The notes under the pieces were generated by a model, which was given only the letters and a program-made list of their open reading frames with translations, had not been told where the DNA came from and ran no database searches. A stretch of DNA of 64,000 nt from Setoptus koraiensis (lineage: Eukaryota > Animalia > Arthropoda). Position 1 is the first letter of the stretch. Every line of letters starts with the position of its first letter. The position numbers were made by a program, and so were the translations under genes. This document shows, one piece after another, positions 1-64,000 of this stretch. The stretch is taken from NCBI GenBank assembly GCA_048013815.1, contig CM106585.1:20274001-20338000 (forward strand), given 5' to 3'.

Positions 1-11647: not shown

Positions 11648-13003
11648 ATCGTTCGTTTCGCAGAATCCACACAGGCAGACACACTCACACACAACATGCA
11701 TCTGAATCTCTCAGCGCTCGTCGAGTCGGTTCGGCTCTCTCATTCGACTCTGGTCGTCAGCATAGGCGCACACACAGACGAAACGAAAATATCTATACTT
11801 TGAGCTTCCCTCTCTCTATGCGTTTTTGCAAGCGTCCAATTGCAAGCACAACCGCCTGTGTTCGATTTATGTGTGTGCTGTGTGTATGCGTATCTGGTGT
11901 ACCACATCTATACCAGCAGCGCTAATACCAAGCAGCAGCAACAACAGCAACGACGACGACGACGAACCTTACAAGCCGCTTACCATAGTGCGGTGCATGC
12001 ACACACACACACATTCGCATTGTCGACATTGCAATTGTTGGCAAACTAGACACTCAAACTCGACTGGCAACTCCAGCCTTAAAAGCATTGCCAATCGCCT
12101 GTGTGCAATGTAATGTATTTTCTCTAGCAGAACCGAGTGTGCAATTTACTATACACTCAACACACAATATACATGCCAGTCAGGCTGCCTGCCAGCAAAA
12201 AGTCGTTAGTCTACCCTGTACGATTCCAACGCACGACGTCTGGCGCTGCCTGCCTGTCTGTTGTTAGCACACACTGCGTTGCTGTGGCTGTTTCGTCGAA
12301 TGGAAACAGAATTCGACAATCGCCTGTTTCAATTGTGCGCTCAATGAGTGTGTGTGTGACTCACACAAACAAGCGACGCTGTCTGAGTGCGCTCGAATGT
12401 GTGTATGCACTAGACACACACAGTACGAAATGCGAAATGCGCTCATGTAGCGTCGCTGCTCCCGCCTGCTCATCTTTCGTATCGCCTAGTTTACCAATGG
12501 CAGCCAAATGAATTGTGTGTGTGTGTGTGTGTGCGTATATCTGCTTTTCCATCAACCGACGTCGTCGTCGTCGTTCTATCCGAAAATATACGACACACAC
12601 ACACACACACATGATCGCACTGGAAACACACACACTCGCTCACAGTCTGTGAGCCACAGAGTTGGAAACAGGCAAACTTTATTACAAGGGCAACGCACAC
12701 ACAATGCCTGACTACTATTCGGTGCCATGGTTTACAACTACGGCAAACTCAATGCAAGCACACTCAATGATTGCTATGGCAAACTTTTATTCGCTCTCTG
12801 CCTGGCCTGCCGTGAGTGGTGCGGTCGGCGTATGTTTGCCATGTCGTCGTCAGCGCCTGGCAGCCAGCAAGAAACTGGCGCCAGTAATCCAGATCGCTCT
12901 GTCCATGGTATCGCGTATTATTATAAGGCGACTGTGGCATTTTCCACCCACGGCCCACCAGTGCCTTTCGTGCACTGTTTGTTGCTCGCGAAAGCCTCCG
13001 CGA

Positions 13004-13023
13004 GCAGCGCTCCCTAGTGGAGA
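13004..13023 (+). promoter_or_regulatory. CTCF-like motif, copy 1
   Basis: GCAGCGCTCCCTAGTGGAGA; one mismatch to the CTCF core GCGCCCCCTAGTGG; 19/20 identical to 17623-17642. Confidence 0.4.
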
Positions 13024-14809
13024 TGGCTCAGTTTCATCAACATGCCATTATTAGGTAAGCGTCATCGTGTCTACATCGCCTGCCTATATGTGCTATTACA
13101 TGTAGTGCCACCATCTAACTATTATTATTATTGCCGTCATTACTACCGGCGTTGCACTAACACTCTAGTTCATTTGCTAGTCCTGCAGTTGTTGTTGTTG
13201 TTGTCGTTGTTGTTGCTACTAATATTGGCAATGTTGAGCAGGCAAAAAATAAAAACAACAACAACGTCGAGCTAGACTGCCTGGCCAAAACTGCTGATTT
13301 TCGCTGCTGGCATACTGCATGCTGCAATTAATACCTTACTGCCACCACCATCACCACCAATCCCAACCAAAAAGTAACCTTTGTATACTCTTTCGTTATT
13401 AATAATAATAATGACCATAAAGATATAATAATAATAATAATTTTCGTATGACATGACCAAATTTGCGCGCCGCCACCACATTACGTAACCTAATCCATCC
13501 ATCTGCTACATGAGGTAGGCATTGTTTTTCCCTCTCAGCGATAGCCTCAGCTGGCACAACAACAACAACGACAATACTACAGCCTGACAGTGATCCAAGA
13601 GCCTCTGACAACAAGCTATACATCGCCGAAACGACTGCCGGTTGCTAGTTGCTGTGTAGCCAACGAGATGTGCGTGAATGGATCAGAATGATACTTCAAT
13701 GATAATAATCATGTGCACCTAGAGATATCTGGGTCCCGTTTGAGAGGTACACCCAAGATTGCGCCAAAACAGTTCCCACATCCGTTGAAAAAGTACATGG
13801 AACCTCTTTTTGTTGTCTCTCAACAGGTTTTGTCGAACAATCTGTCCAGCTCCATTATCACACTTCGAGCAGACCGATTTTATCTTTGAGCAAACAAACA
13901 CAAACCAATGCCCTGATACTTGGCTCTGACCGTTGAGGGATTACAAGTAAATACCTAGACGCTTACAGCGATATCTGGCCGCTTTTCATGCCGTAGGCAT
14001 TGGGCTGGTGTGTCTCACGTACTCATCACAATTATGTGATACCGTGACGACGAGGTAAACACGGATAGCACCCGAATAGTTGCCAGATTTTCTATTAATC
14101 CTCTCCTGGGAAGTTGCGCGATGAGATTTGCCGTTCTACGCAACCAGGTAGCTTGCACGTCATATGACCCATGTTTCACCAAACAGGAGGGATGCTAGTC
14201 AGCTATTTTTGCGGTCTCTTCTAGCGATGTTAATTACGCTTTAAAACAGTTGGTAGTAGATGCCTCACGATACTCTTGTGGTTGAGCTTCAATGAGCTGT
14301 TGCAATCTAATTGTGGTACGTGGTCTTGTCGAATTAAACGTGTAACTGGGACGTGCAAAGGCACTTGTTATTTTGGTTGCAGCTAAAAATGATGTAACAT
14401 CGAGTCGGTCCTGAGGGTGGCCAGTAAGATTATGGAACCCGACATCGGTGCAGAGTGACATGTGTTGTGCTTGTAGAGACAGCTCGGAGACGCGAAGAGG
14501 CAAGATTTTCGCCGAGAGCATTAACGCCATCTAGTTGACGATGCTTCTGCTGTTGATCGGCCGAACTCGAAAGAACAGAGATCCAATGGAAACCTAGCGC
14601 GGATTTCAAACTCCGAATTCAAACTTTTTAGTTCGAACTTTGTAGTTTACAGTTCGCAATTCGAAATTATAACTTCGGACTCGCAATAGTGATCTGAAGT
14701 GAGGAGCGCGTCCCCTGTCCATCTCGGATTGGGAGGCCTTCCCTCATGCCCATCCATTTCAGATGGCTCTCTCAATGCTCCTCAATTCAGTCAGCATTGT
14801 AAAAAAACG

Positions 14810-15195
14810 AATAGACCGTTCCCAGTTCGAAAACAGGGAGAGTCGGAGGGCAGGCGGCAGTAAGACTGCCCGCGTCCGACATTGATGCGGGAAGGGTGGG
14901 AGCGCCTCGCGAAGAGGACGCCTTCCCGCCTCTCTTGATCCTTGCCGCGAAATTCGGAGTTAGAAAAGAAATTATTTTCGCTGATTCGAAATCAAGGTGG
15001 AACTTTCTCTGTCGCACCTCGGCACCGTCAAGATTTGAATTTGTTGGGAAACCTTCATTATGTGATCGCATAATCTGGCTGTAGGCGATATTCAGCCAGC
15101 GACCCCAACCAAGACACGAAAAGTCAGCCAACATCGGTAACTGAGAACGCGAAGAGTCCCTGGTTAAGACTTATTCTAGCCTAATCGGTCATTTT
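14810..15195. ncRNA. Candidate structured non-coding RNA, family unassigned
   Basis: At least six local helices, two multibranch junctions, complementary ends (14810-14820 with 15183-15193) and an oligo-T beyond the closing helix on either strand (T4 at 15192-15195 on plus; T7 at 14801-14807 on minus). Confidence 0.5.
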
Positions 15196-15429
15196 GTCCT
15201 CCATGCACCGGCAACAATCGGCATTCTTCGGTGTTGAAGTTTACAGGAGAGACAAAACTCGCGTGTAGCACAGCTCAGCTGTGCTATGGTTATGAAAATC
15301 CCTTTTTGCAAGATCATTTTGCACTTCGACCACGATCATTTTCTAGTTGATTACAACTCTCATAATGCCAATATCAGCAAACATTTAAAACAATACTATT
15401 CTAAAAGTACCTCAACTATTGTGCTCGAC

Positions 15430-16701
15430 ATGAGTGGCACTCAGGATGCGATGAAAACGGATGAACAAGCCACTTATGAGGCCACTGTCATTACTGGGCT
15501 GGAGTTCATAGCTGTTAGTGAGAGCAAATTGAAGCTGGATGCCGATGCTCGCGAATCTCAAGGTAGAATTGTATTTGAATCAAATAGACAAGTCAAAGAA
15601 ATAGTGCAATTGAGGAGTATTAATAATTTATATGTTATTGTCTATGACACAATTTTCGACCAAAATGCTCTTGACGCCATCGACAGCGAAAAAAGTTTGA
15701 CAACGTATTTCAAAGAGATAGTTCCTAAATGCGACTGGACGACCGGATTGAAGAAATGGCTTCAAGTGAGCGACCATCCTTGCACTTTAGACGATATCAT
15801 TGACCCCGATAAAACAAAATCATCCGTAAAGCCGAAATTCAGAGTATCATGTTATCGTTCGGGGGAGAATCATTCATTCACCTCACCCCAAGCAGCATGC
15901 TCATTAGGTGGTGTGATAAATGACACTTTCCACTGGCCAGTAACAATGAGAGAATTTGATATTCAAGTCGTCCTTTTCATCAATAAGTTACACTTATACA
16001 TTGGCATAACGTTAACACCCGAATCCTTATGCTGTAGGAACATAATCGCATCAGGTATTACTACACTCAGGTCACCCACTTGTTACGCCATGTTGAAGAT
16101 GGGTGAAATACAATGTGGGGACATTGTAGTTGATCCTATGGCCGGCACCGGTGCTATACCTGTGGAATGTTGTGCAGTCTGGGGCAAAGAGCCGGACTGG
16201 TTCACTCACGTTCTGGTAGGAGAATTGAATGAGCAATCCTTAGATAAAAGTAAAACCAATATGTCCAGTTTTCCTACACATCCTAAAGATCTCATCAATC
16301 TGGATGCAACAAAACTACCCTTCTTAGATGGCTCCATAGACTTATTTGTTAGTGATATACCATTTGGGCGGAGACACGGATCTAAGAAAATCAACAAGAC
16401 CCTATATCCATCTGTGCTACTTGAGATGGCAAGATGCGCTAGAGTCAAGACTGGTAGAGCGGTTTTATTGACTCAGGATAAAAAAAGCTTCCACCTGGCT
16501 CAGAGTGTTTCAAAGAAACATTGGAGATTGAGATCAACTCAGTTTGTGAAGATAGGCAATCTCAACTGTCATATATTCTATTTGCGAAGGAACAATAGTG
16601 TATTTTCTGCCGATGTAACTACAGAAGAGATCGACACCTTAGGGGATGTTCCAGATTTAATTAGTGACAATCTAGAAGCTAGTTTGAATCTAGACACTTG
16701 A
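15430..16701 (+). CDS. THUMPD3: THUMP domain tRNA m2G6 methyltransferase, intronless
   Basis: YEATVITGLEFIA, KFRVSCYRSGENHSFTSPQAACSLGG (THUMP), TTLRSPTCYAML, VVDPMAGTGAIPVE (SAM motif I), VSDIPFGRRHGSK, GRAVLLTQD. The track start at 15286 is probably a 5' extension. Confidence 0.93.
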   Translation: MSGTQDAMKTDEQATYEATVITGLEFIAVSESKLKLDADARESQGRIVFESNRQVKEIVQLRSINNLYVIVYDTIFDQNALDAIDSEKSLTTYFKEIVPKCDWTTGLKKWLQVSDHPCTLDDIIDPDKTKSSVKPKFRVSCYRSGENHSFTSPQAACSLGGVINDTFHWPVTMREFDIQVVLFINKLHLYIGITLTPESLCCRNIIASGITTLRSPTCYAMLKMGEIQCGDIVVDPMAGTGAIPVECCAVWGKEPDWFTHVLVGELNEQSLDKSKTNMSSFPTHPKDLINLDATKLPFLDGSIDLFVSDIPFGRRHGSKKINKTLYPSVLLEMARCARVKTGRAVLLTQDKKSFHLAQSVSKKHWRLRSTQFVKIGNLNCHIFYLRRNNSVFSADVTTEEIDTLGDVPDLISDNLEASLNLDT

Positions 16702-17622
16702 AAGAATATGTAGACACTTGTTTTTTCAATCTTTTGATAATAAAATTAAACCTCTCATGTGACGTAGGTTTTCTCTAAGACTTTTCCCATTAAACCCGAA
16801 GAACGCTAGATTCGTATGGATTGGGCAGATTATATAAGTTATGGGTTGTATTCAGTTTGGTTTTCCATCTCGGGTCTTCATGATAAGTGAATTTTTCTTT
16901 GTCCCACTGGTAACTAAACTCTACATTGTTCTAGGTAATTGGATGTAACCAACAGATCATATCTGTTCAAGTTATGAGGGATGAGAACAAACTAATGTAT
17001 AGCGATTTAGATCTCGTCTGAAGTTGCATCGGCTGATTCCAGGCCGCTCTGAAAGCTTGCCTTCGCATTGCTAGACAAGCCCGATATCTCAGTCAATATT
17101 TCGCTTGTCTGTAGCATCGAAAACATGTTTGAGGCACGCCTAAAGTATAGATTCGTCGTGCTTCGGTCAACTCGAGGCTTTCGTCAGTGAGCGCTCCGAA
17201 TAAATACTCTATCAATGATCATGGATCGAACACCAATCAAAGCATATGAGCTGAATAGATGTTTCTATGTATTTGTAATGGCTTACATCAGCTACGTTGG
17301 TGTCCATAGATGCAAATTACATTATTCAACACCAAGCGATTCGAAACGAAGATAACGGTAGTTCCTTGATGCACCCAGCATTACTCATAATCGATTGCGA
17401 GTGCGTAACTGAACTATACAAGTGTGTGTGTGTGTGTGTGTGTGTGCAGCAGCAGCTTTTGTAGTGGAACGCTGTTCGTTATGCAGTCACAGAGAAACTG
17501 TATGACGAACACACACACAAGCACACATGATATGCTATAGTAACGCTGCTTGTGGGAAGAACTTTATTATATAATAAAATACATATGTATTAATAATACA
17601 CACTCACTTCTGTCTCTTGTAC

Positions 17623-17642
17623 GCAGCGCACCCTAGTGGAGA
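17623..17642 (+). promoter_or_regulatory. CTCF-like motif, copy 2
   Basis: GCAGCGCACCCTAGTGGAGA, ~230 bp upstream of the ZSWIM8 ATG. Confidence 0.4.
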
Positions 17643-17871
17643 CGTCTGATTTCTGGTAGCAACAATGAGCATTGGGCTAGATGTGAGTGAGTGATTGTGT
17701 GTTGGTCTGTTTGTATGTCAGCGTCATTGTGTTGGATTTTCTTGCTGCTTTATTATTGTTACTATTATTATTATTACTATTGATAACAATAATTATCATT
17801 GCAGACACAGTAATGATAATAATTATTATTCATTTCATAAAACTCTCTGACGTAACCACATAAAATTGACT

Positions 17872-20800
17872 ATGTTCATGGAGCCCGATGTTGAGCCAGG
17901 GGAACCATTTTGGGATAGGAATTCATTTGACGATAGCGATCGTTTCGAGGAATCAATTTGCACTTGGAGTGATCAGGAAAGTATATGCAATAATTGGAGA
18001 GGATGGAAGAACAATGTCAACACCGACAATAGTAATAATAACAACAACAGCACTAGTAATAACAAAAATAAGCTATGTAATCTACGTGGCAAAATTGACT
18101 CATTAGTTGAGCTTGCGGCACACAGAATTGCCTGTACTATTCCGTTTGGTGTTGTGGAAAAATTTGATCCACCAGTGCCAATAGATTTACAAATTAGAAT
18201 TGCTTATTGGAGTTTCCCCGAAGATGAAGAGGACATTAGATTGTATGCGTGCTTGGCCAACGGAAATGCAGAAGAATATCAGAGGGCCGAGATTCTCATC
18301 AAACAAAAATGTGTCCGAGAAATGTTGCAAATTGGATTTCATCTTAGTGCTGCTGTCTCGCCAACGGCTACTAATTCTGACACACACAAGGTGGCAATCA
18401 CTTTTGACAGACAAAGAATTATCTCATGCAGTTGCACTTGCGATTCTCAGGTGATATGGTGTCACCATATAGTCGCAGTATGTTTAAATAGAATTCATAA
18501 TCCACAGCAAGCACTCATGAGAGCCCCTGTCTCTGAGTCACTTCTCAGGCTTAATAGAGATCAACTACAAAAATTTGCTCAATATTTAATCAATGAATTT
18601 CCACAGCTTATTTTACCAACCGCTCAAAATTTATTAGACGATCTATTGACATGTGAAGAATCGCTCATGAACATCACTCCGGGCGCTCCCGATCCTACAG
18701 CTGGGGCAACCGCTAGTGAAACGACTAGTTGGTGTTTGGATAAGAGCCAAATACACATTGATATTAGGAAAATTTTAACAAAACAGCGCACAAATCAGTC
18801 TACTGTATATAGCGATGTCAATCATCTTAATTCAACCGCTCCTCCAGCGGCCTCAGAATACTCTCAACTATTAAGACCATTACGAGGAAGAGAACCAGAG
18901 GGACTATACAATTTTCTCTCTATAGTTCGTGAAATGTTACGGAAACGCGATCACAACTCTATCCCATTGTTAGAGATCATAACCGAGGAACTATTGGCTT
19001 GCGAGCAAATAATAGTGTGGTGGTATGAGACCAAAGTTTCACTGCACTCTGGTTTGACAAATCCCAGTCTGAAGAGCACTTATTCTTGCACGAATCAACA
19101 TGCTTGTAGTAGTTTATGCGATGAGGTAGTTATGCTCTGGAGGCTGGCTGCCCTAGATCCAGATCTCTCACCAGATGATAAACTAGTTCTTCAGAAAAAA
19201 TTATCAGATTGGCATCTTAAGATATTGGAGCGTCAAAACAATTCTATAGATAGTTCGAGGGGAGTAGAGAGACCACACAAGAAAATCCCTGAATTTTTTT
19301 CAGGTTTCAAACCAGGCCTAGAAGCCTGCTTAGTTGACTGGACCAACTGGCAAGATGATTTATCTTTTGACGCTCAAACAAATCGGCGACCCACCAAGCA
19401 GGAAGTTCATGCCAGCGAAAGCAGTCATAAGTCTCCCTCTAAAGCTACTAAGAAGAAAGCCAAATCCATCAAAGAGTCCTGCAATGAAGAACCTCAACCG
19501 AGCACTTCCACGCCTGGTGAAAAAGCAGATGATTTTAGTATTTATTATTATGCGTCGAAATCAGATAATCTCATCAAAAATGTTGGAAAATCCACCTCTG
19601 AAGCAAAATCGGATGATCCAAAAGATGCAATTCGTCTCAACATGAAGAAAATTAAGGATCCTCTGGAAAATTTGTTTTCGAAGGCGGAGGGTTTGTACGC
19701 GCATGGCTTCACAAGAGAGGCTAGCTCACTCTCTGTGAAACTGGCCCAGGCAATTCTCAACCAAAATAAAGATAACGATGAGAAAACCACTCTTCCCAAC
19801 CTGAATTTAGACACTTATTTGCTGAAAAGCAACAAACGATCAAAGAAGAGTTACATAATGAATCAATTGAGCCTGAAGGCTTCCGACACACTGAACAAGG
19901 TGGCATTCTTATGTGCTGTCTTAAGTGAGAACCCCGAACATCATAATCTCGCTTTTAGAATTGGGTTTTATGGACTTGAGTTAGACAGAGGACCAGCATA
20001 TACCAAGGCCCTTGAAGTCAAGCTTATAAATCAAGAGCAAGATTTGGTTTGCTTGCTGAAGAAAATTCCTTTGACATCCAAGGAATTGGACATTCTGCGA
20101 GAAAAATCTGAAGAATTGTGCCAAGGAACTTACAAATCTAAATGTGACGCTCTAAAACCACTAATGCTTGCTGGTTACATATTCGACGCGTTTGTGCTTT
20201 CACCATCTAGCCAAAATCGAGATAACTACAACTCAAGCCAACAGCAACCACAGCGAACTGCAACTGAGTCTTCGAATCGCGAGTATGCCAGTTACAGACA
20301 GCATCCACCTTTGCGCCAAGCTTCAATATCTTCCATGTCATCTATAGGGGAATTTTCATATTGTTCCTCCATCAACCCTAAAGCTGGGAGTCCTCTGCTG
20401 GTTTGCGACAAGCTTCCTTCTGACAAAATATTAGGCTTCGAAGCTGCTGTGGCTGCTATCGGATATAAAATGAATATATCTGAAGCCGAGCACCCTCTTC
20501 TATGCGAGGGTACTAGGCGTTTGAGAGGCGAGCTGGCTCTGCTTCTTCTCGTTCACTATAAAGACGATAAAACTAAACTTGACCTCATCATGGATAAATT
20601 ACTTGACAAAGATGAACCTGTCGATGACGTGGCTTCAAATTTTGAGAATTTGAAAGTTAATGTCAAGAATGAATCGGCACCATCAGCAGAGCCTGAACCA
20701 GAAACATCGTTAAATGAACAATCGGCAGCGGATGGTAGCACAGCATCTTCGAATAGCTACAACTCAACCACAAGTAGGAGGGGACGACGAAAATTAAATG

Positions 20801-22805
20801 CTGCAAACGCACCCAATCAACCCTCGGAGGCCTCCGCTCACTTCATGTTTGAATTGGCAAAAACAGTCTTCGTGAAAGCCGGTGGTAATAATGCTTCAGC
20901 AGACATATTTCACCCCAACATTATAGGAATACCAAGCTTACGCTGCGTACATCGCAGCTTACATATGAGCTCCTTGAAAATCGCACTTTATGCTTTAGGT
21001 CTACACAATCGAACATCCACCAATTGGATGTCAAGAACGTACTCATCGCATGTAACTTGGATCATAGCTCAAGCTCTTGACATAGGTCTAGAAGCAATCA
21101 AGTTCCTGCGTGAAACATGGCAAGGTTATCTTACACCAATTGAGGCAGCAGACTTGGGCGATCGAGCTGGATTGCAAAGAGATAGTGAGGTTCAGCGTAT
21201 CGCCGCCGAGCTAGCTTTGTCCTATCTAGATTATTCACATGCTCTCACCTTGATTGAAATCAAAAAGGCGTTGGTTCGATGCCAAGAACAGAGCCCTGAG
21301 ATGCTGGAAAAAGCATGTATGGCCATAGAGAACTCAAAAAAGGTTGGCGAAGTTTCCTCAGATATCTTATTCGAGGTTTCTCGTAGGTGGTACTCGATGT
21401 ATGAAGAAACATCAGCTGCTCTAAGCAGCAACAAGATACCACAGATACATCATGCGGTTACATCATCTGATTCATTTAACGAATCTCAAACTAGAAATGA
21501 TAACAGGGCATATGCTAAATGGAATCAACAACATAGCGATGGAAATAATGGACAGTCATCGAGCTCTCACTCATGCAATCCTAATCACCAGATCGCTCAC
21601 CATCATGGATCTCACCCTCCTATAGAGAATGGTCAAGAATGTGTCGTTTACATAGATAGACTTAGGCCTATGCTATGCCCCAACGGATTACACAATGCTA
21701 ACACTGTTGAAGCCAGAGCGCCGCTCATCAATGCACCACAGACTATCCGATATTGTCCCTCAACGGTACCTCAGCAACCATTTCACTACTACCCAACTGT
21801 TTACAACTTAGACCCAAAAATGATGCCTGTTAATCACAATTACTACCAAAACCAGCTGATGGACCACCACTCTGCTCAATCAAATTCGCACCCTTATAAC
21901 ACACAGCATTACTTTCCCCATATATTGAGGCCACAACAGCAGACTATACATTACAGAATGGCTTTAATGCAGCCTAATTCATACTTCTATAACACACCGG
22001 GCATGACACCACCTAATCCTAATTATGGCTATTATCCACAGTATAACAGTAATATCCAGCATCCGCATTGTACCTTCACAACCAGACCCCCGGCTCAGAG
22101 TCACCATTACCATCGGCAATCAGTTCCACCATTACAACTAAACGAAAAGCAATTGGGTTACCTGCAATCGTCATTTCGTGTAGGAATCAAAGCTATGGAG
22201 CTGATTAATTCTGGTCAAGAGTCAAGAAATAAATATCAGACCAATGAAAAGTATAAGGAAGATGTCAAATGGCTTCTAGGTGTATCCAAACTTCTCGGTG
22301 AGTTTAATTTATATTTATACCTCATTGAACTCGTATACTCGTATATTTGAGTCTATCCTCTTGATTCTAACTTTGATCCTCTCTATATACAATTATCACA
22401 ACCATTTTCATAGGATCGTCATACATGAAAGAATTTATATCTTGTGCGATCAAGAATATTACCAACCCCCTCGTATTGGCTGACATTGTGGAGTGCATTA
22501 ATGGATCTGAATGTAATCTTAATGACAATCTGAAATCAGCGATGATGGGACTGATACAAAGTTGTCAGCAAGCTTTCACACCTTACGTTCAATACAAAAT
22601 CAAGCACTTTCAGTTGACGAAATCCTCCACCGATAGTGAAAGCGTACTAAAAAGAGCGAGACCTATATTTGAGATGACTGTTGATGGTATGGCTCGTTAC
22701 AATGAGTTGAAAAAACAAATAGAGCGTCCTAGGAAAAACTTTAAGCAAACTGGAAAGCAGAAACAGAATACAAATTGCGTGTTCCCTCACAGGATTGAGG
22801 CATAG
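17872..22805 (+). CDS. ZSWIM8: ZSWIM8/Dorado/EBAX-1 cullin-RING substrate receptor, ~1605 aa; join(17872..22297, 22414..22805)
   Basis: DRFEESIC..NWRGW N-terminus, BC/Cul2 box SLVELAAHRIA..PIDLQIRIAYWSFP, SWIM finger CSCTC..WCHH, PAYTKALEVKL, HPLLCEGTRR, APNQPSEASAHFMFELAK, WMSRTYSSHVTWI. GTGAGT..TAG intron 22298-22413 (116 nt) restores the frame. Confidence 0.95.
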
Positions 22806-24378
22806 TGGTCACAGAAATATATACAATTCTGTGTATCTCAGCCATATTAATTATTAATTATTAGAAGCCCTATTTAAATTACGACACACACTCATAACTC
22901 AATCTTCAATTTTATATGACCAAGCTTATTTGGTCAGCGACTTGCTACCGGCTCTTGGTAACCAATTGAACGTAGCACGTTCGTATTATTATTATTATTA
23001 TTATCATTTTTAGGCATAATTAGACTAGTTATTAAAATTAATTTAATATATACTACAAACTATAGCATTTATATATTGATATTATTATTCGATTTGTATT
23101 TGAAAAGTAAATCAGTATTACAAACGCAGACTGTCACTGTGATATCTTTTGACAACAAAATGTAATCATAACATGGATTTTGAAACAGCACAACTTTGTC
23201 AGAATGTGAAAGGCTTATGAATTGATGTTCTTACAGAATTTAGAATAAAATTCAATTTTCGAAACGGACCCGTGTGATTTAATCAGCGCTCATGCGAATT
23301 TTTAATCTTCACCGCGCAATTTTTCGCGCAATAGCCAAATAGGTTTCAATTTGATCCACGACGTTAGGTTACACGAGCGATGTTAAGAGAGACTAAAAGA
23401 CTAATCAATTTAACATATTTACGCAGACGATAGCAACATAATGCTTTGTTTCAGCCCAAACTAGCAGAGGCTGAGCTTTCAGTGAGACTAGTGACAATAG
23501 ATGAGCGCTACAAAACTACTTCCGACAATATTTATACACTCAATCTCTTGTCAACTTTGAACATCTGCTCTCTGTGTAAACTCTGTGGAGGCACTGAACC
23601 TGTTGTGCTAGTTTTCACTACATTTATCCTTGAGATACATTTCTCACATACGACTATATTAACTATGCCAGACACATCATGTGCGATCCAATGTTTTGTT
23701 ATTGAATTGTGGGTTGAACCAGCCTAACCCACAATTTAATAAACTGTCTTGGCAGTGAGATGCGTTGGCGTACTTCAATATGGCGAGATCAAGCCATCAT
23801 CAGTATTATATCGTCTCGTACAAACAACAGTAAAAGTTGAACTACCTCACAAGCGCAGACGCACAAACAAACTAGGCCCATATATGGTTATAAGTTTTGA
23901 ATGAGACGAACAATAATATTAATAAACTGTGCTAGTAGTGTTAGATTAGTAAGCTAGGTTAGTTTTTGACGACTATTCTGAATACTACAGATGCTCAAGA
24001 TAGAATGCGATTCTCAAGCCAACCGACTCTCACTGATGGTTATGTTGCATGATTTCCATGCACCATCTCCTCATATTCATTCACAAAGTATTATAGTGTT
24101 CAGAAGATATTCTCAGTAGCAGCAGCTGCAAAAGTGTTTTACCAACTAATCCCAAGCTGATCCAATTTGAGCCGATCCGAATCAGAGCGAACAGAAACCA
24201 AAGTTCAAAGCTGTTTTTGCCAAGTCAATGCTCCTCTAAACTATATCGATTAGCTCTCAGCACAAGAGAAAACAGTTTTCAATCTAATTTTTGATACATC
24301 GATTAGCATAAATCATAACTTAAATTTACTAACAATCACCTAATACTCAATTAATAACCACTTTCAAAAAGAGATAAA

Positions 24379-25434
24379 ATGGAGACTTACGATAATACAG
24401 ACAACGAAGATGCCGAGGCACATCATGCGACAGTGACCATAATGCCAACTCCTGTTAGAGACACCAAAATCAAGGATAGGCCAGACATTGCATCGTCTAA
24501 TGTTAGCCTAAACTCAATAGCAAGTGAGCATGTAGAACAAATTGAGCCATCTATGACCTCGGCGGCCTCATTATTGAGTGACCCTGCACGAGTTATAACT
24601 TGTCATACGTGCAACGACGAAATTGTTGGACCAGTCATAACGGCGCTAAATAGAACATATCACAAAGAACACTTTATTTGTGCCCACTGTGGCCAAGAAT
24701 TGGGAACAAGAAACTTCTACGAACGAGACGGTTTACCTTATTGTGAGAAAGACTACCATCAACTATTCTCGCCCAAATGCGCCTCATGTGGCAACACTAT
24801 TCTCGACGTAAGTAAACAACAACAAGTGATTCTCTGCATGATAGTGAAGTGGAATATCACATTAACCGATTTGAATCTCTCGTCCTCTCACATTTGATAA
24901 TCGCACACCCAAAAACAAAATGATTGAACCTACTAGCGTGTAACAATTGCTTTAGATAAGAAATTTCATCCGGAACATTTTGTATGTGCTCATTGTGGTT
25001 GCCAATTCGACACCGAGGAAGGCTTTCATGAGAAAGATGGCAAGCCCTATTGCAAAACTGACTTTTTTGCCTTGTTTGCAGCAAAATGTGGCGGTTGCGG
25101 AAATCCAATCAAAGCAAATTACATAACTGCTCTGGACGTTCAATGGCATCCGGATTGTTTTGTGTGTTCTGATTGTCGTTGTCCTTTCGCCGATGGAAAA
25201 TTTTTCGATATTGATGGTATTCCCTACTGTGAGATACATTTCCATGCTCGTCGTGGTTCGCTGTGTGCTGTCTGCCACGAACCCGTTATAGGAAAATGCA
25301 TAACGGCAATGTTTAGAAAATTTCATCCAGACCATTTCACTTGTACATATTGTTTGAAGGTACTTAGCAAGACATTCAAGGAGGAAAACGACAAGCCATA
25401 TTGTCACGATTGTTTCGACAAGTTATATTCTTGA
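24379..25434 (+). CDS. Pax: Paxillin-family four-LIM protein, ~308 aa; join(24379..24807, 24937..25434)
   Basis: Four LIM domains with paxillin-type text ([92 protein letters not shown]). GTAAGT..TAG intron 24808-24936. Upstream exons not found. Confidence 0.92.
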
Positions 25435-25598
25435 ATATAATGTTAGTTAGAAGCCACCATGATGCAGCACCATCTGGTGCAAGATCATCGATTCAATTTT
25501 GCCGCTGAAGAAACAATCCATAACATTAAAAACGTGATCATTTTCGATCATTTGAATATATTCGCGTTCTCTTAATTGACAATATTTATTCATTAACA

Positions 25599-25856
25599 AT
25601 GGCCTGTCCAATTTATCCGTCGCTTATACCTCGTTATGTGGACAGCAATTGGTTCGCTGCAGATCAGCCTGTCAATGAGGAGAAAAAATTGAGCGATCTA
25701 GAATCGGATCACGAGGCAATTAGAGACCACCAAATACAACACAATGATGCCATTGAGGAAGCCGACAACGATGACGACGATGATGATGAAATGAATGACG
25801 AGGAAGAAGACGATGAAGAGATGGAAGAAGAGGAGGATGGTTATGTAGCAGAGTAA
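25599..25856 (+). CDS. ANAPC15: Anaphase-promoting complex subunit 15, 85 aa
   Basis: PIYPSLIPRYVDSNWFAADQPVNEEKKL resembles recalled human [28 protein letters not shown], followed by an acidic tail. Confidence 0.8.
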   Translation: MACPIYPSLIPRYVDSNWFAADQPVNEEKKLSDLESDHEAIRDHQIQHNDAIEEADNDDDDDDEMNDEEEDDEEMEEEEDGYVAE

Positions 25857-25928
25857 TAAACATAAGACTTCGCATGTCAAGGTTAGACGCCCAAGTATTG
25901 TCAATCTTATTATCGATAATTATTTCAT

Positions 25929-27182
25929 TTAAATACATAGCAGTTGTAAGGCACTACTTCTGTTTTTCGATTGATATGAGCTAAATGGTCCAACGAAGGT
26001 GCAATAACGCCTGATTGCTTCATGTATGTGACTCGGCTTTATGCAATAGGCTTGAGAATTTTGTAGATAAGAGCTAGTTGATTCCAATTTTCTCCTTTTT
26101 GCATCGTGATTTATGTCCGAAGTGTACACACATCCCTGACCACCAGCTCCATATTGGTCTGGATTGACCCAAATATTATTATTGGGATTTATCACACATT
26201 GTATATTGCTTGGTATGGCGCTACCAATTGGATAGGCGTTTTGTTGAGCGGATTGACTATACATTACAGAATTTGATGTTGGTCTGGCTGTATTGACTCC
26301 ACCAGCAAATGGATAGGCATTATTGTTGGCACTATTGAGAACAATCCTATCACGGTTATTGTAGAAACTTTTGGTTATGAGAGCTGAAATTGGGTCACCA
26401 GGTTCCCTTTCTTCGTCCTGTTTTACTAAGAGCGACATATCAATAATTTGCGCCACAGTTTCATGAGCTAAATATTGAATAATTTCAAAAGCAAATAAAT
26501 TTACTTTGACGTGTGGACTATGTGACAACAGCCAGTCACTAAATTTTGCTGGCTTTACTTTACTCATGAAACTTATCTGGCGTGCCTTTGTGAAGCGCAA
26601 ATACTCGGCTTGGGTCATATTTCTTGTCATTAAGTCTATTCTACGCAATCTCTGGTTTTTAATTTCATCGAATAGAGCCTGATTAAACACTTTCTTATAT
26701 TCACCGAACTCATCCAACTGGCTCATATAATCATAACAGATTCTGACTCTCCTATTTTGCTGTGATCTCACATCGGTCTCTTGCATCTGTTGTTGTTGTT
26801 GTTGTGGCTGTTGCTGGTGCTGTTGAGCTTGCTGTTGTTGTTGCACATTTGGTTGTGCGTTTATCTGAGCACTTATTGATGTTTTGATATCTTTGACATA
26901 CAAATGATTGATTAATCTGACCAGTTTCGATTTGTCTTTTCTCATCAGAAAAAGTATGTCCTCTGCTCCAACAACTGGACTATTTCTAATATCGGCTATC
27001 TTGTTCGCCTTGTCCAGCAGAACTGTCAACTGTTCATGAACGATAGATTCAATCAGTTGGGCGGACTCAGGCATTGGTCTGCTATGATCGCCAAAAGAGT
27101 GCATCATATTGAGTATTTCCTCGGTGAAAAAATATTTGAACGTGCTAGAGGTGTCGGTGTAATTTTGGTTAACTAAAGGCAT
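25929..27182 (-). CDS. SUPT3H: SAGA subunit Spt3/SUPT3H, intronless
   Basis: MMHSFGD..P..ESAQLIESIVHEQL, EDILFLMRKDKSKLVRL, MTQAEYLRFTKARQISF, EIIQYLAHETVAQIIDMSLLVKQD, IKPSHIHEAIRRY. Alternative ATG at 27221. Confidence 0.93.
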   Translation of the reverse strand: MPLVNQNYTDTSSTFKYFFTEEILNMMHSFGDHSRPMPESAQLIESIVHEQLTVLLDKANKIADIRNSPVVGAEDILFLMRKDKSKLVRLINHLYVKDIKTSISAQINAQPNVQQQQQAQQHQQQPQQQQQQMQETDVRSQQNRRVRICYDYMSQLDEFGEYKKVFNQALFDEIKNQRLRRIDLMTRNMTQAEYLRFTKARQISFMSKVKPAKFSDWLLSHSPHVKVNLFAFEIIQYLAHETVAQIIDMSLLVKQDEEREPGDPISALITKSFYNNRDRIVLNSANNNAYPFAGGVNTARPTSNSVMYSQSAQQNAYPIGSAIPSNIQCVINPNNNIWVNPDQYGAGGQGCVYTSDINHDAKRRKLESTSSYLQNSQAYCIKPSHIHEAIRRYCTFVGPFSSYQSKNRSSALQLLCI

Positions 27183-27986
27183 CTTTGTACGACGTTGGAA
27201 AAGAAAAAACTTTTTATTCACATAATAGTGGCCAATACTCTAGCTAATGCAGATTCCCTCCATTGGTTAGCGATAATAATATATCCAATTTATCAATCTA
27301 TCTATCCAGACAGATAACTCGATGAGGTTTTCGGTTGGCCAAGAAAAATGTACAAATCCTTTTGTGTTGCCACCTCCTACAACTAGATCTATTTCAATTG
27401 CAATTCAATTGCCATTTAAAGAACCAGAAAGCGCGCGCACTTTAAATTTTTTCAAATGTCATCCGGCCCATCGCATGTTGCAACAAATGGCTTATGCCTC
27501 GGTAGATTTTACCAACCATCTATCGACGATAATAAACTACAAACAATACTCCAGGAGTGAACTATCCGGGGGTTGGGGGTCCATTCCAAAGATCTTCGCC
27601 CCGCTTTGTTAGTTGACTGTTGTATTGCAATAGGTGAGGCTTCTTGATTTGGTTTGAAACCACAGAGCAGGCCTAAATGGAGAGATTGCGCAATACTGCA
27701 GTTGTTCTTACGCGCACATGGTCAGTTAGCGCACCATGGCGATCATGGCATAGTTTTTCATTAAATTGTCAACGTAATTGTCCAGTCTATCAGAATGGTT
27801 GCCTCCACAAATATGCGACATAAATATAAAGACACTAGCGCGTTGTTTTCTCACTCGTATAATCTGCGATCGGTCACGGATCGAAGTAACAAAATATGCA
27901 CTAAAAGTTTGAAACTCTTCCATAAATACCCCCGAACTTTGAAGAGTAAACTAAAAGTAGCCAGTCTATTGGTCATCGTGTTCGAA

Positions 27987-29536
27987 ATGGCTCAACCAGC
28001 GTCGCAACCACCCTCATTGGTTTCGATGTCTGGCAACAGTAGTAATCAAAGTAGCAACATGGCTAGAAAATCTCCGATCAAGAACAATACCAATCAACTG
28101 AAACAACTAAATACAAGCCAGTCGTCACAAGCATCGTCGTCACGAGTATGTATTCAACGCAACAGCTCGATATTCAATCAAACGCAGCGAGTTCGTTCCA
28201 AGGCATCGCGAACTAAATTAGTGGGGGCACTAAATAAACGAATTTCACTAACTAATCATCATTATGTTTGCAGTGGTTGCAATAAAGTCATTCTTAAAGA
28301 CAAATATCTACTTAAAGCTTGTAACAAATACTGGCACGAAAATTGTCTCAAGTGTGACCGTTGTAAATGTCGTTTGGGAGAAATAGGTTCGACTCTCTAT
28401 GATAAAGCCAATTTTATACTCTGTCGCCAAGACTATATTGAGTAAGTTCTACCATTGCTCTGTTAATTTCTCGTAGTTTGCACCAAAGTCAATGTTTAAC
28501 AAACCTCACTCACCTGCATTCTAACCAATTATAACCTATATCAGTATGTTTGGTAAGACGGGAATTTGCTCTAGATGCGACAAGTTAATTTCCGCCACGG
28601 AGTTGGTAATGAGAGCCAAAGACAACGTTTACCATCTCGAATGTTTCTCTTGTCAATTGTGCAATCAGAGGTGAGTAACACTATAGCAAGGTATACGCCA
28701 GGCATCCTATAAATTATGTACTAACTATCAACTATTGTTGACATGTTTGCAGATTTTGTGTGGGAGATAGATTTTATTTGTGCGACAACAAGATAGTTTG
28801 CCAGTATGATTATGATGAGCACTACGCCCATTTATTGGACGTCAACCTGTCTGAGCAACCAATTCCTGGCGATAGCGACAACCACACTAACCTGAATTTA
28901 ATGTACGATCTCAAGATAGACACCAAGGATGCAAACAGTCACCATTTACAGCAGCAACATTTTAGCAGCTCATTGATAGAGGCGCATTCTTTTGAGTCTC
29001 TGAAGCAACAATCAGAAGCAAGCGATATATTTCTGACCACATCTCAAGCGTCTCAAGTGTGTGGCATGGCAAATGAAGTGCCAACGGGTGCTGCTTCGAT
29101 TGAAAAAGATGATTCTACACAGACTAGCGTCGCGGATACAATGTCATCGTTATCTAACAACCACAATGGACAATCATGCGCATCAATGATGGACAATCAG
29201 ATTATCAATGATTTGAGCAAACCATACAACTTGACCACTCAAGATGAACGAGCCAGCCACGATAGAAGATTAGAGGCGACAGTGGTGACAGAAATCGATT
29301 ATAATTGTGACAGCAGCCCAGACATTACCATATCATCAACAACAAAGACTAGCACTAATAGTAACTGTGTTACTGATATCAATTCAACCTGCGAACAAAT
29401 GAATGATTTGACGCGCCAAAATGGTCAGCTGATGATGCCAGGCTTGACCAATATAGGTGACAATCAAGACATTAGTGAACCACAACGAACAGACGACGGA
29501 AATGAGATGAATGAAGCGCTACAAAACAAAGACTAG
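27987..29536 (+). CDS. Bx: LIM-domain-only protein (LMO1/3, Beadex type); join(27987..28441, 28545..28670, 28753..29536)
   Basis: LIM1 CSGC..DKYLLKACNKYWHENCLKCDRCKCRLGEIGSTLYDKANFILCRQDY; LIM2 CSRC..ELVMRAKDNVYHLECFSCQLCNQRFCVGDRFYLCDNKIVCQYDY. Two GT-AG introns (103 and 82 nt) with consistent phases. In-frame upstream ATG at 27795. Confidence 0.92.
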
Positions 29537-32500
29537 ACTATGCTGTCATGTCTGTCTAGTTCTTATCTGGTCTGACCGAAAGAGATGTCATTCATCCTCA
29601 AAAGTTTGTCCCCACTGACAATTGTGCAACTAACGCCACTCATACTATGGTATAATGTAAATAAACTATATCTATCGTGAATTGAATTCACTGCGAATCA
29701 ATCATTGCTTATCTAATATTCTGTTTTGTCCATTCAACTTTTTCCTTTGTCTTGTGCCCTCTGATGACGCAACTAACCATATAACGTATAGTCAGTCATG
29801 ACATGCTAGTCTCAACAACAGTATACCATAACTGAAGTCCATCATATCGCTATTTGCTCGGTACCCTATATACTTTATGTGACGCAATATATCCGGTGCA
29901 AATGTCTCCAAATCATATAAGCCATACTGGTTGGCGTTAAATTTGCTCTAAATGAAGGGTGTTGCAACATGAGCTCAGTACGCAAGAAAGCGCATTCACG
30001 AAGTATTATTTGTTTATTTATCTGCATACAACTAAAGTGTAAGATGGGCACTGAGAAAGCCGTCGTTAGGAGCTAGTCCGTTGTGCTGAGCTGACTAGAT
30101 TAAGGTGTGATGATGTTGACGACGACAAAATTGATTATCACGACCGCCAACTATCGGTTAACCAAGTAGTGAGCGACTATTCTATTTCGCACGACTAGAG
30201 TGGCCAGTTTATTCTAAACAACGTCGCACACAATTTGCATATAAGCGGGTACATGTGGCCCATTGAGTCTCTAGCGAAAACGGTCCCACATAGGCTATAA
30301 TCAGTAACGGTGACGATGAGTAGCTGAGGAAGGCAAATAAAAAAACAAAACGCAGCATTCTCCTTTTAGCGCACCCCCCGTCATCGGTTTGCCACGCTAC
30401 CATTATTGCGCGAAAACACAATCACTAAGGCAAACATTATTTACGTCATTGTGTCATTGTGGTCATTTTGGCTTCAGATAATCGGACAGTGGCCGCTACT
30501 TGCAGTTGCGGTATGTGTGCCGCACATAGTTGAGATGATCCGCATTGATATGCAGATTAGCCTCATAACTCTCTCTGTCTCTGTCTCTCTCTCTGGCAGT
30601 AGCGAGCACTATCATTACTAAGATCATTAGAGAGTGGGATAATATTTGCATTAGTTGGCCATCATTATTGCTACATCAGATGAATGATCAAAAATGCACA
30701 ACGACTTGCAAACAATATAGTGAGCGATAGTTGCCTAACTTTTGCCATTGTCCATTGCCTAGCAGGCCTTTACTCTTTACACCATACTTTTGGCATTTTT
30801 GCAATGTTGTTGCTATTGTGTCATCAACCACCGGCTACCGCGGCATACCACTGGTCAACTGCCCATCATCAAGATAAGAATGAGTCATTATATAACTACG
30901 TGTATGAAGCGGTACTGCACGCACTACATTGTATGTTGGTGTGTGTTGCTCGGTGCCGGCATAGGCCACGGCGACTAGATACATTCTGACCACTAGCAAA
31001 CTGAACAATTGTTTGTTAAGCGACTGTTTGTTGGACTTGCTAGTCTGTCCAATGTTTGTGCTGTGGCCACTTGAAATCTTCAAGCCACCGGATGCGAATG
31101 GGATCAGATCAGAACGGCTGCACAACATCTCCAATATCTGATATCTCTCTGGCAGCAGTGACAAAGATATGGAAGCCGTGCAGACAAAACGGGTCGCTAT
31201 CACATGATCGCGACAAACACCAAGTAACAAATGTAGAAACTCGGACAGGAAGCCAGTCCAACTTAGATTAATGCCTCCTAAGCCACAAATGAACCAAAAC
31301 TTCATCTGTACATGTGGATGTGTTGGCCATTGAAAAGGAATAACATGTGCACACAAACATGCACTCAGATACGCGCATTGCAACTATTTTTACCGTTACG
31401 TAATTGTGTTTCTACGTTTGTGTGTGGCGATACAACATTTTATTATAGTGAGGCCACAAAAGAGAAAAAAAACATACCCACAAAACACCTTATCTGATTT
31501 AGTGTCGCTTTCGGTGTCATTTAACAACAAACCAACTAGCCCACTAATGTCACTGTAGCACAATCACTGATTTTCCCTTTTTTATTTCTGTATGTGAAAC
31601 GTTGCTTGAAAAATTGAAGATAAGAGGAGAGTACTGTTAAATGATAACTATAAACGCACTGAAAGCTACCACACTTCCAGCTATTAAACCCAATCGATAT
31701 CTTTGATTTAGTCTTCCGGTCAGTGGACATTATTTATGGCTCATTGACTTGACCATTCAGCTGTGGGTTGCTACATGATGTAAGAGCACACACAGAGTTT
31801 GCTTTCTTTCTGAGATTATTCCATTTCTAACATAGTTGCAATAGTGAGTGCAATTAGTCCGAATTCTAACTGCTCTAAGGAAATGGATTCTAGGTCTCAA
31901 CTTAGGTTAATCTCAGTGGGATGAAGCCAGTCAGACTAGATGTCTTTTGATTCAGCTTGTAGTGAACACTAAAACTGACCAGTCTTCTGAGTAACTGCTG
32001 AAATAGATTGACACTAACAACCGTGTGCGTTAGCAATGTGCATATGTTGCACTGATATTTAATTTTTAGAAAAATTCCGAAAATAACTCGGAATGACCGG
32101 ATGTAGAATCTACAATATGGATTGTCTAGATTTGTCTCCCGCTTTCGCACTTATGAAAAGATTATGTACGCGTGTGCGTGTTACAGACAAAACAGCCAGC
32201 ACAGACTTTCAATCTGTTTGAATCTGGCGCCCCAAATTTGTTCTTCGTCCTGTACCTGTTCAGTATAGTCGATTACGAAGAAAAAAAAAATACTCTAAGT
32301 TCGTATTGCATCCACTACGTAGACTCAATTTGGCATAAGAGTAATTAATTTGGCTTTATATAACAGCATGAGTTAGGATCTTTGGCAAAACTCTGTCCTT
32401 AAACAGGTTTACACAGGTCGATATCACCATATTTCACAACAAATCAATTTCCAGTTATTATAATTATTATTTATTTATATTCATCACCGTTGACTAAATA

Positions 32501-32560
32501 AACGAACGCACAGTTGTCTGAAAATACAATATTGTCTGCCAAAATACTGCGATAGTAACC

Positions 32561-33640
32561 ATGTCATCGGATCATCCTATTGTGAACAATGAAATTACGT
32601 CGAAACTTCGGAGCGAAATTCGGAGGAAACTGGATGAAATTGGAAGATCATCAGACGATGAATTACCTGAATATATCATGGTTATGATTGCTAATCAACG
32701 CACAAAGTTTCAGATCAAAGATGATCTGTCTCTATTTCTTGGCCGGGATTGTATTAGTTTTGTCGACTGGTTGCTCGATAGGATAGAAATTTTAAAATCT
32801 GAACAAGAGAATAAACTCAAAAATAGAATGTCTTCTAGTAAATCTTTATCGACCTCATCATCGTTGGCACAACAGCAGCCAGCCCAACAGCAAACACAGC
32901 AGCAATCCTCTTCCTCATCTACATCAAACTTCACCCCATCTACCACTGCGTCACAATCAACAACAACTAATCTACAACAAACTATTACAAGTAGTAGTAG
33001 CGGCTGTAGCAGCAGTGGTGGCGGCGGTAGCGGTGGTGCCATTCGGAGTGACAAGCAAAATGATATTGGTGTTGAGCTCATCCTCGACGAAGAGATGGAT
33101 CTCGACCTTGTTGGTGGAGAAGATAAATTGAACTCATCAGCTAATTCTGACGAGCAAGAAGACGCCTTAGACGAGGATAACAATGAGGATGATAGTGCAG
33201 ACACAGAGAATACAAAGGTGCAAGAGAGATGCAAATATTGGCCATCATGTACAACTGGCGACGATTGCCCATACCACCATCCAACCACACCGTGTAGGGC
33301 ATTTCCAAATTGTAGATTCGGCGACAAATGTCTTTATATTCATCCTACATGTAAATTTGATTCTAGTTGTACGCGACGAGGTTGCCCATTTGCTCACTCT
33401 GGAGGCGCTAGGAGGGTGGCCCCGCCACAGTTCTGGGCTGCTCCAGCACCGGTGGCAATTGCCAAATGCAAGTATGGTTTAAGCTGTCTCAATCCGAAAT
33501 GTCAGTTTATACATCCTAGAGCGGAGCCATGCAGATTTGGCTCGAATTGCTTGCTGGATACATGCCCATTTACACATCCTAATGACGAGCTCAGTAAGAG
33601 ACCCTCGCAGAGCGCATTCAAATGGACAGCACAATCTTGA
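32561..33640 (+). CDS. ZC3H14: Poly(A)-binding zinc-finger protein ZC3H14/Nab2, intronless
   Basis: N-terminal PWI-like DDELPEYIMVMIANQRTKFQIKDDLSLFLG; C-terminal tandem CCCH fingers (ERCKYWPSC..CPYHHP..CRAFPNCRFGDKCLYIHP..CPFAH..CPFTHP). Confidence 0.93.
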   Translation: MSSDHPIVNNEITSKLRSEIRRKLDEIGRSSDDELPEYIMVMIANQRTKFQIKDDLSLFLGRDCISFVDWLLDRIEILKSEQENKLKNRMSSSKSLSTSSSLAQQQPAQQQTQQQSSSSSTSNFTPSTTASQSTTTNLQQTITSSSSGCSSSGGGGSGGAIRSDKQNDIGVELILDEEMDLDLVGGEDKLNSSANSDEQEDALDEDNNEDDSADTENTKVQERCKYWPSCTTGDDCPYHHPTTPCRAFPNCRFGDKCLYIHPTCKFDSSCTRRGCPFAHSGGARRVAPPQFWAAPAPVAIAKCKYGLSCLNPKCQFIHPRAEPCRFGSNCLLDTCPFTHPNDELSKRPSQSAFKWTAQS

Positions 33641-33753
33641 AGTTGATTATTGGAAAATTATTATTATTGATAATCTAATAACTATATCTAGAAAGAACTC
33701 ATGTCGAAACTCAACTACAACTTGATTACTTTGATGTGTATTTAATGATCAAT

Positions 33754-34476
33754 CTATGGATATTTTCCATACCATTTCAAATCGTAGTCGCTCAGCCAGT
33801 CATGACAATTGGTCATGTTTTTTCTGATTACATACTCAAAACTAAAAGGATTTATGTTCTTTGAATCTAGTTGTAATTTCTCTTTTTTGAGATTATCCAT
33901 AATAGATTGACTAATTGGCATTGCATCCAATGGTAGGAAATTACATACAGTGTCTAGCATATATTTCACTTCCTCATATTCACAACGGCCTGCAATCTCT
34001 ATGATGATTCTACCAGCCTTAACCGGTGTGACGTAATGATGGATCTTAATTTTGCCACCACCCATCCTCTTACCCAAAGACTTCTTGCCAACCGGTTTCC
34101 ATGGTGGGTCGACGCGCCAAACGGCAAACATGCGTTTTGTATCCATCAATCTGTTTACTGTAGATCTTATAATCTCGAAGTGTCCCGGGGAGAACGCTCC
34201 ACCACCCAATGCGATTATTCCGAACTGCTTGTACATTAGCTGGTTGTGAATTTTCTCCGGTCCTCTGCTCTGATAGTGGGCTTTGGGGTGCTTGAGTGTT
34301 CCGGGAAGGACATTTTCCGGCCAACAACCGGGAACTGACTCGACCGGGGGTAGTGTACGATCTTCTATATTAGGAGGTATAAACGCCTCAATATCGAGGC
34401 TTGATTCTGGCCACGATTGGATGCCTCGTCTTTGGGAAAGCGATAGAAGGAAACGTCGAGGGAGAACTGACAACAT
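33754..34476 (-). CDS. mRpL16: Mitochondrial ribosomal protein L16, intronless
   Basis: RGPEKIHNQL..QFGIIALGGG, FAVWRVDPPWKPVGKKSLGKRMGGGK..HYVTPVKAGRIIIEIAG; basic N-terminal presequence. Confidence 0.95.
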   Translation of the reverse strand: MLSVLPRRFLLSLSQRRGIQSWPESSLDIEAFIPPNIEDRTLPPVESVPGCWPENVLPGTLKHPKAHYQSRGPEKIHNQLMYKQFGIIALGGGAFSPGHFEIIRSTVNRLMDTKRMFAVWRVDPPWKPVGKKSLGKRMGGGKIKIHHYVTPVKAGRIIIEIAGRCEYEEVKYMLDTVCNFLPLDAMPISQSIMDNLKKEKLQLDSKNINPFSFEYVIRKNMTNCHDWLSDYDLKWYGKYP

Positions 34477-34905
34477 TCTTGATTAATGTTAAGGTCAATA
34501 ACTAGAGAGGCAGCAAAGAGTAACCCATTGAAGTGTCAGAACAAAAAAAATGTTGTTTACAGACAGAAATTCTATAAGCACATGTCCGAAAAATTCTTTA
34601 CAACATTGGTTTGTTGAGCAGCGGGAGATTCAATTTTGTTAAGTAACAAATCCTTAGTAACTGTTGATGATCTAGAGAATGTCGAAACGTGGAACAAGTT
34701 ATTTCAGACCAAAGAGTTCATCAGAATGTCAAAAATTACGATAAGCTCCGGTGAATAGCGAGGCTCGTAGGAGAAAGTATTTCACCCAATTTTAAACAAG
34801 TTTGGCGATCTCAACAACTAAGCAACTGTTGTTATTGCCATGAAATACAGATCGAGTAAGAGTTAAGTTTCTGGCCTTGTCCGAAAAGGGTAAACCACTG
34901 TATTT

Positions 34906-35405
34906 NNNNNNNNNNNNNNNNNNNNNNNNNNNNNNNNNNNNNNNNNNNNNNNNNNNNNNNNNNNNNNNNNNNNNNNNNNNNNNNNNNNNNNNNNNNNNNN
35001 NNNNNNNNNNNNNNNNNNNNNNNNNNNNNNNNNNNNNNNNNNNNNNNNNNNNNNNNNNNNNNNNNNNNNNNNNNNNNNNNNNNNNNNNNNNNNNNNNNNN
35101 NNNNNNNNNNNNNNNNNNNNNNNNNNNNNNNNNNNNNNNNNNNNNNNNNNNNNNNNNNNNNNNNNNNNNNNNNNNNNNNNNNNNNNNNNNNNNNNNNNNN
35201 NNNNNNNNNNNNNNNNNNNNNNNNNNNNNNNNNNNNNNNNNNNNNNNNNNNNNNNNNNNNNNNNNNNNNNNNNNNNNNNNNNNNNNNNNNNNNNNNNNNN
35301 NNNNNNNNNNNNNNNNNNNNNNNNNNNNNNNNNNNNNNNNNNNNNNNNNNNNNNNNNNNNNNNNNNNNNNNNNNNNNNNNNNNNNNNNNNNNNNNNNNNN
35401 NNNNN
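34906..35405. other. Assembly gap, 500 N
   Basis: Direct read. Confidence 1.
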
Positions 35406-35523
35406 TTGGCTCAAAGATCCAAACAAAAGGCCAACATTTGAAACTTTACAATGGAAGTTAGATGAATTTTTTCAAATGGATGAAACAGAGTATAGAGATG
35501 CGAACCATTTCAACGCTAGATAA
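35406..35523 (+). CDS. Src42A: C-terminal 38 aa of a Src42A/Frk-type tyrosine kinase; the rest is hidden in the gap
   Basis: Frame from 35407: WLKDPNKRPTFETLQWKLDEFFQMDETEYRDANHFNAR*, matching recalled Src42A WHKDPMRRPTFETLQWKLEDF...DYKEA including the C-terminal regulatory Tyr. Not in the ORF track. Confidence 0.88.
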
Positions 35524-36104
35524 ACTTAGCCTTAAGGAATAAATGTAAATTTGCAATATAAATCTTATTGAACATGAAAAATTAGCCTGCCTATCCTAGA
35601 TTATCTTTCTCGACTTGCCGCATTATTGTGTTGTTTTCTCGATTTGCCTATGTTGAACACTTAAATCAACTGTAAGCTTAATTCTCATAAAACAAGTTGA
35701 AAGACAGTTTAATCTCAGTTTCTTGTTTCATAAGTCTACTGAAACCCCTAGAATGTTCGAGAGACGAATGTTCTTTTTGAATGATTTTTCGTGAATTCTC
35801 TGAAGAAAGCAGTTAAAATCCGCCAATCTGAACTCCAATGTGTCGTTTAAAGTGAGTTTATGCTAGTAAAATACTTCATGGCCTCATCAAATCACACATC
35901 TGACTGACCGCTTGTATGATGAAGATGTCATGAAGCAAACATCTTTTGAGTATTGATACAAGACCAATTGAGATCGTTGGATTCTACATTATTTTGTCAC
36001 TTTGTTAATCATAGGGCTTGAGCTCATTCATTTATTTTCGTTATTCATGATAAAATAAGATGCATATTTAGAAAAAAAAAGACTTTCCTACTTGCAACGA
36101 TGCA

Positions 36105-36737
36105 TCAATCTCTACAACAGACATCTATATCTCTGTCAGGTTCCGTCATTCCATCATCGGTAATCGCATCTAGAACAATTAAGAACAACGGTGTATATTT
36201 GATTAAATTAATTGCATCTCCTCCAAGATAATTGAAGAAGGACATTGCGACATCCTGATTAGAAAAAAGAGTTACAAATAACCCACCTGAACATTGACCA
36301 TTGAGAGGCGTGAAGCGAAGAGAGGCCGAATTAACACAATAGCGTTTACGAGTTGGTTCCGGTCCATCGCCAAATATGTGACCAAGGTGCGCTTTACATT
36401 TCGAGCAAACAATCTCATTTCTTATTAGATGAGGCTTACTCTCGATTAGTTTCTCATTATCACCTATCAATTGATAATCTTTCTCTATGGATATTTTACT
36501 TTTGTCGATTGTATCAAAGAACGCAGGCCATCCACACCCTGAATCAAACTTTAAATTCGAGGTAAACAATTGTTGTTGACAAACAACACAACTGTATATT
36601 CCCTCTTCATAAAATCTATCAAATCTACCTGTATTGGGTTTCTCTGTAAATTTCTCTTGAGTAACCTTGTATTGGAGTGGTGTTAGCGACAACTTGAGCT
36701 CATGTTGGCCAGTTGGTCTACGTTCTAGAGCAGTCAT
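36105..36737 (-). CDS. MsrB: Methionine-R-sulfoxide reductase (Zn-binding, Cys form), 210 aa
   Basis: LTPLQYKVTQEKFTEKP, YSCVVC, KFDSGCGWPAF, CSKCKAHLGHIFGDGPEPTRKRYCVNSASLRF. Confidence 0.95.
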   Translation of the reverse strand: MTALERRPTGQHELKLSLTPLQYKVTQEKFTEKPNTGRFDRFYEEGIYSCVVCQQQLFTSNLKFDSGCGWPAFFDTIDKSKISIEKDYQLIGDNEKLIESKPHLIRNEIVCSKCKAHLGHIFGDGPEPTRKRYCVNSASLRFTPLNGQCSGGLFVTLFSNQDVAMSFFNYLGGDAINLIKYTPLFLIVLDAITDDGMTEPDRDIDVCCRD

Positions 36738-37281
36738 TTTGTTGAATTGATTTCGAACACTTGATCAAATGTTAGTTCTTTCCAGTTAAAGTGAATTTTT
36801 CTTTTTATTAAACTTTTTTTAATCGAGCTTTACCAAGTGAAACGCTAACAAGAAAGATATTTTTTTGAGAAAAAAAACTATTCTTATACCATTTTGTTAG
36901 TGAGACATGACCATGAGTAAAGTACATGAGTATAACAATCTTGTTCACTTACAATTTTCATAATTGGTTGCGAATAACAAATTTACTGAATACGATACTA
37001 TCAAGTGGCGTATTAACGACAATTAGCGAGATAAGTCATTATCTCATTACAATCTGAGATGATTTCAAGAGAGAGACTTACTATATCTCACATGATGCTG
37101 CTATCGCCAGTGATGATGAGAAAACTCTATCTTGACTATGCAACAGTTACACCAGTCCATGTATTCAACCGTCGTATTAGATCATCGTTGACAACAATGA
37201 TATGCTCATGACAACTGTTCGAATAGATATTGCATGGCCATAAATATCTGTATGTCAATAATCAACGCTATATATCAGACA

Positions 37282-37772
37282 ATAAGATCAATCAACAACC
37301 GCAGACAGCAGAAGATGATGATGCCGATGTTAATTATTCATGGAATCTAATCACATGACAAACTATCAAACAAATTCGTAGTAAGTTTATCTTATCTTTG
37401 CTAGCTATAAATTATGATAAGCAAAGTACCGGAACCTTGAGTAGTGTAAAAATGTCGCAATGATTGGTGTTTTTCTTTGTGGCGGAATTGACAGCAGCAA
37501 TCATTGACGCGTCTCTAGCTCTATATCTGGTAGGTGTTGATGCGAAAGCTCCCTCGCCTTTTTTGGGGCAGTGGGATCTTTCCTCGGAAATCGATCTTTT
37601 GTGGTGTTTAAGTTTGTTTAGGTGGAGAAAATACTAGATCCTCGGTAGTTTGGCTGTGCGTGGTTTGTAGACTCTTGGTTGTTGCTTGTTTTTGTCTCTT
37701 TCGTTTAGAGGACCCATATGCTCCGGCGGAGTGCTAATGCTCATGATAGGGATCCATGGTTGGATGATAAAT
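37282..37772 (-). pseudogene. Composite duplicated segment: promoter copy (from 39923-40100) joined to a frameshifted 5' copy of the 40828-41406 gene (from ~41069-41422)
   Basis: Direct-orientation near-identity to both donors. The copied ATG at 37757 reads MDPYHEH* because of a 2-nt deletion; further ~9 and ~20 bp deletions follow. Confidence 0.9.
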
Positions 37773-38085
37773 AAGTTGAATGAGGGTGATTTATACAGAT
37801 TTACAGTTATTATTATTATATCACAAACACAATCACCGACCGACACAAGTGTTTTCGCCACAGTTAAATGTTACTGGTATTGTTACTAGAACATTCATTC
37901 ATCGACAATGCATTGTTGTTTGTTGATTGTGCTAACAATAGCCCACGCTGGCTCTTGGTTCTACAATCAGTCTGGAAGCGTCGGATTGGCCCCTCCCGGC
38001 TACCCAAGTTGTTGAATTTAAATGGTTCACCGTCGCTTAATCCAATAATATCCATAGTTTAATTTATTTGAAAGAATTGCGTCTA

Positions 38086-39736
38086 TCAGTGAAGTCTAAC
38101 TGCAAGCATAGATGGATTCTCCAAGTAGTACTTCCAGAGATTGGAGAATCTGGCCACGGTTGCTCCATCAATCACTCTGTGATCGGCGCCCCAAACTACT
38201 TGTACAATGTCGCGAGCCTCAAATTGATCGCCGAGTTTAGATACGTAACGCGGCAACTTTCTAATTTTTCCTACAGCGCCAATCGCAAGCTCCGGTTCAA
38301 CTATAACGGGAACTCCAAAGATTCCACCAATTGAGCCAATGTTGGACAGTGAAAAAGTGCCTTGTGTTAGGTCCGACACTGCCAAACTGCCAGAGTTACT
38401 AAGATTCTTTAGACGCTCCAATTCAGTAGCCACTTCCAGAACGCTCAATTTCTCGACATTCTTTATATTAGGCACAATTAAACCATCTTTTGTATCCATC
38501 GCTATCCCTATATTGTGATATTCTTTCACTAGTATATGTTGTTCATCTTGACCAATTGTTCCATTCAACAATGGATAGGCAGTCAGAGCCATGGAACACG
38601 ATTTAACCATAAACGCCAGAGAGTTTATCTTCACAGGTAACATTGTGTCTGAGCTCAAAGTTTTCAAAACAATAATTAGATTGGTCACGTCTATTTCATC
38701 GGAATAATAAAAATGAGGAATCTTCAGTGAGTCTGTCATCTTGTTGAACATTGCCTTGGTGATAGCATTAAATCTAACTTTTCGAGTGTTATTGATTGTA
38801 GTTTCTTCTTGGAAGGTACTAATGTTAATTGCACCCACTGTTCCATCCTTGAGATTGTCTAGATAACGGACAAGATCATCTTTCAAGACTCTCCCATCCT
38901 TTCCGGATGGTGACACCTTACTTAAATCAATGCCATGGTCTTTTGCCATTCTTCGTACCGATGGTAGAGTAGACACTATTTGACTAGTAGTTGTTTTGGA
39001 CTTGGATAGCTGTTCATCGATATGAGTTTTATTATCTCCGATATTGGATGTTTCGGTTCGTGGTGAATCCACATTCATAGGATTGTGCATTGCTGAATTA
39101 TCCTGTTTTTCCCTAGATATTGCTACGAGGGGCTTGCCAACTTTTGCCACGGTATCAATATCGTAAAGAAGTTTCTTTATTGTCCCATTATATCTGCTTG
39201 TGATTGTCACAGAAGCCTTGTCACTTTGAACTTCACAAATGGCATCAAATTCCCTGACAATATCCCCTTCTTTGACAAACCTAAAATGCAGTTTTAATAG
39301 ATATCGTTAGCACCACAGCTACTGGATCACAACAATGGGACTGTTGAAAATAGCAGTGAGTGTTAGTAAACTTTACCATTCTTTGACCACCACCTCGGTT
39401 ATCCCTTCACCAATGTCAGCCAAATCAAATAAAACTTCATCGGAGTCTGAATTTATCAAGTGATCAGAAATCAGTCAGAGTTTCTAGTAGAGGCAGTGCG
39501 AATCTCGAAGATCTAATCAAGCCTTTACCTGAATGATTCCATCGTGCATGCCAAATGATAGGTCTTCTCTGGAACAAATAAGTCTTTTTTGCATCATAGT
39601 CTTGATTTATTTCATATGAACTCATCAACGATAGTCTTCTCATCACCAACAGGTACACCTGTTTTGACGGGCGAGTATATGATAGAATACCACTTGTGTA
39701 ACTAAGTGCGAGCCTACGTAATATCAATGAGGTCAT
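38086..39736 (-). CDS. DBT: Branched-chain keto acid dehydrogenase E2 (dihydrolipoamide branched-chain transacylase), ~490 aa; join(39529..39736, 39377..39446, 38086..39280)
   Basis: [40 protein letters not shown] (lipoyl domain), STLPSVRRMAK..SGKDGRVLKDD (E3-binding), IPHFYYSDEID, GTFSLSNIGSIGG, WGADHRVIDGAT. Two GT-AG introns (82 and 96 nt) with matching phases. Confidence 0.95.
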
Positions 39737-40269
39737 TATTATTAATTAAATGCAATTGAATTGAATATATATATATATGTATATTAGATTCTATTATTGA
39801 GATTTATTTATGCAAAGAGATATGAAAATAAAAAAAAAACAACTAGACAAAGAGTAGCTGGCAGCTGAAGATTGTGTGAAATGGTAAATTCCGAAATTTA
39901 ATTAAATCCTAGTCAGTGCCTTATAAGATCAATCAACAACCGCAGACAGCAGATCATGATGCCGATGTTTTTTTTTTTCATTGAATCTAATCACATGACA
40001 AACTATTAAACAAATTCGTAGTAAGTTTATCTTATCTTCGCCAGCTATAAATTATGATAAGCAAAGTACCGGAACCTTGAGTAGTGTAAAAATGTCGCAA
40101 AACTTAGATATGCGGTGTTTGCAATTTTTCAAATTAGGCGCTCTGAAAGATGAAAAGATACCACGCTAGATTAGAGAAAAGTGGTCAATCTTTGCATCAG
40201 AGCCGCAGATGGTCGAATCTACTAATATTAGATAAACATTTTCTCAGCTCTGGACTTCTCTTAGCCATC

Positions 40270-40746
40270 ATGAAATTCAGACAACGAAATGGTAAAAGTA
40301 AAAGGAGAGCGTGCGAGAGAGTCAAAGGCGTCATTTCTGAAGGAATCTCGCACAAGAAAAATACGCGCGGACCCAAGAGAAATCCTGTAAAGCCAGGGAA
40401 GTCCTCACTCAATCCGAAGCAGAAACTATTGAATGCAATCAAGGCCAAAGATGTTCCAATATTTAGACCAGACATGACAGAACAGAAGATTCCGGCCAAG
40501 CAAAGACGTTTGTTTGAGCAGGCTCAGAAGCTAAACAAAAAAGAGTCTAGCAGTAAACAAGTTAAATTATCCTTATCCACAAATTCCAAAGAATATGGAG
40601 GCAACATAAACCTGCCAGAAACGGTCTCTCAGAGGCCATACGAGACGACTGTCCAGTTCCTTAGAAGATTGAATCATTTGTCCGCAAAGGCCAAAGTAGA
40701 GGCAGAGATTGAAGCACGGTTTGATGTGAGTGTGTCGAAGAAGTAA
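40270..40746 (+). CDS. CCDC137: CCDC137-like basic nucleolar protein, ~158 aa
   Basis: DMTEQKIPAKQRRL~NQDEQEIPFRLREI and SQRPYETTVQFLRRL~KQRKGESDGAYIHRM (recalled human motifs); Lys/Arg-rich. The track starts at an upstream ATG, 40150. Confidence 0.65.
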   Translation: MKFRQRNGKSKRRACERVKGVISEGISHKKNTRGPKRNPVKPGKSSLNPKQKLLNAIKAKDVPIFRPDMTEQKIPAKQRRLFEQAQKLNKKESSSKQVKLSLSTNSKEYGGNINLPETVSQRPYETTVQFLRRLNHLSAKAKVEAEIEARFDVSVSKK

Positions 40747-40827
40747 TGAATTGTTTGGTGTTAGAAGAACACTATATTAAAAGCTTTCGTGTTTTAAGTG
40801 ATTTTATAATGGGATTGATGCCATTTA

Positions 40828-41406
40828 TTAGTCTTCATTGAATAAGCGGATGTCCAAGGGGTTCTTGAGGGCCACTTCAAGCGATTGATTGAACTTGTCG
40901 ACGTAATTTTGTAACTCAGGATTAGTTTTCATACACTTCTCCCATATATCTCCTTGTTTCATAGAACTGTCAGCATGCTCCTGTTGTTTGCTTCGACCCG
41001 CCTTATTTGATGACTTTCCAGAATCGAATGAAATGCTTCCTCTTTTATTTGAGTTTATTGGCTTTTTAGCAATGTGATTTGTATTTTTCTTTGTGGCGGA
41101 ATTGACGGCGGCAATCATTGACGCGCCTCTAGTTCTAGATCTGGTAGGTGTTGATGTGAAAGCTCCCTCGCCTTTTTTGTGGGGCCTCTGTCGCAGTGAG
41201 ATCTTCCCCTCGAAATCGATCTTTTTTGGTGTGTAAGTTTGTTTAGGTGGAGAAAATACTAGATCCTCGGTAGTTTGGCTGAGTTTTGTTTGGTTTTTGG
41301 CTGTGCGTGGTTTGTAGACTCTTGGTTGCTGCTTGTTTTTGTCTCTTTCGTTTAGAGGACCCATATGCTCCGGCGGAGTGCTAAATAGCTCATAATATGG
41401 ATCCAT
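40828..41406 (-). CDS. 192-aa basic disordered protein with a Sororin-like C-terminal helix
   Basis: Several S/T-P sites (STPP, FSPPK, YTPK, TSTP); YVDKFNQSLEVALKNPLDI aligns without gaps to recalled Sororin WAAAMNAEFEAAEQFDLLV. Coding status is supported by its duplicate having decayed. Confidence 0.6.
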   Translation of the reverse strand: MDPYYELFSTPPEHMGPLNERDKNKQQPRVYKPRTAKNQTKLSQTTEDLVFSPPKQTYTPKKIDFEGKISLRQRPHKKGEGAFTSTPTRSRTRGASMIAAVNSATKKNTNHIAKKPINSNKRGSISFDSGKSSNKAGRSKQQEHADSSMKQGDIWEKCMKTNPELQNYVDKFNQSLEVALKNPLDIRLFNED

Positions 41407-41827
41407 GGCTGGATGATAAATGATATAAATATAAACTTTTCTTGTTTTAATAATGTTTTAAGTGCGTATCAAGATGGTAACAACACAGAATAACAATGAA
41501 CATTTGCAACGGTCAACTGTTGCCATTCTATTGCCACACAAACGCAAACAACCGATGGGCGCCCAAATTTTATCGAAGGCGCTAAATTCAAACAAAAATT
41601 CGACTGGTCATTGACCGGTGAATATTGCATCAGTTCCTGTAAACCTTCGTGTAATACGAGCAACCTCTCGTGGTTTACGGCCTTTATGATTATAGTGTGC
41701 AGATTAGTCATCCGCACACTTGCAACGATTACAATAATCACAATAATTCTACAACACTTCAACATACTCGAAGAATCATTGATTTTCAATTAAAAATCGT
41801 GTAGAAATTAACAAAATTTCATTTACC

Positions 41828-42478
41828 ATGGAGGCCACCCAAGATGAACAAGTTGGAGTGACGGAACTTGAATCTGTTGTGGTGTCATCGAATGACTATG
41901 AGAAGAAGATAATGTACTCCGAAAAGCGGGTTCTAATGGCCCAGTCTAGAATCATAGAGCAACTCAATAGAGCAAACACAACATTGGGAATGCTAGTAAG
42001 GGAAAAAAATAACCTTGCAAGTCAAAGATCGGAATGGATGAAAAGAAAATCTGTTGAGGAGGAAAGAATTAGATTAGAGGAGGAAGACTTGAAACGTGTT
42101 CATCGAACAGACCTAGAAGAACTAAAACTACAATACAGAAACGAGACAATGGAAAAGCTTAAAGACATATCGATAGAGATCGAATCTAAAACTAGAGAAT
42201 ATGATGAGTTGCGCAAAATAATGGCCAAAGGCTTCGGTGAAAGAAGAACCAAGGAGAGCGAAATAAGATCGGAGTATCAAGTGAGAATCAACGAGCTACT
42301 TCGACAACAAGGCGCCATGGCGAGATGTGGAGTAAGCAGAGCTCATAAGAGAAACTTTCCGGAAGTTGATGGACGTGAAAATAATAGCTTGGATATGCTA
42401 AGAAGCATGAGTACATCTCATGTTGGAACGAGGATTAGAAACGTCAATATTTCTAGGCCTAAGAGAGGCAATTGTTGA
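41828..42478 (+). CDS. Orphan coiled-coil protein, 216 aa
   Basis: ATG-initiated ORF with an E/K/R-rich heptad pattern; no family recognised. Confidence 0.65.
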   Translation: MEATQDEQVGVTELESVVVSSNDYEKKIMYSEKRVLMAQSRIIEQLNRANTTLGMLVREKNNLASQRSEWMKRKSVEEERIRLEEEDLKRVHRTDLEELKLQYRNETMEKLKDISIEIESKTREYDELRKIMAKGFGERRTKESEIRSEYQVRINELLRQQGAMARCGVSRAHKRNFPEVDGRENNSLDMLRSMSTSHVGTRIRNVNISRPKRGNC

Positions 42479-42616
42479 GTTCACGTTCGATAAAAAGGTT
42501 TACTTAGTTGGCTAAAATTGGTTTATTGATTAAAATGATGGTATGTGTCAAATAGTAGTAGCAGTAATTTCATTTGAATGATATTCTTTAAATTTAAATG
42601 GCTGTTAAAAAAATTT

Positions 42617-43525
42617 TTAGTCCATTCTGATATGGCTAGCCAACTTGATGAGGTTGGTCGAGTTCGAAGAGCAAGCCACGTAAGATGATGTACATTGTTC
42701 ACACTTTCCTAATGATTGTCTTCCTTTGTTAGCAGCATCCTGGTAAAATCGGCTCTCTGTTTTGTTGAATACGTCGGCGTTTTGTAGTCTCACCATGTTC
42801 ATGAATACTTGTTTGCCGTCAGCTCCAAATCCTTGTGGGTTACAGTTGAGGTCACACACGGCTCTCGCTACACAGTCCTCGAATTTCGCCTCTCTTACAA
42901 GGTTGAAGGCAGTCTTGATGACTTCTGGGTCAATTTTGTTGGCTCTACGGACACGAACGTGAGTATCAGCGGGAGCTCCCAAAACTCCATCCAGACCAGA
43001 TGTGACGTTAACTTCTTTGTGGTGGTGTCCTACTAGTGGTGAGTCGACAGTTCCTTCTAATGAGATGGATGTATCGCCAACAGATTTAGCCAATGACGAT
43101 GCGGCTGAACTTGCTTCTGTGAGGGACTTGTTAGCCACGTTACCGGCCGCAACGACTTTCTCCGCAACAGGTCTGAGTGCCGAGGCTGCCACGCCAAGTC
43201 CCGCGCCCTTGACACCGGTACCTGCCAGCTCGAGTTTGGCACCGTCTTTGGCCATTATGAGTCCCACTACTTTTACGCCAGATCCGGCTGCTTTCATACC
43301 TGTGCCTACGGCGGCAGCATGTAATCCTCCTGCGACGGCTATTGGTTTGAGGGCGAGATCGGCAGCTGTTTTACCAGCAGCGAAAATTTTGACACCAGCC
43401 ATTTCTTCGGCATCGGCCAGTTTGGCGCACAATGTCCTCAGCATTGGTGCGGGGATGATAAGAGCTTGACATGATGACGCTAGGCAAAGAGTCACGGATA
43501 ATAAAATGACAATCTTGAAAGACAT
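42617..43525 (-). CDS. Secreted protein copy A, 302 aa: signal peptide, Ala/Gly/Lys-rich region, RVRR site, six-Cys DM4/DM12-like domain
   Basis: MSFKIVILLSVTLCLASSCQA signal-like; DCVARAVCDLNCNPQGFG..YQDAANKGR..CEQC..Y..C resembles the DM4/DM12 pattern (CxxRAxCE..YxxA..G..C..Y..C). Confidence 0.88.
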   Translation of the reverse strand: MSFKIVILLSVTLCLASSCQALIIPAPMLRTLCAKLADAEEMAGVKIFAAGKTAADLALKPIAVAGGLHAAAVGTGMKAAGSGVKVVGLIMAKDGAKLELAGTGVKGAGLGVAASALRPVAEKVVAAGNVANKSLTEASSAASSLAKSVGDTSISLEGTVDSPLVGHHHKEVNVTSGLDGVLGAPADTHVRVRRANKIDPEVIKTAFNLVREAKFEDCVARAVCDLNCNPQGFGADGKQVFMNMVRLQNADVFNKTESRFYQDAANKGRQSLGKCEQCTSSYVACSSNSTNLIKLASHIRMD

Positions 43526-43783
43526 GATATTTAATGAGAATACGTTAGTTAACAGGTGGACTAGGTATCAGTGGTAGGCTTGGTGGTTCAACTAGAGATG
43601 TTTGACTAGGAAACTTGAGTTGACTAAAATGTGTTGATTAATGGTTAACTTGTTGAAGTGATTATAGAACTTGTGCTCGTGAAATGAACTGAATGTCGAT
43701 GATTTGTTGATTGGCTAAATGAGCTGAGGGGCGTAAGTGGTACGATGATACTGATCAATGGAAAAGGTTAAATAATGCCACTG

Positions 43784-43791
43784 TATTTATA
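43784..43791 (-). promoter_or_regulatory. TATA box of copy A
   Basis: TATAAATA inside the block AATTTTGTATAAATACAGTGGCATT shared by both arms; TCAGT initiator-like motif about 30 nt downstream. Confidence 0.7.
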
Positions 43792-43967
43792 CAAAATTCC
43801 TTCCTCTGAATGCACCAAAATGTAACTAACAAATGCACTAGTTTTAACCAACACCACACATGTTGAGCGCGCACGCTGCCTAGCTACAATTACTAGGTTA
43901 TGTTACTAGCTTACACTAGGTAACGTTGTAGTTGTAACATTCTGGAAGAACTAAGGAAGAAATTTTG

Positions 43968-43975
43968 TATAAATA
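43968..43975 (+). promoter_or_regulatory. TATA box of copy B
   Basis: Same conserved block; TCATTC initiator-like motif about 30 nt downstream. Confidence 0.7.
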
Positions 43976-44233
43976 CAGTGGCATTGTCCACATCCAATCA
44001 TCATTCAGCATCCTCTCACAAGTTAAGTCTATTAGCCAATTTAGCCAATTAACACATTTTCTAAATTTAAATCGTTTCACGAGCACAAGCTCTATAATCA
44101 CACTAACAAGTTAATTATTAAATAATACATTTTAGTAACCTTAAATTCCGTAGTCAAACATCTCCAGTTGAATCATCAAACTTACCACTGACACATAGTC
44201 CACCTGTTAATTAACCTATTCTCACTAAACATA

Positions 44234-45142
44234 ATGTCTTTCAAGATCATCATTTTATTATCCGTGACCATTTGCCTAGCGTCAGTATGTCAAGCTTTTA
44301 TCATCCCCGCACCAATGCTGAGGACATTGTGCGCCAAACTGGCCGATGCCGAAGAACTGGCCGGTGTCAAGGCTCTAGCTGCCGGTAAAATAGCTGCCGA
44401 TATCGCCCTCAAACCGATAGCTGTCATAGGAGGACTACACGCTGCTGCCGTAGGCACAGGTATGAAAGTAGCCGGAGCCGGCGTTAAAATAGTGGGACTC
44501 AAAATGGCTAAAGACGGCGCTAAACTAGAGTTGGCAGGTGCTGGTGTCAAGGGCGCGGGACTTGGCGTGGCAGCCTTGGCACTTCGACCTGTTGCGGAGA
44601 AAGTTGTTGTTGCCGGTAACGTGGCCAACAAGTCCCTTACAGCCGCTAGCTCAGCCGCATCCGCATTGGCTAAATCTGTTGGCGACACATCCATCTCATT
44701 CGAAGGAACTATCGACTCACCATTAGTAGGACACCACCACAAAGAAGTCAACGTCACAGCTGGTCTGGATGGAGTTTTGGGAGCTCCCGCTGATACTCAC
44801 GTTCGTGTCCGTAGAGCCAACAAAATTGACCCAGAAGTCATCAAGACTGCCTTTAACCTTGTAAGAGAGGCGAAATTCGAGGACTGTGTAGCGAGAGCCG
44901 TGTGTGACCTCAACTGTAACCCACAAGGATTTGGAGCTGACGGCAAACAAGTATTCATGAACATGGTGAGACTACAAAACGCCGACGTATTCAACAAAAC
45001 AGAGAGCCGATTTTACCAGGATGCTGCTAACAAAGGAAGACAATCATTAGGAAAGTGTGAACAATGTACATCATCTTACGTGGCTTGCTCTTCGAACTCG
45101 ACCAACCTCATCAAGTTGGCTAGCCATATCAGAATGGACTAA
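44234..45142 (+). CDS. Secreted protein copy B, 302 aa (paralog of copy A)
   Basis: 22 aa differences from copy A, all within residues 1-176; the remaining C-terminal part is identical. Confidence 0.88.
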   Translation: MSFKIIILLSVTICLASVCQAFIIPAPMLRTLCAKLADAEELAGVKALAAGKIAADIALKPIAVIGGLHAAAVGTGMKVAGAGVKIVGLKMAKDGAKLELAGAGVKGAGLGVAALALRPVAEKVVVAGNVANKSLTAASSAASALAKSVGDTSISFEGTIDSPLVGHHHKEVNVTAGLDGVLGAPADTHVRVRRANKIDPEVIKTAFNLVREAKFEDCVARAVCDLNCNPQGFGADGKQVFMNMVRLQNADVFNKTESRFYQDAANKGRQSLGKCEQCTSSYVACSSNSTNLIKLASHIRMD

Positions 45143-45275
45143 ATTTTATAATAGCCATCTGAACTTTAAGAATATCATTTAAATGAAATCAACTCCTATT
45201 GTTTGACACAAACTATTATTTTAATCAATAAACCAATTTTAGCCAACTAATTAAACCTTTTTATTGAGCGTGAAC

Positions 45276-45474
45276 TCAATAATCGCCTCTCTTGGGACTC
45301 GAAATATTCACTTTTCATATCCTTGTTCCAACATTAGATGCACTCATGCTTCTTAGCATATCCCAGCTATATTTTCACGTCCTTCAACTTCCGGAAAGTT
45401 TCTCTTATGAACTCTGTGTACTCCACAACCCTTGGCGCATTGCCGTCTAGGTAACTCGTTGACTCTTACTTGAT
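45276..45474 (-). pseudogene. Decayed copy of the 3' end of the 41828-42478 coiled-coil gene
   Basis: Reads HQVRVNEL..HKRNFPEVEGREN, then a 1-nt deletion (AAAATATAGC vs AAAATAATAGC) leads to a stop; no 5' part. Confidence 0.85.
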
Positions 45475-45740
45475 GGGCTAAAGAAATGTTGAGACAGAGA
45501 GACTTTTGTATATTTACTGTGTGATAGACGAGAGTAGGATTTTATTTATCAGCTTTTGCCTCATGAGTCAGAGATAGAGAGAGAAGAGAGTGTGAGAAAT
45601 AGTAACAATATTCTGATGTAGACTTGGCGATCTCACTCTAATGTTCCATTTTCCGAATAGTTAGAGCTGCCACACTTTACTTAATTAAGGTATATTAGTA
45701 TATAATAATAATAATGAATACTGCCGTGTACAATAAAAGC

Positions 45741-46883
<1,143 letters not shown>

Positions 46884-47208
46884 TTAATTGGTGTTGTGTG
46901 TGTCGGTTGGTGAATTGAATTAGTTTGACTACTAGGCGTGTTGGTGTTGATTTTGATGTTGATTTTCGATTGTTTGTTGTTTGTGTGGCGTGCGGTGTAG
47001 ATTCGTTTGGGAGATACAATAATAATAATGATAATTGAGGTGATAGTTAAATATAAATATTTTAAACGTTAATACAATAATAATATGATAATAGTAATGT
47101 GATATAGAAATAAATAAAGTGAATGATTGTCAAATGACGTTACCTTGTCGCTTGATCGGGGCTGAGTAAATGAAGTTCGGCTCAACATCGACGTTGGATT
47201 TGCTCAAT

Positions 47209-47234
47209 TGTGTGTGTGTGTGTGTGTGTGTGTG
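47209..47234. repeat. (TG)13 microsatellite; similar TG/CA tracts at ~12514-12533 and 17422-17446
   Basis: Direct read. Confidence 0.95.
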
Positions 47235-47744
47235 TTGCGAATTCGGTTGCTAGTCGCTGGCGGCTAGTGTGTGCTCATAATCGCTGCATCGGTTACCCTG
47301 CTCTCTATCCACTGCTTCTTGGCTCATCCACTGCTCCACTGCTCACACTCTCGCAGCGCTGACACAGGCAAGGGCTGTGCCTGTGCTGCCGCGGCCGCCG
47401 CCGCCGAGTTCGTTGGATTTCGGTGCGTGTGTACAAAACGACGTTGTCCGTCTGTGTGAGCGGCCGGCCTCGGCCGTGTGTGCGTGCGTGCAAATGGGAC
47501 TTTTACTATCTATGGATCTGGCAGCCACTTTAAGTGTGTGTGTAACTTGGATGGGGTGTTGCGAGCCAAAACGGCCGCTAGAAAGCACCCGGTTCAGAGC
47601 GCAGCGCACGGCGCTTTTGGACATTATCGAAAAAATAGCCCCTGCCACAGCGGCGCAGCCTTGCCAGCAGAAACGGCGCGTTTAGCTGGAAACACCCGGC
47701 GTGGAACATGATGGAACTTTCTACCATCATTTCTGCCCATCTGC

Positions 47745-47814
47745 ACAGTACACGCTGTACAGTACACGCTGTACAGTGCACACTGTACAGTGCACTCTGT
47801 ACAGTGCACTCTGT
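47745..47814. repeat. Five tandem 14-bp self-complementary units, ACAGT(A/G)CAC(G/A/T)CTGT
   Basis: Direct read of five consecutive units. Confidence 0.92.
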
Positions 47815-49784
47815 ACTGCCATGCGCACAAGGCGCACTGCGAGCGCAGGCCCGGCCGCCTCAGCGGCTTTGCAGTGCAAAGTTTGCACTGCACATTCGCA
47901 CTGCCAATGCACGGAGGGGAGTGCACGCTCGTCGACGGGCAAGGCCACTCCCAGTCGCTGGGGCGCACCGGGGGCACGCTCAAAGGCACACTGCTAGCGG
48001 CCTATCGTCCCTCTGACCCTAGATGGGTATCCCCGAATATGCGCGCCATTCGGGGCTTTTGCAACCGTCGCAGACATTTTGGGTTTGTGCAACTTGCACA
48101 GTGGAAGCCGTGCGCCGAGTGTGAGTCATGTTTGAAAATCCGAATGTGTGTTTTTGATAATGTGAAAATTGTGTGCAACAGCACACACACACACACACAT
48201 GTGCACACTATTCTTTTTGGCGATGCCGCGCCACAGGCACGCCGGGCCGATGCGATGCCATCGTATATAATGGTATAATGATATGATGGTATTATGGTGG
48301 TGCCGTGTGCAGTTTCGGCTGCGTCCACCAGTGCCGCGCTGGGCCCGTCGAGCAACAATTGTTGTTTGGCCGACAACATTGTGTTGGCGAGAAATCAAAA
48401 CGTCGTAAAACAAAAAGCGTCCCTTTCCATTAGCGGAACACTCGGCGTTAGGTGTGCGCGGGTGCGCGCGCCACGCAACAGAACGGGCGCCCCTGGCGGT
48501 GATGCGCCGCATCGAGGCTGCAACATTGACGTTGCACTGATGAAGCATGCAAAAGTCAACCAACGACTCGACTCGCTGCCAGAACAACAAACCAACTGTC
48601 TAACTAATCATAAGCGCCGAATTCACGGAATATTTATTTATATATAATTGTTTGTGTATAAATAATGGAAGTGTGTTCTCGAGCTCGCTGCGAACGCGAT
48701 GATGTTTCGAACGCGACGCTGCGAACGCGACGCTTCGAACGCGCAAGCGAGCGGCTGAGTGAGAACACACATAGATCTGGTTATTATGATATGTTTGCCA
48801 TGGGCAGCCGAGCCGGCTAATGACGACAAGCTGTTGTCGACGGCGATTAAAACAACAAGCCGGCCTGCCCGTCGCCGGCATCTACCTCCCTCGGCGGACT
48901 GGCAGTGCCATTTAAACTTGAATTTGAGCTCGCAATGGCTTCGAACGCAATGGCTGCTGCAACCACCGGCTGCATGCACCATCGGCGGATCGCCGACTGC
49001 CAGCCGAATGAAAAGTTGACGGCGCTCGGCAAAAACATGGAGATCTGCTGTTGAACTTGAATCGACACACAGACAACAACAACAAGTGTTGTGTTCGCTC
49101 AAACTGGGCAGCCAACGACAGTTAACAGCAACAACGAGCCTCCAGTGTGGCTATTATGTAATGTGCGTTCTCTGTGTGTGCCAACAGCAACAGTCGTTGT
49201 TGGCTCCACGAAGGGTTGAAAGAAGCCGGCCGACCTGCGATCATGTTTCAACGGAGCGTCCACATCATCGCTCGATCGGATTCTTTTCTCTCTCTCTCTC
49301 TCTCTCTCTCTTCTCCGGTGAATTCAACTTTCAGGCTGTTGATACGAGTGTCGATATTTCTCTTTCGGTGCGCGACTTTGCAGTTTATAAACTACTGGAC
49401 GCTGCAGCATAGCGAGACGCTAAATGACCATTGGCTTACAGTGTGCAGCGATGATCCGAGCGTTGCCATCGTTGTTCGGCGACGATGCCGGCTCTGACCG
49501 CATTCAACATTGTAGTGATTGCAAGTGAATTGTTGAAGTGGATTATATCGGCAGATAGAGAGAGAGTGAGGGCTCCTTGTGTTTTTTGCAGGCTATTTCA
49601 GTGGCCTGATGAAGGGTTGCCCGCAATGAGACGGCCCGCTTAGTTGGTTAGTTTTGGTGCCGCCGACAACAGCAACGCATCACGACAACAACTGCTGGTG
49701 CTGCCACCAACTCATAAAAACTCATTAAGCCCATAGAATCGCGCCAGTAAATAGCTGGCGATGCTGCCGCCACTGCTGCTGTCC

Positions 49785-49860
49785 GGCTGGCGATTACATA
49801 ACTACGGCTGGCGACTACATAACTACGGCTGGCAACTACATAACTATGGCTGGCGACTAT
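49785..49860. repeat. 21-bp minisatellite GGCTGGCGACTACATAACTAC, about 3.6 copies
   Basis: Direct read. Confidence 0.9.
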
Positions 49861-52800
49861 GGGAATGGGGAAGAAAAAATTTCAAGACAAACACACAGTG
49901 ACGCGACGTCGGCAGCGGAGCTGGCTGATGAAGCCTCGGATTGGATCGGTTCGGATTTAATTCGGGATTCAATTTGATCGAAACAAGTGTCTGCAGCACT
50001 TGCAGTCTAGCTGCACTGAATGCAAACTGGCGGGCGGATTTGATCGGCGGAGCGGGCTGGTTGGAACGGGCGAACGAGCAACAACGCGAGAGTGGCAACA
50101 AAGGGATGGCAATAGTTATGATTGATGTTGAATTTGCAACGTCCATCGACAGCCAATCCGGCAGCCCGAACGGCCGCGCCGGCGCGGCCAAACTGGACAG
50201 CGGCACCGGGCTGGACAGCACAGCAGACACTGGACACAGCTATATAGCAGTAACAAGAGCAACAAGCCGGCACTGCTCTATAAATACTTGAGCGAATCGG
50301 CAAATTCCATTCACGTTTGCCCCTCGCCAACCTGATCGGCAGCCTGGGCACCTGGCCGCCAGGGCGCCGCTACAAACTGTTCGCGGTCGTCGTGGCGGTG
50401 GCGTTAGCGCACACACAGTAGTAATCTGCTGCAAGTGCTGCCAGTGGAATGGCCACTCGTACAATGGCCTCCTTCGGCTTCGGCATGTTTGCTCGTCAGG
50501 TGTGTGCGCCGGCCAGAGAGCGAGAGAGAGAGAGCCATTACGTAACTATGTGTGTGTCGAGTTGCGTCGTCATCGCGTCTCTCGCTGCCTGTCTCTGGCT
50601 TGCAGTGTTGCCTTACTCCCACTCCAACAACAACAGCAACAACATCGGCAGCGACAACAACCGCAACAGCAACATCAATATCAGCAGCAACAACGGCAAC
50701 AGCATCAGCAGCGACAGCAGCAGTGGCAGCCAGCTAAAAAATTCATACTCCATCATGGAGCCGCCGACGCCGCTCGTTTCATCGGCGGCAAGACGCAGCG
50801 CAGGGCCATACGTCACCTGTACAGTGTGTACAGCGTGGCCGGACACGAACAAAACTGTTAGAGTTAGATGGTTGAGCGGTTGAGTCAGATTATTATCTAA
50901 CAATCGGTGGCCGTTGTGCGCTGCAAGCGGCGCCTAATGATCGTTATCGGGCTCGCCTCGAGTAGCTTGCCAGGCGAGCGCATAGCTGCCGACCGGCGGA
51001 CCGACCGACTGAAACACTGGCCCGCCGTCCACTTGCCGGTCAAGTGGTCAAGCTGCCAGTTGCGGCCATACAGTTACATGATAGCTGGCCGGGCCAGGCC
51101 GGGCCATCAAGGCTGCGCCGATGAGAGCCGCTTCTAATCTGATCGGGCTCGCTCGGACCGTTCCTTCCGTTTTGCGCCAAGTGGCCACTTGGCGGTTGCG
51201 AACGGCCCGCTCATTTGCCACAATTCTTCACGCTTATTCGCCCGTTCGCTTCGCGCGTCGGCCGGCCAACGGTCATCTTTTCGTTTTTTTTTTCTCTCTC
51301 TCTCTCTGTCTCTTCGCATTGCTCGCATTATGTTGCTCATCGCTGTCCATCGGCGTCACTTATGCAATGATAGCGGCACGATAGCGGTATATGTATGCAT
51401 ATGCGGATAGCCCTATCAGGGCGATAGGCTATCACACGACGGCATCACCGGCGTCACTGCGCAGCGTAATTACTCGGCAACTGTTAACGGTTTGATCGGT
51501 TGGCGGCTCGTATCATTGCTGCTGCGAGTGTGGTCGCCAGCTCGAATTAATTTCATTTTTGAACTTTGATTTATTTGACTACGAGCCGCGAATCGCGGAC
51601 CTGAGCAGCGCAAATCAATCATCGATTCGGAAGGCAAGCGAGCCGGTTAGCTGGCCAGCGAAACAATTGGGCTCGCGCATTGGCCAACAAATTCGCATTA
51701 TAATTCGCATTCTAATTTGATTAATTCCGCATGATTAATCTGATTGAGATTAATCTCGTCTCGGCGCCACACACACACACACGCACGCATACAAATGAGT
51801 CATTGTGCGACTAGTCGAGACGAACGTTCTCACCTGTGCGCGCTGTCACGACGACATAATTCATCAGATATAATTAAGCTGGGTGTGTGTGTCATTAGCA
51901 ATGGCAGTGCCATACTGGCAGCAGATTACAAGCCAGCGATTGTGCCGTCTATTTTTGCACTAGCGATGCACTCTGATCATTAGCACATAAGTAACTTATG
52001 ATAAGTTAATTGTTAATTGTTTATTGTTTTGTCTTGGCGTCATTGTCGTTGCACCGGCCTGCTCCAGGTGAGCGGGCGCCCGGTGTGTGTGTGTCAGTCG
52101 GACAATTGAGACACTGGCAACGCTTGACGGGCTGCTCACATGTATTGTGTGAGCCACAAACAAACTGTATGCAAATTAACGGTGTCATGCCACTGGCGCC
52201 GGTGACACCGACACCGACACCGAGTCAGACGGCCAACGGCCAATCAAGCCGCTGCAACAATTGATTGCGTCGATAATTACATAATGGCTTTACATGGGTG
52301 AGAGCCGGGCCGTTTATTGTGCCCAGCATCAATGGTTGTTTGAACAACATTTGATCCAATTGAGTGCGCCACAATGACAAAGTCGCCTGGGAATGTGATC
52401 TTATTTCGCCTTGCACCATACACATTATCTTTACTCTCGCTCGCCCTCTACGGCGAGTCTCTCTATGGCTGGCTGGTCGCCGGCGGTTGGATTGTTTCTA
52501 GATTCATGGGTTGATGTGCCAGTGACTCTCGGCTCGGCGCTCAGCTATCATTTTTGATGCAGCCACTCACGGCGACAGTTTGCCCCTTTGAGACTCTCTC
52601 TCTCTCTCTCTCTCTCTCCCTCTCGGTTTGGCCAGCTCGGTTTGGCCAGCTCGGTTTGGACCATGTGCGAAAAGTCAGCAAGTTTAAATGACGCAATCGT
52701 TCGCCACTCAAACTACAACAACCTGTGCGCAAGCAAGCGAGTTCGAAACATCACACAAAGTCACTTAGCTAACACAATATAGCCAAATGGCAATATATCA

Positions 52801-53695
52801 AGCGATATATCAAGCGATATATAAAGCGACATAGCAAAGTAACGCAAAGCCATGCAGCAATGTGAGCGTCACAATGGTGGCCAGCTCGCTTTGTTTGCGT
52901 TCGCAGTGACTTATCTCGACGGCGACACTTGCGCGCCGAGATGATACAACTAATGCTGCATCATGACTAGCTCGCTTGCATACTCTTAGTGCTCTGTCAG
53001 TGCTCTTAGTCGGATTGTCAGCGTACAGATCCGCTATTGATAGCGCCATTGTTGAGCGTCGCCGATATATCGCTGCAATCGCGCAATCCTGTATCTGTAT
53101 CAGATTGGAATTGTGTCATGAGCCGGTGTCATCGCATGTCTTTATTTTATTTCGTTTTCGTTCATTCAAACGCACGGCGCAAGAGATTATCTGTTTGAGT
53201 CGCATCACCAGCCTGACATATCTCTCTGGTGTGTTGTCGCCCGAGCAGTCACATCGTCGCAGCAGTCACATCGTCGCAACTGTCATACGCTCGCAACTGT
53301 CATATCCTCATAAACTGTTATTGCGACTCGGTGCCAGCCGTTGATGGCCCATCAACGGCCGGCAATTTGTTGCAGTTTGTTTGCACTGATACCGTCGTCG
53401 TGCTTGCCGACAACACGCCGACGGATATGAGCGCATATCTGGATTGTGCCCATTTGCTCATGCTCGCCCATTACCATTACAATACATAATTACAATTGCC
53501 GGCACATATTGGGGCAACTCGCACATTTGTTTGGAGCGACCGTTAATAAAGTTTGCAGCGCCTCCATCCGGCCAAGCACCCAGCGGCCGGCCGAGGGGGG
53601 CCATTAAAAAGTGAGACACCCAAGTTGCGGGTCGCCCGGCCGGCCAGAGACAGTTCATTGACCATGGCGCTCGGCGGAGCCCGTAGTGACCCGTG

Positions 53696-53724
53696 GCCCG
53701 GCCTCTGGCTGCCAGAGGCCGGGC
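53696..53724. repeat. Perfect 14-1-14 palindrome
   Basis: GCCCGGCCTCTGGC T GCCAGAGGCCGGGC. Confidence 0.95.
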
Positions 53725-54244
53725 GGGGCCTGTGGTGCGGCATGTGATGCGGCCCGCGTTGCGGCCCCACAACGTCGGCAGTGTCAGCGTTCAGCTCGCT
53801 GTGTGCGTTGCGTCAAAACAATGGACAAAAAGTTTTATTTATTATTGTTATTATTGCCTTTATTATCTAGCAGATTATGCAGCCGTGCCATTAGTATGCC
53901 ATTACAGCGATGGTATGAACGGCAGATAGGCGCATAGGCCACACTGGCGAGCGCACGTTGGATTGCATTACAACAAACAACAATTATTGTTAGTATTAGT
54001 GTTGTTATTTGTGTCTTGGCGCAACTGCGACTAGCTCACTAGCTCGCTGGCTCACTAGCGGCTGGCTGGCTGGTGAGTCACTAGTTTGTTACGACGCAAT
54101 CATCACAAAGCCACTAATGACTGGCGAGCCGTCGCCATAAATAAGGCCCATTCAGCATGCGGTGCGCCAACACGGACAGATCTTGTTGCCGGCGTGCCCA
54201 TGGCCATCGCTGGCGCACCATTGGCCGCCGGGCCAGCATTTCCA

Positions 54245-54364
54245 ATATTTTTCAACATCTCCGATATTTGCAATATCTCCGATATTTGCAATATTTCCGA
54301 TATTTTCAATATTTCCGATATTCGCAACACTTGCGATATTCGCAACACTTGTGATATTTGTGAT
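54245..54364. repeat. Degenerate 18-bp minisatellite GATATTTGCAATATCTCC, about 6-7 copies
   Basis: Direct read; produces the spurious CNISDI repeat ORFs. Confidence 0.88.
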
Positions 54365-56486
54365 AACACATTTGCAACATTTCAGCGGCCGTCAGTCGCT
54401 GAACAGTTTGCACCAACAGTGCGCCGCACTGCGCGCGACACGCAGCGATATTGCGCAACGATCAAAAGTGAATCGCATCAAGTGTGTCGCTGTTGGTCAG
54501 TTTGTGAGCCACTTCCGGTGCCCGCTTTGCGCAATAAACGCGCGGCTGCGCAGCAGTTACGCAACACAATTATTGTTAAATGGCTGCCGTTTGGTGCAAT
54601 AATTGCGTCGAGCGGCAGCCATTGTGCAGCCTGTTAATTAGTCAGCGGCTGCGGCAGCAGGTTCGATGCCGGGTCGTTAATACGCCAGATAGCCAACGAA
54701 CAATGCAAACATAAATCAGCGCCGCACACTGTGTCATGATATCTAATCGAGCTACTTTGTTGTTGTCGTTGTTGTTGCTGTTGCGGCTGTCGTTGTTGTT
54801 GCTGCTGTTGCGGCTGTTGTTGTTGCTGCTGTTGCGGCTGTTGTTGTTGTTGCTGGCGGTGATTATTGTTTTTATGCAACGCACAATGATGATCGCAGCC
54901 ACCTACGTAAATACGTAAAAATATATTTGTTTGTATGTTGCAACCACACTCACACTCTGAAGAGTGCGTATGCCCGACGTATGGTTGCCCAATATCAGGG
55001 CGCATATCGCACATATACGCTAGTTGATGTGTATTTGCGACGCTAATGCAGCAAGTGCAGACGCGCCGAGCCAGAGATTTCTCATATCTCACATTGCATC
55101 TCATGTTTGCCTGTCACTGCAATGTCGTCGTTAGCGATGATAGTTAGTGTGACATGGACACACAGCGACAGAGACAGAGAGACGCAACTCGCCACCAAGC
55201 AAAACAACAGATGGATTGTCGGATTATATTATTATTATTATATTATTGCACGGCTCGCAATTGCGCCGCTCGGATTACCCCAGCCGCCAGCCAGCCAGCC
55301 AGCCACTGCCATCCATCCACTGCCATCCACTGCCAGCCGCCAGCCAGTCTGGCAGCCAGATAGGCGACGGATAGGCAGCGGATAGGCGGCGGATCGGCAG
55401 CCGGAGATTACTCGACGAGCTAGCAGCGAAAGCGGCCAAAACTGGAGCCCGTCGACGCTCCATCAATTGCGCCGACCTTGGCCGGCAAGCACGCGAGCGC
55501 CGCTATGTAACATAATAGCGCCTGGCGTGATCGCTCACAGCGCCGCCGACGCCAGCCTGTTATGCAACGCTCAAACTGCGCTCACCAATCAACAGGTGCC
55601 CGCAAAAAACCACCAAATGCACAACAGGTGAGCCTGGCGCTTGTCATTGGGCTGTCATTTGGGTGGTTAGGTCATTATTACGCCACTGACTCCATCGCAG
55701 CTCCATGGCAGAGTCTGCTGCCGCTGCCAGAGAGTCTGCGGTTCTCGGCCGGCCTACGTTACACACACACACACGCACGCCGTCACTGTCCTGATGCACA
55801 CATATCCCGATGCATCATTGCGCTGTCGTCAGTCGATTGACAATTGTTGTGCTAATTCCATTTAAACAAGCTTGTTATTGTTGTTGTTGGTGCATTGCTG
55901 TTGCCGCTGTCACCGTTGTTTGTGGCTCCGTGCACCGTTGCACCACAAACAGACATTCGCAAGTTGTGAATCACAACAGTGAGTGCTGTCAACAGTCAAT
56001 TGACAATTGTCAGTGGCGCGAATGGTGCACTGCACCCTGCACCACACACACTCTTTATTGCAAGTTGCAATTTGCAACACACACACACACACGCACACTC
56101 TCTAATAGAGAGTCTCTATCGCAACGCACACACACACACACACACTCTTTATTATGGCACACACACACCCGCACGCCCAATTATACGCAATTATGCAATG
56201 TATCGTTATGGTGACATTGAGTTATTGCGAGAGTGATCATCAAACGATAATGTTTTTTATGTTACATGTTACATAATAATGTGTTGTGACCGGCAGTGTC
56301 TATTACTAATAGACTATTAGTGTCTATTTTTGTATTTTTGTTGCTGCCACAAATTGGTGCACTCGTTGCGCAACGAGCGTGTATCTAGCCTAGATGATGT
56401 AGCAATGATTGGTCGCCTACAATTTGTATAGCTAGTAACAGGGATTTACATAACACCATCAGCTGATTGCAGCCAGCCGAACACAG

Positions 56487-56515
56487 GTGAGCACTTTCAC
56501 CGTGAAAGTGCTCAC
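56487..56515. repeat. Perfect 14-1-14 palindrome
   Basis: GTGAGCACTTTCAC C GTGAAAGTGCTCAC. Confidence 0.95.
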
Positions 56516-57026
56516 TTAACGCCACCTGTGCTCACCTGGCCTCAGGTCTCGATAAGATCGAGCCTTCGAACACAACGGGATCATCTCTTGCATCATCTCT
56601 TGCATCATCTCTTGCATCATCTCTCTGCAAAGTGTCCATGGAGCCCGTGTTTGTTGGTGTTGTTTGGCAACCACTTGAGGGATGACTTGACTTGTTGCGT
56701 GCCCGTGTGGGTTTTTTGAGCGTTTGTTGTCAGTGTTGTCGCAAGTGAGTCAGTGAGTCTCGCCGTAACCTGTAACTCACAAGTGCCGTAAGTGAGCGTC
56801 TCGAGAAACTGACGTTCAATCATGGCCATGAGTCAGCCATGTTAGTGATTCACAGGTGACTCAACACTGTTCAGCGTGAACGCCAATTGCGGCTGCGTCA
56901 GTGGCAAGCTGCTTTCTCGACAAACGTTCTGCAAACATAACTAATAGCCAGCAACCTGTTATCAGCAGCAAATGAATACGCAGCTCATTAGCGCCAGCAC
57001 GCAGCGATGGAGCGAGCGAGCAAGCA

Positions 57027-57029
<3 letters not shown>

Positions 57030-57057
<28 letters not shown>
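57030..57057. repeat. (GA)14 microsatellite; related CT tracts near 49288 and 52595
   Basis: Direct read. Confidence 0.93.
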
Positions 57058-57060
<3 letters not shown>

Positions 57061-58293
57061 AACGGAAACAATTGGCAATATCGGTCTTACATGTATTACG
57101 TAATACTGTATAACTGGCATCGTGTGTGTGATTTACGCGCACTATTACAGCACCATTGTAGTACGCATTGTGGCGTGAGTAGTGTGTTAGTTGCATGACT
57201 AGTTGAATGACTGTGAAACACTGCGCGATTCGCCATGAATCGAGGTTACGATCTAGAGTTAAGCCCTAGAGTCGAGCCCGGCGAACAGCGAATTTGAGAA
57301 CTATTTGTGCAATTCGACGAGCGCATTCGATCATGATGATGGCATAAGACGTGACGCAATGATAATTGCTGCCGCTACTCATTGCAATAGTTTGCAAGCT
57401 ATTGCAGATTGTCGAATAGTCAGTGCTATTGGAAATTGTCAGTAGCAGTCCGTGAGTGGCAGTCCGTAAGTGGCAGACATGCTCCAAATGCAGCCAATGG
57501 GGCTCCCGTTCGCGACCCACTCACTAATAGTGAGTCACTATATAATAACTGGTGTATATAATAATAAAAATCTTTTACAGATGCTAACATCTATATAAGA
57601 TGTGTCTACGGTTCAACACGACGAGCAATTGATCGGGGGCCGATTGCTGGAGCTAGCGAGCGAGCGACAGGGGGGCACTAATAAACGACCATTCATACGA
57701 GGGCGAGGCGGGCCGGCATGAGACGAGCTCGGTGTCAAAGTGTCTCGGCAAACAAAGTATCTCATCGTGCCAGTTGCTGCAATTAGCCCATGTGCATACC
57801 GTGCCTTCCGTTGCTCGCTATTCAGCCATTTATCCATTTATCCAGCCAGCCTGCCAGCCCGCCAGTCGTTGAGCCATTAAGCCATTCAGTTATACGCACA
57901 CACATATATAAATTCAGTTATTTTGCAGCCGTATAAAGTATATTTATATATGTTATAGCGAGCGTTAGAGCGAGCGTGATAGATCCATAAATGGCTGCTC
58001 ACTGTGATGAGAGAGTCAGTCGAATTTGTCGCGGCCAACAACAAATACACACAACAACAAATATCTGCTGCCAGCTCGCCAACTCATACGCCAGCACCAA
58101 CACTAAACTAACTGGCACCACAACAAATAAACAGATTACAATGTATAATGAATGATCTTGGCATGAGCGTAAGATTGTTAGCTGGTGTTGTCATTCAGAC
58201 ATTATCATTTTTAGCAAAAATGACTCTAACCTCTGTCTGACACTATCAAGCTATATCACAAATGGCTCGGCTAAGTGACGCCGAGCTGGCTGA

Positions 58294-58297
<4 letters not shown>

Positions 58298-58342
<45 letters not shown>
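58298..58342. repeat. (CTGG)n microsatellite, about 11 copies
   Basis: Direct read. Confidence 0.92.
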
Positions 58343-58343
<1 letters not shown>

Positions 58344-58626
58344 TATCAACCATTGGCTGGCGGTATTTGCAAGCGATACATGCATGCATGCGATTTGCGA
58401 TTTGTGGCACTTGGGCGACATGTGTGGCAACGAGATGCAGCGTTGCGATGCAAATTACAATATTAGATAACGGTTTTATCCTGTTTATTTTGTGTCATTT
58501 TGCGCACAAGTCTCAAGAGCGACCCACAGAGCGACAGAGCCAAACAGCCAGCGACAGAGCCAAACAGCGAGTGAGAGTGGCGGTTTTGAAGCGCATGCTG
58601 GGCGACACCTTTGACCCAATTTAGTA

Positions 58627-58690
58627 ATTCAGTGATTCAGTGACTCGGTGACTCAGTGACTCAGAAATTCAGTGATTCAGTGATTCAAAA
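58627..58690. promoter_or_regulatory. 8-bp tandem array TCAGTGA(C/T) containing adjacent AP-1 consensus sites
   Basis: TGACTCA at 58649 and 58657 among TGATTCA variants. Confidence 0.5.
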
Positions 58691-60623
58691 ATTCAGCAAT
58701 TTTGCAATTCCGCAATCGCTCGCTTGGTTCAGTTATTCAGTTCAGTCGGGCTGCTGCGGGCCAGCTCCTCGGCTCCTCGGCTGCACGGCTCCCCGGCTGC
58801 ACGGCTTCTCGGCTTGTCAGCTTCGCGTCGTATGTTCATTAGCTCGGCGCTCGGCAGGGCCTCAGGCTCGCCTCGTTACGTCGGCGGGGCCTTTCGCTCG
58901 CGAGTCGCGACTTGCGGGGCTCGCTTGCCGTGCACAGTCGCTACTCGCGAGCGAGACCCGTTGGCGCTTTGCTGCTGAATTTCGCCAGCCAGCTCGAGAG
59001 TTCGAGACACTGCAACATTCAACTGTTGTTAGAGAGAGCGAGAGAAATAATAAATAATTGCATGGCCGTGTGTGTTCGTAATGAGAAAGACACAGCATTT
59101 TTGTGGCAGTTTACATGGGATCCGTAACATGCTTGTGTGTTGCGTCTATTTGCATACTCTCGCTCTTCACTTTGCTCTCTAAACTCTCTCTCCGAGCTAC
59201 TCGCAGCAATCAAGAATCTTCTCTCTCTTTCTGCCAGAGAGTCTCTCTTTCTGCCAGAGTCTCTCTCTCTCTCTGCCAGAGAGTCTCTCGCCAGCCAGCA
59301 AGAGTCGTATTGATGCTGGCGCGAACGTCGCCGCTGTCTCTGCGAACCGTCAACATCAACTCACATACAAATAGAGGCAACGAAATAAGCTAAATAAGTA
59401 CCATCAAACAGTGAGCAAGTTAGCAGCGATAGATCGCCCACATCCATACTTGGGATTATAAGGCAAATGTAATTAAATTCATGCAACTATTGCGTAGAGG
59501 GCCAGCATTTCGTCGAGCTGCAAATCGCAATTATATTTGCATACACTTCAGCGCTCGTTGGGCTGCCTCTTTTTCCCGGCCTTCGCTCGGCCTTCTGTCG
59601 GCCTTTTCTCGGTCTTTTCTCGGCCTTTTCTCGGCCTTTTTCTCGAAGTCGACAATCGAGATCTGTTACCATTTGCATAACATGCCACAACAACAGCAAC
59701 AACCGCACAACTCCACGCCATTGCGAACAGTCTCAATAGTATGCGACTGCATTAGCGGCTAAGGCAACATTAGCGTCAAATTGACTAGACACAGAAGCCG
59801 TGAAGGTGAAAATGACAAACACCGAGATGCTCCAAATCGTCCTATTGTTTTTAGCTCTCGAGCTAGCTCAAGCTAATGGCCTCGTCTCGGGCCCGTCGCT
59901 GCGTGGCTCAGCTCGGCGGCTCGCTAGGCCATCGCGATAGGCGGTAAGCTAGCATATCGCTAGCTTGCTGCCGATGCCCATATCGCTAGATCCGGCTGGC
60001 ACCGGCTGGCGTCGTTTTCTGGAGCAGCGACTGGATAACTCAATTAGGAGATGTTGCTGCCATCTCTGCTTCGAGACGGCAGGCGATGGCACGAACGAAT
60101 GACGAGCCGAGAAACGGTCTGAGCCGTCGACAGAATTCCGTCATCGATTCTCTGGCCCTTCGTTGCGTTGACGGCGAACAAGTTCGAAGCTTCGCCGAAG
60201 CGTCCGACAATGCTCATCGCGCTCTGCATTGTCTGGCGCTGCGAACGCCAAATCAATCAGCGCCGCCGCCACTCAAAATTGACCTGTCAGCAGACTCTAT
60301 TACACAATAGATTATACACAGCTAGCTATGGCTGAGCTCGCCACACGTCCAGGGCGACACCTGTTGTGTTGTTATTTATTTGAGCACAGTGTGATGCAAT
60401 TCAAGCTAGGAACAATGTAAAATAGATGGTGATGATGATGTAAATGAAGGGGCCCAAATATGGGCCGGCAATGTGCCGAAAACGGGCTGCACAACAATAA
60501 TAATAATGGCAATAATTAATAATAATGGCAATAATTAATGGTAGCAATTGATAAATGCGAGTGCCAATTCATGGTGATGAGCGGTGCACGAAGTGTGATA
60601 ATATAAATAAAATATACGCAATA

Positions 60624-63600
60624 TCAGGTGGCGCTGCCCTGGCACTTTTCGTAGCGGACCCATTTGCTCTTGATGTCGCGGCTGAGCTCGTTGTGCTCGG
60701 ACCTCAACACGGCCAATTGGTCCTCCAATTTGTCGCCGTGAGACTGTATGTCGTTCTCAATGTGCCCATAATGATGCACCAGTTTCAGGTCGGACTCCAG
60801 CTCCAGTTTGAAATGATTTGTGTCGTGACGCAACTGCTTCCATCTGACGGTGTCACTTTCTATTTTGCTCTCCAACACCCACAACAATTGCTCCAAATAT
60901 GAACTGCTACTGTTTTGGCCGTCACTTGACCCACTTGTTGTTGTGTCCGGCAACAGTTTGTGCATTGTCGCCAACAACAACTCTGTTGTGGAATTCAAGT
61001 CGGCAAAGCTGTCATCGGCTGCATGGCTGCTAGTTGGCTGCAGTATTTTATCAAGTCTATCTAGAGATGAATTGGTGTCACCAGCTATGGCCTCAATGAG
61101 ATTGTAATTGTGCTGTGTGCGCCATCTTATGACGCTGTGATTAGTTGACAAAAGATCAACTTGGTTGCTGTTGTGATTGTTGAGCTTGATTTGTGTTGAA
61201 TTCAACAGTACACTCTCGATGTAATTGAAATTGTTCGAGCTGACACTGTTGTATTTGTTTATTTCATCCAGATGGGCCCTGTTGCTCTCCAACGATTGCT
61301 CCATAAACTCCTGATAATTTTGGATGGAATTCAAATAATAATCCGTGTCCCTGGTGAGCAGCGAATCAATTGACTTTTCAAACTGGTGCTCATATCTACT
61401 TTGGGTGCCATTCAGATGGCTCCACCGAGGCCACAAATCGCCACTCAGCTCTGCATCAATGGCTTGCCACACTGACACGAGTGGCTGCAATTGGTTGAGA
61501 GCTTGGTCGCTGGGCTTGTTGTCTGCCGTTGAAGCGATCATGGTGTCCAAATCGGTTTGTCGTTGCGACGCCAGCAACAGCTCGTAGGATTTTGTCAGAT
61601 TTTGTATACTTTTGACCATATTCTCCATACGCGAGCTCTGTTTCTCTACGGCGAGCGAGCTGTTTTGCAAACGATCCGTGTGGCTAGACGCCAATCCGTC
61701 CGGTCGCAATTCCGTCGAGCCCCCGATGAATCGATCGAGCCGAGGCTCGAGTTTCCTTTGTTTTATCCGCAATGTCACACTTGCCATAACGGAGTCGGTC
61801 AGTTGAGCCAATTCATTCACATACTCTGACTCTAGCGCGTTGGCCGCCTGGTACAGGCTTGCATTGTGTTGTTGTATCAGCACCAATGAGGCCTGCAACA
61901 AATCTGATAGCTGCTGCTGCTGAAACGATCTTAAATCTCGCGAACATGAGGCCCAATTCGTGACGAAGCAACGCGCCTCATCGCTATTTAGGTCTGCATC
62001 GGTGGTGGGCAGGGTGAGTCGCTCAATTGAGAACGACGACAACCTGTGGAATAGCTCGTTGTTTGAATTGTTGGTGGCAAACAGATATTGGGTGGCCGCT
62101 TCGTATTGGTGGCGAGTGTCCAACAGTTGCTTGTTTTGCTTGTCGTGCACAATTTTAATTTGGTCCTCAATGATGCCAGTGGCATTGAACAATTGCTGGG
62201 CCCGGATAAAATTCAATTTCCAATCGGTGCGCGGCTGGCCCGACCGGTGCAACAGAGTCGTCTCTATGCCAATCCTGTCCTCGTCCAATTGTTGCAAATC
62301 TCTGTCTAGCTGACGCTTGAGCAATTCAACTTGCTCGATCTGCTCCGACAATTCGCGCGACTCCAATTCGAGCTGGCGTCGTCGTTGGTGCCCCTCTTGG
62401 TGTGGCTCGATTGGCGGCCCCATTTGGCGGTCCCAATTTGCGGAGGTGCCCGCGAATTGGGCCCCATTGGCGAGAAACGGATAAAGAAAGTTGCGCACAT
62501 CGGACAACAAATCAAACATTGTCTCGTTGTAGGTGTGCGTCGCGCCCAAGAACCTGTCACTGTATATTTTCTCCTGATTGATGGTCCTCACGATGAAGTG
62601 CAGCTTTTTCTCTATGTATTCCTCTTGCTCTGGAGTGAGCGAGCCAACCGAAACCGGCGAGGCCCATCGCTTGGCCCTGTCACGCCACCTGTCCAAGCCG
62701 TTCAAACTGTCAAAATGTCCCCCGCGAGCGTCCAAACTGTCGGAATGTCCCCCAGAAGCGTCCACACTGTCGAAATGTCCCTCAAAAGCGTCCAAACCGC
62801 CGGAATGCGGATGAGCCGATTGTTGGCGCGATTGGCCCGCTCTGAAACTGGCCGACCGGCGATAGCTCACGCTCAACCGGTCAGCGTCGTGCCACAGAGC
62901 GGCCACTTTGGCCAGCCACTGGTCGTAGCATTCGCCGCAGCGCAAGCAGCTCTTCGGCGACGGGATATCCTTTAGCAAATTCATGTTGTACGTGTCCATT
63001 GTGAGGCTGTCGTTAGCGTCGGCGCCCTCGTGATGGGGCCCCGATGACCCGCTCGCCGCGCTTGTTGGGCTGGCGAGCGTGGCGGTGGCGTTGAAGTAGT
63101 AGCCCGTGGCGCACTTTTCGCACTTGCTGCCCGTCATTTCGGCCAAACAGTCGCACTGGCCGGTGCTCTTGTCGCAATCCGTGGACCGGGACCCGAACAT
63201 GTTGCAATTGCACATTTTGCACTTGCGCTCGGACTTGGGATCGCCCCAGAATCCGAAGCCGCACTGGTTGCACTTGCGGCCCCCGTAGCCCGGCTTGCAT
63301 TCGCACTGGCCCGTCAGCGGATTGCACGCCCTCAACTGGGTGCCCGCTTGAGAGTTGGCTCCTGCAAACTGGCCATGCCCAGCGCCGGCAGTGGTACCGT
63401 TGGACTGGGCGGTATTTGCGGCGGTTGTGAGCGTGCCCTCGGGGTCGCAATTGCACCGCTCACAACCCACGCCCGCGGTCATATTCCAATAGTTGAGCTG
63501 ACATTGGTCGCACTTGTCGCCCTGTACATTGTCGGCGCACTGACACTGTCCGGTGTGCCTGTCGCAGGGCAAATAACTGTAATTGTTGCTGCCGCTCGGG

Positions 63601-64000
63601 TCGTAGCGGGTCCCGTTGGGGTGACACTGGCACGCGCTGCACGATTGTGTCGTGGCATCACCATGATAACCCGGCCGGCACAATTCGCAATGGTCGCCCT
63701 CTGTGTCGTTGGTGCACTTGAGGCATTTGCCCGTATTCTGGTCGCAATTGTGGTGCGCGCTAACGTTCCAATTGTTGTTACATTGGCACATTCTGCAATC
63801 TTTGCCCAACTGTCCGCTCGGGCCCCAATAGTTTGGGGCGCACATTTCGCACATGGCGCCCACAAATCCGGGCTTGCACACGCACTCGAACGCTTGCTGC
63901 TGCTGTTGCTGGTATCTGGTGGTCATGGCACCCAAATCCGCCGGGCCGCCCGCTTCTCTGGGCCCAGCGCCGAGGGCGCCCCCCGCGGCCGGAGCGGACA
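60624..64000 (-). CDS. LanB1: Laminin beta chain, 3' part (LE repeats and coiled coil); partial, frame open to the right edge, no introns in the window
   Basis: The LE series parallels recalled LAMB1 (TGKCLKCTNDTEGDHCELCRPGYHGDA, NYWNMTAGVGCERCNC, GFWGDP, TGQCDC..CGECYDQW); the C-terminus KWVRYEKC fits the beta-chain YxxC end rather than gamma, and there are no LG domains. Confidence 0.92.
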   Translation of the reverse strand, partial: SAPAAGGALGAGPREAGGPADLGAMTTRYQQQQQQAFECVCKPGFVGAMCEMCAPNYWGPSGQLGKDCRMCQCNNNWNVSAHHNCDQNTGKCLKCTNDTEGDHCELCRPGYHGDATTQSCSACQCHPNGTRYDPSGSNNYSYLPCDRHTGQCQCADNVQGDKCDQCQLNYWNMTAGVGCERCNCDPEGTLTTAANTAQSNGTTAGAGHGQFAGANSQAGTQLRACNPLTGQCECKPGYGGRKCNQCGFGFWGDPKSERKCKMCNCNMFGSRSTDCDKSTGQCDCLAEMTGSKCEKCATGYYFNATATLASPTSAASGSSGPHHEGADANDSLTMDTYNMNLLKDIPSPKSCLRCGECYDQWLAKVAALWHDADRLSVSYRRSASFRAGQSRQQSAHPHSGGLDAFEGHFDSVDASGGHSDSLDARGGHFDSLNGLDRWRDRAKRWASPVSVGSLTPEQEEYIEKKLHFIVRTINQEKIYSDRFLGATHTYNETMFDLLSDVRNFLYPFLANGAQFAGTSANWDRQMGPPIEPHQEGHQRRRQLELESRELSEQIEQVELLKRQLDRDLQQLDEDRIGIETTLLHRSGQPRTDWKLNFIRAQQLFNATGIIEDQIKIVHDKQNKQLLDTRHQYEAATQYLFATNNSNNELFHRLSSFSIERLTLPTTDADLNSDEARCFVTNWASCSRDLRSFQQQQLSDLLQASLVLIQQHNASLYQAANALESEYVNELAQLTDSVMASVTLRIKQRKLEPRLDRFIGGSTELRPDGLASSHTDRLQNSSLAVEKQSSRMENMVKSIQNLTKSYELLLASQRQTDLDTMIASTADNKPSDQALNQLQPLVSVWQAIDAELSGDLWPRWSHLNGTQSRYEHQFEKSIDSLLTRDTDYYLNSIQNYQEFMEQSLESNRAHLDEINKYNSVSSNNFNYIESVLLNSTQIKLNNHNSNQVDLLSTNHSVIRWRTQHNYNLIEAIAGDTNSSLDRLDKILQPTSSHAADDSFADLNSTTELLLATMHKLLPDTTTSGSSDGQNSSSSYLEQLLWVLESKIESDTVRWKQLRHDTNHFKLELESDLKLVHHYGHIENDIQSHGDKLEDQLAVLRSEHNELSRDIKSKWVRYEKCQGSAT
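62703..62798 (-). repeat. 30-bp coding tandem repeat x3 in laminin beta (GGHFDSLDAx units)
   Basis: CAAACTGTCAAAATGTCCCCCGCGAGCGTC and two variants. Confidence 0.9.

Follow-up and report, generated by a model that had tools for sequence, protein, structure and literature searches.

An inverted pair of genes encoding a predicted secreted pro-protein with a homogenised C-terminal part in the mite Setoptus koraiensis

Why does a mite carry two copies of one gene head to head, with the 3′ parts of the coding sequences almost identical and the 5′ parts diverged, and what might the encoded protein do? This question is raised by a locus of Setoptus koraiensis within a window of 64,000 nucleotides (assembly GCA_048013815.1, contig CM106585.1, positions 20,274,001 to 20,338,000 of the forward strand; the window is this whole stretch, and positions are counted from its first nucleotide). 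The explanation favoured here combines an inverted duplication, a secreted pro-protein, gene conversion of the C-terminal part and an endogenous extracellular role, and as a whole it is given a probability of roughly 55%.

The inverted arms and their origin

The list of open reading frames in the window contains two intact, intronless genes for 302-aa proteins in divergent orientation, at 42617-43525 (minus strand) and 44234-45142 (plus strand), whose products align without gaps at 93% aa identity. The genes lie in inverted arms that a repeat search of the window recovers as a 1139-nt inverted pair of 91% identity with three outer extensions. In a gapped alignment, the similarity spans from ~43829/43928 outward to 42283/45467, and its sliding identity delimits two arms of ~1.55 kb, the left on the parental side (42283-43829) and the right on the derived side (43928-45467). 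The ~100 nt between them (43830-43927) is unalignable, the innermost alignment block having 20/50 identities, which is the random level. The earlier note had described two intact head-to-head genes in inverted arms bounded by 42276 and 45474, and both the arrangement and these limits are borne out. The source genome, which is compact and intron-poor, holds these two copies, and no others were found in it.

The arms share regulatory sequences as well. A 23-nt block with a TATA box (TATAAATA) lies in the left promoter (43774-43796, minus strand) and is identical in the right promoter (43963-43985, plus strand), which gives two matches with none expected. The core of the block, TTTTGTATAAAT, also occurs upstream of the L013 orthologue, and TATAAATA together with TCAGTT is found upstream of the gene in L001, the contig of a second species considered below. 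On the 3′ side, a 22-nt block with AATAAA, a putative poly(A) signal, is identical in both arms ~90 nt beyond the stop codon (42510-42531, minus strand; mirror 45223-45244, plus strand). The outer ~200 nt of the left arm is the intact 3′ end of a neighbouring open reading frame (41828-42478). Its counterpart in the right arm (45272-45467, minus strand, aligning to 42283-42478) is a dead fragment, with stop codons in all frames and indels of 1 nt and 3 nt, which hitchhiked with the duplication. At its origin, a segment of ~1.55 kb comprising one intronless gene, its TATA promoter, its poly(A) signal and ~200 nt of the 3′ end of the neighbour was copied in inverted orientation. Two divergently transcribed paralogues, each under purifying selection, came of this inverted copy.

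Because the arms differ by ~9% and contain indels, the centre is unique and a frameshifted copy of the 3′ end of the neighbouring gene lies in the right arm, the pair is a genuine, aged inverted duplication and not a fold-back assembly artefact. Palindromes are a known artefact of long-read assembly, and in principle the structure could have come from a chimera of the fold-back type or from the misjoining of haplotypes, or, in the case of the near-identical tract described below, from polishing. This is highly improbable, since in addition to the divergence and the asymmetric pseudogene fragment, dN/dS behaves as expected of two genes under selection and the same arrangement recurs in another species, assembled independently from a short-read metagenome. 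Identity above 99% does not extend along the entire arms; it is 91% overall and exceeds 99% only in nt 527-909 of the coding sequence.

Layout and domains of the predicted pro-protein

The protein begins with a signal peptide (residues 1-22; 43460-43525, minus strand; mirror 44234-44299, plus strand) that has a polar start, a 12-residue hydrophobic core and small residues at -3 and -1, with a predicted cut after C-Q-A. Signal peptides were called heuristically, from an n-region, an h-region of at least 10 residues and the -3/-1 residues, and by this measure the layout is found in all 36 complete members of the family (mean Kyte-Doolittle of at least 2.0 in a 10-residue window). They typically end in S-Q-A or C-Q-A, followed by a conserved mature start. 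The N domain comes next, and the HHH linker noticed earlier is present as part of a conserved GHHHK motif (38/45 members). The linker that contains the basic site is hypervariable, 22-67 aa long and mostly Gln-rich, and AF2 models it as coil.

The basic processing site of the window copies is R191-V-R-R194, with a predicted cut before A195 (42944-42955, minus strand; mirror 44804-44815, plus strand). The RVRR reported for the window copies does match the full furin/Kex2-type consensus (R-x-K/R-R or K-R), but what the family conserves is a dibasic KR|A and not RxxR: K/R-R followed by Ala is present in 44/45 members, with Arg at P1 in 43, Lys or Arg at P2 in 44, Ala at P1′ in 44 and Arg at P4 in only 16 of the 45. 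Of the N-glycosylation sequons, N173-V-T is conserved in 30/45 members and the other three in only 3/45. A bipartite secreted precursor consisting of a signal peptide, an N module, a basic site and a six-Cys C domain is supported, and processing at the KR site is inferred from its conservation. At the near-invariant K/R-R|A, cleavage by a furin/Kex2-type convertase is most likely and would release an N fragment of ~17 kDa with an unpaired invariant Cys and the GHHHK motif, and a helical DM4/DM12 domain of ~12 kDa with three disulfides. The layout resembles that of convertase-processed arthropod precursors, in which a signal peptide and a pro-region are followed by a dibasic site and a disulfide-rich C-terminal product. 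However, the "pro-region" is here as well conserved as the C domain, and the N part is therefore likely to be itself a mature product.

The family has about 45 relatives, none of them named, and a profile search of the whole library turned up almost nothing beyond them. Identity of the window protein to 43 relatives is 50-63%, and the nearest has 79%. The family is restricted to a group of tiny mites, probably the gall and rust mites. The gene is single-copy in contigs of seven other species, and therefore two N variants are not needed everywhere.

The C domain (residues 195-302; 42620-42943, minus strand; mirror 44816-45139, plus strand) has six cysteines, as read earlier, and all are conserved in 44-45 of the 45 members. 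The DM4/DM12-like character proposed for it is confirmed by profile comparison, although scores stay below the Pfam cut-off. The window protein does not reach the gathering cut-off of 22 bits for DM4_12 (PF07841, IPR006631), the full protein scoring 16.5 bits and its C domain by itself 20.3 bits; all 22 members tested match the model, all below the cut-off (best E 2e-4). The C-domain profile matches a canonical DM4_12 open reading frame of the same genome (L011:1348-1761, itself above the cut-off with 28.3 bits) by hhalign at 95.1%, with E 3.2e-8 over 97 columns; a second canonical DM4_12 reading frame (L012) gave no significant hhalign match to the C domain. Four conserved cysteines near the C-terminus typify DM4/DM12 (PMC12825958), and C218, C224, C278 and C285, conserved in 44/45 members, align with the four of the L011 frame. 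The additional C228 and C275 probably form a third disulfide. AF2 models the domain as entirely helical (pLDDT 65-75). By these sequence comparisons, the C domain is judged to be a true but divergent DM4/DM12 homologue. It shares with DM4/DM12 the motifs CxARxxC(E/D)L and Y-Q-x-A...G...C-x6-C and an occurrence in secreted arthropod proteins, but is here preceded by a convertase site and a 146-aa N domain. Osiris 17 and 24 of the brown planthopper also contain DM4_12 (PMC12825958), as the C-terminal module of a secretory-pathway protein next to DUF1676, whereas the present family is without DUF1676, a transmembrane segment or the AQXLAY motif, and its N partner domain is unrelated.

The N domain (residues 27-172; 43010-43447, minus strand; mirror 44312-44749, plus strand) has an Ala/Gly/Val/Lys composition and is an indel-free 146 aa in all 45 members. 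The periodic, Ala/Gly-rich sequence seen earlier proved to be a ladder of seven glycines at an exact spacing of seven residues (G67, G74, G81, G88, G95, G102 and G109) between P61 and P119. In N-domain numbering, Gly is at 41, 48, 55, 62, 69, 76 and 83, hydrophobic residues are at 44, 51, 58, 65, 72, 79 and 86, and Lys is at 52, 59 and 80; the result is an amphipathic stretch of eight heptads with Gly in position a, a bulky hydrophobic residue in position d and, frequently, Lys in position e. The ladder segment has a net charge of +5 and its flanks 0 and -3, the maximum Kyte-Doolittle of N-domain windows is 1.4-1.5, and the domain has one conserved Cys (44-45/45). Of fixed length and under purifying selection, it is not a low-complexity, silk-like filler. 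The domain has no Pfam match at E≤10, no sequence match in PDB and no confident predicted fold, AF2 placing helices at pLDDT 30-45.

An N-domain profile search of the whole library found only the family itself and two distant Cys-free secreted proteins. The P0045-P0051 proteins, which are Cys-free secreted Gly/Ala/Lys proteins from metatranscriptome and Logan contigs, share with the N domain a core module of K-P-I-A and a Gly at every seventh residue up to (E/K)-P (42-46% identity over ~70 aa; E 7e-9 by profile, 1.5e-5 by tblastn). The ladder glycines are conserved in the family, and six of the seven are invariant even when P0045-type proteins are included. These proteins have signal peptides too, but are without the DM4_12 domain, cysteines, KR site and GHHHK motif, and their module can occur as a tandem duplicate, as it does in P0045. 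Small residues occupy core positions in antiparallel Alacoil coiled coils and in the coiled-coil silks of aculeates. The ladder resembles these in its Ala-rich heptads, in which one core position takes a small residue and the other a hydrophobic one, and seven-residue core periodicity over several heptads, as in an Alacoil-like coiled coil, is present. In contrast to them, its invariant core residue is Gly and not Ala, it has only eight heptads bounded by prolines, and a coiled-coil fold is here suggested by the sequence pattern; no sequence homology of the N domain to Alacoil proteins or aculeate silks was found. The heptad pattern suggests that the N module may be helical and may self-associate.

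Domain-limited gene conversion in two species

The two copies differ at 57 positions in the first 526 nt of the coding sequence and at one (nt 621) in the last 383 nt (binomial P=4e-18), which delimits a near-identical tract over nt 527-909 (left copy 42617-42999, minus strand; right copy 44760-45142, plus strand). This identity step is due to gene conversion and not to constraint, because the contrast is seen at synonymous sites, dS being 0.27 up to nt 526 and 0.012 beyond. The earlier contrast of a variable N module and an invariant C domain does not hold for the family, in which the two domains evolve equally fast (70.1% and 71.9% identity across 990 member pairs). Conversion homogenised only the coding sequence downstream of the N domain, which comprises the remaining linker, the predicted cleavage site and the C domain. 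Both copies are functional, as judged from the intact reading frames and a dN/dS of 0.22-0.25 over the diverged part, which is also the value of the N domain. The idea of a gene kept at double dose is too simple: there are two intact genes, but 12% of the residues in their N halves are different, and evolution has been faster in the left copy (28 nt changes against 13 in the right copy, relative to the L013 outgroup; p=0.03). Gene-bearing palindromes with arm-to-arm conversion are known from primate Y chromosomes, and the pair is like them in its inverted arms, short spacer, one gene per arm and conversion between arms. It differs from them in being tiny (1.55-kb arms), in being 91% identical overall and in that conversion is confined to ~383 nt of coding sequence and does not cover entire arms.

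A head-to-head pair with the same step is present in L001. Its copies differ at 105 positions in nt 1-453 (dS ~1.4-1.6, N-domain dN/dS 0.06) and at none over the next 126 nt, to the contig end. L025 is the full L001 copy (99.9% identical), and L026 carries another 3′ end with a flank of its own. No continuous contig joins L026 to the truncated L001 copy, and the assignment is the most parsimonious one. In the final 287 nt of coding sequence, L025 and L026 differ by five changes, all synonymous, and past the stop codon they are unrelated (26% identity). The C part of the second species must have been converted long after the duplication.

The window pair would also be explained if one conversion event of common size (~400 nt) had hit the C-domain part by chance, its position unselected. 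At ~380 nt, the tract has a size that is usual for conversion in animals, there is one mismatch inside it, and seven other species manage with a single copy. Nevertheless this reading is rather unlikely: the tract ends at the stop codon, with identity falling to ~80% just beyond, although the arms run on for ~330 nt at 80-90% identity, and the independent, much older pair (dS ~1.5) has its step within ~25 codons of that of the window pair and also ends at the stop codon. Because a distant older pair has the same step and end, selection on tract position is preferred; the recurrence, in two species, suggests that selection maintains a single C domain alongside two distinct N modules.

Possible roles of the pair

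The favoured role, which would be an endogenous extracellular one in the mite and is the weakest step of the explanation, is that of a self-associating or surface-active component of an apical-matrix or cuticle secretion programme; it is preferred to a host-directed effector. Time courses of honeybee larvae list DM4/12 genes together with genes of the cuticle, chitin-binding and Osiris groups (PMC9764631), and it is these lists and the Osiris 17/24 proteins, all concerning other insect DM4/12 proteins, that hint at the cuticle or apical matrix. A salivary effector, as the earlier note had suggested, made in the salivary glands and delivered into plant cells for host manipulation, with the pair kept for dosage or as two host-facing N variants, is unlikely. 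It would fit a protein that is secreted and confined to one lineage, whose N domains diverge while the C domains are homogenised and whose genes have promoters of the TATA type, as is typical where expression is strongly tissue-specific. Eriophyoids are thought to manipulate their hosts via saliva, the effectors being unknown (PMC7738191). However, host-targeted effectors usually evolve fast and are species-specific (PMC7738191), and the hallmarks of rapid or positive selection, species specificity and expansion are absent here: dN/dS is 0.06-0.25, identity to the 43 relatives is 50-79%, and genomes have 1-2 copies. An arms-race effector is disfavoured because of this strong purifying selection and low copy number, and also by the fixed N-domain length in 45/45 members and by conservation across many lineages, presumably on different hosts.

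A membrane-active or antimicrobial pro-protein is quite improbable as well. The convertase-released cationic Gly/Ala/Lys ladder would then permeabilise or insert into membranes, like glycine-zipper or bombinin/PGLa-like peptides, to which its charge, its amphipathic heptads with small residues and the lack of a soluble-monomer fold in AF2 would be suited. Many arthropod antimicrobial-peptide precursors also have a convertase site in a similar layout. Such peptides are short and fast-evolving, whereas the module here has 146 highly conserved residues; its hydropathy is below the transmembrane level, nothing ties DM4/12 to immunity, and no homology support was found.

The apical-matrix reading may be carried further, although the extension is decidedly doubtful: the ladder would be a module of acariform mites, not described before, for extracellular assembly or surface activity, and selection would repeatedly favour a head-to-head pair in which conversion keeps the shared DM4/DM12 domain while the two N modules diverge. 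The mature material might, for example, be a heteromer of two N variants joined via the invariant free cysteine.

For work on eriophyoid pests, one tempting effector candidate is at least lowered in priority. The pair is a clean natural case of domain-limited concerted evolution, and because the duplications of the two lineages differ about five-fold in synonymous divergence and share the same boundary, selection on tract position can be tested. As a module the N domain is new: it is compact and under strong constraint, has unusually regular glycine heptads and lacks an annotation, a solved relative and a predictable fold. DM4/12 is among the larger arthropod domain families of unknown function, is annotated as such and has 30 genes in Drosophila (PMC8664486). 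Here it is predicted to be set free as the C-terminal part of a conserved pro-protein, and the genome, tiny and with very few paralogues, offers a simpler system for asking what DM4/12 does. If the reading of the ladder as part of a heteromer is true, it would give a first mechanistic foothold for this orphan family.

The inverted gene pair and its surroundings

The genome of Setoptus koraiensis comprises 48.76 Mb in two contigs, with the window at 20.27 Mb of C1, and the window is gene-dense and contains very long single-exon ORFs, such as a ZSWIM8-like ORF of 1494 aa, a BBS7-like ORF of 964 aa and a PP2C ORF of 689 aa. These features fit those published for the eriophyoid mite Aculops lycopersici, in which 83.7% of genes are intronless and a tiny genome is carried on few minute chromosomes (PMC7738191). 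A chironomid midge was considered as the source of the genome and set aside: a globin search found just 3 hits, and 48.8 Mb in two contigs with intron-poor genes favoured a mite. GC content is 0.36-0.43 over most of the first 46 kb (extremes 0.30 and 0.46) and 0.46-0.58 in the last 18 kb, where the GC3 of a laminin-EGF ORF (60624-63935) reaches 0.67, compared with 0.30-0.47 in the other measured genes.

The ORF list of the window contains two intact 302-aa ORFs, at 42617-43525 on the minus strand (left copy) and 44234-45142 on the plus strand (right copy), whose 5′ ends point toward each other and whose proteins are 93% identical without a gap in pairwise alignment. A repeat search of the window returned an inverted pair of 1139 nt with 91% complementarity and three outer extensions, and in a gapped alignment from the centre the similarity runs from ~43829/43928 outward to 42283/45467, falling to random level farther out, with arms of ~1.55 kb each around an unalignable centre of ~100 nt. 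This alignment bears out the earlier note, which had placed two intact genes in inverted arms at 42276-45474. The copies form a real inverted duplicate pair, both members of which are under purifying selection, and they are the only family copies found by a search of the genome.

Each arm appears to carry a full transcription unit, in which a TATA block, the CDS and an AATAAA block follow one another. A 23-nt block containing TATAAATA has the same sequence in both arms (43774-43796, minus; 43963-43985, plus), the nearest relative (L013) has the TATA core ahead of its orthologue as well, and TATAAATA plus TCAGTT is found upstream of the family gene on L001, a contig of a second species. The 22-nt block bearing AATAAA, ~90 nt past the stop codon, is also identical between the arms.

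A neighbouring ORF (41828-42478) reaches into the left arm, where its intact 3′ end makes up the outermost ~200 nt. In the right arm the corresponding sequence contains indels of 1 nt and 3 nt, with no frame free of stop codons. This marks the left unit as parental; the right one derives from an inverted duplication that took the fragment of the neighbouring gene with it. A fold-back artefact of assembly is very unlikely, because the arms differ by ~9%, contain indels, enclose a unique centre and carry the neighbour fragment asymmetrically.

The neighbouring ORF (plus strand, 216 aa) is coiled-coil-like, matches no Pfam family (best match E 0.077) and is convergent with the left copy, with just ~30-55 nt between its stop codon and the AATAAA block of that copy, so that the two 3′ UTRs probably overlap. 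Its final ~65 codons are the part copied into the right arm and decayed there (45272-45467, minus). A scan of the locus for bacterial promoters and terminators was dropped as not meaningful for eukaryotic DNA. An intronless cytoplasmic-type actin gene of 376 aa (45741-46871, minus) starts ~270 nt past the end of the right arm, and its codon usage is the most biased in the window (ENC 39). In the same comparison, ENC is 46-49 for the family genes and 54-56 for most neighbours, which may weakly hint at raised expression of the pair, codon usage being confounded here by amino-acid composition.

Gene conversion between the copies

The two coding sequences differ at 58 nt, 57 of them within nt 1-526 and a single one within nt 527-909; given the upstream rate, the probability of at most one difference in 383 nt is 4e-18. 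For codons 1-175, dS is 0.27 and dN/dS 0.25, and for codons 176-302 dS is 0.012, with only two differences and hence no meaningful dN/dS. Because synonymous sites are identical too, this step in identity is the result of gene conversion and not of constraint. The stop codon marks the end of the tract, and identity over the following 350 alignment columns of the arms is again only ~85%. The earlier note had described a variable module joined to an invariant domain, but this contrast is peculiar to the window pair and not a trait of the protein, because between species both domains evolve equally fast (mean identity 70.1% for the N domain vs 71.9% for the C domain, 990 pairs).

Third-position differences amount to 0.17 between the copies vs 0.57 to L013; the split from this nearest sampled relative predates the pair or the most recent homogenisation of its whole arms. 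More of the polarised nucleotide changes fall on the left copy (28) than on the right (13; p=0.03). In the converted C part, the window copies (42617-42999 and 44760-45142) have a GC3 of 0.46-0.47 and L013 (1277-1660) one of 0.32, whereas the N parts are alike (0.45-0.47 and 0.43); this contrast, a single comparison, is consistent with GC-biased gene conversion. No partner copy is seen on the L013 contig, which covers only ~730 nt of upstream sequence.

A similar step is seen in the second species. L001, an ENA metagenome contig, carries a full-length relative whose protein is 51% identical to that of the window, together with a second, head-to-head copy that lies 452 nt from the first and is truncated by the contig edge. 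The two copies show 105 differences in their first 453 nt (dS ~1.4-1.6, dN/dS 0.06) and none in the 126 nt that follow (P=4e-15). The organism of L001 is also contained in a JGI metagenome, in which L025 corresponds to the full copy at 99.9% identity and L026 begins within a C domain and leads into a different flank. In the final 287 nt of the CDS, L025 and L026 have five differences, all synonymous; their stop codons differ, and identity after the stop is 26%, which is random. The most economical reading of these contigs is that L026 represents the 3′ end of the truncated L001 copy. If so, a far older duplication would show an N/C step like that of the window, with N parts saturated at silent sites and a recently homogenised C part, and this step would fall within ~25 codons of the window's boundary and the homogenised part would likewise end at the stop codon. 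Two transcript-sized contigs of ~1.1 kb from JGI sample Ga0314735 (L023, L024) encode family members whose proteins are ~90% identical, and they show no identity step; as their differences are evenly spread along the gene, they derive from either two species or an unconverted pair.

The two pairs probably arose independently, because the paired species sit in different clades of the N-domain tree; contigs of seven other species, with 0.7-10 kb of upstream sequence, show no partner copy. A single ancient origin followed by losses is a conceivable but less favoured alternative. The two cases (n=2) suggest, as a hypothesis, that selection acts on where conversion is tolerated, such that a single C domain would be kept while divergence of two N modules is permitted or even needed. 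That the boundary fell where it did by chance, with no selection on the place of the tract, is rather improbable.

A two-domain secreted protein family

A word-index search identified 43 relatives without names (281-353 aa, apart from one 203-aa fragment; 50-79% identity), all from Logan, ENA or JGI assemblies; the member counts given below refer to 45 family sequences. Their contigs are likewise gene-dense and intron-poor, with single-ORF genes such as IMPDH (518 aa), an ASC channel (525 aa) and an aminotransferase (468 aa), which suggests that the relatives derive from related mites. On the relative's contig L002, a 317-aa neighbour upstream and a 200-aa ORF downstream are related neither to the family nor to the gene next to the window pair, so synteny is absent. 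Many relatives are known solely from contigs of 1.0-1.9 kb, and one 1135-nt contig with ~100-nt flanks was found identical in five samples; such contigs resemble mRNA and hint at good expression. Full-text literature searches with family peptide motifs and sample accessions returned no paper.

The members share a secretory-type architecture. The signal peptide varies in sequence, is hydrophobic in 36 of 36 complete N-termini and typically ends in S-Q-A, and the neighbours of the window protein in the ESM Atlas are arthropod secreted proteins (feature search with the whole protein, scores ≤0.83; a DM4_12 cluster among them scored 0.79). Next come the N domain, with one invariant cysteine (C33), a linker of 22-67 residues, Gln-rich in most species, and a C domain of ~108 aa with six conserved cysteines. 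The HHH that the earlier note assigned to the linker lies within a GHHHK motif found in 38 of 45 members, and this motif overlaps N173-V-T (30 of 45), which of the proposed N-glycosylation sequons is the only one widely conserved. The suggested furin consensus is present in both window copies as R-V-R-R followed by A; family-wide, K/R-R and then Ala occurs in 44 of 45 members, yet Arg at P4 in only 16. The strongest available point in favour of processing is that a dibasic site stays constant within an otherwise hypervariable linker, and the presumed cleavage between K/R-R and A by a furin/Kex2-type convertase would give an N fragment of ~17 kDa and a C fragment of ~12 kDa.

The resemblance of the six-cysteine domain to DM4/DM12 proposed by the earlier note reflects homology, albeit below the Pfam threshold. 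DM4_12 is matched by 22 of 22 members, all under the 22-bit cut-off (best E 2e-4; 20.3 bits for the window C domain alone). Two canonical DM4_12 ORFs of the genome exceed this cut-off, and a profile-profile alignment links the family C domain to one of them (L011:1348-1761; 95% probability, E 3.2e-8, 97 columns) across the CxARxxC(E/D)L motif and the C-x6-C pair; the other gave no significant match to the family profile. On the strength of this alignment, the C domain is treated as a divergent DM4/DM12 homologue with one extra cysteine pair (C228 and C275). It is modelled by AF2 as a helical bundle (pLDDT 65-75). A profile search found no related PDB sequence, Foldseek with the full-length model gave zero PDB matches at E≤0.001, a wide VIA-align search yielded generic long-helix matches only (Z≤5.1, on the low-confidence N part), and an ESM Atlas fold search returned only unrelated families (TM≤0.29). 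At L012:1480-2462 (16.37 Mb of C1), a canonical DM4_12 gene is seemingly split into one ORF with a signal peptide and Gln-rich stretch and another with the Cys domain, and the order signal, Gln-rich linker and DM4_12 may be general in S. koraiensis.

The N domain is a novel and strongly constrained module. The earlier note described a periodic, amphipathic-looking Ala/Gly-rich sequence; the module has exactly 146 aa, with zero indels in any family member. It has no match in Pfam even at E≤10, none in an ESM Atlas feature search and a best E of 0.37 in a profile search of PDB sequences. Its profile, run with HMMER in full against 1.84 billion cluster representatives, returned four proteins, two of which represent the family itself; the other two, P0045 (7e-9) and P0046 (1e-4), are distant and come from a small set of unnamed proteins that are secreted, rich in Gly/Ala/Lys and devoid of both cysteines and DM4_12. 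Shared with them are K-P-I-A, glycines at N-domain positions 41, 48, 55, 62, 69, 76 and 83, and then (E/K)-P, and six of the seven glycines are invariant across all 52 aligned sequences. With Gly at position a, Ala, Met, Ile, Met, Leu, Val and Val at successive d positions and often Lys at e, this ladder has a coiled-coil-like small/large core pattern of eight heptads (protein residues 60-119). The ladder segment has a net charge of +5 between neutral or acidic flanks, and no segment of the N domain reaches transmembrane-level hydrophobicity. In P0051, a 343-aa protein of this group from a Logan contig, about ten tandem K-G-T-x-A-L-K-K-G-like nonapeptides precede the ladder module, and L027:634-828 (JGI Ga0247655) is a weak relative that matches the ladder module alone, at 47% across residues 45-109 (E 6e-6).

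AF2 predicts helices of low confidence for the N domain, both in the full protein (pLDDT 30-45) and by itself on an alignment widened to 52 rows (pLDDT 45), while the C domain folds moderately well at equal alignment depth; the N domain may therefore be a module that requires partners or a surface for folding. The predicted complex of two N domains scored 0.00 without controls and counts neither for nor against binding.

Possible roles of the protein

Drosophila has 30 genes of the DM4/12 family, whose annotation reads "function unknown" (PMC8664486). In the brown planthopper, Osiris 17 and 24 also carry DM4_12 (PMC12825958), and the genes that change during honeybee larval development include DM4/12 genes beside cuticle, chitin-binding and Osiris genes (PMC9764631). 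These associations are weak hints of an apical-matrix or cuticle programme. Together with the heptad ladder, they favour an endogenous extracellular role, possibly as a self-associating or surface-active component of matrix or cuticle (probability about 0.35). A salivary effector directed at the host is an unlikely reading: dN/dS is low (0.06-0.25), the length of the N domain is strictly conserved, and each genome has one or two copies in a clade of highly host-specialised mites, three points against an effector engaged in an arms race. A membrane-active or antimicrobial pro-protein is more doubtful still.

The C domain is a member of a known but uncharacterised family. The N module, the two-domain pro-protein layout and the repeated conversion limited to one domain are none of them described in the searchable literature or databases, and the identity step is present in the second species (L001) as well as in S. 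koraiensis.
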